In this document: positions 1 to 64,000 of the stretch, piece by piece
Layout: the number at the start of each line of letters is the position of its first letter
How positions within the stretch are numbered: position 1 is the first letter of the stretch
From: Coraliomargarita sp.
GTDB lineage: Bacteria > Verrucomicrobiota > Verrucomicrobiia > Opitutales > Coraliomargaritaceae
NCBI GenBank assembly: GCA_965216325.1
Contig: OZ244160.1
Span: forward strand, 2,432,001 to 2,496,000
DNA length: 64,000 nt
Direction: 5' to 3'
Translations under genes and position numbers: made by a program
Notes under the pieces: model-generated
Database searches by the model: none
What the model was told of the DNA's origin: nothing
The model's input: only the letters and a program-made list of their open reading frames with translations

Positions 1-130
1 TGGGGACCATGGTCGGCTAGCGAGAATTTCGACTTGGGTAAAGCTGTATCGCAAGACTGAGTTGATACGGGGGGTGGTGGATCGGGCGGCGCATGCGTGC
101 TGCTGGACGGGAGTCCGGCGATCCCGGGCA

Positions 131-165
131 CAAAAAAAGCGCCCCTCGACTAGCTCGGGGCGCTT
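131..165 (-). terminator. Intrinsic terminator after pnp
   Basis: Minus strand AAGCGCCCCGAG-CTAGT-CGAGGGGCGCTT followed by a T-run, just after the pnp stop. Confidence 0.7.
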
Positions 166-191
166 GAAGAATTTGCTTTGGCTGCAACCGA

Positions 192-2363
<2,172 letters not shown>

Positions 2364-2475
2364 ACGTTTTTATGGTTTCTTTGTCATTCAACGGCAGTTC
2401 AGGGATCGGACCTTACTTATGCCGCCCGCAGCTCAAATCGGTTGAGCTGCTCCGGAAAGTGGTGGGGGGGGATTT

Positions 2476-2571
2476 CTTAATCTTACTCTTAATCCTAATC
2501 GTAATCTCTGCGCTGAGACGGAGTGGCTAGGGCTCTGTGGATTAAGATTAAGAGTAGGATTATGATTAAGA
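2476..2571. repeat. Inverted repeat made of 5+5 hexamers (CTTAAT-like / ATTAAG-like)
   Basis: cttaat cttact cttaat cctaat cgtaat ... attaag attaag agtagg attatg attaag; second copy at 31938-32026. Confidence 0.8.
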
Positions 2572-2581
2572 TTTTTAAAAC

Positions 2582-2617
2582 AAAATGCCGGACCCCGTAT
2601 TAAACAAGGTCCGGCAT
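2582..2617 (-). terminator. Intrinsic terminator after rpsO
   Basis: ATGCCGGACC...GGTCCGGCAT followed by TTT on the minus strand. Confidence 0.7.
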
Positions 2618-2632
2618 GTTTGGTTTCGAAAT

Positions 2633-2920
<288 letters not shown>

Positions 2921-2940
2921 TGTATTGATTTATGTGATCA

Positions 2941-3026
<86 letters not shown>

Positions 3027-3137
3027 AGGAGCGGGCCCTTCGCAGGACGCGCTCTAGCGCTTGAAGGGCGTGAACATGGCGTTTCGAGCACTTGGATCAA
3101 GCAAAAAGTGACGTTCTGTGAGGCTGGGATTTTGGGG

Positions 3138-3199
3138 GTAGCACAGGCATCTTGCCTGTGTGAATTGTCTGGTGGACTCAGGCGGGACGCCTGAGCTAC
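3138..3199. repeat. REP-like doublet (GTAGCACAGGC family)
   Basis: GTAGCACAGGCATCTTGCCTGTG ... CTCAGGCGGGACGCCTGAGCTAC; related copy at 32338-32425. Confidence 0.75.
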
Positions 3200-3296
3200 G
3201 AAAGTTTGGCCTGAAACCGCCTACGGTTGGACAGGCTCACGTCAAGAAAGACGGGACCCGCCGTCGCGCTTGGCTATGGCGGACAGGCCCCAAGCT

Positions 3297-6200
3297 CTAC
3301 AGCTCTACCAGTGTGGGGACATCGGTGAAGAGCAGCTTCAGTTCGATCTGTGCCTCTGGCAGATCGAGGATACATGCCAAGGCTTTGCGGTAGAGTTCGA
3401 GTTGGGATCGGTGGCGCTCGGTGGCGACTTCCAGTGTCGTGTTGCCTGCAATGCGGTCGGTTTTGAAGTCGATGATCTCTGCACGTTCGATGTGGCCGTC
3501 TGCTGCTGAGTGAAGCTGTACGCGGTCGAAGGTGCCGTTAATGAACTGGTCGCCGTCAACGACGCTGAAGTTTCGTTCACGCCAGACGACGGATGGTGCT
3601 GCTGGCTTAGTGAAGAGGTCCTCAATACTCTTAGAAAGGAAACACTTTGTTAGTGTGTTCTTGATTTCTGGTGCTGCGGGTGGCAACGACTTTTCGACAG
3701 GCTCACGTCGGGACGGAGCGTTGCCCTCCATTGTTAGCCATTCGATCTGCTCGAAGGCGGCGTGCACCGCGGAGCCGTATTCACTGGCCTGTTCATCTAG
3801 GTCGAAGAGCTTGCCTGCGTTGAGTTGACTGGATTTCTGGCCCGATGGGCGGGCAAGCGTCAGGCGCGGATGCGCGGGGGGGAAGTTGCTTGGTGCTTGT
3901 TGTTTGTCGTATGTTACAAGCGGTTGTTCAGGTTTCGAGAAGCTTTCGTAGAACTTCGAGTCGCCGGTGGACCAAAGCACTGGGTAGGTCTGCTGCTCGA
4001 AGAGGACCTGATCGTCTGCATCTTTGCCGAGGCGCTCCTTCAGGTAGTGAACGGTGCTGCCTTGGCTGGCGCGGCTGAGGTCGCTGATCATGTAGAGCCC
4101 GCGCTTGGCTCGGGTCATGGCAACGTAGAGAGTGCAGAGGTTGCCGAAGCCGTGCTGGCTTTCGCTCTGTGCGTGTAGCTTGCTCAGCTCGGGGTCGGCG
4201 AGCATCAGCTCCTTCTTGATGGGTTCAAGGATCCATTCGGCTTTGCCGGCAGCGTCGAGCAGTGCGTTGATCTGGCGGTCGCTGCGGACGGTTTTGTCTT
4301 CGTTGACCAAAATTACGACGTCATACTCCAAGCCTTTGGATTTGTGGATGGTTTCGATGATGACGGCATCACCGGGGGTGCATTCGCCGCTGGTGCTCTT
4401 TTTGAGAAAGTCGATGAGTGCGTCGCTGTCGCGGTTTTCCTCGCTGTCGAAGCTACGGGCTTTTTCGATGAGCCGTTCGAGGCGCTGGCGGTGGCGTTGA
4501 TCTTGACCGGGTAGGTGGCTGATTATTTGCTCGGCAGCCCAACGTACGGAGTGCTCGTGGCTTTCGTTGAGCAGTTTGCCGCGCAGTTCTTGGGCGGCCT
4601 GAACGAGAGAGGCTCCGTTGGTGGAGACGTCGATTAGGCGTAGGTGGCCTTCGGCGAGTTGATCGCCCGGGTGTGCGGCAAGGCGCAGCATGGAGAGCAG
4701 GGCGGCACCGGCAGCGTTGTCGGTCGCGGGCTGGACCGCAGAGCCCGTGTGGATTGGGAGTGAGCTGTTCTCGCGGAGGAAATCGGCGACCTCGTTGGCA
4801 TCGCTATTTTTGCGCACGAGCACACCGACGCTCATGCCGCGCTCGATGGGGTTGAGCTCGGTGAGGATGTTGAGAATGTGTTCGTTGCGGGTGGGGCTGT
4901 CGTCCTTTTGGGCTTCGATCCAGCAGGCGAAACCGCTCTGCTTTTCGTTGGGCTTGGCTGCTGAATGGACTTGCCAGGCTTGTTGCCAGCGTGCCGCGGC
5001 GTCGACTGAGAAGCATTCTTCGATCAACTGTGGATCGTCGAAGACTTCGTTGACTGCATCGAGGATTGCAGGGGCGGAGCGCCAAGAAACCGAGAGCGGG
5101 TGGCGCTCGATGTTGGAGTAGTGAGCTTGAATCTCGTGGAAGAGGCGGTCGTCACTATTGCGCCAGAGATAGAGGCACTGCTTGGTATCGCCGACGTAGA
5201 AAAGGGAGCGCTCGCCCGATGAATCTTGCAGAATTTCGTCGATCAGGTTCTGCACGACTTCCCATTGGGGGCGGCTGGTGTCTTGGAATTCGTCGAACAG
5301 CCAGTGGTCGTATTGACCATCCAAGCGGAAGTCCATCAACTCGCGCAACTCTGAGTCTGAATGTGTGCGCATCGGCGAGCCAGCGGAGTCGGGGGCCAGC
5401 AGGTGTGTGAGGTCGGCAAAAGCGAGGCGCCCGGGACGGCGCACGATGCGATCGTAGTTGTTGTGGTAGGCCTCGAGAATGCGGTGAACGCCTTGGGTGT
5501 TTTGCAAGGCGCGGTGCAGGTGGTGCCAGATGATCGCTCTTAGGCAGTCGGCCAGTGCCGTGCAGGCGGGCCCGCTGAGTTGAGCTTGGTTGTTTTTTCC
5601 ACGCCCACATTGAAGCACAGTGCTGCCGGCGAGAATTTCGTCGGCTTGGCTCAAGGCGCGGTTGAGCAAGGTGTTGGGCTTCTCCTCGCTGCCATACAGG
5701 CGCACTTTGTCGGCGGTGGTATTGAAGTCGGTCAGTTGGGATTTACTCAGGTCCGCGGGGAGAGCTGCGAGCAAATTGTCGGCGAGCAGATCCCAGTCTG
5801 GTGCGCCCGCGGTTTTCCAAGGACAGCCCGTGGGCCAAATTTGATCGGGTTGTCCCCAGCGCACTTTGTTGGGAGCTGCAAGGTAGAGTGCGTAGAGACT
5901 GTCGATGAATTTGGCGACGATTTGCTCGACGCTGCGTTGCTCCTGTCCGTAAGTGGCTTGCTTGAAGGCATGCCAGAACTCGCTGAGCTCGGCGTTGAGT
6001 TCGCCGGGGTGGTGCACGATGCGGTCGCGCACTTCGTTGCGCACGCGAGGCTCGCTGCTTTCATCGAGCAGGTTGAGGTTGCCGGACAGGCCTAGCTCGA
6101 GCGCAAAGGAAGAGACGACGCGAAAGAAGAAGCTGTCCAGCGTCTGCAGGTTGAGCTGGTGCATACGTCCAATGAGCAGGGCGAGCAGGTCGCGGTAGCG

Positions 6201-6449
6201 GGCAGAGTCAGCCTCAATCGATAGCGTAGTCGATAGGTCGGCGGCCGTGTCGGCATCGCTGGCGGCGGCACAGAGCTTCTCGATGATCTTGTGGAAGAAC
6301 TCGCCCGCAGCAGTGCGCGTGAAGGTCAGGGCAATGATACGCTCAGGTTGCTCGGTCAGGTGGAGCAGGTAGATGAAGCGATTGGTGAGCTGATAGGTCT
6401 TCCCCGAGCCAGCGGAGGCGGAAATCGCGATGTGTTGGAGAGCGTTCAA
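3297..6449 (-). CDS. addA: AddA/RecB-like UvrD helicase with C-terminal PD-(D/E)XK nuclease
   Basis: ASAGSGKT, ALTFTRTAA, DEFQDTS, VGDTKQ, TIHKSKGLEY, LYVAMTRAK; C-terminal GTFDRV...IIDFKTD...QLELY. Confidence 0.85.
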   Translation of the reverse strand: MNALQHIAISASAGSGKTYQLTNRFIYLLHLTEQPERIIALTFTRTAAGEFFHKIIEKLCAAASDADTAADLSTTLSIEADSARYRDLLALLIGRMHQLNLQTLDSFFFRVVSSFALELGLSGNLNLLDESSEPRVRNEVRDRIVHHPGELNAELSEFWHAFKQATYGQEQRSVEQIVAKFIDSLYALYLAAPNKVRWGQPDQIWPTGCPWKTAGAPDWDLLADNLLAALPADLSKSQLTDFNTTADKVRLYGSEEKPNTLLNRALSQADEILAGSTVLQCGRGKNNQAQLSGPACTALADCLRAIIWHHLHRALQNTQGVHRILEAYHNNYDRIVRRPGRLAFADLTHLLAPDSAGSPMRTHSDSELRELMDFRLDGQYDHWLFDEFQDTSRPQWEVVQNLIDEILQDSSGERSLFYVGDTKQCLYLWRNSDDRLFHEIQAHYSNIERHPLSVSWRSAPAILDAVNEVFDDPQLIEECFSVDAAARWQQAWQVHSAAKPNEKQSGFACWIEAQKDDSPTRNEHILNILTELNPIERGMSVGVLVRKNSDANEVADFLRENSSLPIHTGSAVQPATDNAAGAALLSMLRLAAHPGDQLAEGHLRLIDVSTNGASLVQAAQELRGKLLNESHEHSVRWAAEQIISHLPGQDQRHRQRLERLIEKARSFDSEENRDSDALIDFLKKSTSGECTPGDAVIIETIHKSKGLEYDVVILVNEDKTVRSDRQINALLDAAGKAEWILEPIKKELMLADPELSKLHAQSESQHGFGNLCTLYVAMTRAKRGLYMISDLSRASQGSTVHYLKERLGKDADDQVLFEQQTYPVLWSTGDSKFYESFSKPEQPLVTYDKQQAPSNFPPAHPRLTLARPSGQKSSQLNAGKLFDLDEQASEYGSAVHAAFEQIEWLTMEGNAPSRREPVEKSLPPAAPEIKNTLTKCFLSKSIEDLFTKPAAPSVVWRERNFSVVDGDQFINGTFDRVQLHSAADGHIERAEIIDFKTDRIAGNTTLEVATERHRSQLELYRKALACILDLPEAQIELKLLFTDVPTLVEL

Positions 6450-6523
6450 TACAGTATGTTCTTATCGAAGCATTACGTGACAAATGTGTTCTTTATTCAA
6501 GGCACGGTTTGTTGTGCGGACAC

Positions 6524-6556
6524 AAAAAATGCACCCGCCGTATGGCCGGGTGCATT
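6524..6556 (-). terminator. Terminator after trxA
   Basis: AATGCACCCG...CGGGTGCATT followed by a T-run on the minus strand. Confidence 0.65.
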
Positions 6557-6578
6557 GAAAAGTTAAGCGGCTGGCTGC

Positions 6579-6896
6579 TTACGCGAGTTTCGCCTTGAGG
6601 TCGTCCTTAGATGCAAGACCAACGATGGTGTCCGCAACGGCGCCATCCTTGAAGACGAGGATGGTCGGGATTGCACGGATTTCGAACTTACCAGCGATTT
6701 CGCTGTTGTTGTCGACGTTGACCTTGCAGATCTTTACGCTGTCACCCATCTCAGAGGCAAGCTCTTCGAGGATCGGAGCGATCGCTTTACATGGGCCACA
6801 CCATGGTGCCCAGAAGTCGACAACGACGGGAACTGTAGTGTCGCTGATGACGGATTCAAAGTTGCTGCTATCGAGATCGGTGATGAGATCAGACAT
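6579..6896 (-). CDS. trxA: Thioredoxin
   Basis: VDFWAPWCGPCK, IRAIPT. Confidence 0.98.
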   Translation of the reverse strand: MSDLITDLDSSNFESVISDTTVPVVVDFWAPWCGPCKAIAPILEELASEMGDSVKICKVNVDNNSEIAGKFEIRAIPTILVFKDGAVADTIVGLASKDDLKAKLA

Positions 6897-6919
6897 TTTA
6901 TGGATGGTTTGGATGGTTG

Positions 6920-7570
6920 TTATAGAAAATCTTTGATATCTAAGTAGATGAGTGCCGCGAAGGCGATGGCTGCTGCGGCAGCTAAGGCATCGACGACGAG
7001 GCCTGGAATGCCCACTTTCTTCTCGCTTGGGGCCGGAGCTGGAACTGGAGCGGGTGCTGGAGTTGGCTTGGCTGCGGTTGCGGCTGGACGAACTGCGGCC
7101 GGAGTCACCGGTTGGGTTGCGGCTGGAAACGCTGGTGTCGTCGCAGGTTTGGCTGTCGGGGCAGCCGGAGATGCTGGTTTTGTAACTGGCCTTACAGGTG
7201 CTGCAGGCTGCGCAACTGGCTTGGATGGCGCGGCTGGACTTGCTGGAGCCGCTGGTTTAGCGACTGGTGTGGCTGGAGTTGCCGGTGTCTGTGGCGCTGC
7301 GGGCTTAGCGGGTGAGGCAGGAGCCGCAGGGGTTGTAGGACGCGCTGTAGGAGTCGCAGGGCGAGCCGTTGCGGGCTTCACAGGCATCGTGCGTGGACGT
7401 GCAACTGGAGTTGGCTCGTCCGGCTTAATACGTGCGTGCTTCTCCTTCTTTAAAATCTTTTCAGCTTCGGCTTTGGCTTCGGCAGCTTCTTCTGGAGTTG
7501 GAATGTTTGCTTGTTCTGGAGAGACTTCGTCACTGCCTTCCAGAAAGGGGTTCTTGGGGTCTTCGCTCAT
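6920..7570 (-). CDS. Pro/Ala/Thr-rich low-complexity protein with C-terminal transmembrane helix
   Basis: PAAP/PATP repeats, hydrophobic tail LVVDALAAAAAIAFAALIYL; fits the gene run between 7628 and trxA. Confidence 0.7.
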   Translation of the reverse strand: MSEDPKNPFLEGSDEVSPEQANIPTPEEAAEAKAEAEKILKKEKHARIKPDEPTPVARPRTMPVKPATARPATPTARPTTPAAPASPAKPAAPQTPATPATPVAKPAAPASPAAPSKPVAQPAAPVRPVTKPASPAAPTAKPATTPAFPAATQPVTPAAVRPAATAAKPTPAPAPVPAPAPSEKKVGIPGLVVDALAAAAAIAFAALIYLDIKDFL

Positions 7571-7627
7571 GAGGTGTGTAAACTAGAATGGTGTGTGTGC
7601 CTGTCAAGTGCCTGTCGGGCGGTTTGC

Positions 7628-7870
7628 CTAGGATGGGGTGCTTTCACTGATGATGTCAGTGAGTTCTTTCTTTTCGACGTTATCGAGGGTCTTGCCGCGC
7701 CGGTCGAGGGTTTCAAATGTTTTGACTAAGGTTTCGGTCATGCGGCCGTGTGTCTCGTCTGAGCCGCCAACAATCGCAAAGCGTTCGGCGCGGGTGACCC
7801 GCTTATGGCCGTCCTTATTGTCGAGGCCAATGCCGAATAGGTGGGCTTGCTTGTTGCTGGGATTGCTCAT
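7628..7870 (-). CDS. Small hypothetical protein
   Basis: 80-aa ORF co-oriented between scpA and the Pro-rich gene; natural-looking composition. Confidence 0.7.
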   Translation of the reverse strand: MSNPSNKQAHLFGIGLDNKDGHKRVTRAERFAIVGGSDETHGRMTETLVKTFETLDRRGKTLDNVEKKELTDIISESTPS

Positions 7871-7903
7871 GGAAATTGTTCGTTAGATGCAAAGACCTTG
7901 GAT

Positions 7904-8653
7904 TTATTCCTCAGTTCCTTTGCAGCGAATGTCGGCAAACGCCTGATCCTGTTGAATCCTGATTTTGCCCAGACGGGTCAATTCCAAAACAGCGAGGAAG
8001 GTGGCCACGATGGTTGTCAGTGTCGTCGTGGACTCGAAGAGTTCTGAGAATAAGAAGCTCTTACGGTCTTTCACTTGCAGAAGAACGTGCTCCATGCGGT
8101 CGGCGACCGTAACCTGCTCGGCACTGATCTCGCCTTCGGTGATACGCTCGGCGAGGCGACGCAGCACTTGGTTGAAGGTGTTCCAAAGGTCGATTCGGTC
8201 GACAGGCTTGAGTGGGCGCTCGACTGCTTCCAGTGCTTCCTTGGGGCCGATTCGCGGAATGAGGTCGTTGGTGCTGAGGATCAGTTTCTCGATTTCGGAG
8301 GAAGCCTCTTTAAACTTCTTATACTCGAGCAGCTGTTGCACGAGCTCCCAGCGTGGGTCGATATCTTCTTCTTCAACGTCTTCGTTGGTGCCCTGATCCT
8401 TCTTGGGGAGCAGCATGCGGCTCTTGATATACATGAGCGTGGCGGCCATGACGAAGAACTCGCCGGCAATCTCGAGGTCGAGCTTCTCCATCGAACTGAG
8501 CGTTTCGATGTATTGCTTGGTGACCTTCTCGATGGGGATGTTGTAGATATCGACTTCGTTACGGCGAATCAAGTAGAGCAATAGGTCGAGCGGGCCCTCA
8601 AAGGCCGGAAGCCGGATGGCAAAGTCGTTGCTCGGAACCAGTGCTTCTTCCAT
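7904..8653 (-). CDS. scpA: Segregation and condensation protein A
   Basis: FEGPLDLLLYLI, AGEFFVMAATLMYIKSRMLLP, TFLAVLEL. Confidence 0.97.
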   Translation of the reverse strand: MEEALVPSNDFAIRLPAFEGPLDLLLYLIRRNEVDIYNIPIEKVTKQYIETLSSMEKLDLEIAGEFFVMAATLMYIKSRMLLPKKDQGTNEDVEEEDIDPRWELVQQLLEYKKFKEASSEIEKLILSTNDLIPRIGPKEALEAVERPLKPVDRIDLWNTFNQVLRRLAERITEGEISAEQVTVADRMEHVLLQVKDRKSFLFSELFESTTTLTTIVATFLAVLELTRLGKIRIQQDQAFADIRCKGTEE

Positions 8654-8662
8654 CGTGAACGC

Positions 8663-10834
8663 TTAGAGGGTAAAGGCGCGCAGGGCGATGTTGAACTCGA
8701 CGTCGCTCTCACGTTCGGCTTTGTCGCGGAAGGTGATTTCGTAAATGAGCTCCCATGTTCCGGTGAGTCGGGTGCGGAGCCCAACACTTGCGCTGAGAAT
8801 GTCGCCACCCTCCGCGTCGAAACGGCAGTCGGTGAGCAAAGTGTAGCGCTCGTTGAGGCGATAAATAAAGTCTACCCGATATTGGTCGATCTCCTTGTTG
8901 AGCATGTCGGTGGACAGGCCAATCTCCCAAATTTCACCACTTTGAATCGTGGTTCGTGTGCGCAATTCTTCCAGAGTCAGCGTCTCGGTGTGAAGACGGC
9001 TCGCCATGTCGAACTTTAGCCATGGAGCTGGTGTCAGAATGAATTCAATCCATGTGGCATTGAAGGTATCCTGTTCTTCGGTCGCATCGTCGAAGCGGGT
9101 GCCTTTTTCGAACAAGACATCCTGATAGAAGTTCAATGCCGCCAGTCTGCGTGAGCCGTAGCCATTGTTGCTGGATTTGGTTTGAAAGAGATTCTCCAGG
9201 CCAAGGCGAACGAAGTTCTGCTGCTCGATGGCGTCGGTGTTGCGCAGGTCGCTTAGGTCGAGCAGTGGGCGGTTTAGGTCGAAGGCGTCACGATCGATGG
9301 TTGCGATTTCGCCTTCGGAATCGGGGTCGGTGTAGTAGCGATAGCGAACGACCGGGCGTACGATGTGGCGGAGGCCGTCAATGTCCCAAGTGCGGTTGAA
9401 GGTCGGGTAGACGGCGTGCATGCGGGCTTCGAGATCGAAACCAAACTCGTAGATGTCGCGGGTGTAGGAGTCGCCGTCAAGTGTCGGAGGCGGGTTGTTA
9501 CCGGCGGTGATATTAAATTCCTGATTCTCGTAATGTGTCAGACGTGCGCCTGCGAGTGGTGTAAAGGTCAGCCAATCGGTAAAGGGGATCGGGCGTTCGA
9601 GTCGATAGCTGGCGTCGATGCGATCGGTTTCACTCTCGTCTCCAATTTCGCCGATTGTTGGCGATTCTTCCAAGTCGCTGTAGTCTTCGCTGAGGCGTGC
9701 ATAGCTAACCGAGCCACGATGGTAGGCTCCGGTGTTGAAAATCGGAATCGGTAGAATATCCAAGCTGACTTCAGGGAGGCGTTCTTGTGTGAATTCGAAG
9801 TCGTTGGGGTTGAAGCGTCCGAAGGCCGAAACGAAGTAATTGTCGCCGGCATAGACGCCTTCGACAAAATTATCCGGGCGACGGTTGTCTGAATAGATGT
9901 CGTCGCGGAAATCGCGGGTGACCTCGGAGTCAGACCAATAACTGGTTGAGGCCGTCAGTGTGATACGCTCACCAATGTGGTGTTTGTGACGCCATTCGAC
10001 GAAGCCACGGTCGGAGTCAATTTCGCGGCGGTAGACATCGACACCGAGGTCATCGCCATTGTCGTTGATGTAGCCTGTGTTTAGCGCTCCAGTAAGGCTT
10101 TGGTTCTCATCGTTGTAGCGATACTGAACGGTAGGGCCCGCGAGCACGCCGCGATCCGTGTAGAGATCCAGATTCATCCCTGCGCGCAGCCATGGCTGGA
10201 TGGGGAAGAGGGTCGTTGTTTGCAAGTAAGCGCCTAGTTCATCGTCATAACCTGCGTTCACCTCTACGAAATACGGTGGTTGATCGACGTGGTGGGTGTA
10301 TTTCGGCAGGTAGAAAACTGGATAGTTGCCGACGCGAAAAGTCGTCTGTTCCAGAGTTACGGTGTCGGCTTGGTTGTCGAAACTCGCGGTTTGTGCAGTC
10401 GCACTTAGGGTGTAGGGGCCTGGGTCGCCATAATAGAAGGTCGCGCCGTCGACTTCGGCATTGCCCTTGTCGCCGCCAGCGGAGACGCCTGAGACATAGA
10501 AGGGCCATTCGCCGGTGCGGAGTATATCTGCGGAGAAGATGTTGTTCTCCGTGTCATAACTCATTTGGTCGGCAATTAGACGGCGGCCTTCACGGTTGAT
10601 CTCCACATTGCCGACTGCATCCGCGAGTGCATACTCTTGGTAGTAGGCGATTTGATCTGCCTGAACACGCACACCTTTATAATCCAGACGTGCATCACCG
10701 CGAGCGACCAGACGTTGAGCGGCTTCGTCAAACTCGATGGGTTCAATCGAACTGAGTTCGGGCAGGGCAGCAGAGAGCGTCAGCGAGAGCTGAGCACTTG
10801 AAATAAGAAAAATAGACCGGGCGTAAGGAAGCAC
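8663..10834 (-). CDS. lptD: LPS-assembly outer-membrane protein LptD
   Basis: Signal-like N-terminus, jellyroll segment (ARGDARL, QADQIAY, AVGNVEI), QERLPEV, LRHIVRP, beta-barrel C-terminus. Confidence 0.85.
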   Translation of the reverse strand: MLPYARSIFLISSAQLSLTLSAALPELSSIEPIEFDEAAQRLVARGDARLDYKGVRVQADQIAYYQEYALADAVGNVEINREGRRLIADQMSYDTENNIFSADILRTGEWPFYVSGVSAGGDKGNAEVDGATFYYGDPGPYTLSATAQTASFDNQADTVTLEQTTFRVGNYPVFYLPKYTHHVDQPPYFVEVNAGYDDELGAYLQTTTLFPIQPWLRAGMNLDLYTDRGVLAGPTVQYRYNDENQSLTGALNTGYINDNGDDLGVDVYRREIDSDRGFVEWRHKHHIGERITLTASTSYWSDSEVTRDFRDDIYSDNRRPDNFVEGVYAGDNYFVSAFGRFNPNDFEFTQERLPEVSLDILPIPIFNTGAYHRGSVSYARLSEDYSDLEESPTIGEIGDESETDRIDASYRLERPIPFTDWLTFTPLAGARLTHYENQEFNITAGNNPPPTLDGDSYTRDIYEFGFDLEARMHAVYPTFNRTWDIDGLRHIVRPVVRYRYYTDPDSEGEIATIDRDAFDLNRPLLDLSDLRNTDAIEQQNFVRLGLENLFQTKSSNNGYGSRRLAALNFYQDVLFEKGTRFDDATEEQDTFNATWIEFILTPAPWLKFDMASRLHTETLTLEELRTRTTIQSGEIWEIGLSTDMLNKEIDQYRVDFIYRLNERYTLLTDCRFDAEGGDILSASVGLRTRLTGTWELIYEITFRDKAERESDVEFNIALRAFTL

Positions 10835-10986
10835 GGGGGGGGACTATGGGCAGCCGAATTTCGCTGGACAAGTTTTTTATCCCTGATCGGTGGCATTTGG
10901 AATTCTTCAGGCCTCTATGAGATTAATTTCTAGGCTAAGATGGTTAGAAACTTGCAAGCTTGTGCTCAGCCGTTTTGCTGGGGCGC

Positions 10987-13200
<2,214 letters not shown>

Positions 13201-13210
13201 GACTTATTTA

Positions 13211-13290
13211 TGGAGGGCAACGCTCTGTCGTTGCCATGACGTGTTGAAGGCTCTTGCTCTGTGGTGGAAATGACGGAGCATTTCCCTCCA
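13211..13290. repeat. REP-like inverted doublet (TGGAGGGCAACGCTC family)
   Basis: TGGAGGGCAACGCTCTGTCGTTGCC ... GGAAATGACGGAGCATTTCCCTCCA; copies at 21314-21383 and inside addA at 3681-3731. Confidence 0.8.
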
Positions 13291-13302
13291 CTTCATTAAT
13301 TG

Positions 13303-13335
13303 CAAAAAGACCTCCCTGGTTTAGGGAGGTCTTTT
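13303..13335. terminator. Bidirectional terminator between convergent glgB and nrfA
   Basis: AAAAAGACCTCCCT-GGTTT-AGGGAGGTCTTTT. Confidence 0.8.
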
Positions 13336-13357
13336 CGTTTAGATTGATCGGCAGCGT

Positions 13358-14800
<1,443 letters not shown>

Positions 14801-14818
14801 GATAGAGCCCGGGTTAGG

Positions 14819-15367
14819 TTATTTTGATAAAGCAGTTAAAGGTTCGTATTTGCCCATACCGACGCGCTCGCCGTGTCCGACGGTACGGTGGCAATGCACG
14901 CAGTTCATGTCGTCCGCGTCAGCCGTCGTGCCGGAGATCATCTCGTGCACGAAGTCTTCGTGGCAATCGATGCAGTTTTGCTGGAGGATCTTGGCGGCTT
15001 TATCGCGTATCGCGATGGGTTCAGGGAAGTCTTGAAAGGTAAAGCCCTTGGAGTGCAGGTAGCCGTTTTCCGCTTTGGCGATGTATTTGCCAATAAAGTC
15101 GTGCGGTAGGTGGCAATCGACACAGGTCGCCGCCGCGTGGTGGCTGGCTTTTTGCCAGGAGTCGAATTGTGGCTGCATGATGTGGCAATTCACGCAGGCT
15201 TGAGGGTCCTTGCTAAAGTAGGAGAGGCCTTCCCCGTATTGGAAGGTGTATGTGCCTAGCCCCAGAAGTGTGCCAGCTGCAATAGCCAACAGGAAGCCAG
15301 CCAAAGACATGCTTAGCCAACCTTTTTTTCGCTTCTGATGCCTCGTGATTTGAGGCTGTGTGTCCAT
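14819..15367 (-). CDS. nrfH: Tetraheme cytochrome c nitrite reductase small subunit
   Basis: N-terminal TM helix, [29 protein letters not shown]; directly upstream of nrfA. Confidence 0.95.
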
Positions 15368-15504
15368 CGTTAGCAAACCATAGCTACGAATTGCATTTGG
15401 TCAACTATTATAAAAATACGAAATGGTATTTAATTGGCAGTGTGAGCTATCTGATCAGCTAGTGGAAGCTACGTTCGGTTGCGATGGCAGATCCTGCTCC
15501 GAGA

Positions 15505-17031
15505 CTATTGAAAATGGGAGATGGTCTCGACCACGAAGTGGTCGAGGCTCGACTGTGGCGACTCGAAGGCGATGTCCATCTCAAGCTCGTTTAGTGTCTT
15601 GGAGGTGAGTGGGCCGATGCTGCCGTAGGCCGGTTGAGTTGCCTCATCTTCAAGAGCCAGCGCATCTTGTTGGTCGACAAAGGATTTCACCGTTGAAGAG
15701 CTGGTGAATAGCACGGCATCCGCACCTTCTTTGCGGAAGCGCTCGGCGGCAGGTTCTTTGCTCAGGTCTGTCTTAGAGGTCTTATACAGTGGCAGTGTGT
15801 CGACGATGGCACGGCCTTCGTCTTCGAGGCGTTTGACCAAAGTCTGGCGGTTCTGATTGCCGGTGACGATGAGCATTTTGACACTTTCTACGCCTTCGTC
15901 TTCGATGAACTTGGTGGCGAGGGCGTCGGCGTTGGCCTTTGGTGGGATCAGGTCCACCTTTAGGTGATGCTTTTCAATCTCGCGGGCGGTCGCTGCGCCA
16001 ACCGCTGCAATGCGCATGGGGCCGAGGCAACGAATGTCCGGGTAGGCCTTGTAGAACAGGTCGAAGAAGGTCTTCACGCCATTGGCGCTGGTGAAAACGA
16101 TCCATTCGTAAACAGCCATCTCCGCGAATACTTCAGTCAGTGTGTTTGGGTCATAGTGTGGCTCCACTTTGATGAAGGGGAGTTCGAGCACTTCAGCGCC
16201 TTGGGCTTCGAGCATTTCGGTGAGCTGGCCGGCTTGCTCGCGAGCGCGTGTGACCACGACTCGCTTACCAAACAGTGGCCGACCTTCGAACCATTCGGTT
16301 TTGGTGCGTTGCGCAACCACTTGGCCGATGATGATCATTGCTGGTGTGCCGATGCCTGCAGCTTCGATGTCGCTGACGATACTATCGACGGTGCCGTAAA
16401 CGGAACGCTGACGGTTGAGTGTGGCCCATTGGATCACGCCGACAGGCGTGTCGCCGGACATGCCGCCGTCTTTGAGTTCACCCAAGATGCGGGGCAGTTG
16501 GCCGAGGCTCATGTAGAGGCAGAGTGTGCCGTTGGTGGAACCGTGCTTCTTGAAGTCGATGCTCAGCGTATGCTTTTCGGGGTTTTCGTGTCCGGTCAGA
16601 AAAGTGATCGACGAGCTGTATTCGCGGTGGGAGAGAGGAATACCGGCGTAGGATGCGGCTGCCAGTGCAGCGGTCACGCCGGGCACGATCTCGAATGGGA
16701 TCTTGTCGGCCTGAAGTTCGTCCATTTCTTCACCGCCGCGGCCGAAGACAAAGGGATCGCCGCCCTTGAGGCGAACGACTTGTAGGCCCTTGTGCGCGCG
16801 ATCGACCAGAATCTCTTCGATCTCATCCTGTGGCAGCGAGTGTAGGCCGGAGCGTTTGCCGACGTAGATCTTTTCCGCATCCGAGCGCGCCCAGTCGAGC
16901 AGCTTCGGGTTGGCCAAGTAATCATAGACGATCACATCGGCAGTTTCGATGAGTTGGCGCGCACGCACGGTGACTAAGCCGGGATCGCCCGGGCCTGCGC
17001 CAATGAGATAAACTTTTCCTGTTGTTTCCAT
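15505..17031 (-). CDS. cobA: Uroporphyrinogen-III C-methyltransferase / uroporphyrinogen-III synthase fusion (true start 17031)
   Basis: [30 protein letters not shown], then HemD part [24 protein letters not shown]. Confidence 0.95.
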
Positions 17032-17035
17032 GTTT

Positions 17036-17106
17036 GTAGGGGCGTGCCTTGGCACGCCCGTCAAGTGTTGCGGGTGCTGGGCGGGCGCGTCAAGTCGCGC
17101 CCCTAC
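17036..17106. repeat. GTAG-type REP doublet between hemC and cobA-hemD
   Basis: GTAGGGGCGTGCCTTGGCACGCCC ... GGGCGCGTCAAGTCGCGCCCCTAC. Confidence 0.8.
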
Positions 17107-17960
17107 AAGTTGAGATCGCCAAGGATCGCGGACAGCACGCCGTCGATCTCTAGGATAGTCTCGATTTCGAATTCGTAAGTCGTGTGGCCGACTTCCGGAT
17201 GGTAAATATAAAACGTGTTGCCGTCGTAGTGTGCGCCAACGGGTGTTTGGCAACCGCCGCCGAGGCGGTGTAGGAACTCGCGCTCAAGAGTGACCGCACG
17301 CTTGGTTTGCTCGCAGAAGAGATCTTGGTAGGTCTCTAAGTCCTTCTCGCGGCATTGGATGGCGATGGCGGCTTGGCCGGGAGCGGGCACCATCTCTGCA
17401 ATTGGAAGCTCGACGAATTCAAGGCCTTCGTAGCTGCTTATGTCTAGGCGGTCGAGTCCGGCTGCGGCGAGTAGGGTGGCTTCGGCTTCGTGATCTTCAG
17501 CGATCTTGCGCAGGCGTGTTCCGACGTTGCCGCGCAGTGTGGTCCATTCCGCCTCGTCGTTGGTCAGCGCGAGCTGGGCGCGGCGGCGCGGGCTGCTGGT
17601 CGCAATTTGTTTTGGATACTCAGACTCGCACCGGTGCACGAGCACGTCGTTGGCGCGGGCGCGTGGTAAATAGCCTGCGATGCACAGATCCTCGTGGAAG
17701 GTCGTGGGCATGTCCTTAGCGCTGTGCACTGCGAGAACTGCCTTGTCGGCGAGGAGGGCTTCTTCCAGCTCCTTGGTAAAGAGGCCAATGCCGCCACGCT
17801 TTTCCAGTGACCAGCTTAGGCGCTCGTCCACTTTGGTCGAGAGGCGTAGCTCCTCGAATGTGGAGTGTGGGAGCTTTTCAGTCAGCCATGCGCGGACCAT
17901 CTCGGTCTGCTTGAGGGCGAGTGGGCTCTTGCGTGTGGCGATTAGGATTGGATCGGACAT
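17103..17960 (-). CDS. hemC: Hydroxymethylbilane synthase (true start 17960)
   Basis: IATRKSPLALKQT, GLFTKELE, AVHSAKDMP, TSSPRR, RGNVGTRL, PAPGQ, GGCQTP. Confidence 0.97.
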   Translation of the reverse strand: MSDPILIATRKSPLALKQTEMVRAWLTEKLPHSTFEELRLSTKVDERLSWSLEKRGGIGLFTKELEEALLADKAVLAVHSAKDMPTTFHEDLCIAGYLPRARANDVLVHRCESEYPKQIATSSPRRRAQLALTNDEAEWTTLRGNVGTRLRKIAEDHEAEATLLAAAGLDRLDISSYEGLEFVELPIAEMVPAPGQAAIAIQCREKDLETYQDLFCEQTKRAVTLEREFLHRLGGGCQTPVGAHYDGNTFYIYHPEVGHTTYEFEIETILEIDGVLSAILGDLNL

Positions 17961-18011
17961 GAACGTTGAACATTCAACGTCGAACTTCGAACGTCGAATC
18001 AAAAGTGTGTG

Positions 18012-18110
18012 GTCGGGACGCTTGCCCTCAGGCGTCCGTTTGCCAAGAGTTGAAGATTCCTTTGGCGGACGCTTGCACCCAAGCGCATAATAAAGGGCAA
18101 ACGCCCCTAC
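18012..18110. repeat. REP-like doublet upstream of hemC
   Basis: GTCGGGACGCTTGCCCTCAGGCGTCCG, nearly identical to 35313-35339; opposite arm ends CCCCTAC. Confidence 0.7.
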
Positions 18111-18117
18111 CGTAACT

Positions 18118-18153
18118 AAAAAGCGGTCGAAGGAATTAACCAACGACCGCTTT
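18118..18153 (-). terminator. Terminator after ilvC
   Basis: AAAGCGGTCG...CGACCGCTTT inverted repeat with a T-run on the minus strand. Confidence 0.65.
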
Positions 18154-18177
18154 GAAAAGCTAGATGAAAAAGGCGGC

Positions 18178-19206
<1,029 letters not shown>

Positions 19207-19271
19207 TGTTCTGTGTATCTTTGCGGAGCTGGGCTCCTTTTTTGTTTATATGGAAGTGTGGGAGGCTTCGA

Positions 19272-19748
19272 CTACTGGCCACGCTTGAGCGCGAGGCCGC
19301 CGGAGCGAGCCATCTCAACGATGCCGTGTGGCTCGATGAGGCTAAGGAAGCCTTTAACCTTGTTTGCGTTACCGGTCATTTCGATGTTCACCGTAGTCGG
19401 GGACACGTCGATGATACGGGCACGGAAAATATCGCAGATCTGCATGATCTCGGAGCGCTTCTCGGGGGCGGCGTTGACCTTGAGCATGACCAGTTCACGC
19501 TCAGTTGCGGAGCCTTTTGAGAATTCAGTCACTTCCAGCACGTTGATGAGCTTGTTGACTTGCTTGATTGCTTGATCGAGCGAGTCGCTATCACCTTTGA
19601 TGCAGACGGTAATGCGGGAGAAACGATCATCCGGCATTGGGCCCACATTCAAGCTTTCGATGTTAAATCCTCGGCCGCTGAACATACCAGCGATACGAGC
19701 GAGGACACCGAACTTGTTTTCGACGAGAATGGAAATGATGTGGCGCAT
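19272..19748 (-). CDS. ilvN: Acetolactate synthase small (regulatory) subunit
   Basis: MRHIISILVENKFGVLARIAGMFSGRGFNIESL, ERELVMLKV. Confidence 0.97.
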   Translation of the reverse strand: MRHIISILVENKFGVLARIAGMFSGRGFNIESLNVGPMPDDRFSRITVCIKGDSDSLDQAIKQVNKLINVLEVTEFSKGSATERELVMLKVNAAPEKRSEIMQICDIFRARIIDVSPTTVNIEMTGNANKVKGFLSLIEPHGIVEMARSGGLALKRGQ

Positions 19749-19793
19749 AATAAAAAGGGCCCAATTTGGATGGACCCGTGATTTTTTTCGAAA

Positions 19794-19870
19794 TGGTAGA
19801 CGGTGAGGGATTCGAACCCACGACCCCCTCGGTGTAAACGAGGTGCTCTAACCAGCTGAGCTAACCGTCC
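19794..19870 (-). tRNA. tRNA-Val (anticodon TAC)
   Basis: GGACGGT acceptor, TAGCTCAGCTGGTTAGAGC D-arm, CCTCG-TT-TAC-AC-CGAGG, GTTCGAATC, CCA end; 77 nt. Confidence 0.97.
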
Positions 19871-19957
19871 GTTTCGGAAAGACGTGTAAAATGCTGTGCG
19901 CCTTTGTTGAATCAAGCCAAATTTTCACGAATTTTGATTTTCTTGAAAATTGGGTGA

Positions 19958-20343
<386 letters not shown>

Positions 20344-20509
20344 ATTCCAAAGGAGGTGGAAGAAATTACATCGTGTGCTGTTTGCAAGCTTTGACTTTAG
20401 TGGTTCCTAATTCTGGCGCTCATAGGAGGCCGCCACTGTGCCACCATTATATGAGGTGCTTTGATGCTTTGTTCTCGACCGTTGAGTGGCTGAACGTATC
20501 ACTTTGCCT

Positions 20510-21295
20510 ATGTCTGCCACGGTATTTACAATTGCGAATCAAAAGGGCGGTGTCGGTAAGACGACGACTGCGATTAATCTCAGCTATGCGCTCGCTGAAC
20601 AGGGGGTGCGCACTGTGCTTGTGGATCTCGATCCGCAGGCAAATGCAACCAGTGGCCTTGGACTCGAAAAACTAGAAGGCGGTAGTCTTTATGGACCTCT
20701 ACTCGGCGAGGGCTCCGCGCTCGATAAGGTGCAACCCGTCGGTGCGAATGCGAATCTGTTCGTGATCCCTTCGGAAGTCGACATGGCTGCGATTGAGATC
20801 GAGTTAGTGCAGAAGGAGAACTATCTTGTGCAGCTACGCGAAGTGCTGGCTCCGCTGCGTGAGTCGGGTGACTACGATGCTGTAATTCTCGACTGCCCGC
20901 CTGCGCTGGGGATGCTGTCGATGAATAGCTTGGCGGCTGCTGACTACCTGCTGATAGCGCTGCAGTGTGAGTATCTGGCAATGGAGGGGCTTGGTCAAAT
21001 TCTCAAGGTCCTCGATACGCTGCGTGATGCGGGTGTGAATGACGGTCTGGAACTCGGTGGTATTTTAATGACGATGTTCGACCAACGTAACAATCTTGCC
21101 CACCAAGTTGTGGGCGAGGTGCGCAATCACTTCGATGATATGGTCTTTCGCAGCATGATTCCACGTTCGATCCGCTTGAGTGAAGCACCTAGTTTCGGCC
21201 AATCCATTTTCGAATACGATGGCAATAGCAAGGGTGCCAATGCTTACCGCTACTTTGCCGACGAAGTGATCGAGCGCTTTAGTCTTGGTAAGTAG
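20510..21295 (+). CDS. parA: ParA/Soj family ATPase
   Basis: IANQKGGVGKTTT, VDLDPQANAT, LDCPPALG, QCEYLAMEG, IRLSEAPSFG. Confidence 0.95.
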   Translation: MSATVFTIANQKGGVGKTTTAINLSYALAEQGVRTVLVDLDPQANATSGLGLEKLEGGSLYGPLLGEGSALDKVQPVGANANLFVIPSEVDMAAIEIELVQKENYLVQLREVLAPLRESGDYDAVILDCPPALGMLSMNSLAAADYLLIALQCEYLAMEGLGQILKVLDTLRDAGVNDGLELGGILMTMFDQRNNLAHQVVGEVRNHFDDMVFRSMIPRSIRLSEAPSFGQSIFEYDGNSKGANAYRYFADEVIERFSLGK

Positions 21296-21313
21296 AATTT
21301 TCGCGCTCAGCGC

Positions 21314-21383
21314 TGGAGGGCAATGCTCCGTCATTGCCGCCTCATATAACACTTCAATGGCAACGACGGAGCGTTGCCCTCCA
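21314..21383. repeat. REP-like inverted doublet (TGGAGGGCAA family)
   Basis: TGGAGGGCAATGCTCCGTCATTGCC ... GGCAACGACGGAGCGTTGCCCTCCA. Confidence 0.8.
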
Positions 21384-21394
21384 TTTTCTTTCAG

Positions 21395-22321
21395 ATGACG
21401 GAGCCCGCTCCAGCCGACAATCTTCCAGAGCTAGATGCCTTTTGTGCTCACCTCACGTTGGAGCGCCGTGTCTCGGAATACACGGTGCGCAACTATCGTC
21501 ATGCGGTGGAGAACTTCGTTGCTTGTATGGAAGAGCAGGGCAAGTGGCGAGGTGAGTTCGGCGCAGTGCGTTCGCTGGAGGTTCGTTCCTTTCTGATCGA
21601 TCAAGGACGCCGTGTCTCACGCCGCACGCTGCATAACCATGTATCGGGTTTGCGGGCCTTTTATCGCTATCTGAGGCAACAAGGACAGGTGGAGAACAAT
21701 CCATTCACTGGAGTGGCGCTGCCGAAACTGGATAAGCCACTGCCGAAGTTCTTAACTGAAGGGCAAATGCAGGCCTTGTTGAATGCGCCCACTAAGCTGT
21801 GGAAAGAGGGCAAGCTTGGAGAGTTTGAAGCCTTCCGGGATAGTTTGATTCTGGAATTGCTCTACGGGGGCGGACTGCGTGTGAGCGAACTGTGTGCCCT
21901 AAATCATGGTCAGATTGATCTGGGGCAAGGAATTGCGCGGGTGCTGGGCAAGGGCCAGAAGGAGAGGCTGTGTCCCTTAGGGCCAGTTGCCGTCCAATGC
22001 TTGAAAACTTTCGTGGAGCGCTTCGACTTGAGCGCCGATCTCAGTTCTCCAGTGATTTCGCAGAGCAATGGTCGGCGCATGGAGCCGCGCCAGATCCAAA
22101 AGCTACTCAAAGTGCACCTAGCCGCGGCCGAGTTGCCGCTCGATATGACTCCGCATAAGTTGCGCCACTCCTTTGCGACGCACATGCTGGACAACGGTGC
22201 GGATTTGCGAGCAGTGCAGGAACTTCTCGGACACGCGAATCTCTCCACCACTCAGATCTATACCCACGTTTCAATCGCACGTCTGAAGGAGGCGCACAAG
22301 CAAGCCCACCCGAGAGCATAG
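21395..22321 (+). CDS. xerC: Tyrosine recombinase XerC/XerD
   Basis: GLRVSEL, GKGQKER, PHKLRHSFATH, LRAVQELLGHANLSTTQIYTH, HPRA end. Confidence 0.9.
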   Translation: MTEPAPADNLPELDAFCAHLTLERRVSEYTVRNYRHAVENFVACMEEQGKWRGEFGAVRSLEVRSFLIDQGRRVSRRTLHNHVSGLRAFYRYLRQQGQVENNPFTGVALPKLDKPLPKFLTEGQMQALLNAPTKLWKEGKLGEFEAFRDSLILELLYGGGLRVSELCALNHGQIDLGQGIARVLGKGQKERLCPLGPVAVQCLKTFVERFDLSADLSSPVISQSNGRRMEPRQIQKLLKVHLAAAELPLDMTPHKLRHSFATHMLDNGADLRAVQELLGHANLSTTQIYTHVSIARLKEAHKQAHPRA

Positions 22322-22324
22322 CGT

Positions 22325-22870
22325 ATGCAGAATTCGAATACATATCAGCGGGCTGTTGAGCTAGCAAAGTCCGCATCTATTGGACTCGGGCGAGTGGAAT
22401 TTTTAATGAACCGTCCTGCAGAGGGCGAGCATGTGCCGGTGGATGCGCTGTATCTGGATGTGGTGCATGGGATACAAGGGGATCGCTGGGAGCGCACTGC
22501 ATGGCTGAAAACGGATACGGGTGCTCCAGATCCACGTGTTCAAGTGAGTCTGACGAATACCAGTGTGATTCGATGTTTTACGGGTGAGGCCTTAGAGTCG
22601 CAGTATCTTTGCGGTGATAATTGCTACGTGAACTTGAATTTGACGGAGGCTGTGTTGCCTGTCGGTAGTCGCTTACAAATCGGAAATGCAGTGATCGAAG
22701 TTAGTGATGTCGAAAACGATGCCTGTGGGAAGTTCGCGCAGCGCTTTGGTGTGGATGCTTTGAAGTGGGTGCGTCGGCCGGAGCACCTCTCCTTGCGCCT
22801 TCGAGGGATCTTTTGTCGTATCGAGCAGTCCGGTTGGGTTCGAGTGGGAGATCACATAAAGTTGTGCTGA
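22325..22870 (+). CDS. MOSC-domain protein
   Basis: GIQGDR, GDN..V.L, LPVGSRLQIGNAVIEV, ACGKF, LRGIFCRI..SGWVRVGD. Confidence 0.8.
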   Translation: MQNSNTYQRAVELAKSASIGLGRVEFLMNRPAEGEHVPVDALYLDVVHGIQGDRWERTAWLKTDTGAPDPRVQVSLTNTSVIRCFTGEALESQYLCGDNCYVNLNLTEAVLPVGSRLQIGNAVIEVSDVENDACGKFAQRFGVDALKWVRRPEHLSLRLRGIFCRIEQSGWVRVGDHIKLC

Positions 22871-22981
22871 TCTGTGGTATGTGTTGTGCGGTTTCTGTGG
22901 GGAGATTTTTTTGCAGGGCTAGGGTGTTTCACTTATTATTTGGTTGCGCCTGCAGGCTATCCTACTTGAGTCCGTGACATT

Positions 22982-23043
22982 ATGAAGACTGTTTGCTATC
23001 TCTTCGTTGTCATTTTTTCAGTATTGCTTCTGCGTCTGGAAGC
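22982..23043 (+). pseudogene. 5' fragment of a secreted-protein gene cut off at the IS110 remnant
   Basis: ATG at 22982 reads MKTVCYLFVVIFSVLLLRLEA (signal-peptide-like), then runs into IS110 antisense sequence. Confidence 0.4.
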
Positions 23044-23685
23044 GGTGATCTCACCGAGGTAGGCACAGATCGCCCATGCAGTCACTTTCCCAACTCCGGT
23101 GACGCTCTGGATGATTTGGGATTGTTCACGCAGTTCTTCGTTGGACTGGATGCTTTGCTCTATGCGCTCTTCGAGTGCTTTGAGCTGTTCTTCAATGAAG
23201 GCGATCATCTTTTCGATCTCCGGCTCAAGCAGAGGTTCGGCCTTCTGTAGGCGTGTCTTCTCTCTTGTGAGCATCTCGGTGAGCTGGCTGCGCCGATCCA
23301 TGAGTGTTCCCAGTTCCTGACGACAGGGATCGTTTGGTCGCGTTGGTTCGGGCTGTCGCTGCTGAGCGTAGCGTAGAAGCATCTTCGCGTCGAGCGGATC
23401 GGTTTTGGCCTTGATCCCTTCGCTGCGGGCAAAGTCTCTGACTCTGGCAGGATTGAGAAGGGTGTAGGGAAGGTTCCGCTCTTGTAGCAAGGCAAGTAAA
23501 GGACGTTCATAGCCTCCGGTTGCTTCACAGACAAGGATCGTGCCTTCGAGCTGTTTGCTGAGTATCGAAAGGAGCTGTTGAAGCCCCTTCTGTTTATAGG
23601 GCAAAGCGCAGGCGTAATCGGGTGCTTGCACTTGCAGGCTGTCTTTTGCAATATCGACAGCGATGTAACTTTTGTGCTTGGTCAT
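23044..23685 (-). pseudogene. IS110-family recombinase, C-terminally truncated
   Basis: DEDD RuvC domain (IAVDIAK, VCEATGGYE, NPARVRDFA, KTDPLDA), coiled coil, start of Tnp domain (SVTGVGKVTA); similarity stops after LGEIT and the ORF ends at 22996 in unrelated sequence. Confidence 0.92.
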
Positions 23686-23870
23686 GGTTTGTATCGGTCT
23701 TGTAGAGATGAACTCACCGCCCTTGGACAGAGGTTCCGTCAACTGTTTGATATAAAACCAGAAGGCTTCCGAGGATCACTGCTCGCTAGTGAACTCGCCG
23801 CAAGGCAGTTCGAGACGGGGTTTGATCTCATCGGAAACCGTCCCGAGGCGGCGGCCACCGCTTCGGGACT
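23686..23870 (-). ncRNA. Predicted IS110 bridge RNA
   Basis: 5' hairpin (23840-23869); target loop with guide ACCCCGTCT matching flank ACCCAGTCT 8/9; donor loop with CTACAAG complementary to element end CTTGTAG. Confidence 0.8.
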
Positions 23871-24117
23871 ACCTGGCACCTCCGACACTGCACCGTGACG
23901 AAGGCTTTTTCGAGCCCTTGCTCCGACGAGTTCTATAGACCCATTCTCGCAAGGGCTCAAAAAGCTGATTTATCATCGCGGGAAACCTACAAGACTGGGT
24001 GTGCTGATAAAGGCCAAACCTCAGTCAAAACGGTGTTAGCTACAAAAAACACCATAAAGGTGTCGCTACGGTATCACGCAGCTTAGCTGTGCTTTTGTGT
24101 CTTTTTGTGGCGATCAA

Positions 24118-26043
24118 CTACGCGTCCGGCGTCGGTTCGACGTTCTGAGCAGCCACCAAGACACGCTTACGTTCGTTGTGATGCTTGGACTTGCCGAACG
24201 GGCTGCGCCAGATGCTATACGGTAGATTCGCAAGTAAAATAAAGATCACTTGGCTGCCGACGAAGATCATCAGCCACATAAAGCCGCTATCGGTGAAACC
24301 ATAACTGTGGAGGCCGACACCGAGTAGGTTGGTGCCAAACCAAGACCAGGCCGTGACAATGTTACCGCAGATCGCCAGACTCATCAGACCTCGCTCCTTG
24401 AGCACGCCGCCCCAGCGTGCGTGCAGGAAGATTGCGGTCATCAGCACGATCATGAGTGCGCCATTTTCCTTCGGATCCCAGCCCCAGAAGCGCCCCCAGC
24501 TTTGGTCGCCCCAGATGCCACCAAGGATGGTGCCGACCAGACTGAACAAGGCAGCGAAGCAGGTGATGCCGTAAACCATTGACCCAACTGCTCTGGCGTT
24601 CTCTTTGCTAAACTTGCTCGAGAGTAGGCCTAGGAGCACAAAGATGATTGCCAATGCCCCGGCGAAGAACATCGCCGAGTAGCCGAAGGTGATCACGGTC
24701 ACGTGGGTCGCGAGCCAGAAATTCGAGTCGAGCACCGCACGCATCATTTCTAGTGTGTCGCCACTCATGGATAGATGGTGTGCGATGATGAGGGTGCAGA
24801 AACCCACCAGTGAAGCCATGCCCGCACCGATGCCGTTCTTGAAGAAGGTTTCCAGAATGATGCCGAGGAGCACCGAGCCCCAGCCAACGAAGACCGCCGA
24901 GGAATAGAGGTTGGTGACGAAGACGCCGTAGCGATCCTGAATATACATGCGCGAGATCAGCGCGAAGGTATGTAGCAAGAAACTGGATACAAGGATGACG
25001 AGGGCGGCCTTGCTCAATTCCTGAGGCCAGCGCAGCCATGAGATGCAGACGATAAAAAATACCAAGACGTAGAGCTGCATAGTCAACGAGTAGAGTTGCA
25101 TGCCGTTGATGGTGTATTCGAAATGTACGCGGTCTACGGACTCCGGGAACTCGGCTTTGAAGCGCTCGCGCATTTCGCTCACAGTTTGGTTGAACATCTC
25201 GGCATCGCCGTTGCGGTAGGCCATGGTTAGCGATGCGTAATTCATCACGTAGGGGCTCATGCCCTTGCCCTGCATCGCATCGAGTAGCTCAAGGCCGACG
25301 TTCTTCCAGTCGGCCATGTGGTCCGCGGGCGGAACGGGTGGGATCACACGTAGGTGTGCGGTGCTGGAAAGACGCATGTAGTCTTCGCCAAAGTCGATAA
25401 AGGCGCGCAGCAGTTCGGCATCGTAGTCTTCGCCGGTTTGTTGCTTACGCAGTGCATCCAGTCCAGGGCCGATCATGCCAGTGTAGGTCGCATATTCGTC
25501 GACCAGCTTATCGAGGCGCGCGCCATCACCGATTGGGTGTAGCGAGTGCATGACACGGTTGTAAAGGTTGAGGCCGTTGTAGAGTTTGGCGAGCTGCTGC
25601 TCATAGGGCTGGCGCTGTTTTGGCTCGGGATTGATCTTCTCGAACAAGCTCTGGATCTCCGCGAAGTGTGGGCTGAGATCATTGAAGGAGTAGTGGCGTT
25701 GGCCCTCCTGTGCGAGGCCTTCGATGCCCAAGTCATCTGGAAACTCGATTTTGAATACGCGGTAGGTGTCGGCCAGTTCCGGCTTGAAGCTCAGATCCAT
25801 GAACCACTCCAGTGGTGAGAGCGTCACGCCCTCGGGGGTCTTGACCTTCTGTTGCTTGGCGAGCACCAGCAGGGTGTTGCGTGCAATCGCATCGATCGGT
25901 TTGATGCGTCCGCCCTCTTGCACCGACAATTCGCCAAAGGCATCGATGTCGAATTCGGTCTCGTTGGTCGATGGACGGAAGTGGCGCCCAAGCACCATCA
26001 GAACGAGCAAGGCGATAACACTGTAGATAATCGTCTTTTTCAT
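24118..26043 (-). CDS. ccsA: Cytochrome c biogenesis protein CcsA (system II, WWD domain)
   Basis: GGRIKPID, TNLYSS, VLDSNFWLATHV, GTILGGIWGDQSWGRFWGWDPKE, GLHSY. Confidence 0.93.
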   Translation of the reverse strand: MKKTIIYSVIALLVLMVLGRHFRPSTNETEFDIDAFGELSVQEGGRIKPIDAIARNTLLVLAKQQKVKTPEGVTLSPLEWFMDLSFKPELADTYRVFKIEFPDDLGIEGLAQEGQRHYSFNDLSPHFAEIQSLFEKINPEPKQRQPYEQQLAKLYNGLNLYNRVMHSLHPIGDGARLDKLVDEYATYTGMIGPGLDALRKQQTGEDYDAELLRAFIDFGEDYMRLSSTAHLRVIPPVPPADHMADWKNVGLELLDAMQGKGMSPYVMNYASLTMAYRNGDAEMFNQTVSEMRERFKAEFPESVDRVHFEYTINGMQLYSLTMQLYVLVFFIVCISWLRWPQELSKAALVILVSSFLLHTFALISRMYIQDRYGVFVTNLYSSAVFVGWGSVLLGIILETFFKNGIGAGMASLVGFCTLIIAHHLSMSGDTLEMMRAVLDSNFWLATHVTVITFGYSAMFFAGALAIIFVLLGLLSSKFSKENARAVGSMVYGITCFAALFSLVGTILGGIWGDQSWGRFWGWDPKENGALMIVLMTAIFLHARWGGVLKERGLMSLAICGNIVTAWSWFGTNLLGVGLHSYGFTDSGFMWLMIFVGSQVIFILLANLPYSIWRSPFGKSKHHNERKRVLVAAQNVEPTPDA

Positions 26044-26045
26044 GA

Positions 26046-27188
26046 CTAGCGACGGCGCTTGCCGAGGAATTTAACAAAGTGGAAGAGGAACTGGTAAGTC
26101 ATGCCGAAGCCCATCAATGCGACACTAATGTAAGGCAGGATCCAACCCGGGTTACGCACGACTTGCAGGATCGTGGTGAGTTCGTCTTGCGAGAACGAAG
26201 CTTGGTAGAAGGTGAGTCCCGCGTAGCGCAGCGGGTGATTCATATAGATGAGTGCCTTCTGTGAAGTCTCTGAATCGTGCGGGTGCACAATGACTTCACT
26301 GGAGAAGTTAAAGGGGATCTCAGTGCCCGGATACTTGTCGTGCTTGAAGTCGATTAGCTCGATATCGAATGGCTTGTAGTGCCGCTTAAAGCGAAGCGCG
26401 AATTCCCAGGACTGTTCACCGACGCTGACGATCTGTGGCGGGAAGCGATCGTCGATAATGTTGGAGACCAGCCAGACCCCGAGGCTGCCGTCGGGGCCGA
26501 GCACTTCGACATAGGCGGTCGCTGCATTGACGCTCTTGTCCGAGTAGTCGACCGGTGCAGGTGTTACCGAGGCATTCATGCGCAGCGCAAAGCCTTGGGT
26601 TGCGGGATTCTTAAAGGCTTCCGTTTCTTGGCCGAGAAGTGCGTTCGGGTAGTAAGTCACTGTGCGGATGCTCAGTGGGGTGTCGGGCACCTTCAGTTCT
26701 TTGCCTGGCTTGAGGAGTTCGACCGGAATACTGTGCACCGTGTCGTGTTCCGCGTGGCTGCGATCGATGAAGACCAGCTCGTTGTCGCGGTAGCTTTGAG
26801 AGTAGTTGATGCGCGTGCCCTCATCGATGTTCATGTTGCTCTCGACTGAGAGGATGTCGGTCATCAGCTCGCTCACCAGCAAGGTGATGAAACCAATGTG
26901 CACGAAATAGATACCCGCTTTGGCCACGCTGGGCTTAAAGCGGACGATAAAGGCGGAGCAGAGGTTGATCATCAACAGCCCGCCCAGTGTGTAGCCACCG
27001 GGGAAGTAGGGGATCTTGAGACCACCCACTTCAGCATAAATGAAGAAGCTCTCGAAATAGAGCTTTTGCGTGAGCCAAATGCCGGTTTTGACCTGCGCGA
27101 GCGTGCCGATGAAAATCAGCACCATCGAAAATGCCAATAGCCACACAGTGATGTGTAGCGAAGAAAGGCGCTTGAGCAGTGGTTTCAT
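26046..27188 (-). CDS. ResB/CcsB-like cytochrome c biogenesis protein
   Basis: N-terminal TMs, VHIG, MNHPLRYAGLTFYQASF, VVRNPG; adjacent to ccsA. Confidence 0.85.
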   Translation of the reverse strand: MKPLLKRLSSLHITVWLLAFSMVLIFIGTLAQVKTGIWLTQKLYFESFFIYAEVGGLKIPYFPGGYTLGGLLMINLCSAFIVRFKPSVAKAGIYFVHIGFITLLVSELMTDILSVESNMNIDEGTRINYSQSYRDNELVFIDRSHAEHDTVHSIPVELLKPGKELKVPDTPLSIRTVTYYPNALLGQETEAFKNPATQGFALRMNASVTPAPVDYSDKSVNAATAYVEVLGPDGSLGVWLVSNIIDDRFPPQIVSVGEQSWEFALRFKRHYKPFDIELIDFKHDKYPGTEIPFNFSSEVIVHPHDSETSQKALIYMNHPLRYAGLTFYQASFSQDELTTILQVVRNPGWILPYISVALMGFGMTYQFLFHFVKFLGKRRR

Positions 27189-27197
27189 GAATAAGGG

Positions 27198-27848
27198 CTA
27201 GTGGTGGCTGTCTTCAATCGCCACTGAATCGAGGAAGACCTTAAAGGCGGCTTCCTGTTCCGTAATCGTTGCGGCTGGGCCAGTCATTTTGAAGAACCAG
27301 GTGTCGCCGTGAAAGGGGAGAATGCCGCCGAGGATGCTGCGCTCTGGACCCGGCAAGCTGACGTAGAGGCCGCCGTGGCCGGAAATGTTGGCCGGCGCGG
27401 TGACCTCTGGGAGTTGCGCTTCGGTGATGGCGTCCATGCCGATTTGCCCAGCCCAGCGATTGATGTTGGCCAATAGCCCGCCGACATCGCCCGGAAAGGT
27501 GAGCGCAGTGATCTCGGTGGTGCCATGCTCGTCTTCGACACGGAGGTTGGCCTTACGCATGCCGGTGGCTCCCGCGTCGGTCCAGCCTTCGGGGATGCTG
27601 TAAGTCAGGCCAGGAGCCGCTGCAGCCGCCTCTGCCATGCCCGGTAGCATTTGCATGTTACCCGCAGCTGACCCGGAGCCCGCAATCGGGGGATGGTCCG
27701 CTGGCATCTGCGTTGCCTTGGTGACCTGCTCTTCCTTGGGAATCGTATAGGTCACGGGCTCAGCTTTCTCACAGGCTGCAAAGAGGACTGCGCTCGCGCC
27801 GAGAGCGGCACGGAGGCAGTTGGAATACAAGACGGTGTGTCGTTTCAT
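27198..27848 (-). CDS. Hypothetical lipoprotein co-transcribed with ccs genes
   Basis: Lipobox-like LFAAC, MPADHPPI, GGLLANINRWAGQIG, TWFFKMTGP. Confidence 0.75.
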   Translation of the reverse strand: MKRHTVLYSNCLRAALGASAVLFAACEKAEPVTYTIPKEEQVTKATQMPADHPPIAGSGSAAGNMQMLPGMAEAAAAAPGLTYSIPEGWTDAGATGMRKANLRVEDEHGTTEITALTFPGDVGGLLANINRWAGQIGMDAITEAQLPEVTAPANISGHGGLYVSLPGPERSILGGILPFHGDTWFFKMTGPAATITEQEAAFKVFLDSVAIEDSHH

Positions 27849-27914
27849 GGTAGGACGAAAAATTGGCTGTTTAGCACGTATCAGGCCGATTGCCCAAAAC
27901 ATACATTCAGCGCA

Positions 27915-29024
<1,110 letters not shown>

Positions 29025-29154
29025 AAGAAAATGGAGTTGCGGGGCGCGGGTGCAATGTTAAACCGAGGCCTTGCAACGCTAAACGAGATACCCTAGGTTG
29101 ACTTTCTATGGGCAGCCATTTTAACACTGGCTGAACCTAACGAACCGCTAGCAC

Positions 29155-30303
29155 GTGAATACGACTGAAGAAGTAAATATCGAGGGCTCCAGAATCCTTG
29201 TCGTCGACGACGATGAAATCATTCGCAAGCTCTTGCGTCGTGTCCTCGAGCGCAGCGGGTTTGTGGTCGATGAGGCCGCATCGGGCGAACAGGCGATTGA
29301 CTGTATCGAAGCCAATGCGCCGGATCTGATCCTGCTTGATGTCGTGATGGACGGTATCGACGGCTTTATCACCTGCCGCAAAGTCAAATCGATGGACGGC
29401 ATGGATGCGGTGCCGATTATATTCGTAACTGGGCGCTCGGATACCAGTTCGATCGTAGAGGGCTTGGATGCCGGTGGCAGTGACTATATCACCAAGCCGA
29501 TCAATCGCCACGAGTCACTGGCGCGGATCCGCAATCACCTGAAGATGCGCAAGCTGATGGCCCTGCAGCGCAATTTCATCACAGGCCTACGCAAGGCAAA
29601 CCTCGCGAAGAACCGGATTATCGGTGTCGCCTCGCACGATTTGCGCAATCCGCTCTCGTCGATCCGTGGATTGTCCGAGTTCTTAGAACACGCCGGGCCG
29701 CTGAATGCGGAGCAGCAGGAGATCGCTAAGACAATACAGTTGGCATCCGATTCGATGTTGCACCTGGTCGATGAGCTACTGGATCTCTCCGTGATCGAGA
29801 GTTGCGAGGAACGCTCGGAGCTACAGCCCTGCCAGATCTTCGATATCGTCAGCTCCTCACTGAATATTTATCAATACGCGGCCAACAAAAAGGACATCAG
29901 GCTAGAGCTCGATGACCGCGGCATGCCGGACTTGCTCTTGCTGGATAAGATGCAGTTTCGTCGCTTGATGGACAATCTACTCAGCAATGCGGTGAAGTAT
30001 TCGCCGCTTGGTTCTTTTGTAAAAGTGGTTTGTGTAACTGAGGGAGCCCGCTTGAGCATTGTTGTTGAAGATGAGGGCCCCGGCATTCCTGAAGAGGAGA
30101 TGCACAAGCTCTTTACTGACTTTGGTAAGACCTCCGTGCAGCCGACTGGCGACGAGACCAGCACGGGGCTCGGTTTGTCGATTTGTAAGAAGATCGCCGA
30201 TGCGCACTTTGGTGAGATTTCGGTCGAGAATCGAAGCGACCGCTCCGGTGCGCGCTTTACGCTGGCACTCGATGTCGAGCGACTCGCGGTTTACACGAAG
30301 TAA
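29155..30303 (+). CDS. Hybrid response regulator / sensor histidine kinase
   Basis: REC (ILVVDDD, LLDVVM, ITKP), H-box ASHDLRNPL, N-box NLLSNAVKY, G-boxes DEGPGI and STGLGL. Confidence 0.95.
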   Translation: MNTTEEVNIEGSRILVVDDDEIIRKLLRRVLERSGFVVDEAASGEQAIDCIEANAPDLILLDVVMDGIDGFITCRKVKSMDGMDAVPIIFVTGRSDTSSIVEGLDAGGSDYITKPINRHESLARIRNHLKMRKLMALQRNFITGLRKANLAKNRIIGVASHDLRNPLSSIRGLSEFLEHAGPLNAEQQEIAKTIQLASDSMLHLVDELLDLSVIESCEERSELQPCQIFDIVSSSLNIYQYAANKKDIRLELDDRGMPDLLLLDKMQFRRLMDNLLSNAVKYSPLGSFVKVVCVTEGARLSIVVEDEGPGIPEEEMHKLFTDFGKTSVQPTGDETSTGLGLSICKKIADAHFGEISVENRSDRSGARFTLALDVERLAVYTK

Positions 30304-30465
30304 GCAAAGTAGAAGCGGCCGCTTGCCCTGAGTTTATCGAAGGGCACGATGCCGTGATCAGTATTGGCTATCGGGAGCGGCGTTCTGCAAGCAGAAGCCC
30401 TACGGCTTAATCCGCGTCCTTAAATGAGTGACATCCTCATAAGATGCCGCTTCTACTTTCTGAAA

Positions 30466-31920
30466 ATGAGTCAGCCTACCCAGAACAAAACTGCCCACGC
30501 GAACGCGCTGCGCGCACTCAAACGCAAACTCCCCGGTCGTGTTTCCACACAACAGGACGACTTGTTTCGAGTTTCTCTGGATAATCTACGCCTGTCCTTT
30601 CTTCCCGAAGCCGTGGTCACTGCACACGAGCCGGCTGATGTCGGTGCGATGCTCAAGATCGCAAATAAGTATGGGGTGCCGGTCACCGCCCGTGGCGCAG
30701 GTTCCTCGGCGACGGGTTCGGCAGTGCCATTGTTTGGCGGCTGGGTGATTGATCTGTCCAAACTTACGTCGATTCAGATCGATCCCGTTGCACGTATGGC
30801 AACGGTGGGTGCAGGAGTGGTCACTGCGAACTTACAGGCCAAGGTCGAAGCGAAGGGGCTGTTCTTTCCACCCGATCCCTCGTCGAAGAAATACTCTACA
30901 ATCGGTGGCAACATTGCTTGTAACGCGGGTGGTATGCGCTGTGTGAAATACGGCGTAACGCGTGACTATGTGCTGGGCCTCGAAGGCTTCCTCGCGGATG
31001 GCAGCCCGGTCAAGTGGGGCCTGCCGCTGAAGAAATATGTGTCCGGCTTGAATTTGAAAGACCTGTGGATCGGCTCGGAAGGCACACTGGGGATCGTCAC
31101 TTCGGCGAATCTGCGCCTCATCGCCAAACCGGAAAAGCGCTGGACGGGCATGTTCGCGTTTAAGAATGAGAACGCTGCGCTGAAGGCCGTGGTCGGCTTG
31201 CTGAAGTCTGGCCTCGAACCCTCCATTTTAGAATTTCTCGACCGCCAGTCAGTTACCTGTGCGGAATCCTACACTGGCAAAGAGATCTTCCCCGGCTACT
31301 CGAGCTCCGCGATTCTTTTGATCGAAGTCGATGGCACACCGGCGGAAGTGCGCACTCAACGCAAGGAGCTCCTGAGCTTTATGGACGAGCGTGCAATCGC
31401 GCACCGCGAAGCGCGCACCGATGAGCAGGCCGAGAAACTCTGGCAGGTGCGTCGCACTTGTTCGCAGTCGATGTTCTCGATTGCCGATACCAAGCTGAAC
31501 GAAGACGTCGTGGTGCCGATCCAGAAGCAGGCCGAGCTTATGCGCTACACCTTGCAGTTGAAGAAGGAAGTCGGGCTGGCGACGCCGACCTTCGGCCACG
31601 CGGGTGATGGCAACTTACACGTGCATATCATGTATAACCGTGCGAATAAGGCAGAAGCCAAACGCGCCAAGGCGGGCATTACCAAGCTGATGCAAAAAGT
31701 GGTCGATCTCGGTGGTGTTATCACCGGTGAGCACGGCATTGGGCTTGCCAAGATTCCGTTCATGCAGATGCAGCACAATAAGGCGGAGATCGCGGCCATG
31801 AGGGCCGTCAAAGCCGCGCTGGACCCGAAGGGCATTTTGAATCCCGGCAAAATCTTTGACGACTTCGAAGTCTGGGACCACGAGCCCGTCAAAGTTGAAC
31901 TCCCTTGGGACCACCGCTAA
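30466..31920 (+). CDS. FAD-binding oxidoreductase, GlcD / D-lactate dehydrogenase family
   Basis: RGAGSS, FPPDPSS, TIGGNIACNAGG, GSEGTLGIVT, GHAGDGNLH, GEHGIG, LNPGK. Confidence 0.92.
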   Translation: MSQPTQNKTAHANALRALKRKLPGRVSTQQDDLFRVSLDNLRLSFLPEAVVTAHEPADVGAMLKIANKYGVPVTARGAGSSATGSAVPLFGGWVIDLSKLTSIQIDPVARMATVGAGVVTANLQAKVEAKGLFFPPDPSSKKYSTIGGNIACNAGGMRCVKYGVTRDYVLGLEGFLADGSPVKWGLPLKKYVSGLNLKDLWIGSEGTLGIVTSANLRLIAKPEKRWTGMFAFKNENAALKAVVGLLKSGLEPSILEFLDRQSVTCAESYTGKEIFPGYSSSAILLIEVDGTPAEVRTQRKELLSFMDERAIAHREARTDEQAEKLWQVRRTCSQSMFSIADTKLNEDVVVPIQKQAELMRYTLQLKKEVGLATPTFGHAGDGNLHVHIMYNRANKAEAKRAKAGITKLMQKVVDLGGVITGEHGIGLAKIPFMQMQHNKAEIAAMRAVKAALDPKGILNPGKIFDDFEVWDHEPVKVELPWDHR

Positions 31921-31937
31921 GCCGTAGGCTGAGCCCT

Positions 31938-32026
31938 CTTAATCGTAATCCTGCTCCTAATCTTAATCTCACCTGCGAGTCCTTGAATGAATAAGGATTA
32001 AGAGTAAGATTAAGAGTATGATTAAG
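31938..32026. repeat. Second hexamer-array inverted repeat, overlapping the cutA start
   Basis: cttaat cgtaat cctgct cctaat cttaat ... attaag agtaag attaag agtatg attaag. Confidence 0.8.
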
Positions 32027-32341
32027 AAGGATACTGATCCACTACTGATTGGATTCACGACCGTCGCGAGCGAGGAGGCTGCGCAGGAGCTCGCGCGTGC
32101 GCTGGTTGAATCGGAACTCGCCGTCTGCGTGCAGATGGATTCCGGAGTGCAGTCGGTCTACCGCTGGGAGGGCAAGCTCTGCTCGGATTCCGAGTGGCGT
32201 CTGTGGGTGAAATTCCTCGAATCCAAGTCGGCGGCGCTCGAAGCCTTCATCGACGCAAAGCATCCATATGATACGCCCGAGTGGCTGGTGGTGCGACCTG
32301 GGCAGGTGGCACCCAAGTATCTCGCGTGGGCGCAAGGGTAG
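32018..32341 (+). CDS. cutA: Divalent-cation tolerance protein CutA
   Basis: LAVCVQ, SVYRWEG, HPYDTPE, YLAW. Confidence 0.93.
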   Translation: MIKKDTDPLLIGFTTVASEEAAQELARALVESELAVCVQMDSGVQSVYRWEGKLCSDSEWRLWVKFLESKSAALEAFIDAKHPYDTPEWLVVRPGQVAPKYLAWAQG

Positions 32342-32425
32342 CACAGGCGTCTCGCCTGTGTTATTCAGATTTAATCTACATAGGCATCTTGCCTGTTCCA
32401 TGCGCAGGTGAGACGCCTACGTTAC
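32338..32425. repeat. REP-like cluster after cutA
   Basis: GTAGCACAGGCGTCTCGCCTGTG, ATAGGCATCTTGCCTGT, GCAGGTGAGACGCCTAC. Confidence 0.75.
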
Positions 32426-32477
32426 AATCAACACATTTTTGGCTTTATCTAAAAGCCGCGCTGTTCCTATTTAGGGC

Positions 32478-33639
<1,162 letters not shown>

Positions 33640-33858
33640 TGTGCGGTCGGGACTGTCTTTTAGGTACCACGGGTCAAGTCGTAGGGCCTCTGCTTGCAGA
33701 GTGCCTTCAGCGTGTTCGGCGTCGTGCCCTTCTGTAAACTCAGGGCCTTGAGCTTGTCGACTCCGCGAGAGAACCCTACCTTGAAAACTCAAAACATACA
33801 TAATGCGCATAAGTGATTGCCAAACGGGCGGGCGTGCCAAGGCTCGCCCCTAAGACTT

Positions 33859-35316
33859 ATGAGCGAAGCGACCGATAGTATCAGCGGATTGAGTTATGAA
33901 GATGCCCGACAGGCATTTTCCGATCAGAGCTTGTTTGAGAACAAAACGTGGCGCTATTCGCCACAGGCCTTCCCGCTCACGCCGAAGCAAGTCGCCGAGA
34001 TCGAGAAGATCGGTCAAGCCTGCTACGATTTCTATAAGGCGCAGGAGATTCTTTACATCCGTTCAGTTGAAGGAAAGAACCTGCTGCGTAACCGCGAGCT
34101 CAAGGCACCGTGGGTGGCTGAGTATTTGGACCGCGGCAAGCCCGAGCATCTGATCGAGCACGCGCGCTCGAAAGCGATCCGAGGCACCACGCCCATGGTC
34201 ATCCGTCCCGACTTGTTGATGACGGAAAATGGCTTTGCCCTGACCGAGATCGACTCGGTGCCGGGCGGCATCGGTCTGACGGCATTCTTGAACCAGCTTT
34301 ACACTGAGCAGCATGGCGATGCACTCATCGGAGCGGGGGAGCAGAACATGGTCGATGCGTTTTACGATGCCCTGTGTAGCCGGGCGCCGGCGATGACTGC
34401 CCCCTACATCGCGATCTTGGTCAGCGATGAGGCGGCAACCTATTTGCCTGAGATGGAGTGGATTGCTTCGCAGTTACGCCAGAAGGGCCGCCGCGTGCAT
34501 GTCTTTCATCCGGACGAGGTCATGCCGCTGGGGGAGACCATCTGCGTCGGCATCGATGGCGACCCGCAACAGGTCGATGTGATTTACCGCTTCTGGGAGC
34601 TGTTCGATTTGGCCAACGTGTCGATCGCACAGTATCTGCTCAAGGCACGCCGTGAAGCACAGCTTAGTCTGACGCCACCGATGCGTCACTTCCAGGAGGA
34701 GAAGCTCAACCTTGCACTGTTCCATCATCACATGCTGGAAGACTTCTGGAAAGAGACGCTTCCACGTGAATCCTACAAGGTGCTTAGCCGTGTGATCCCG
34801 CAGGCCTGGGTGATGGATCCGGTCGAGCTACCACCCAATGCGGTGCTCGACGCTCCCTACATTGGTGGCAAACCGATCACCCGCTGGGAACAGTTGATCG
34901 ATGCCAGCAAGAAAGAGCGCGATCTGATCATGAAGATCAGTGGCTATCATGAAACTGCATGGGGCGCACGCAGTGTGGTGCTCGGCAGTGACTGTTCCAA
35001 AACAGAGTGGGAGGGCGCGATCGATCAAGCGGTGGCGATGGCGGACGACTCGCTGCACATTTTGCAAACTTACGAGAAGCCGGAGCGCTTGCAGCACCCC
35101 GTCTATCGTGAAGACGGGACTGTCTATCAGATGACCGGCCGTATGCGCCTGTGCCCGTATTACTTCGTCAATGAAAAGGCACAGCAGGCTACGCTACACG
35201 GTGTGCTCGCAACCCTTTGCCCCGCGGATAAGAAGATCATCCACGGTATGAAAGACGCGGCACTGCTGCCCTGTGTCGTGGCAGAGCCAGAGGCCTCGTC
35301 GCCGCTCAATGGGTAG
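33859..35316 (+). CDS. Hypothetical protein, probable ATP-grasp / glutathionylspermidine-synthase-like ligase
   Basis: VIRPDLL..GFALTEIDSVPGG, DVIYRFWELFD, LIMKISG..AWGARSV, ILQ. Confidence 0.6.
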   Translation: MSEATDSISGLSYEDARQAFSDQSLFENKTWRYSPQAFPLTPKQVAEIEKIGQACYDFYKAQEILYIRSVEGKNLLRNRELKAPWVAEYLDRGKPEHLIEHARSKAIRGTTPMVIRPDLLMTENGFALTEIDSVPGGIGLTAFLNQLYTEQHGDALIGAGEQNMVDAFYDALCSRAPAMTAPYIAILVSDEAATYLPEMEWIASQLRQKGRRVHVFHPDEVMPLGETICVGIDGDPQQVDVIYRFWELFDLANVSIAQYLLKARREAQLSLTPPMRHFQEEKLNLALFHHHMLEDFWKETLPRESYKVLSRVIPQAWVMDPVELPPNAVLDAPYIGGKPITRWEQLIDASKKERDLIMKISGYHETAWGARSVVLGSDCSKTEWEGAIDQAVAMADDSLHILQTYEKPERLQHPVYREDGTVYQMTGRMRLCPYYFVNEKAQQATLHGVLATLCPADKKIIHGMKDAALLPCVVAEPEASSPLNG

Positions 35317-35460
35317 GGACGCTTGCCCTCAAGCGTCCGCTGGGCTAGCAGTGTGCGCGTCCCGGACGAATAAATTGAAACAAGCGTTCGGATCGGCAGC
35401 TCAACAGCTCGTCACTGTATACACGCTTGGAAAGCGGCAGCCTCGGCGAGGCTGCTCGAC
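35313..35460. repeat. GTAG-type REP doublet
   Basis: GTAGGGACGCTTGCCCTCAAGCGTCC ... GGCAGCCTCGGCGAGGCTGCTCGAC. Confidence 0.75.
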
Positions 35461-35562
35461 CTCAATTTGCGTATGCAAGCAATGCCGAGCCAAGGAGCTT
35501 TTTTTCTTGCCCGACTGAGTTTGACTGAGGTCCAGCATGTAGGGCTTCTGCTTGCAGAAGCC

Positions 35563-36047
35563 CTAATCGTAGTCCGACGAATAGGTTTCGCGGTAGGTGT
35601 GTGAGTAGAGCTCAAACAGATTGCCGAAGGGATCCTCAAGGTAGACCATCTTGTAGGGCTTGTTGTCGTCTTCCGGGTGATAGCGCATGATGTCCATGCG
35701 GGCCTTGCCGCCATAGTGTTCGACTTTCGCAATCAAGCCCTCGAAGTCGTCCGTCTGTAGGCAGAAGTGGAAGATGCCAATTCGCGAGAAGTCGACCACG
35801 TGCCGCTCCTCACGATCGACCATTTCAAACAACTCAAAGCCCACGCCATCTTCGGTCACGAGGTGGCAATATTAAAGCCTTTGAAGCCCTCGCCAAATAC
35901 CGCGATGCACATCCTGCCAATCGCGGTTTCGTTTTCTTCGGTGACCGGCGTCTTGCCCATCACCACTTCCAGGCCCAGTGCCTTGGTGTGGAATTCGACT
36001 GCGACGTCCATGTCGCTAACCATTATCCCGACGTGACTCATTTTCAT
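35563..36047 (-). pseudogene. VOC/glyoxalase family protein split by a 1-nt frameshift near 35865
   Basis: SD AAGGAGG + MKMSHVGIMVSD...GFNIA; continues in another frame VTEDGVGFELFE...HFC...YLEDPFGNLFELY. Confidence 0.85.
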
Positions 36048-36190
36048 GATGACCTCCTTTGTGTGCGTGAATGTGTGTATCAGAACGATACAGAGGAGGG
36101 CGCCCGCCGTGTATGTCAAATGGGCTAAGCAGTTTGGCAACGTGTAGTGTGGGACCTAATCTGCGCAGCACCCTAGTTGCTCACTTCGTC

Positions 36191-36520
36191 TCATTGGACG
36201 TTTTGTTTTTTGCAGAACGTTAGATATGCATAAAAAACAAGTATGCCGATAAACTCGAAAAGGAAGCCGAACCAAAACCAAATTCTCTGATTAATTTGCA
36301 GAGCTTCAGTTTCGTTCTTCAACCATAGCCCACAGACGAGTCTCAGGGGTAGGGTGCTTAAAATGTATATCCAGGATGATACTGAAATTAAAAAGCTACT
36401 ATTTACGTCTCTATTAACGATTAAGTTCTGAAGTAAAATTGGGTATACCATCGGGATTACGACAGCGAGTAATTTACATATGCATGCCCAAAGTAAGAAC
36501 TTTTCTATATTTTGCTTCAT
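36191..36520 (-). CDS. AT-rich hypothetical membrane protein (about 3 TM)
   Basis: 109-aa hydrophobic ORF, visibly lower GC than its neighbours. Confidence 0.65.
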   Translation of the reverse strand: MKQNIEKFLLWACICKLLAVVIPMVYPILLQNLIVNRDVNSSFLISVSSWIYILSTLPLRLVCGLWLKNETEALQINQRIWFWFGFLFEFIGILVFYAYLTFCKKQNVQ

Positions 36521-36607
36521 CTATCTTGCAGTCCACGGAGAAGAGGATGGTCAGTCCTCTTGATTTATAGCCATCTTATTGGCTAATAGGTTTATTTGCT
36601 CTGTGAG

Positions 36608-37942
36608 CTACTCCTTGTCCGGGGCGACTAGGTCAGTGGCTTGGAGCTTACGGTTCCAGAGCTCGCTGCCTTCCATGCTCATGGCGCGGATGGTGAGTCG
36701 GCGGTCTTCCTCGGGGCCGCTCACTTCGATCAGTGCGAAGTGGCGTTCGTCGACGGTGCTATTGGGCACGCGGAAGAAGTTGAGCTCGTCGCTGTTGTTT
36801 TGCGGGGTGGCTGTGGTGGGGCCGACGGTGAGGTCGTAAAGGTTGTAGCTGCTGGCGTGCACCAGCTTGGTGAGCTCGCCGTAGTATTTGCCGCCGCTGA
36901 TACAGAAGAGACCGTCGATTTTTTCGCTACGCAGCATCTCGAGCAGGCGGGTGTGCTCACGGTCGGCGGAGCTCAGGTTGATCGGATTGTCGGCGGGGTT
37001 GAGGATCGGTGCGCCGGCAACGATGATTTTGAAGGTGGCGGTGCTGCGAATCAGTTCTTGGCGTAGCCAGGCAATCTGTTCGTCGCCGAGGATGGTGGGC
37101 AGCGATTGACTGTCGGGGCGGTCGTCGCGGTAGCTGCGCACATCGAGCATGAAGAATTCGACATCGGAATAGCGGAAGCGGGTGGCGATGCCATCGAGTG
37201 CGGAGACTTTAGCTGGGCTGGGCCAGAAGGCTTTGAAGGCTGCTTCGGTGGGCTCGCGGAAGGTGTAGTGTGCCCCGGCGTCGCGGGTGCTGTAGTCGGC
37301 ATTGCCCCAGGTTCCGTAGTTTGGCACGGTGGCGAGGAGTTCTTTGAGCTCAGGGATCGCACGGGCGTGGGAGTAGCGCTTGAGCACACCGCTGCGGGAT
37401 GCCCAGTCACTGTCGCGCAGGTGCGTGGTGTTGCCAGCCCAGATCATGAGTTGTGGCTTGGTCTGGGCGATCGTTTGAAAGATGCCGTAGCCACCACCGA
37501 GTAGTTTGTAGGGCGGTTCGTAGCCGTCTTCGATTACGTAGTGTGCGCCTCCCACGGCGAATTTGAAATCGGGTGGTGGGGTGCGGTCGAAATAGTTGCT
37601 CGGCGTGGTGAAGCTGTATTGCTCGCCAACTGCTTGGCCGTTTTCCAGCACCTGATAGTCATAGGTGGTGCCGGGCTCGACCTGATCGAGCACCACCTGA
37701 GCGGTGTAAGCGGTGTCGGCCTCGGCGCGAACGCTTTTCGCGGTGTAGCGCTTGCCTTCGCCCTGCGGGCTGTAGGTGACGCTCAGCTCGGCGGCTTGAT
37801 CGGCTTGGGCCCAGACGATCGCTTCGCGCATGTCCACGTGGCCCAGCATCGGGCCTGCGACGAGATCTGCCTGTGCCAGTGGGGCTGTGGCAAGGAACGT
37901 TGCTATAAGTGTGGGGGCAAGGAGTAAGCGTTGCTTAGGCAT
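36608..37942 (-). CDS. Secreted PhoD-like metallophosphoesterase fold protein with degenerate active site
   Basis: Signal peptide, GPMLGHV, fibronectin-like VEPGTTYDY, FFMLDVRSYRD, ILGDEQIAWL, ATFKII. Confidence 0.8.
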   Translation of the reverse strand: MPKQRLLLAPTLIATFLATAPLAQADLVAGPMLGHVDMREAIVWAQADQAAELSVTYSPQGEGKRYTAKSVRAEADTAYTAQVVLDQVEPGTTYDYQVLENGQAVGEQYSFTTPSNYFDRTPPPDFKFAVGGAHYVIEDGYEPPYKLLGGGYGIFQTIAQTKPQLMIWAGNTTHLRDSDWASRSGVLKRYSHARAIPELKELLATVPNYGTWGNADYSTRDAGAHYTFREPTEAAFKAFWPSPAKVSALDGIATRFRYSDVEFFMLDVRSYRDDRPDSQSLPTILGDEQIAWLRQELIRSTATFKIIVAGAPILNPADNPINLSSADREHTRLLEMLRSEKIDGLFCISGGKYYGELTKLVHASSYNLYDLTVGPTTATPQNNSDELNFFRVPNSTVDERHFALIEVSGPEEDRRLTIRAMSMEGSELWNRKLQATDLVAPDKE

Positions 37943-38074
37943 ACAGATTGGAGTTCAGCAAATAATGGATTCCATACCAGTCCCGACGTTGCGCAGGTCA
38001 AGCGATAAGGAGACTACATGTATAAACATTAACTGCGTTTGACCTAGGGAACTTTAGTCTCAAACTCGCGTGCC

Positions 38075-39088
38075 ATGGACTTCTCTCGACGTAACTTCCT
38101 TAAGATGGCTGTCGGATCGACAGCGCTCGCTGCCGCTTCCTCCAAAGTCATCGCCGAAGCTGCGGATGCCGTGGAGATTCCGAAACGTAAGTTCGGTCGT
38201 CATGACGACATGCTCTCGGTCGTCGGTTTTGGTGGGCACACGCTGTATTTTGCCGGTTCACAAAAAGAGGCGAACCAGATTATGCACCGTGCGATTGAGC
38301 GCGGGGTGAACTTCTTTGACAATGCCTGGGCTTACCATGGTGGGAAGGCTGAGGAGTATATGGGCAATGCGCTCGTTGGGCACCGAGAAAAGGTCTTTTT
38401 GATGTCCAAGTTCGCGAATTTTCGGGATGACAAATACTCGGAGGACAAAGCTGGTGCGATGAAATCGCTTGAGGACTCACTGCGCCGCTTGAAGACCGAC
38501 TATCTGGACCTCTGGATGATGCACAACGTGGTCGATAACGATGCGGACGATGCCTACAAGTCGGACGGTGCGATTGCGGCGATCGAGCTGGCGAAACAGC
38601 AAGGCAAAATTCGCTATGGCGGCTTTACGGGGCACACCACACCGTCGCTTCATGTCGATATGATTGAGCGCGGTTACGAATGGGATGCGACGCTGATGCC
38701 GGTTTCGGTCGTGGGCGCGTTGGAGTCTCGTGGTTTTGAGAAGCAAGTCATGCCACTGTGTGAAAAGCACAACATCGCCGTGCTGGGGATGAAGGGCTTT
38801 GGCGGTAGCCGCCGCACGCAGCTACACGGACAGACGAATGTCGAAGAAGTGCTGCGCTATTCGCTCAGCTACAAGCAAGTCTGCTCGCACCTCGTCGGTA
38901 TCGACAAGCTCGAGTTTGCCGATCTGGCGATTGCCGGCTCAGCTGCCACGCCGATGACGGCGGAGGAGCGCAGTGCCTTTGTGGTGAATGATTCACCGCT
39001 CTCTCCGCACTATGCGGATTATCAGCACGGTGGTCACTTCTACAACGCCGGTATCTGCGGTGGTAAAAGCCACGAGCACACGGCTTAG
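38075..39088 (+). CDS. Tat-exported aldo/keto reductase
   Basis: SRRNFLK signal; FFDNAWAY, MSK, SLRRLKTDYLDLWMMH, GKIRYGGFTGH. Confidence 0.92.
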   Translation: MDFSRRNFLKMAVGSTALAAASSKVIAEAADAVEIPKRKFGRHDDMLSVVGFGGHTLYFAGSQKEANQIMHRAIERGVNFFDNAWAYHGGKAEEYMGNALVGHREKVFLMSKFANFRDDKYSEDKAGAMKSLEDSLRRLKTDYLDLWMMHNVVDNDADDAYKSDGAIAAIELAKQQGKIRYGGFTGHTTPSLHVDMIERGYEWDATLMPVSVVGALESRGFEKQVMPLCEKHNIAVLGMKGFGGSRRTQLHGQTNVEEVLRYSLSYKQVCSHLVGIDKLEFADLAIAGSAATPMTAEERSAFVVNDSPLSPHYADYQHGGHFYNAGICGGKSHEHTA

Positions 39089-39108
39089 GCTGATCCCGCG
39101 GTCTTTCG

Positions 39109-39165
39109 AAAGTGCTTCGCACTTCCGCTACGAACATTTGTGTAGAGCAAGTGCGAAGCACTTTC
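39109..39165. terminator. Inverted repeat after the aldo/keto reductase gene
   Basis: AAAGTGCTTCGCACTT ... AAGTGCGAAGCACTTT followed by CTTTT. Confidence 0.5.
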
Positions 39166-39333
39166 TTTTGATGGCGCCGTTGCGTATCGCGTATTGAAGA
39201 AGATTTGGCCCAGTTGGTTCGGACTATCGATTGAGCAGGACAGGAATGTCCTGCCCCCTATATCAAGTGCTTCGTTTAAAGGAGGACGGACATTCCTGTC
39301 CGTCTTTAAGCTTATACCGTATTTAAAGTGGTA

Positions 39334-40197
39334 TTAATGCAACGCGATCTCGTCGAGCACTTGTTGGCGAGACTTTTGTAGTGCCGGATTGTCGACGGTT
39401 TCAGCGAGTGTTTTGGCTTCTTCGTAGCGGCCGAGTTCGGCCATCACGCGTGCGCGGTGGAGGTCGATGATCTGTGTGCGAATGCCAAGCTGTGAAGCGT
39501 CGCGCACTTTATTCCAATGCAGGAGCGCGGCCTTCCAGTCGGGGCTGGCTTGGTCGTAGTAGGCCTCGCCGACTCGCATCTGATAGTCGAGGTTTTCCGG
39601 ATCGAGTTGGGCGGCTTGCTTGAATGCCTTCAGGATCTCGCGGTCGATGGCATCGCGGGTGTAGAGCCCTTTCTCGATGTAGTCTTTGCCAAAGTTATAC
39701 AGTAGCTCAGCGAGGCCGTATTGGTAAATGGCGACTTCGGGATCGAGTTCAACTGCTTGCAAATAATAGAGCAGGGCGGCTTCACCCTCGCCAGCTTCGG
39801 CGAGATGGTTGCCGATCTGCTGTTTGACCACAGGGACTTTGGGGTTGAGCTCGTCCGCCTGGAGAAAGTGGGTGAAGGCCTCGTTGGGCTGATTCATCCG
39901 GCGCAGCAGTTTGCCATACAGTATGTGGGCTTCGGCGTCGTTCGGGTTGTCGCTGAGATAGTTGTGGTAGGACTGCGCGAGTGTGGTAATGCGGCGCTCC
40001 AGGTCGTCGTCACTGTAATACAGCGGGTCCTCGGCGATCTTTTGATAAATCTTCTCTTCGCTCTCGGCGATCTTGAGCAGGCGCTCAGAAGTGAAGTTGG
40101 CATGCTCGGCTTCGCTCTGTGCGGAGAGCGGAGCCGCCAAGCCAAGACCCGCGACTGCGAGTGGAAGCATGCAAAGACCTGTGAAAACTGACTTCAA
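39334..40197 (-). CDS. Secreted tetratricopeptide-repeat protein
   Basis: Signal peptide; TPR-like A...Y..A..L.P repeats. Confidence 0.8.
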   Translation of the reverse strand: MKSVFTGLCMLPLAVAGLGLAAPLSAQSEAEHANFTSERLLKIAESEEKIYQKIAEDPLYYSDDDLERRITTLAQSYHNYLSDNPNDAEAHILYGKLLRRMNQPNEAFTHFLQADELNPKVPVVKQQIGNHLAEAGEGEAALLYYLQAVELDPEVAIYQYGLAELLYNFGKDYIEKGLYTRDAIDREILKAFKQAAQLDPENLDYQMRVGEAYYDQASPDWKAALLHWNKVRDASQLGIRTQIIDLHRARVMAELGRYEEAKTLAETVDNPALQKSRQQVLDEIALH

Positions 40198-40209
40198 AAT
40201 TCTAGGGAG

Positions 40210-43200
40210 CTAGGAGAGTGATTTCCAACAGCGTAGGAGCAATTGGTGGATATCTTCAAGGATGGAGTAGAAGCTCGGCACCAGAATCAAGGTCATTAAT
40301 GTTGCAAACAAGACACCGAAACTGAGCGAGATCGCCATCGGTATCAGAAACTGTGCTTGCAAACTTGTTTCAAACAAAAGCGGTAAAAGTCCGCAGAAGG
40401 TGGTGATTGAGGTCAGCACAATTGGGCGGAAGCGCATCGCACCGGAGTCTTCGATCGCTTTGCGCAGCGGTACGCCTTTGCGGCGCTCCTGATTAATGAA
40501 ATCGACCAGCACGAGGCTGTCGTTGACCACGACACCCGCCAAAGCGACGAAACCTAGAATCGACAGAATACTCATTGGGCGATCCATCAGCATGTGTCCG
40601 CCGATGGCACCAATCAGGCCGAAGGGAATCACGCTCATGACGATGAAGGGCTGCAGGTAAGACTTTAGCGGAATCGCGAGCAGGGCGAAAATGATGAAGA
40701 AGGCCACCATCGTCATCTTGCCCAGGCTGGCAAACACGTCGGCTTGTTCACGGGCTTCACCTTCGAAGCTCCAGCTTAATTCCGGGTAGTCCGCGAGCAC
40801 GGTGCTGATGATGCCGGGCGTGTCGGGCTCGCCGCGTTGCTTTTGATCCGCGAGTTCTTCTTTGACCAAGTCGATGCCGACCACGGCTTTGTTGGCATCG
40901 GCGGTGATGTTGATCACCCGACGGCGATCGACGCGAGTGATGGTCGAGAAGCCATCGGTGATTTCAAAGTCGGCGACTTCGTAGAAGGGCACTTCGCTGC
41001 CATCGGCGGTGCGTATACGGAGTTCTTCAAGGTTCTCGACCGAGCGGCGTTCATCTTTGGGATAGCGCACCATGACTTTGATGTCATCGCGGCCACGTTG
41101 GATGCGTTGCGCTTCGGCGCCATAGAAGGCCGCTCGCACTTGGCTACCGAGATCGCTCATGCGTAGACCTAGGGCTTGGGCAGAGGGTTTGATCTGTAGC
41201 TGGATCTCACGCTTGCCGCTACTGTAATTGTCGCGGATGTCGTAAAGTCCATCGTAGTTGGCCAGCACTACCTTGAGTTGCTCGCTTGCAGCACGCAGTT
41301 GTTCGAAATCGGTGCCGGAGAGCTGGATGTCGATCGGCATCCCAGCTTGGCCGGCTGCGTTTGCTTTGAAGCTGATCTGTTTTGCGCCGGGTATCGGGGC
41401 CATGAGTTCACGCCAGCGTTCGGCGAGGTTGGGGGCGGAAAGCTCTTCGATAGTTCCGCCGCCCATGAGGTCTTCGCGCTTGCGTAGTTCAACGGCGATC
41501 TCAGCGATGTGTTCGCTGAAGACTTCAGGTGTGCCACCCATCGGGCCGCCGCCTTCAAAGGGCTGGGAGCCGAGGGTGATGACAATGTTTTCAAAGGGAT
41601 TGTCGTAGCCCTTGCTTTCGACTTCGGCGATCAGCGCATCGAGCCCGGCTTCGAGGGTGTGTAGTCCTTGTTCGGTGATTTCAATCGGCGTGCCTTCTGG
41701 CATGACCAGCTGGGTTACGATGTAGTCGGAGGGCACCTTCGGCATGAAAATAAAGGGCACGCGCTTGCTAAAGATGAGCGCGAACATGAAGAACAGCAGG
41801 CCGGTAAACAGCACGACAGTTGCGTAGCGGTAGCGCAGTGTCCAAGTTAGAACCGGGCGATAGCGGTGGGCGACGAAATGCTCGAGCCCATCGGCGATTT
41901 TGCGTTGTTGGCGGCGTAGCCAACCGAGCTGCTTGCGATCATGGCTGCCAACCTTGCAGAGTGTCAGGTGGTAGGGCAGCACCAGCTTGGACTCGATCAG
42001 CGACCAGGTTAGGGTCGCGATGACGACGACCGGAATCGGATAGAAGAATTTTCCGATAAAGCCGGGCAAAGTGAGGATCGGCAGGAAGGCCACGATGGTG
42101 GTTAGAACCGCGAAAGTAACTGGGATCGAGACCTTATGCGTGCCCGCAACGGAGGCTTCGATGCCGGGGCCGCCGTGTTTTTGGAACTGAGTGAAGACAC
42201 TCTCGCCAACGATGATCGCATCGTCGACCACGATGCCGAGCACTAGAATGAAGCCAAATAGCGAGGCGAGGTTGATACTGATTCCCAAGGGCGGGAGCAG
42301 CAGCACTGCACCGAGGAATGAGATCGGAATGCCGATCATCACGAAGAAGGCCAGCGAGGGACGCAGGAAGAGCGTCAACACCAGAAAGACTAGAATCAGG
42401 CCGATGATGCCATTTTCGATCAGCATTTGCAGGCGCCCCTTCAGATAGAAGGTGAAGTCCCGAAACGCTTCGACTTCGATGCCTGCAGGTAGGCGCGCTT
42501 CAAATGCGTCCGCAAAGGCGCGCACGCTTTTGGCGACATCGAGTGTGTTTTGGTCGCCGACCGCAAAGACGCGTAGCATGACCGCGCGCTTATCGTTGAA
42601 TGTGGAAATCAGTGGCGTGTCGACAAAGCCGTCGTCGATCTCTGCGACGTCACTGACGAGGACGATCCCGCCATCGGCGCGTGTGAGGATCGGTATGTTG
42701 GCAAACTCAGTGCCGCGGTAGGCTTTGCCGGTGGTGCGCAGTAGAATCTCGCCACCGCGTGATTTGATGGAGCCGCCCGGAATGTCGATGGAACTGCGAC
42801 GCACTGCTTGCACCACGTCGTTGAATGTGAGCCCGTAGCGGCGTAGTGAATTTTCGGATACGTTAATCGAGATCTCATAATTGGCGATGCCCTTGAGGTC
42901 GATCTGAGTGACGTTGTGTTGGGCGTTGAGCTCGTCGCGTGCGGCTTCGGCAATCTCTTTGAGCACGCGCACATCGCTATCTCCATAGATCGCGAGCGAA
43001 ATGACTTCATTGCGAATCAGCAGCTCTTCGACGACGGGCTCTTCAGCTTCTTCGGGGAAGTTGGTGATGGCATCGATGCGTACTTTGACTTTGTCGCGCA
43101 GTTCCGAGACGTTGTAAGTGCGTCCGACTTCGATTAGCAGCGAACCATGCCCTTCGGCGGCGGAGGCGGTTATTTGCTTAATGCCATCCAGGTCTTGGAT

Positions 43201-43404
43201 GCGGTCTTCAATGAGTTCAACGATGCCAGACTCGACCTCTTCGGGGGCGGCTCCGGGGTAGGGCACGCGCACCTGGATGAAGTCGAGGTCCAGTTGTGGG
43301 AAGAGCTCGAGCTTAATGCTGCTTGCCGTGAACAAGCCGGCTACGATCACAATCGCAGCAAGCAGGTTGGCAGCGACGCCGTTTTGTGTGAACCAACGAA
43401 TCAT
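40210..43404 (-). CDS. RND efflux transporter permease subunit
   Basis: YPGAAPEEVE, LGIVVDDAIIVGE, GVVVNDSLVLVD, RFRPIVLTSITT. Confidence 0.97.
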   Translation of the reverse strand: MIRWFTQNGVAANLLAAIVIVAGLFTASSIKLELFPQLDLDFIQVRVPYPGAAPEEVESGIVELIEDRIQDLDGIKQITASAAEGHGSLLIEVGRTYNVSELRDKVKVRIDAITNFPEEAEEPVVEELLIRNEVISLAIYGDSDVRVLKEIAEAARDELNAQHNVTQIDLKGIANYEISINVSENSLRRYGLTFNDVVQAVRRSSIDIPGGSIKSRGGEILLRTTGKAYRGTEFANIPILTRADGGIVLVSDVAEIDDGFVDTPLISTFNDKRAVMLRVFAVGDQNTLDVAKSVRAFADAFEARLPAGIEVEAFRDFTFYLKGRLQMLIENGIIGLILVFLVLTLFLRPSLAFFVMIGIPISFLGAVLLLPPLGISINLASLFGFILVLGIVVDDAIIVGESVFTQFQKHGGPGIEASVAGTHKVSIPVTFAVLTTIVAFLPILTLPGFIGKFFYPIPVVVIATLTWSLIESKLVLPYHLTLCKVGSHDRKQLGWLRRQQRKIADGLEHFVAHRYRPVLTWTLRYRYATVVLFTGLLFFMFALIFSKRVPFIFMPKVPSDYIVTQLVMPEGTPIEITEQGLHTLEAGLDALIAEVESKGYDNPFENIVITLGSQPFEGGGPMGGTPEVFSEHIAEIAVELRKREDLMGGGTIEELSAPNLAERWRELMAPIPGAKQISFKANAAGQAGMPIDIQLSGTDFEQLRAASEQLKVVLANYDGLYDIRDNYSSGKREIQLQIKPSAQALGLRMSDLGSQVRAAFYGAEAQRIQRGRDDIKVMVRYPKDERRSVENLEELRIRTADGSEVPFYEVADFEITDGFSTITRVDRRRVINITADANKAVVGIDLVKEELADQKQRGEPDTPGIISTVLADYPELSWSFEGEAREQADVFASLGKMTMVAFFIIFALLAIPLKSYLQPFIVMSVIPFGLIGAIGGHMLMDRPMSILSILGFVALAGVVVNDSLVLVDFINQERRKGVPLRKAIEDSGAMRFRPIVLTSITTFCGLLPLLFETSLQAQFLIPMAISLSFGVLFATLMTLILVPSFYSILEDIHQLLLRCWKSLS

Positions 43405-44540
43405 TGGGCGCTCAGAACGTTGACGGGCATATTCTCGGTGAAGTAGGCGATCGGGCTGATGGCGACGCGGTCGCCGGTTTCGAGACCGCCGTTGATGATG
43501 ACTCGCTCGGCATCACTTTTCACGATGCTGACTTCGCGGGTTTGCAGTGTGTCTGCCGCAGTGACGATATAGACCGAGTTGGAACCGCGCAGGGCGTATC
43601 GTGGAAGTGAATACACCGCCTCGATGCTACGACCTTGCATCTCGGCGTTCACGAACAGTCCACGCTTCATGGGGAGTTGGCCAGAGCCCGGAATTGCGCG
43701 GAAGGGTTCTTCGAGTTCGGCAATGGCATAGATGAGACGGTTGGCGGGATCGATGGTGGCATCCAGCCGTGCAAAGCGTGCCGTCCACTCACGGCGGCCG
43801 CGTGCGGTGTCACGATAGAGCGTGACCTTCGTCGGGCGTTGCTCGGGATCTTCTAAAAAGATCGCTTCGCTGAGTGCGATGGGGAGGCGCACTTCGGCAA
43901 GTTCAGTGGAGTAAATGCGGGCGATGGGGTTGGCGGGATTCGCGACGACATATTGCCCGAGATCGACGTTCTTGGAGAGGACGAGTCCGTCATAGGGTGC
44001 AGTGATCCGCGTGCGGTCGAGGTCGCGCTGGGCTTGGGTGACGGAGGCTTCCGCGCTTTTTACCATGGCTTTGGCCTGTGCGAGTTGTGGCTTACGCAGG
44101 GTGAGCTCACTGGCTTCGCCTTCGCCCATGGCCTCCCAGTCTTCGAGTGCTTGTTCCGCGAGTGCTTGCTCATGGGCCAGTGTTAAGCGGGCGCTGGCCA
44201 GATCGGCTTCGCGCATGGCGAGTGCGGCCTCGTAGTCGGCGCTCTCGATAGTCAGTAAGACTTCGCCCTCCTTGAAGAAGCTGCCCGCGCGGAAGTTCTT
44301 GGAGACCTCAGTGATACGTCCGCTGACTTCGACGGAAATGTCCGACTCGATGGTGGGCAGGACGGTGCCTTGGCTGCGGACAGTGACCTGAACAGTCTGT
44401 GGCTCTGCGGTGATGACTTCGACATTGGTGACCGCACGTTCCGGAGCGACCTTCTTGGCCTCGGGCTTGGTCAGCACCAGAAACGAGACGCCGAGTGCCG
44501 TGGCGATGACAGTGAATACGATGAGTAAGAACTGTTTCAT
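43401..44540 (-). CDS. RND periplasmic adaptor (MFP) subunit
   Basis: EVSGRI, RITAPYDG, GLETGDRV. Confidence 0.95.
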   Translation of the reverse strand: MKQFLLIVFTVIATALGVSFLVLTKPEAKKVAPERAVTNVEVITAEPQTVQVTVRSQGTVLPTIESDISVEVSGRITEVSKNFRAGSFFKEGEVLLTIESADYEAALAMREADLASARLTLAHEQALAEQALEDWEAMGEGEASELTLRKPQLAQAKAMVKSAEASVTQAQRDLDRTRITAPYDGLVLSKNVDLGQYVVANPANPIARIYSTELAEVRLPIALSEAIFLEDPEQRPTKVTLYRDTARGRREWTARFARLDATIDPANRLIYAIAELEEPFRAIPGSGQLPMKRGLFVNAEMQGRSIEAVYSLPRYALRGSNSVYIVTAADTLQTREVSIVKSDAERVIINGGLETGDRVAISPIAYFTENMPVNVLSAQ

Positions 44541-44564
44541 TGGGATGCGGTTCGAGTTAGTTGG

Positions 44565-44677
44565 GTAGGGTCGCCTCGCTGAGGCGACCGTTCTATAATG
44601 AACTCTATTGGCGGATATCTAAGCTTTGGATTGTTTTGCGGTTTGGGCGAACGGCTGCCTCGGCGAGACAGCCCTAC
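44565..44677. repeat. GTAG-type REP doublet inside the efflux operon
   Basis: GTAGGGTCGCCTCGCTGAGGCGACC ... GGCTGCCTCGGCGAGACAGCCCTAC. Confidence 0.8.
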
Positions 44678-44683
44678 CTTGGA

Positions 44684-46090
44684 TTAAATGCTTTCGTCGA
44701 AGGGGCCGCCGAGTGCGAGATAGAGGTCGACCCGGTTTTGGAGTAGCAGGTTGCGGACGGTGAGTAGGTTGCTGCGTGCCGTGTTGGCCGTGCGTTGGGT
44801 ATCGAGTGCGTTGATAAAACTGGTGGTGCCGTTGCGATATTTGCTCCAAGCCAGTGACTCGGCGGCGATGGCTTCTTCGGTGGCGGCAAAGAGCTTGGCG
44901 TATTCGCTTTTGAGGTAGGTCTCAGCCGCGAGCGTGGTTTCCACTTCAAGAAAGGCGACGAGTGTGCGGTCTCGGTAATTGAGTAAAGCCTGATCACGCA
45001 GGGATGCGGAGCGGTCGATGTTGGCGCGGATGCGGCCACCTTGGAAGACCGGTTGGCTGAGGTTGCCGGCAATGCTATAGGCGAAGAAGTTGCTGTTAAA
45101 GATGTCTTTGAACTCTTGAGAGCTGTTGCCACCGCTGGCGGTCAGCGCGATGCTGGGGAGCAGCTCTTTTTGTGCTGCGAGCAGTTCTTTATCGGTCGCA
45201 GCCAGTCGGCGCTCTGCTGCGCGCAGATCCGGGCGACGATTAATGAGTTCGGAGGGGATCCCGACGGGCACAGGCGCGGGGAGTGGCGCGAGCTCAGTGT
45301 CGGCTTCGATTTGGGCAGAGGGGTAGCGCCCCAGCACGATTTCCAGACTACGTGCTGCCTGATCGCGGCCGCGGCGACGGGTTTCAACGGCTGCATCGGA
45401 ACCAGCGGCCTGAGTGCGCAGGCGGCGCAGGTCGAGACCTGCGCTCAGCCCACGTTTGAAGCGAGCTTCGAGGGTTTGGGTATTTTGGGAGTAGGCTTCT
45501 GCGGTGTCCTGCGCCAGGGCGAGTTGCGCTTCGGCTTCGACATAGTTGAACCAGCTTTTGACGACTTGAGCGGCGAGGGACTGGCGGGCGGATTGCAGGT
45601 CGGCATTGCTGGCGTCGACCTGAGCCAGTGCGGCTGAGGTGCGATCGCGCACTTTACCCCAGATATCGAGTTCCCAGCTCACGTTTAGGTTGAGCCCATA
45701 GTCTTCAAAGCGAGTGTTGCCTGTGTTCGCCGGGCCAAAGCTGTTGATTTGTCGGCGGGAGGCGTCCAGTCCCAGATTGGCGCTGGGCATGAGATCCGCT
45801 CCCGCGATGCGAGCTTCTGAGATGGCTTGGTTGAGTCGGGCTGCAGTGATTTGTAAGCTGGGGTTGTTCTGTAGGGCTTCGCTGACGAGCTTGTTTAGAG
45901 CGGGGTCGTTGAAGTCGTTGAGCCAAGCGGTAGGGCTACCTTGCTGCGTGATACTGTTTGCAGTCCATTGAGCGGGTTCGTCGACCTCGGGTGCGCTACT
46001 CTGCTCGGGTGCACTGACGCAGCCCATGACTGCTAGAGCGATCAGACTTAATGTCAGTCGGCTGGAAGATTGGATAGAATCGAAATACAC
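44684..46090 (-). CDS. Efflux outer-membrane lipoprotein (NodT/TolC family)
   Basis: Lipobox VMGC, SWELDIWGK, RRPDLRAAE, LYLALGG; start codon uncertain. Confidence 0.95.
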   Translation of the reverse strand: MYFDSIQSSSRLTLSLIALAVMGCVSAPEQSSAPEVDEPAQWTANSITQQGSPTAWLNDFNDPALNKLVSEALQNNPSLQITAARLNQAISEARIAGADLMPSANLGLDASRRQINSFGPANTGNTRFEDYGLNLNVSWELDIWGKVRDRTSAALAQVDASNADLQSARQSLAAQVVKSWFNYVEAEAQLALAQDTAEAYSQNTQTLEARFKRGLSAGLDLRRLRTQAAGSDAAVETRRRGRDQAARSLEIVLGRYPSAQIEADTELAPLPAPVPVGIPSELINRRPDLRAAERRLAATDKELLAAQKELLPSIALTASGGNSSQEFKDIFNSNFFAYSIAGNLSQPVFQGGRIRANIDRSASLRDQALLNYRDRTLVAFLEVETTLAAETYLKSEYAKLFAATEEAIAAESLAWSKYRNGTTSFINALDTQRTANTARSNLLTVRNLLLQNRVDLYLALGGPFDESI

Positions 46091-46195
46091 TTTGTGGAGA
46101 GTATCGCTGATAGAGACAGTGGCTTACGAACCGATTCCTACTAAAGAGTGTAGGACCTCACAAATCTTGGGGGCGATTGGCTTTTGGGCAAAAGA

Positions 46196-46226
46196 AAACC
46201 GCAGCCCGAATCGGGATCTGCGGTTT
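46196..46226 (-). terminator. Terminator after ptsH
   Basis: AAACCGCAG...CTGCGGTTT inverted repeat with a T-rich tail on the minus strand. Confidence 0.6.
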
Positions 46227-46249
46227 ATAAAAAGTTGTTTATTGGGCGA

Positions 46250-46552
46250 TTAGGCTTCTTCGAAGCGGCGGTCGAACAGACCTTCGAGCTCGTCGAGCAT
46301 CTTCTCGGCTGTGTCGCTTGGGCCTTCGGTGCGAATTACCAGCTTGGAGCCTTTACCTGCAGCCAGCATCATCAGCCCCATGATGCTCTTGCCGTTGACT
46401 TGCTCATCGTCTTTCTCAACCCACACTTCGCCCGCATAGGTGTTGGCGATGCGCACAATCATTGCAGCTGGGCGGGCATGGATGCCCATCTTGTTTTGCA
46501 CAACAAGTTCTCTGCTCATGGTTTCGTTGGAATCGCTGGTCTCTGAAGTCAT
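46250..46552 (-). CDS. ptsH: Phosphocarrier protein HPr
   Basis: GIHARPA (His15) and NGKSIMGLMML (Ser46). Confidence 0.96.
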   Translation of the reverse strand: MTSETSDSNETMSRELVVQNKMGIHARPAAMIVRIANTYAGEVWVEKDDEQVNGKSIMGLMMLAAGKGSKLVIRTEGPSDTAEKMLDELEGLFDRRFEEA

Positions 46553-46784
46553 ATACGTGTGAAAATGCGCAATCGCATTGAATGTATGGCTCGGGGGCCG
46601 ATTTATTAAAGAGCACCTGTTCGGTGCGGTCGGCAACTTTATCGGGCGATTTTTTTAACCGTCAAGGGGTAAATGTGGATGTGAGTGGCAGCTGCTGCAG
46701 TTTTAGTTGCACGGAAATGCATCGTCGAAGCGACATCTTGCCGCTTTCAATTAAGTCCAGAAAGAAGCGGCTGGAAGCACGCGT

Positions 46785-48554
46785 CTAGTCTGAATATTCA
46801 GGGATCAGGTCGCTCTGATGCTGCCAGAGGTCGGCATAATGGCCTTGGGCGGCCAGCAGCTCGTCGTGGGTTCCTGACTCGATAATGCGGCCTTTTTCCA
46901 TGACCACAATTTTGTCCGCACGGCGGACCGTGGAGAGCCGGTGGGCGATGACGAGGACGGTGCGCTCCGCGACCAGATGGTCGAGTGCTTGCTGGATTTT
47001 GCGCTCGGTGATGGTGTCGACGCTGGCGGTGGCCTCGTCCAGAATCACAAAGGGTGGGTTCTTGAGTAGGACGCGGGCGATGGTCAGACGTTGTTTCTCG
47101 CCTTGGCTAAGACGAATGCCTTTTTCGCCGATGTTGGTGTCGAGTTGGTTGGGGAGCGCGGCGACGAATTCCCAAGCGGAGGCTTGTTTGATGGCTTGGG
47201 TGATTTGTTTGTCGGTGGCATCGGCCTTGGCGAGCAGAAGGTTGTCCCGCACGGTGCCTTCGAACAGGAAGGGGTCTTGGGCGACATGACCGACTTTATC
47301 GTGCAGCTCGCTCAGGGAGATGTCGCGGATATCGATGCCGGAAATGGTGACGGTGCCACCGCTGACGTCGTAAGTGCGCATAGCAAGGTTGGCGACGGTC
47401 GATTTGCCGGCACCGGTATGGCCAACGATCGCGGTGACTTTGTTGGCTTCCAGGGTGAGTTCGAAGTCCTCCAATACGGCCGGGCGCTCCGGGTATTTGA
47501 ACTGCACTTGGTCGAAATGGAGCTCAATTGGGCCGGCCGGGAGCGGTTTGGGCTGCGCCGGCTCGTCGACTTCGATCGGTGTGTCGAGCACTTCAAATAC
47601 GCGCTCGCCTGAGGCTCGGCCCGCTGCGATCAGGTGGTTGAGGCCGTGCAGCTGCGAAATCGGCATGTAGAGCATGTTCGCGTAGAGAAAGAAGCCCACG
47701 AGTTTGCCCATCGTGAAGTTCGTGCCTTCCTGTAAGACGAGGTAACCCCCGACGCCCACGATACTGAGGAAGCCGAGCTTCGTGAAGAGGTTGGTGCTGG
47801 GGTGGTAAACCGACCAGCGATACATGGCGCGGACCGTGCGGTCGCGCAAGGTTTCGGCTTTTTCCTCAAAACGGGTTGATTCGCGCGCTTGCAGGCCGAA
47901 GGTTTGGATCAAGCGATTGCCCTGAATGTCTTCGACGAGCAGGCTGTTGAGGTCGGCCGAGCTTTCGCGCACGCCTTTCCAGACGACGCGTGAGCGCTTC
48001 GAGTAGAAGACACCGATGGTGATTAGAATCGGAACCGGCAGGAAGACGCACCAGGCTAAGGCAGGCTCTTTGATGAACAGAATGGTCGTGACTCCGACGA
48101 TGAGGAGGAGGGCGCGGGTGCCTTGTTCAGTGCCGTCCAGGAGGGCGCGCTCCACTTCGGCGACGTCCTCGATGACGCGTGACGAGATCTCACCGCTTTT
48201 ACGCTGATCGTAGAAGGAAACTGGCAGACGCAGTAGTTTCTCGTGCAGGTCGCGGCGCATTTCGACCAATACGCGCTGTTCGAGCGTGTTATTCACGCGT
48301 ATGCGCATACTGTTGAAGAACTCGCTGCCGAAATACAGTAGGGCGATAATACCAACGCCGGAGAGTAGACCTGAGATGGCGTCGACTTCGCCCAGCCCAT
48401 CGATGATCTGCATCACCGCGAGTGGTACAGCGATTTCGAGCAGTGTCATCGCGACTGCCAGACCGATCGTCAGCCAAAACAGGCCCTTGTAGCGGAACAA
48501 GTAGGCTGAGACACGTAGGATGGTGCTCTTTTTCTTCTCTTTCGATGCGCTCAC
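46785..48554 (-). CDS. ABC transporter, fused permease/ATP-binding subunit
   Basis: 6-TM domain, GHTGAGKST, LSQGEKQR, ILDEATASVD, IAHRLST; start approximate. Confidence 0.95.
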   Translation of the reverse strand: MSASKEKKKSTILRVSAYLFRYKGLFWLTIGLAVAMTLLEIAVPLAVMQIIDGLGEVDAISGLLSGVGIIALLYFGSEFFNSMRIRVNNTLEQRVLVEMRRDLHEKLLRLPVSFYDQRKSGEISSRVIEDVAEVERALLDGTEQGTRALLLIVGVTTILFIKEPALAWCVFLPVPILITIGVFYSKRSRVVWKGVRESSADLNSLLVEDIQGNRLIQTFGLQARESTRFEEKAETLRDRTVRAMYRWSVYHPSTNLFTKLGFLSIVGVGGYLVLQEGTNFTMGKLVGFFLYANMLYMPISQLHGLNHLIAAGRASGERVFEVLDTPIEVDEPAQPKPLPAGPIELHFDQVQFKYPERPAVLEDFELTLEANKVTAIVGHTGAGKSTVANLAMRTYDVSGGTVTISGIDIRDISLSELHDKVGHVAQDPFLFEGTVRDNLLLAKADATDKQITQAIKQASAWEFVAALPNQLDTNIGEKGIRLSQGEKQRLTIARVLLKNPPFVILDEATASVDTITERKIQQALDHLVAERTVLVIAHRLSTVRRADKIVVMEKGRIIESGTHDELLAAQGHYADLWQHQSDLIPEYSD

Positions 48555-48733
48555 TGTCTTGGACGCAATGCATGCGGGGTGCGTTTGGCAAATCCGAATC
48601 CGTTTTAATCGGGAACGGGGCATCATCTAGTCACTGAAAGTCGAAGCCGCTAATTTCGCTGATTGCACGCTGATATTCACCGCGTGGAGTTCGTATTGCT
48701 CATCAAGGGCACAAAGTTTCTCTGACGAAATGG

Positions 48734-48848
48734 GTAGGGCCGTCTCGCCGAGACGGCCGTCCGGCAATTGGGCGGGCGCGTTTGTCGCTTGTGTGGATTG
48801 CAAAACAGAATTGGAGAGCGTGTGGCAGCCTCGGCGAGGCTGCCCTAC
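48734..48848. repeat. GTAG-type REP doublet
   Basis: GTAGGGCCGTCTCGCCGAGACGGCC ... GGCAGCCTCGGCGAGGCTGCCCTAC. Confidence 0.8.
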
Positions 48849-48948
48849 CGACTCTAGCACTTGTTTATTTAAGGGTTGTCAGTCAACGGATCCCCCCACT
48901 TCTTTATCGGCTTTCATTTGTTTCAGTTTTTTAACCAACACACTTAAC

Positions 48949-49215
48949 ATGTCCGTTCGACTTTACGTAGGTAACCTTTCTTTCGATGCTACTGGCGATG
49001 ATCTTCGCGAAATCTTTGCCAATGCAGGCGAGGTGGAAGACGCGATCATCGTGACACGTCCCGGTGGTGGTCGTCCACGTGGCTTTGGTTTTGTGACCAT
49101 GGCTGACGAAAACGACGCTGCGGAAGCGATCCGTCAGCTGGACGGTCAGGAGTTGGCCGGCCGCCCGCTCAAGGTGAATGTTGCCAAAGAGCGCGAGTCT
49201 TCCGAGGAAGCGTAG
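48949..49215 (+). CDS. RRM (RNP-1) RNA-binding protein
   Basis: RNP2 LYVGNL, RNP1 RGFGFVTM, GRPLKVNVA. Confidence 0.96.
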   Translation: MSVRLYVGNLSFDATGDDLREIFANAGEVEDAIIVTRPGGGRPRGFGFVTMADENDAAEAIRQLDGQELAGRPLKVNVAKERESSEEA

Positions 49216-49327
49216 ACTTCTTGTATGGTAGGGCTCGTGCTTGTGTAATGCCCTCTGGGTGCGCGATGCCGCCTGAGCCATGGTGAGCTGCGGCGCTTTG
49301 CAAGCAAAGGCCCTACAGTTTTCAAAG

Positions 49328-49358
<31 letters not shown>

Positions 49359-49363
49359 AATGC

Positions 49364-49397
49364 AAAAAGCCCCTGAAGGAGTCCTTCAGGGGCTTTT
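49364..49397. terminator. Bidirectional terminator between the RRM gene and xylB
   Basis: AAAAAGCCCCTGAAGGA-G-TCCTTCAGGGGCTTTT. Confidence 0.8.
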
Positions 49398-49421
49398 GAA
49401 ATATAGGACGCTTCACAAGTG

Positions 49422-50966
49422 CTAGCGAAGCAATCCGGCAAAGGCCGCCGCAGTGGATTGGTATGTGTCAGCTGAGGTCTTTGGCTCGATGGTGCTACCT
49501 GCTTCAGGCTGGCAGAACTGTGCTTCGATCTCGGCGAATGCGATGCCGAGTTCGTTGTTGGCGGCACGCATCGCAGCGCCGAGTCCAACGGAACCACTGA
49601 CCGCCAGTCGCTGGACCTTGGCTTGGAAGATGTCCGCGACGACTTGTGCGATGGCATCGTTTTGGGAGGCTCCACCGGTGAGATAGATGACTTCAGGTTC
49701 GAGCTTCATCCAGGCAACACGTTGTTGCATATTGATGAACTGTCCTTCCACGCAGGCGCGGATCGCGGCATCGGCGTCTTCCCAGGTAGTGAAGCGGTCG
49801 TTGCCTTTAAGCAGTGGCGCGTCGAGTTCAACGCGTGGGCTTATTTCGGGGCGGAAGAAGGGCACCATGACGTTGCCGTCGTTGCCTGCAGGAGTTTTTT
49901 CGAAGGCAGCGGTGAACTGATCCCAGTCGTAGCCGAACTTGTCCTTGACCTCTTCGCGGGCGAGCGAGCCATTGACGAAGCATTGCAGAGACATGGAGCC
50001 GCCGGCAGGGTTGCCGAAGACGTGGCCGCAGCCATCGGGGTCCGCCACGACGCCTGGCATTGCCGCAAAGAAGGTGTCGGAGGTGCCGAGTGAGACGACG
50101 AGCTTGCCGGGCTGGCTGGCGCCCATGCCCACGAGACTGCTTGGATTGTCGCCGGTGAATACGGTGACTGGTGTGTCGGCGCTGAAGCCGAACTTTTCGA
50201 CGAAGTAGTTGGAGATGGTGCCTGCAGTGGTGTTGCCCTGAGCAACCGGGGGAAGCTTTTCCTTGAGGCTTGGCGCGGTGGCTTCGAGTAGGTCGGCATC
50301 CCAGTCCCATTGCTGAATGTTGACCAAGTTCATGCCTGCGCCGTCACCCGTGTCGATTGCGCAGTCAGTTCCGCAAATGACTGAGCAAAGGAATGAGCTG
50401 ACGAGGTGAATGCGCGCAGTTTTTGCGTAAGCGGGGGTATCTTGTTTGTAGAAGCGGCGGATTTGTGGACCCGTGAAACGCTCAATCATGATCGAGCCGG
50501 ATTTTTCGCAGACGGCCTCGTTGCTACCAATGGTTGCTGCGATTTCGGCACACTCTTCACTGGTCGAGCTGTCCATCCAGATTGGTGATGTTGCGCGGCT
50601 CAGGCAGCCTTCAATTTGAGCAGAGAGTGACTGGGCAGTCGAGAGTGAGCTGACGGTCTCGAACCAGTCGCTGTTGAGATAGACTGAGCCGTGCTGTTGG
50701 CCTGCTCCTGAGATGGCGGCTACTCTGGACAGGTCGCACTGTTTGCCTAGGTCTTCGAGCACGAGCTCGAGTGCATCGAGCCACATGCGTGGATCCGAGT
50801 GCACTTCACCATTGGCTCCATCTGGGATGAAGCCGTTCGGGGCGTTGTATTCGGGAAGACGCTCGCCGAAGTTGACGGATGCTTCAGCGATGATAGTGCC
50901 CGCTTGTGTGTCGATCACGATGGCCGAGCAGCTTTGTGTGGAGGAGTCGATACCGAGTGTATACAT
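49422..50966 (-). CDS. xylB: Xylulokinase (FGGY family)
   Basis: LGIDSSTQS, GQQHGSVY, IWMDSST, TGDNP, SLGTS, TGGASQN; downstream of xylA. Confidence 0.93.
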   Translation of the reverse strand: MYTLGIDSSTQSCSAIVIDTQAGTIIAEASVNFGERLPEYNAPNGFIPDGANGEVHSDPRMWLDALELVLEDLGKQCDLSRVAAISGAGQQHGSVYLNSDWFETVSSLSTAQSLSAQIEGCLSRATSPIWMDSSTSEECAEIAATIGSNEAVCEKSGSIMIERFTGPQIRRFYKQDTPAYAKTARIHLVSSFLCSVICGTDCAIDTGDGAGMNLVNIQQWDWDADLLEATAPSLKEKLPPVAQGNTTAGTISNYFVEKFGFSADTPVTVFTGDNPSSLVGMGASQPGKLVVSLGTSDTFFAAMPGVVADPDGCGHVFGNPAGGSMSLQCFVNGSLAREEVKDKFGYDWDQFTAAFEKTPAGNDGNVMVPFFRPEISPRVELDAPLLKGNDRFTTWEDADAAIRACVEGQFINMQQRVAWMKLEPEVIYLTGGASQNDAIAQVVADIFQAKVQRLAVSGSVGLGAAMRAANNELGIAFAEIEAQFCQPEAGSTIEPKTSADTYQSTAAAFAGLLR

Positions 50967-51076
50967 GGGTTTGTGAGAGGTGAAAAATGAAGTGTCTGGA
51001 TAAAAAAATGAGGGTGAGGTAATCGTGTTAGAACACTTTCACCGTCACCCTCACTGTTCACTCTTGTTAATGAGTT

Positions 51077-52381
<1,305 letters not shown>

Positions 52382-52482
52382 AAGACGTTCTATTGAGGTT
52401 GATGTGAAAGCTGAGATTATAGTCTAGTTATCGTAGAATTGGAATTGCGTGGAGCGCCAAATTCTTTGCAGAATTCGTCATT

Positions 52483-53220
52483 ATGGAGCTTGGGGTAGGT
52501 CAAATAGATGTCTGTTCGTTGGAATCGATACTCGCCTTGTTTGATGAGTTGGATGATGTCTTGTTTTGGGTGAAAGACGGAAAACACCGGATATCTGCGC
52601 TGAATCGTGCATTTGCAGAACGAGTCAAATTGCCTGCTGCTGAGATTGTGGGGCGGACTGATCGAGAGCTCTACCATCAGGAGCTTGCAGAAGTCTTTAT
52701 AAAGGATGATCAGCGGGTTTTGGAGTCGGGTGAGCCCATGCGGTATAAGGTCGAATTGCTCACTAGTCGGTTTGGTGGCGTAGAGTGGCGCAATACCACA
52801 AAATTGCCAGTTGTGAATGCAGATGGATTGGTGATTGGCACGACGGGTATTTCGCGGCCTTTGCCGAATGCTTCGGATGCGCTGCCTGCGCCATATCGGG
52901 CCTTCGGCGCAATTGTGGAGTATGCACGTAGTCACCTGTCAGGCCGAGTTACGGTAACGCAGATTGCGGAGCAGGCCGGCATGTCGATTGCCACATTGGA
53001 GCGGCGCTTTCGCGAGCATCTACGTTTGAGTCCGAGGGCCTTTCTTGCGCAGATGCGCTTGTCGCATGCCTGCCAGTTGTTAAGGGATACACCGTTAAAT
53101 ATGGAGGAGATCGCGCTTGAGTGTGGTTATGAGAGCCCCGCTGCATTCTCGCGTGCCTTTCGTCGGGAGATGGAATTGTCTCCGAGTGGCTTTCGGCGGG
53201 CGGTTCGCGCCTCATGTTGA
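52483..53220 (+). CDS. AraC-family regulator with PAS domain, divergent from xylA
   Basis: FWVKD...VGRTD PAS segment; C-terminal IALECGYESPAAFSRAFRR..SP. Confidence 0.92.
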   Translation: MELGVGQIDVCSLESILALFDELDDVLFWVKDGKHRISALNRAFAERVKLPAAEIVGRTDRELYHQELAEVFIKDDQRVLESGEPMRYKVELLTSRFGGVEWRNTTKLPVVNADGLVIGTTGISRPLPNASDALPAPYRAFGAIVEYARSHLSGRVTVTQIAEQAGMSIATLERRFREHLRLSPRAFLAQMRLSHACQLLRDTPLNMEEIALECGYESPAAFSRAFRREMELSPSGFRRAVRASC

Positions 53221-53348
53221 TAAGCGGGTGTAATTGTGGTGATAACCTTAACAGTCGTGGGCTGGCTAAAGGTGGCTTCGTCGGTGGCAATACTTGACAT
53301 CAGTTCTGCGCTATTATCAGGTTCACAAGTTCTAGACATACTTTCCCC

Positions 53349-56300
53349 ATGTATTCTAAATATAAATTGTTATTTTTTGTTACGCTTTGTGCGTATCTCA
53401 CATCTTTGCCGAGAGTGCTCGCACAAGATCCGACCCAGATGGGATTCACGGATCTGCAAGCTCAGGCGAACAGCCTAGTTGAACGCGGCCAATTGCTGGA
53501 GGCTTTGCCGTTTTTGCAGGAGTTGATCAAGCGCGTTGATAGCTCGGATAATTCGGACTATGCGCTGGACTTCCCACTATTCTTAACTGGCACGGCGTAT
53601 ATCCAAAGCTATGTGAATACCGGTAATGCGGGTGAGCTTAATCGTGCTTTGCAGTGGTATGACCGCTTGGAGAAGGACTATCCGAATTCTCCGAACGTCA
53701 AGGAGGCCTTGCTTAAGCGAATCGATATTTTGCGTGCGCTCAAGAAGACTGATGCGGCATTGGCACTCATGCAGGACATGCTATCTGGTAAGCGTTCGGT
53801 CAATCTGACGAATGCGGAGCGGCTTAAGATTCTTAAGGATGTCTGCCAAATTTATTATGGTTTGGGCAAGCTTCAGCCAGGACTGCCGTTTTTTGCGCAG
53901 CTGATTCAGGTCGCTGGAACTGTCGAGGATAAGAGCTTGGGGGCGGCCGCGAGTTTTGAAGGCTTTATTGAGGCCAAGCGTTTGGACGATGCGATTAAGA
54001 TGTTGCCGATTTTGGCGAAAGAGTCGGATGTTCGCTACAATCCACGTCTGAATGTCGCCTTGTTGAAGGCCAGTGATACCATGGTGGAGCAGGAGCGCTA
54101 CACGGATGCAGCTCTGCTGCTTAATTTGATCAAGACCACGGATGTCATGATCGAGTTTAATGAAGTGAAGCTTGCGAATAAGAAGACCGTGCTGCAGCGA
54201 CTTCAGGACTTGGGCGGCTCGCAGGACCGGATTGATGTCCTGAGTCAGGAAGTGGCAATTCTCGAGGCGAATTTGAAGATGTTGCGCGAGTTGCCAACGC
54301 TTCGTAATGAATTGCTCGTGCGTCGTGCGCGTAACTTTACGAAGACGGATCGACGCTATGAATCGTTCTGGATGTTCTTCGATTTGATGAATGAAAACCC
54401 GCGGGACAAGCGTGCTGAGTTTTATCACTACGCAGCCTTTGCGGGTGCACGCCAGATCGGAAAGGTCGACACCATGCTTGATCTAGGCCGTTCTTATCGA
54501 TCCAAGTTCCCACAAGGTGATTATTATTCGGATGTGACTGCGGCCTATGTGACCAAGTTGAATGAGCTTGGTGAAGAATCTGAGGTCATGGAAGTTGCGA
54601 TTCAGTTCCTGGATACTCGACCGCAGGATCCGTTCTCGCAAACAATGCTGACTATTTGGGTGGCCAAGCTTCTGGCGGTGAATGATTTTCGTGCGATCGA
54701 TAACCAGTGCGCGAAGTGGCGCACCATGCACCGCAGTCCAGTCTTTGAAGACGGTCTTTACTACTGGCCGGCAATGGCCCACCTGCAATCAGCAAACTAT
54801 CAGGATGCTGTGAACAATCTTGAGATCCTGTTGGATAAGTTCCCGACTAGCATTTATGCGGAAGACGGCATGATGCGCAAGGGTGTCTGCGAATTCTATC
54901 TACAGGATTATGTAGCGGCAGAAAAGACCTTGCTGAAGTATATCGAGCGATACCCGAATGGTAGTGTGGCGGATCAGGCTCAATACTATATGGGTGAAGT
55001 TGAGGCGCTGAAACAGGATACCCGTAGCGCGTTGATGCGCTTCGCTAAGGCCAATCGTCTGACAACCTCGCAGCAAATGCACGATGCGTGCACTTTCCGA
55101 ATTGCCGACCTCTACATGCTGGAGCAGCGCTATGACAAGATGCGCGACCATCTTCTCGAATACATTAACACCTACGGAGAGAATGGGCAGCTTGCGAAGG
55201 CTAATCTATTGCTGGGACAGGCGTATGAGGCATTGAATCAGCCGGTTAAGATGTTGTCTCTCTACCGCGAAATGATCGATCGCTACGCGCTGGATACCGA
55301 AAACCAAGGTGTTGATGTGTTGATCGAGGACTATGCTGAGAAGTATACGACCAATCTGAAGAAGCTGGAGCGCACCGTGACGTTCATCAACCAGATGGAG
55401 AATGATATTGAGTTCCGCACGCGTATGGTGACCGACCGTGGCGCTCTGTTTGAGGAGTTCTACCTCAATCCAGACCTAGAGCAGTCACTCTACAATAAGT
55501 TGCGGATGCATCCGGAGTTTACAGATGCCTTGGTCGAGGACCTCTCTCCGATCGGGGATGTGCTCGATTCCTTCCGTGATCAGCTTGCCTCCTATCCAAA
55601 GGAAACACCCGTAGATTTCTTTAAGCGCCAGCTTGCAGCTTATCAGGCTGCGAACGAGCGTGTCGGCGAGGCTCGTATGTTGATGGGGCTGTATCGCTCA
55701 GGTGTTGAACTGAAACCATCGAAGCCTTTTGACTCGACATTCTTGGCCGATTTGACGCCTCGTCTGCTACTATATGTCGCCGATTCTTCGCGTTTGAGCA
55801 ATTTGGATTTTGCAGTGGAGACTTGGACGGTCTTGTTGAGTAACTTCCCAGACGACGACGCGACCATCGTTGCCTACATACGACTGGCTGATGTGAGTTC
55901 TGAGCTCGGTGATTTGAATGGAGCACTGAACTATCTGGACGCAATTCTGGAGAATTTTGCCGGTTCACCAAAGATTCCAATGGTCATCCTTCAGCAAGGC
56001 AGGTTCTTGACTGAGCTGGGGCGTTACAACGAGGCACGTGATAAATACCAGTATATTTTACGTGTGCCAGAGTGGCGCGGGGAATTGCATGCACGAGCTT
56101 TATTGCAGACCGGTGATGCCTTTATGGCGGAGCAATCGTATGCCGAGGCCCATGGTTTCTATGAGCGCACATTCCTAGGTTACTCACACATGGCAGAGTG
56201 GGCAGCTAGAGCCTATTTGGCGGATGCCAAAGCCCTCGTCGCGTTGGGTGACCGAGCCGGGGCGAAGGCGACATTGACTGAGGCTGCGACGGAATTGGAA

Positions 56301-56357
56301 GCATCCGCTCCAGCAGAACTTTACAAGCAGATTCAAGATGAACTCAGCACACTTTAA
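53349..56357 (+). CDS. Large secreted tetratricopeptide-repeat protein
   Basis: Signal peptide; many YP.S/FP.S TPR turns (KDYPNS, KFPTS, RYPNG). Confidence 0.85.
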   Translation: MYSKYKLLFFVTLCAYLTSLPRVLAQDPTQMGFTDLQAQANSLVERGQLLEALPFLQELIKRVDSSDNSDYALDFPLFLTGTAYIQSYVNTGNAGELNRALQWYDRLEKDYPNSPNVKEALLKRIDILRALKKTDAALALMQDMLSGKRSVNLTNAERLKILKDVCQIYYGLGKLQPGLPFFAQLIQVAGTVEDKSLGAAASFEGFIEAKRLDDAIKMLPILAKESDVRYNPRLNVALLKASDTMVEQERYTDAALLLNLIKTTDVMIEFNEVKLANKKTVLQRLQDLGGSQDRIDVLSQEVAILEANLKMLRELPTLRNELLVRRARNFTKTDRRYESFWMFFDLMNENPRDKRAEFYHYAAFAGARQIGKVDTMLDLGRSYRSKFPQGDYYSDVTAAYVTKLNELGEESEVMEVAIQFLDTRPQDPFSQTMLTIWVAKLLAVNDFRAIDNQCAKWRTMHRSPVFEDGLYYWPAMAHLQSANYQDAVNNLEILLDKFPTSIYAEDGMMRKGVCEFYLQDYVAAEKTLLKYIERYPNGSVADQAQYYMGEVEALKQDTRSALMRFAKANRLTTSQQMHDACTFRIADLYMLEQRYDKMRDHLLEYINTYGENGQLAKANLLLGQAYEALNQPVKMLSLYREMIDRYALDTENQGVDVLIEDYAEKYTTNLKKLERTVTFINQMENDIEFRTRMVTDRGALFEEFYLNPDLEQSLYNKLRMHPEFTDALVEDLSPIGDVLDSFRDQLASYPKETPVDFFKRQLAAYQAANERVGEARMLMGLYRSGVELKPSKPFDSTFLADLTPRLLLYVADSSRLSNLDFAVETWTVLLSNFPDDDATIVAYIRLADVSSELGDLNGALNYLDAILENFAGSPKIPMVILQQGRFLTELGRYNEARDKYQYILRVPEWRGELHARALLQTGDAFMAEQSYAEAHGFYERTFLGYSHMAEWAARAYLADAKALVALGDRAGAKATLTEAATELEASAPAELYKQIQDELSTL

Positions 56358-56358
56358 C

Positions 56359-57522
56359 ATGAACCGGACTTACAGCTTACCCCGACTTCCCGGTTGCCTA
56401 CGTCGCTCAGTGGCCCTCGCTACTGTGCTTGGGCTTGGTTTCGGAACTCTGATTGCAGACAATGCGTATTGGGATCAGTATGGAAATACTGCTGTCTACG
56501 TCGAGCAGGACAATAACGGCCGTAAGCAAAAGCTGAAGTTTCTGGGTTACAGCAACGGCATGTTGGTTGCTGAAATCGAGATGAAGAACCCGGATGGTTC
56601 GACTGCGGTTGCAGAGGTTTCGCAACCGATTAGTCAAAGTATGGTTCAGACCTTGTCGTTGAAACTGGATAAGCTTCCAGAGGCTGACCGACAACTCAAT
56701 GCGAATAATCTTGAGGGCGCGCTCACGATTTTGCGTCCTGAGGTCTATCCACTCGTTAAATTTGCCGAAGTGCCCGAGACTTTTCGTCAGCTACATGTGC
56801 CTGTTCAAAAGCTGCTTAATACGCTGATTCGAGCGCAACAGTATGAGGAAGCAACCGACCTGATTGAGCGTATCCCGCTGGATAAGGTTAGTGTGGAATA
56901 CAGTGTGTTCGCGCTACAGTTGATCAATGGATATATCGCAATGGGCGATTATGAGGCTGCGACTGCTCTAGCGAACCGTGTGCCGCTGGATAGCAACTAC
57001 GCGAAGAACATTAGCCCGGTCATGGATATTGCCGCAAAGCTTCGTAACGCGGAGCAATACGAAGCCGCGATTCCCTTGTATCGGAGTGTGCGCGAAGTGG
57101 TGCCTGCTGCGACGAAGGCGAACCTCGATATGTGGTTAGCTTATAGTCTGGTGTTGGCGAATCGCTTGAATGAGGCGGTGCCTATTATTGATGCACTGAA
57201 TGAGCCAGAGCCTAAGGAGCGACTCTTTTCTCTCTACAAATTGCTACAGGGCTCGCTGGAGTATCGTAAGGAGAATTACCCAGTGGCTCTGGATACGCTG
57301 ACTCGTGGATTTGTCCGTGCGCAAACCTCATACAGTTGGGTGCCTGAGATGCTGTATCTCATCGGGGATTGCTATAAGCGTTCCGGTGAGTTTGAAGCCG
57401 CACGCAATGTTTGGACTGAAATTTCAATCCTGTATCCAGATTCTCCATGGGCACCTCGTGCGGACAGCGCGCTTGCCAAGCTGCCACCGAAGCCCAGTAC
57501 TCCTGCTGAGCAAGCACAATAG
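56359..57522 (+). CDS. Secreted TPR protein (CpoB-like C-terminus)
   Basis: Signal-like N-terminus; PEMLYLIGDCY..ILYPDSPWA. Confidence 0.8.
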   Translation: MNRTYSLPRLPGCLRRSVALATVLGLGFGTLIADNAYWDQYGNTAVYVEQDNNGRKQKLKFLGYSNGMLVAEIEMKNPDGSTAVAEVSQPISQSMVQTLSLKLDKLPEADRQLNANNLEGALTILRPEVYPLVKFAEVPETFRQLHVPVQKLLNTLIRAQQYEEATDLIERIPLDKVSVEYSVFALQLINGYIAMGDYEAATALANRVPLDSNYAKNISPVMDIAAKLRNAEQYEAAIPLYRSVREVVPAATKANLDMWLAYSLVLANRLNEAVPIIDALNEPEPKERLFSLYKLLQGSLEYRKENYPVALDTLTRGFVRAQTSYSWVPEMLYLIGDCYKRSGEFEAARNVWTEISILYPDSPWAPRADSALAKLPPKPSTPAEQAQ

Positions 57523-57567
57523 ATCAATCTCTACATTTTAATCAAATTGTCGAACCAATCGAAAAGT

Positions 57568-58353
57568 ATGAAATCATCAAAGTTCCGTTATCTTCCGTCC
57601 TTTTTAGCCATTGCGCTCTTTGTCGGTGCATCTCAATGGTTAATGACACAATCGCTTAGCGCTCAAGAAGTCGCACCTGCAACTGAAGAAGTTGCTGAAG
57701 CCGAAGAAGCGGGTCCGCCGAAGAAGACATTGATTGACCAGTATAAGACTGGTGGCTGGGCGATGTATCCGCTCACATTCTTCTCGATCGCTGGTCTCGG
57801 TTTGATCGTCTATAATTTTATGGGGGTGAAGTCTGGCGTGATTCTGCGCCCGGATGCGATTCAAGAGGTCGATAAAGCGCTTGAAGCTCTCGATATCGAA
57901 AAGGCGAAGGCCATCTGTGCGGAGAATCCGGCTCCAGCGACTAATATCATTGCCGCGGGCTTGCACCGTGTGAACGTTGCCAATTACGAGCCAGAGCCAA
58001 TTAAGGAGGCGATTGAAGAGGCTTCTTCTGAAGAGCTCGCTGGTCCGTTTGTATTGATTAACTACCTTTCGGTTGTCGGTTCGCTCTCGCCAATGGTGGG
58101 TCTTCTCGGAACGGTTTCCGGTATGGTTAAGGCGTTCAATGTGATTGAGTCTGAGGGTGCCGGTAGTGCTCAGGCGCTTGCGGGTAATATTTCTGAGGCC
58201 TTGATCACCACCGCTTCCGGTATGATCGTGGGTATTCCTGCGATGTTCTTCTTTTTCTTCTTCAAGAATAAGTATGGTAAGATCACTTCGCGTGTTGCCC
58301 GAGTGGTCGGTGACCTCGAATTTACTTTGACGACTGCAATCAAGCAACGCTAA
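57568..58353 (+). CDS. MotA/TolQ/ExbB proton channel protein
   Basis: GGWAMYPL, SPMVGLLGTVSGM, ISEALITTASGMIVGIPA. Confidence 0.95.
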   Translation: MKSSKFRYLPSFLAIALFVGASQWLMTQSLSAQEVAPATEEVAEAEEAGPPKKTLIDQYKTGGWAMYPLTFFSIAGLGLIVYNFMGVKSGVILRPDAIQEVDKALEALDIEKAKAICAENPAPATNIIAAGLHRVNVANYEPEPIKEAIEEASSEELAGPFVLINYLSVVGSLSPMVGLLGTVSGMVKAFNVIESEGAGSAQALAGNISEALITTASGMIVGIPAMFFFFFFKNKYGKITSRVARVVGDLEFTLTTAIKQR

Positions 58354-58376
58354 GCCGCGTCACCGCTTTATTTGCT

Positions 58377-58781
58377 ATGAAAATGTGGACCCCAGATGAT
58401 GTCGACCCGGAGTTTGAATTGACTCCGATGATTGACGTCGTGTTCCTCCTCATCGCGTTCTTCATGACCTTGATGAGCTTTATCAGCGCGGAGCTGATCA
58501 AGTTGGAACTCCCCACAGCTGAAGAGGCTAGCATCCCGGAAGAGCCCGGTGAACGTCAGTATATCTCCATTACTGGTGAGGGCGTGCTCTATCTCGGTGC
58601 ATCGGAAATTACTTACGAAGCACTTCCTGCTGCGTTAACTCACCTCCGGCAGACGATTCCCGGCTTGAAGCTCTATCTGCGTGCAGATGGCATTACGACG
58701 CACGGGCATGTCAACAAAGTGATGGATAGCTGTGCCCAAGCGGGTATCTTCGACTTAATTTTCGCCTCTTCCCAGGATTAA
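58377..58781 (+). CDS. ExbD/TolR family protein
   Basis: LTPMIDVVFLLIAFFM, LRAD. Confidence 0.95.
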   Translation: MKMWTPDDVDPEFELTPMIDVVFLLIAFFMTLMSFISAELIKLELPTAEEASIPEEPGERQYISITGEGVLYLGASEITYEALPAALTHLRQTIPGLKLYLRADGITTHGHVNKVMDSCAQAGIFDLIFASSQD

Positions 58782-58786
58782 TCATT

Positions 58787-59221
58787 ATGGCTGCAGGCAA
58801 TACAGTTCTTGAATCGGAAGACAAAGTTGACATCACCTCGATGATCGACGTGGTCTTTCTTTTGTTGATTTACTTCATGTTTCTCCCTCTGCAACAGGAA
58901 GCGGATATTGGTATTAAACTACCGAGTGAGTCGCCCCCTGCGGAGAACTTGGAATTACCCAGTGAGCATATTGTAGAGGTCTTTCCCAATGGGTTGATTT
59001 TGCTCAATGGTGCCCCGATGGACGGTGTCGACGACCGTATAATGCAGAAATTGACGACCACGCTGACGCGTCTGAAGTTGTCTTCGGACCGTGCGGGAAT
59101 CGATACCGTGGTGAAGATTCAGGCCGATCCGGATTCTCCTCACCAGCGTTCGGTGGATGTGCTGAATGCATGTGCAAAAGCGGACATATCGAAGGTATCG
59201 TTCGCTTCATACGGAGGATAG
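58787..59221 (+). CDS. ExbD/TolR family protein (second paralog)
   Basis: ITSMIDVVFLLLIYFM, VDVLNAC. Confidence 0.95.
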   Translation: MAAGNTVLESEDKVDITSMIDVVFLLLIYFMFLPLQQEADIGIKLPSESPPAENLELPSEHIVEVFPNGLILLNGAPMDGVDDRIMQKLTTTLTRLKLSSDRAGIDTVVKIQADPDSPHQRSVDVLNACAKADISKVSFASYGG

Positions 59222-59289
59222 AGGTATACTAGTGATGGGTTGAGCCCCAGCGGACTGGCTGGACGCCTGTTCGCTTCGCCCCAAGTGCA

Positions 59290-60669
59290 ATGATTACGAT
59301 AGAAAAGAAAAAACAATTTAACCCAATGCTGATGAAAGTGATCATCGTGAGCGTTGGGCTTCACGTTATTGCTGGCTTCGTCGCTGGTGTTATCACAATT
59401 GCCAATGTTGTGATCAAGGAAGAGGCGCAATTTGATGAGCCGCCTGCGGTTGAACAGGAAGAGCCTCCACCTGAAGTCAAGGTTGAGATTAAGCCGCAAG
59501 CACCGCAGCAGAATATGCAGCAGCAGCTCAGAATGCGCCCTGTTGCCAATATTGCGGTTGCACAGGTTGATGTGAATCTACCGAGCATGGAGCAGAACTT
59601 TACAGTAAGTGCTGGTCTTGGTGGTCTTGGCGGAGGCAATTTACTTGGGGGGGCACGCGGATCGCTGGGATTGGGCATGTCGGACGTCAATGTGTTCGGC
59701 TTGAAGACACGTGCTGAGCGTATTCTCTTCGTGATCGATACGAACCGGCAAATGGTGACCGACAAGAAGGGGGGCTTGAATAGCTATCAGGTGATTAAGG
59801 ACGAAATCACTGACATGGTAGGCAATCTTTCAGCAGGCACCTTGTTTAATGTTATGCTGCAAGATCGTCGTCGGGTCATGATGTTCAAGCCTCAGTTAGT
59901 GCCGGCGGGTAGTGAGGTGCATCAGCAGTTGGTTCGTTGGGTTGGGCAGGTGAACACCGATGCAGAGAATCCCGGTTTGGAGGGGGTTTCAGCTGCCAAG
60001 CAGCCTAAGCTGACGGCTATGCCCGAGTCTGAAATGCAGAAGCTGCTTACATTCAGTGGTCACCATGCAAATGAAACAGGCTTCCTGACTCAGGTTGCTC
60101 TGGAGCAGAATGCAGATGCAATCTTTTTTATCACGGGCAATCACCGTGGTTTTGATGATGTCCTTGCACCTGCGTCGGAAAAGCAGAAGCGTGATTTTGA
60201 GAAGCGGAAGGCAAGTAAGGAGTATCAGGAGCAGTTGGCTGCGCATCGGCTTGAGGTCGCGCAGATGGAGCAGCGAGTGAAGGCTGAGCTTGCTCGACAG
60301 AATGCGGAACGCGCGAAAAAAGGGCAGCCACCCCGTGTGCTTGGACAGCGCGGTGTGTATTCTGCGGCTGGCGAACTTGGAATTAAATGGAAGACTCCGC
60401 ACCCCGGGCATGGTCCAGGGCACCAAAGGGTCGAAGCCAAAGACGTGTCTAAGTATTTCAAGCAGCTGATTGCTCGGTTATATACGGACCATGAGAAAAC
60501 GCCTCCATCCATCAACGTCGTGCTTTTCCTTGCTGGTGATGAAGAGTATCGACCTGAGTGGAAAAAGCAGCTCGATCAGTATGTGCGTTTCTTTAAGGGG
60601 AAAAACCGTTTAATCCGGGGGGAGAAGGAAATCAAGAGCGCTCGCTCATCTAAGAACACCAAAAACTAA
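59290..60669 (+). CDS. Membrane-anchored protein with Pro/Glu-rich linker and vWA-like domain
   Basis: TM with SxxxH (VSVGLHV), [14 protein letters not shown], Gly-rich stretch, [22 protein letters not shown]. Confidence 0.7.
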
Positions 60670-62057
60670 AGTGCACGTTCTTCACGTGCGATTTTGTTGA
60701 GATACTCTTTGCCTCCAGTCTCGTCGGTGAATGCACCGTCGAGCTGGGCTTCATAGCATCGATCCAGAATCGGCCCAAAATGGATGCCGGGTTTGATGCC
60801 GAGTTCGATCAGGTGGCGCCCCAGTAGTATTGGCTTGGGGGCGTTGTCTTTGATTGCAAGTTCACCTGCGCGATCGAGTAGCCACTCGCCCTCGGGGAAT
60901 CCATCGACTTGAATCGGAGGCCGTCCGCATTTGTCCGCGTAGGCAACACGGCAGAGTCGATCGACCCGTTTGACTCGTGCGGCTAGTCGTCGGATTGCGG
61001 AATCTCCGGCGCCATCGCGATAAAGCGCGAGTGGGCGCATGTGTTGCTCGACCAGTGGTAAGACTTCTTCGAAGACTTTCTTTTGGCGGGTGAGTTGACT
61101 TAGGAACTGTTCGGCGATTGGCACACCTTCGACATCATGGCGTGGACTGCGAATGCGTTGCCGCGCTTCGTCGAAGTAGCTGGTTTGAGGTTTACCAAAG
61201 TCATGGCAAAGCACGGCTAATCCGACGATCAGGTCTTCCCATTCATCACCGATACGATTCTTCGCGTAGGCATCGAGGCAGTGTAGAGTATGATTCCAGA
61301 CATCTCCTTCAGGGTGCCATTCTGGATCTTGTTCGCAACCTACGAGCGCCTGGAGCTCGGGGAAGTGTTGGAGCCAGTTACAAGCGTGCAGAAAGTTCAG
61401 TCCCTTGGAAAGCTGATTACCTTTAAGGATTAATTTTTTCCATTCCTCCCAGAGGCGTTCTTGTGGGAGGTGTGCTGGGCTAAGTTGCTGGCAGAGTGCA
61501 ATAGTCTCTTGATCTGCTGTTAGGTTGAAGCGTGCAATGAACTGCATGCCGCGTAGCACGCGTAGCGCATCCTCGCTGAATGCGTCGGAAACGTGACGTA
61601 GACGGCGCGCTTCAAGATCTGTCTTGCCGTTGTAGGGGTCCAGATACTGGCCGCTAAGCGGGTCGAAGCTAATGGCGTTGATGGTGAAGTCGCGGCGAGA
61701 TGCGGCTTCATCTGGCGACATGTTGGGGTCTCCCTGCACCACGAAGTCGGTATGTTTCGGCCCAGTCTTGGATTCGCGCCGTGGCAGGGCGATATCCATC
61801 TCCAAGCCTTTGAGAATGAAGACTCCGAACGAGCGCCCGACCGTATCGAGCCGAAAGTACTCGGCGAGGCGACCTTCGACTTCGTTGACATCGATACCGT
61901 AAATTTCGACATCAATATCTTTGGTGGGGATTCCGAGTAGACCATCTCGAACACAGCCTCCGACGAGTAGGGCTCGACCGCCAGCATCACGCATCATCTC
62001 CGCGACTTTGATAATCGCGTTGCGTTGCTTGATCGAAATATTATTGAGGATCTCCAA
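60666..62057 (-). CDS. cca: CCA tRNA nucleotidyltransferase / poly(A) polymerase family with HD domain
   Basis: [36 protein letters not shown]. Confidence 0.9.
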
Positions 62058-62062
62058 GCTGA

Positions 62063-62899
62063 TTACTCCTTGATCGCCGGATCGCCCCAGTTGAGTTTGT
62101 CGCGCACGATGGCAAAGTGAGAGTGGTCCGGATTTTGCATCAGGCGAAATTTCTTTTCGGCCACACCAATCTGTAGGGGGAAGTTGTTCTCACATTCGAA
62201 GCGTTGGCGACCGTCGATGGTAATTCGCGGGCAGGGGCCGGGTTGTCCGCTTTCAACAGTCACTCGTGTTGAGTGGTCGAAGATGACGGATCGATTGCCG
62301 AAAGTGTGTGGGCAGATGGGGGTCATTGCGATCGCGCTTACGCGCGGTCCGATGATGGGGCCGCCGGCGGATAGGTTGTATGCCGTGGAGCCTGTCGGTG
62401 TTGAGAAGATTAGTCCGTCACAGTGGTATTCAGAAACACGGTTACCGTTTGCTAAGACACGTAAGCGTACGAGGCCACTACCTTGTGTTTCTTTGAGCAC
62501 GACGTCGTTGAGACCGTAAACAACGTCGCCACTTGCATTGGTGCAGCAGAGCACCGAGCGTTCGGCGATCGAGTAATCGCCTTGGATAAGTTTGGGCAAG
62601 TCGTTGGCAGCCTCCTCTTGTGAGAAGGTTGCGAGAAAGCCGAGTTTGCCTAGGTTGACGCCCAAGACAGCGGCACCTGATTCGAGGGCCGCATCAAGCA
62701 CTCCTAATAGAGTGCCGTCGCCTCCAATTGCAATGCAGAGGTCTTGTGCGACGAGTGCATCCTTAGGTAGTGGGTATTGGGCGGTGATGCGTGTTTTTAC
62801 GCCTTCGCACTCAGCCAAGCCAGATAAGTAGCGGGCTACATCTTCTGCGCCAGGCTTGGATGTATTAATCGCAAAGGTGATCGTTTGGATGGTTTGCAT
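62063..62899 (-). CDS. nadK: NAD(+) kinase
   Basis: [44 protein letters not shown]. Confidence 0.97.
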
Positions 62900-62962
62900 T
62901 CCGTGAGTGAGGTGGAGACTGTGGTGAAAGTGTGTTCGGACTTCGGTGAACTGCAACTAGTC

Positions 62963-63709
62963 TTATGCCTTGCGCTGGAGGCCGAGGAGGAACTCTTTGT
63001 TGCCGTCGGTTCCCTTGATAGGGGAGTCCATTGTTCCAATGAGCTCAGCGCCTGGAAGCTCTTTTAATGTGAATTCACGAATACTGCTGAGCACGCGTTG
63101 ATGAATCGTGTCATCGCGTATGATGCCTTTGCCCGCATCGACTTCATGCTTTTCGGCTTCGAACTGGGGTTTGACGAGTGCAATTAAGCGTCCACCCGGA
63201 GCCATGAACTGCCAGACTGCCGGCAAGACTTTAGTTAGTGAAATAAAGGATAGATCCATAACGATGAGTGGATAGTCATCGTGTGGAAGGTCGCCGGGGT
63301 GGAGATGTCGGGCATTGGTTTTCTCCATGTTGGTAACTCGCTCATCTTGGCGTAGTTTGTTGTGGAGTTGCGCTCGACCGACGTCAACGCAAGTCGAGCT
63401 AATGGCACCACGCTGGAGGCAGCAGTCGGTGAAGCCGCCGGTCGAGGCGCCGACGTCGAGCATGTGCAGTCCGGTGACGTCGATGTTGAACTCTTTGAGG
63501 AAGCCTTCCACTTTGTCGCCGCCACGACTGACGAAGCGCGGTGGCTGTTCGACGCTGAGTTGTGCGTCTTCGGGCAGTGTGCGGCCGGGCTTGTCGAGTC
63601 GCTCGGTGCCGAGGCGGACCTTGCCGGCAAGCACCAGTGCCTTTGCCTGTGAGCGTGAGTCGGCTAGGCCTTGTTCGACCAGGAGTTCGTCAATGCGCTT
63701 CTTTGCCAT
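62963..63709 (-). CDS. tlyA: TlyA family rRNA methyltransferase
   Basis: S4 domain, [40 protein letters not shown]. Confidence 0.97.
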
Positions 63710-63715
63710 CTGTCT

Positions 63716-64000
63716 CTAGGCCTTTCTCTTGCGGTGGTTGCTGCCGACTTTTGTGCGATTCTTTTGCTGCTTCTGAAAGATCGGTATGAATTTCGTTTCG
63801 ATGAATTCGAAGGCTGCCTGCAAACCATCACGCTCGTAAACTACACCGATCTCTGCCTCCATTGCGGTGGGCTCGCCGAGTGCGGAGAGGAATTTATTGG
63901 ACGTCATTTGCACGAAAGTCTCTGCCCGCGCAGAGCTTGGGATGTGTGCTTGCTTGAGGATCCATTCGCGTGCGAACAGGGCCAGCACGGCATCGCCGAT
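63716..64000 (-). CDS. Hypothetical protein, 3' part (runs off the window); could be a ribonuclease III-like C-terminus but unverified
   Basis: Open frame ending 6 nt before tlyA. Confidence 0.55.
   Translation of the reverse strand: MGDAVLALFAREWILKQAHIPSSARAETFVQMTSNKFLSALGEPTAMEAEIGVVYERDGLQAAFEFIETKFIPIFQKQQKNRTKVGSNHRKRKA

Follow-up and report, generated by a model that had tools for sequence, protein, structure and literature searches.

The window (the whole 64,000-nt stretch of DNA that was analysed) carries on its minus strand a non-coding segment at 23686-23991 that lies directly upstream of, and in the same sense as, an open reading frame (ORF) matching the recombinase family PF01548. 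The locus raises the question of whether this segment encodes a bridge RNA, and if so which target and donor its guides specify. An earlier note had proposed an IS110-group left-end bridge RNA with an IS621-type layout, and this proposal is borne out by the fold, the covariation, and the guide matches described below. The best overall explanation, which we hold with high confidence, is that 23686-23991 is the left end of an IS110-group element that encodes a bridge RNA and is now a truncated relic. The element represents a known kind of system (bridge RNAs date from 2024) and is otherwise an expected feature of an IS110 element. Features are collected in the table below.

Features of the element and its surroundings, in window coordinates
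Feature	Positions	Strand	Basis
Host DNA left of element	23994-24021	-	5' part of diverged REP-like repeat copy; ends in left target ACCCAGT (24000-23994)
CT core dinucleotide, left junction	23992-23993	-	Read in sequence
IS110-group element left end, bridge-RNA-encoding (very probable)	23686-23991	-	306 nt; starts TGTAGG; alignment of 16 left ends, consensus fold
Hairpin H1, long stem with invariant loop motifs (CGAGAATGGG / CTCGTCGGAG)	23904-23964	-	Helix 1: 7/11 pairs change on both sides, 97.7% paired
Hairpin H2, sequence variable, pairing conserved	23880-23903	-	Helix 4: 5/5 pairs change on both sides
Hairpin H3, the 5' hairpin of the earlier note	23840-23869	-	Helix 5: 13/13 pairs change on both sides
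Target-binding module	23765-23838	-	Outer stem 23838-23824 / 23777-23765; inner hairpin 23811-23791; helices 6-8
Left target guide ACCCCGT+CT, top-strand sense	23813-23821	-	8/9 to own flank; 9/9 to nine unoccupied host repeat copies
Right target guide CTAGCGAG	23782-23789	-	Effective part AGCG+AG (23787-23782), reverse complement of CT-CGCT
Candidate handshake guide CA, after right target guide	23780-23781	-	Complementary to the donor's last two bases, TG (putative)
Donor-binding module	23687-23758	-	Outer stem 23758-23749 / 23695-23687; inner hairpin 23736-23710; helices 9, 10
Left donor guide ACAGTTG	23740-23746	-	Right ends of relatives close with ACAGTTG, or with ACAATTG if A is also in the guide
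Right donor guide CTACAAG	23699-23705	-	Reverse complement of CT-TGTAG (core + first 5 nt); 7/7 in window
Candidate handshake guide AC, after right donor guide	23697-23698	-	Complementary to target positions 6-7 (GT)
Retained recombinase gene, residues 1-214	23044-23685	-	RuvC-like DEDD domain, coiled coil, first Tnp-domain helices; PF01548 E = 2.3e-22
Deletion junction, 9 nt TGAGATCAC	23045-23053	-	Common to element interior and native host sequence
Unrelated 15-codon tail + stop, read from host DNA past the break	22996-23043	-	Comparison with L023; junction analysis

All of the strings on which the proposal had been based are present at the positions given for them: the 5' hairpin (23869-23840), the target-loop strands ACCCCGTCT (23821-23813) and CTAGCGAG (23789-23782), the donor-loop strands ACAGTTGAC (23746-23738) and CTACAAG (23705-23699), the flank ACCCAGTCT (24000-23992) followed by TGTAG at 23991, and the ATG at 23685. 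Read on the minus strand, host DNA runs ...AGGTTTGGCCTTTATCAGCACACCCAGT-CT (24021-23992) and the element begins TGTAGG... from 23991. The left ends of relatives in both genome and metagenome collections likewise begin TGTAGG after the core, which is CT in nearly all relatives with a left flank and GC in L120. An Rfam covariance-model scan of 22500-24500 with E up to 10 gave no match to the left end; its two chance-level matches (E = 0.33 and 5.1) both fall inside the recombinase ORF (23563-23648 and 23104-23176).

The 305-nt left end before the ATG folds at z = -4.77, with none of 100 shuffles folding equally well. An alignment was assembled from 16 distinct homologous left ends: the window, L023, L026, and 13 elements from named metagenome-assembled genomes labelled Opitutales, Puniceicoccaceae, Coraliomargarita, or Pontiella, the first three of which are Verrucomicrobiota, the lineage suggested as probable by the earlier note. 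The RNAalifold consensus for this alignment consists of a long hairpin (H1), a short one (H2), a third (H3), and then two modules of stem, internal loop, and hairpin, the second of which closes 2 nt before the ATG; altogether it has 10 helices and 65 pairs. Standard pairs form in 92.9% of cells as compared with 76.8% in shuffles, 43 of the 65 pairs are altered on both sides as compared with 25.0 in shuffles, and not one of 500 shuffles attained any of five pairing measures. Registers slid by 1-3 columns paired at most 46.2% of cells, a control that is lenient because the structure was derived from the same 16 sequences; the compensatory changes, which answer the call for a covariation analysis of homologous left ends, carry more weight. 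The earlier note did not mention two conserved hairpins ahead of H3 (∼23964-23904 and 23903-23880), nor that the recombinase is truncated and the right end lost.

The same alignment bears on a different reading, in which the left end encodes a small protein (in the window a 35-aa ATG ORF at 23976-23869) or the guide matches reported below arise by chance, both of which together we consider extremely improbable. An ATG does stand 16-18 nt into the left end in 13 of the 16 relatives, but it is missing from the other three, the hairpin lengths vary by non-multiples of three, and compensatory pair changes dominate. The small ORF was rejected on the missing ATGs and the non-triplet length variation.

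H1 combines a covarying stem, supported over its core at 23959-23911, with loop motifs (CGAGAAUGGG / CUCGUCGGAG) that are as invariant as the donor loop. Both motifs occur in order on the sense strand of 44 of 160 relatives' loci, many of which do not extend far enough upstream to include them, and on the opposite strand of none; the carriers include relatives with protein identities of only 33-38%. In L076, H1 stands directly before the target module. One possible, though doubtful, reading is that the bridge RNA of this clade is ∼275 nt long and that H1 (23964-23904) is an extra module, a specific site for the recombinase or a host factor that is lacking in the IS621 model. On that same tentative reading, H1 would in some relatives, such as L076, replace the single 5' stem-loop that precedes the target module.

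In the IS621 system, the left target guide carries the letters of the top strand and the right target guide carries their reverse complement, and each takes in the core (according to the portions of PMC11208160 consulted). Under this convention, the left target guide, right target guide, and right donor guide had all been placed correctly. The left strand of the window target loop, ACCCCGTCT, matches the flank ACCCAGTCT at 8 of 9 positions, the one mismatch being C in the guide against A in the flank. The right-guide register ending AGCGAG is fixed by the conservation of AGC in the right strand of the 16 aligned left ends.

Guide-to-flank matching was then scored across relatives in the best ungapped register, with controls given equal freedom. 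Set 1 consisted of the elements of the 16-sequence alignment, with identical sites within a family counted once. Set 2 consisted of 28 metagenome loci, with automatic detection of loop strands and ends and with identical loop/flank pairs counted once; the 28 came from 32 loci (L120-L151) after removal of L126 (no ATG), L146 (less than 200 nt upstream), and L149 and L151 (another left-end type). In set 1, with L032 and L049 left out as having less than 9 nt of left flank, the left guide matched its cognate flank at 8 or more of 9 positions in 14 of 16 distinct element/site pairs as compared with 4 of 240 non-cognate pairs. The right guide (core + 5 nt) matched at 6 or more of 7 positions in 7/13 cognate and 8/195 non-cognate pairs of set 1, from which the window, L049, and L057 were omitted because no right end or no 7 nt of right flank was found for them. 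The corresponding figures in set 2 were 7/17 cognate and 11/421 non-cognate for the left guide, rising to 14/17 cognate when at least 7 of 9 matches were counted, and 23/24 cognate and 75/642 non-cognate for the right guide. Left-guide misses comprise L026, a frameshifted copy (5/9), and L120, L122, and L150 (4-5/9), for which the automatic choice of element start may be wrong. Right-guide misses comprise L033 (3/7) and L034 and L056 (4/7); L147, a second copy with the L056 RNA, has a right guide that fits 7/7, and L034 and L059 fit only with a 1-nt shift. Across relatives, the loop strands thus scored track the flanks.

These comparisons speak to the possibility that the left end is a mere leader controlling translation or stability of the recombinase mRNA, with the protein setting the site preference and the loop matches arising as by-products. 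Structure could gate translation here, given that the outer stem of the donor module reaches to 2 nt before the ATG, ahead of which no Shine-Dalgarno-like motif can be seen. The loop strands, however, change with the flanks while the scaffold stays constant, a tracking that a protein-set preference would not yield, and the layout is that of IS621, whose RNA guidance has been demonstrated experimentally (PMC11208160, in the portions consulted). We therefore judge a leader without guide function to be very unlikely and retain the bridge RNA as the preferred reading.

The target predicted from the two loop strands, ACCCCGT-CT-CGCT, was used to query the host genome. This 13-mer has nine exact copies in 3.06 Mb as compared with 0.10 expected from composition, an excess that chance does not account for; targets built likewise from the other 15 left ends occur 0-4 times. 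All nine exact sites are unoccupied and fall at an identical position within a single REP-like repeat family, which reads ..AAGGTTTGG.CT.AT.GGCACC-ACCCCGTCT-CGCT.CGCGATCCACCCCTCCTCGTCAAGGAGGGGAGC.. and contains a palindrome. A profile made from the nine copies gave 32 hits in the host genome at E ≤ 1e-3. The target thus sits at the 5' edge of a REP-like repeat that is multi-copy in the host. CGCT follows the core in all nine sites, and positions 5-6 (AG) of the 8-nt right guide originally proposed are matched in none of them, which leaves an effective right guide of 4 nt plus the core, the same extent as is stated for IS621 in the methods of PMC11208160. The single mismatch between the window guide and its own flank is explained by that flank being the 5' part of a diverged repeat copy.

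Metagenomes agree with the predicted target, in that two contigs contain an unoccupied site that keeps the 30-nt flank of the window (23992-24021) and then reads ...ACCCAGT-CT-CGCTTC...; the target given in the earlier note is in this way matched both by exact host copies and by an empty site carrying the diverged left target. In G013, the genome of the closest relative L023, a 12-mer derived from L023's own guides has six copies and a reversed control has none. A search of the host genome with the 14-nt left flank returned only chance-like matches at up to two mismatches, and an exact 22-nt pattern (left target guide plus neighbours) had no match in metagenome contigs. The repeat surfaced only when the guide-derived target was the query. 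IS621 itself targets a repetitive extragenic sequence, as the title of Choi et al. (2003), cited in PMC11208160, states, and repetitive extragenic targeting is also reported for ISPpu9 and ISPpu10.

The donor loop was evaluated against the ends of relatives. The right ends of 25 relatives were located through the motif ACA[G/A]TTG shortly past the stop codon; the search left the following two bases free, and these are CT in 25/25. The right-flank letters of metagenome loci likewise start with CT. The corresponding CT at the right junction is deleted in the window. ACAATTG is found in both the right end and the loop of L035, L036, and L040, and ACAGTTG in both for the others. L023, whose donor-loop strand is identical to that of the window, has a right end that finishes ...ACACAGTTG|CT. 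The window's own right end being lost, these relatives, with protein identities of 67% or less, supply the register, in which the donor would be ACAGTTG-CT-TGTAGG. The donor CAGTTGA-CT-TGTAG and the right ends finishing ...CAGTTGA that had been predicted differ in register from what the relatives display, whose right ends finish ...ACAGTTG, or ...ACAATTG, with CT next in all 25 cases. The corrected circle junction would read ..GTTGCTTGTAGG, which contains TTGCTT, and the TTGACT that had been put forward as a possible -35 box is therefore unsupported. The loop bases AC at 23739-23738 face the core and mismatch CT; the clade has AC, AA, TT, AT, or CA at these positions. Right ends of the relatives extend ∼10 nt after the stop codon and left ends are ∼300 nt long, dimensions that do not fit a bridge or seek RNA of the IS1111 group.

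Handshake guides, as conceived for IS621 (PMC11208158, in the portions consulted), have candidates in the window, where each right guide is followed by a dinucleotide complementary to positions 6-7 of the other DNA. Of 46 aligned left ends, 45 have C as the first base at the CA position, and the donor ends in G in all. At the AC position, complementarity was found for nucleotide 1 in 10 and for nucleotide 2 in 11 of 17 distinct left ends, values reached by 135 and 440 of 2000 shuffles, respectively; handshake-guide covariation among the 17 left ends is not significant. The handshake idea is compatible with these data, which prove nothing about it.

The recombinase ORF comprises 229 codons from the ATG at 23685 to 22996. 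The sole family matched is PF01548 (DEDD/RuvC-like IS110 transposase), with DEDD positions D11, E54, D96, and D99 as read by eye; PF02371 (Tnp domain) was not found in the ORF. A search of 61 related genomes identified L023, in the same-family genome G013, as the best relative with readable DNA (67% protein identity), and scans of genome contigs and metagenome contigs gave best protein identities of 54% each. None of the relatives legible at base level was an intact copy carrying the guides of the window. L023 is a complete element of ∼1.25 kb encoding a 310-aa protein with both PF01548 and PF02371, as intact relatives carry; the window protein shows 67% identity over residues 1-218 of that protein, beyond which the two diverge. 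The host genome contains only this copy by DNA search, and a protein search with the window recombinase returned one match, itself.

Copies not cut at this break were found elsewhere and locate it to the base. In contigs of metagenome runs X5, X6, and X7, the match to the window starts at 23993 or 24001 and extends to 23045 with 0-2 differences; the 30 letters that follow past 23045 are the same in all three runs. By hand translation, the letters past the break read ..GEIT|QVNRAQLAAL, which is Tnp-domain sequence, where L023 reads GEITQVNRAQVAAL. One contig, from run X5, is 1257 nt long, the size of a whole element, and has 2 differences over 949 nt. The search for intact copies called for in the earlier note thus found nothing further in the host genome, which holds one copy only, and yielded near-identical copies that extend beyond the break in the three metagenome runs. 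On the other side of the break, the similarity to the same-genus genome G001 (99%) begins at 23053 and extends downward; above that position the two sequences are unrelated. We infer that the break is a deletion through the 9-nt microhomology. It took the last 96 codons, the right end, and the right flank, leaving the recombinase cut at residue 214 of ∼310; the lost codons include the part corresponding to the IS621 catalytic serine S241 (PMC11208158, in the portions consulted). The loss is recent, given that the surviving part lacks any frameshift and scarcely differs from the metagenome copies.

The original right flank at the locus was not recovered from the same-genus genomes G001, G002, and G003. 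In G002, the alignment goes no further than the end of the upstream gene (stop codon at 24125), and a 302-aa ORF replaces the element between the flanking genes. A search of G003 for an empty site at the locus gave no match, and a strain in run X7 has ∼3.3 kb of other DNA between the flanking genes. The window copy is an immobile relic that can no longer move or make its enzyme. The claim that it is a natural programmable-recombinase guide accordingly holds for the guide, which is readable, and fails for the element around it, where the recombinase is cut, the right end is gone, and no second copy exists.

A scan of 23600-24200 for sigma-70-like promoters gave no sites, a terminator-like hairpin (24064-24048) lies between the upstream gene and the element, and no convincing -10 box was found, only a conserved ATGA located 16-18 nt into the left end. 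The right end is gone, and therefore a junction promoter cannot form; the copy may be silent. The only contig matched from an RNA library (metatranscriptome) covers 23337-23530 inside the ORF and, being a contig, does not give strand or ends. Four runs whose labels suggest RNA, possibly of the same organism, contained next to none of the sampled words and are uninformative on expression.

It could be that the relic is still used, with the orphan bridge RNA guiding a recombinase supplied in trans, by another IS110-family element of the genome or an incoming intact copy, at the nine or more host repeats. The intact RNA gene shares 99.8-100% identity with the metagenome copies, exact targets exist in the genome, and the genome contains 10 other IS110-family recombinase genes. 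Those recombinases are not detectably similar, however, the own-genome protein search having matched itself only, and they have an IS1111-like layout with a long right end, the layout of the host genome's other IS110-family element, which is present in 9-10 copies. No promoter was found, the terminator-like hairpin intervenes between the upstream gene and the element, and the donor junction is absent, so that the donor loop would have nothing to bring in. Continued use in trans is in our estimation very improbable, and an inactive remnant of a bridge-RNA element is the reading we prefer.

For an intact element of this clade, transcription, RNA-protein binding, and recombination chemistry would be expected to follow IS621, and the features described above suggest the following course. 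The RNA would consist of three 5' hairpins followed by two modules of stem, internal loop, and hairpin. The right strand of the target loop (AGCG+AG) would pair with the top strand, and the two strands together would specify ACCCCGT-CT-CGCT. Of the donor-loop strands, ACAGTTG would base-pair with the final 7 nt of the element, and CTACAAG with the core and the first 5 nt. By homology to IS621, the 310-aa DEDD/serine recombinase would act as a tetramer holding two bridge RNAs, and strand exchange at the CT core would insert the ∼1.25-kb circle into the repeat. The present copy inserted into a slightly diverged repeat copy (ACCCAGT-CT) and later lost everything beyond residue 214.

The closest known system is IS621 of Escherichia coli (Durrant et al., 2024, PMC11208160; Hiraizumi et al., 2024, PMC11208158), which, in the portions of these reports consulted, shares with the present element a long RNA-encoding left end and a very short right end, a CT core, and a target loop located ahead of the donor loop. 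Shared as well are left guides in top-strand sense and right guides that are the reverse complement including the core, a 9-base left target guide with an effective right target guide of 4 bases plus core, and a natural target that is a repetitive extragenic sequence; the DEDD RuvC-like domain, coiled coil, and Tnp domain are common to IS621 and the intact relatives. The same portions of those reports also define the differences. The left end is 306 nt here as compared with 191 bp in IS621, with three 5' hairpins rather than one, and the left-donor-guide bases that face the core mismatch CT here and vary within the clade. The H1 loops are invariant, whereas IS621-type 5' stem-loops are conserved in structure and diverse in sequence (Hiraizumi et al., PMC11208158); a sequence-conserved 5' stem-loop is a small departure from the IS621 model. 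The recombinase has 310 aa in intact relatives as compared with 326 in IS621, and the window copy is truncated.

ISPpu9 and ISPpu10 of Pseudomonas putida (PMC12288879; bioRxiv 10.64898/2026.03.19.712850), compared here through their abstracts only, also belong to the IS110 family and insert into many near-identical copies of an extragenic repeat, but differ in host phylum, sequences, and repeat. The IS1111 group shares the recombinase family and the principle of RNA-guided recognition of target and donor; according to the portions of PMC11208160 consulted, its RNA lies downstream in a long right end, whereas here the RNA lies upstream in a long left end. Members of the clade may already stand in the orthologue tables of that paper.

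The locus provides an example in which guide letters can be read directly from a DNA sequence and then checked against the host, where the predicted target is a multi-copy repeat. For tool building, the useful material is not the truncated copy but the intact relatives (for example, L023, L036, L040, and L051) together with the near-identical metagenome copies. The element also draws attention to a 5' hairpin of conserved sequence for which the IS621 model has no explanation, and it adds to the diversity of bridge recombinases a clade, mostly from Verrucomicrobiota, with a compact 310-aa recombinase.

The host genome carries, outside the window, a family of REP-like repeats, each enclosing a palindrome (CCCCTCCTCGTCAAGGAGGGG). 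Searching this genome with a profile of the repeat returned 32 matches at E <= 1e-3. Nine of the repeat copies contain, without mismatch, the 13-nt target ACCCCGT-CT-CGCT that the bridge RNA of the relic predicts, and a partial copy is located in the window.

At the truncation junction of the relic, the 9 nt TGAGATCAC (window 23045-23053) are common to the interior of the element and to native host sequence, as represented by a same-genus genome. This shared segment points to a microhomology-mediated deletion that would also have removed host DNA. The relic is adjoined by genes for a XerC/D-type tyrosine recombinase and a MOSC-domain protein, both of which look like ordinary host genes. Upstream of the element, directly after the cytochrome c assembly-like gene, there is a terminator-like hairpin with a run of T residues behind it. 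In the same-genus genome G002, the place held by the relic is occupied by an ORF encoding a membrane-anchored protein of 302 aa, of which only the N-terminal part was seen in a second same-genus genome, G001. The gene content between the MOSC-domain and cytochrome c assembly-like genes varies from strain to strain.

Coordinates of the repeats, genes and elements discussed
Feature	Location	Strand	Remarks
REP-like repeat, example copies	G000:C1 (host contig) 464655-464739, 468278-468362, 1277815-1277885, 2126174-2126256		
REP-like repeat, partial copy	window 23992-24021		
XerC/D-type tyrosine recombinase gene	window 21374-22321	+	PF00589, PF02899
MOSC-domain gene	window 22325-22870	+	
Terminator-like hairpin, then T run	window 24048-24064	minus	
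Cytochrome c assembly-like gene	window 24118-26043		641 aa
302-aa ORF of G002	L114 2101-3009		between MOSC-domain and cytochrome c assembly-like genes
L023 protein	L023 22-954	minus	
Second IS110-family element, example copy	G000:C1 about 904175-905665		

Within the Tnp domain, the motif ..YN.D(S/T)GK.. contains Thr in L023, the closest intact relative, whereas another intact relative, L036, has Ser. The motif falls in the region of the IS621 catalytic serine, and its Ser/Thr is a candidate nucleophile position.

Another IS110-family element of ~1.49 kb is present in the host genome in 9-10 nearly identical copies (L004-L011), and a 389-aa relative is found at G000:C1 2769593, ~120 nt after a REP-like repeat copy. 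The short left end (~55 nt) and long right end (~350 nt) of the multicopy element constitute an IS1111-like layout, and a guide RNA, if the element has one, would be expected downstream of its gene.
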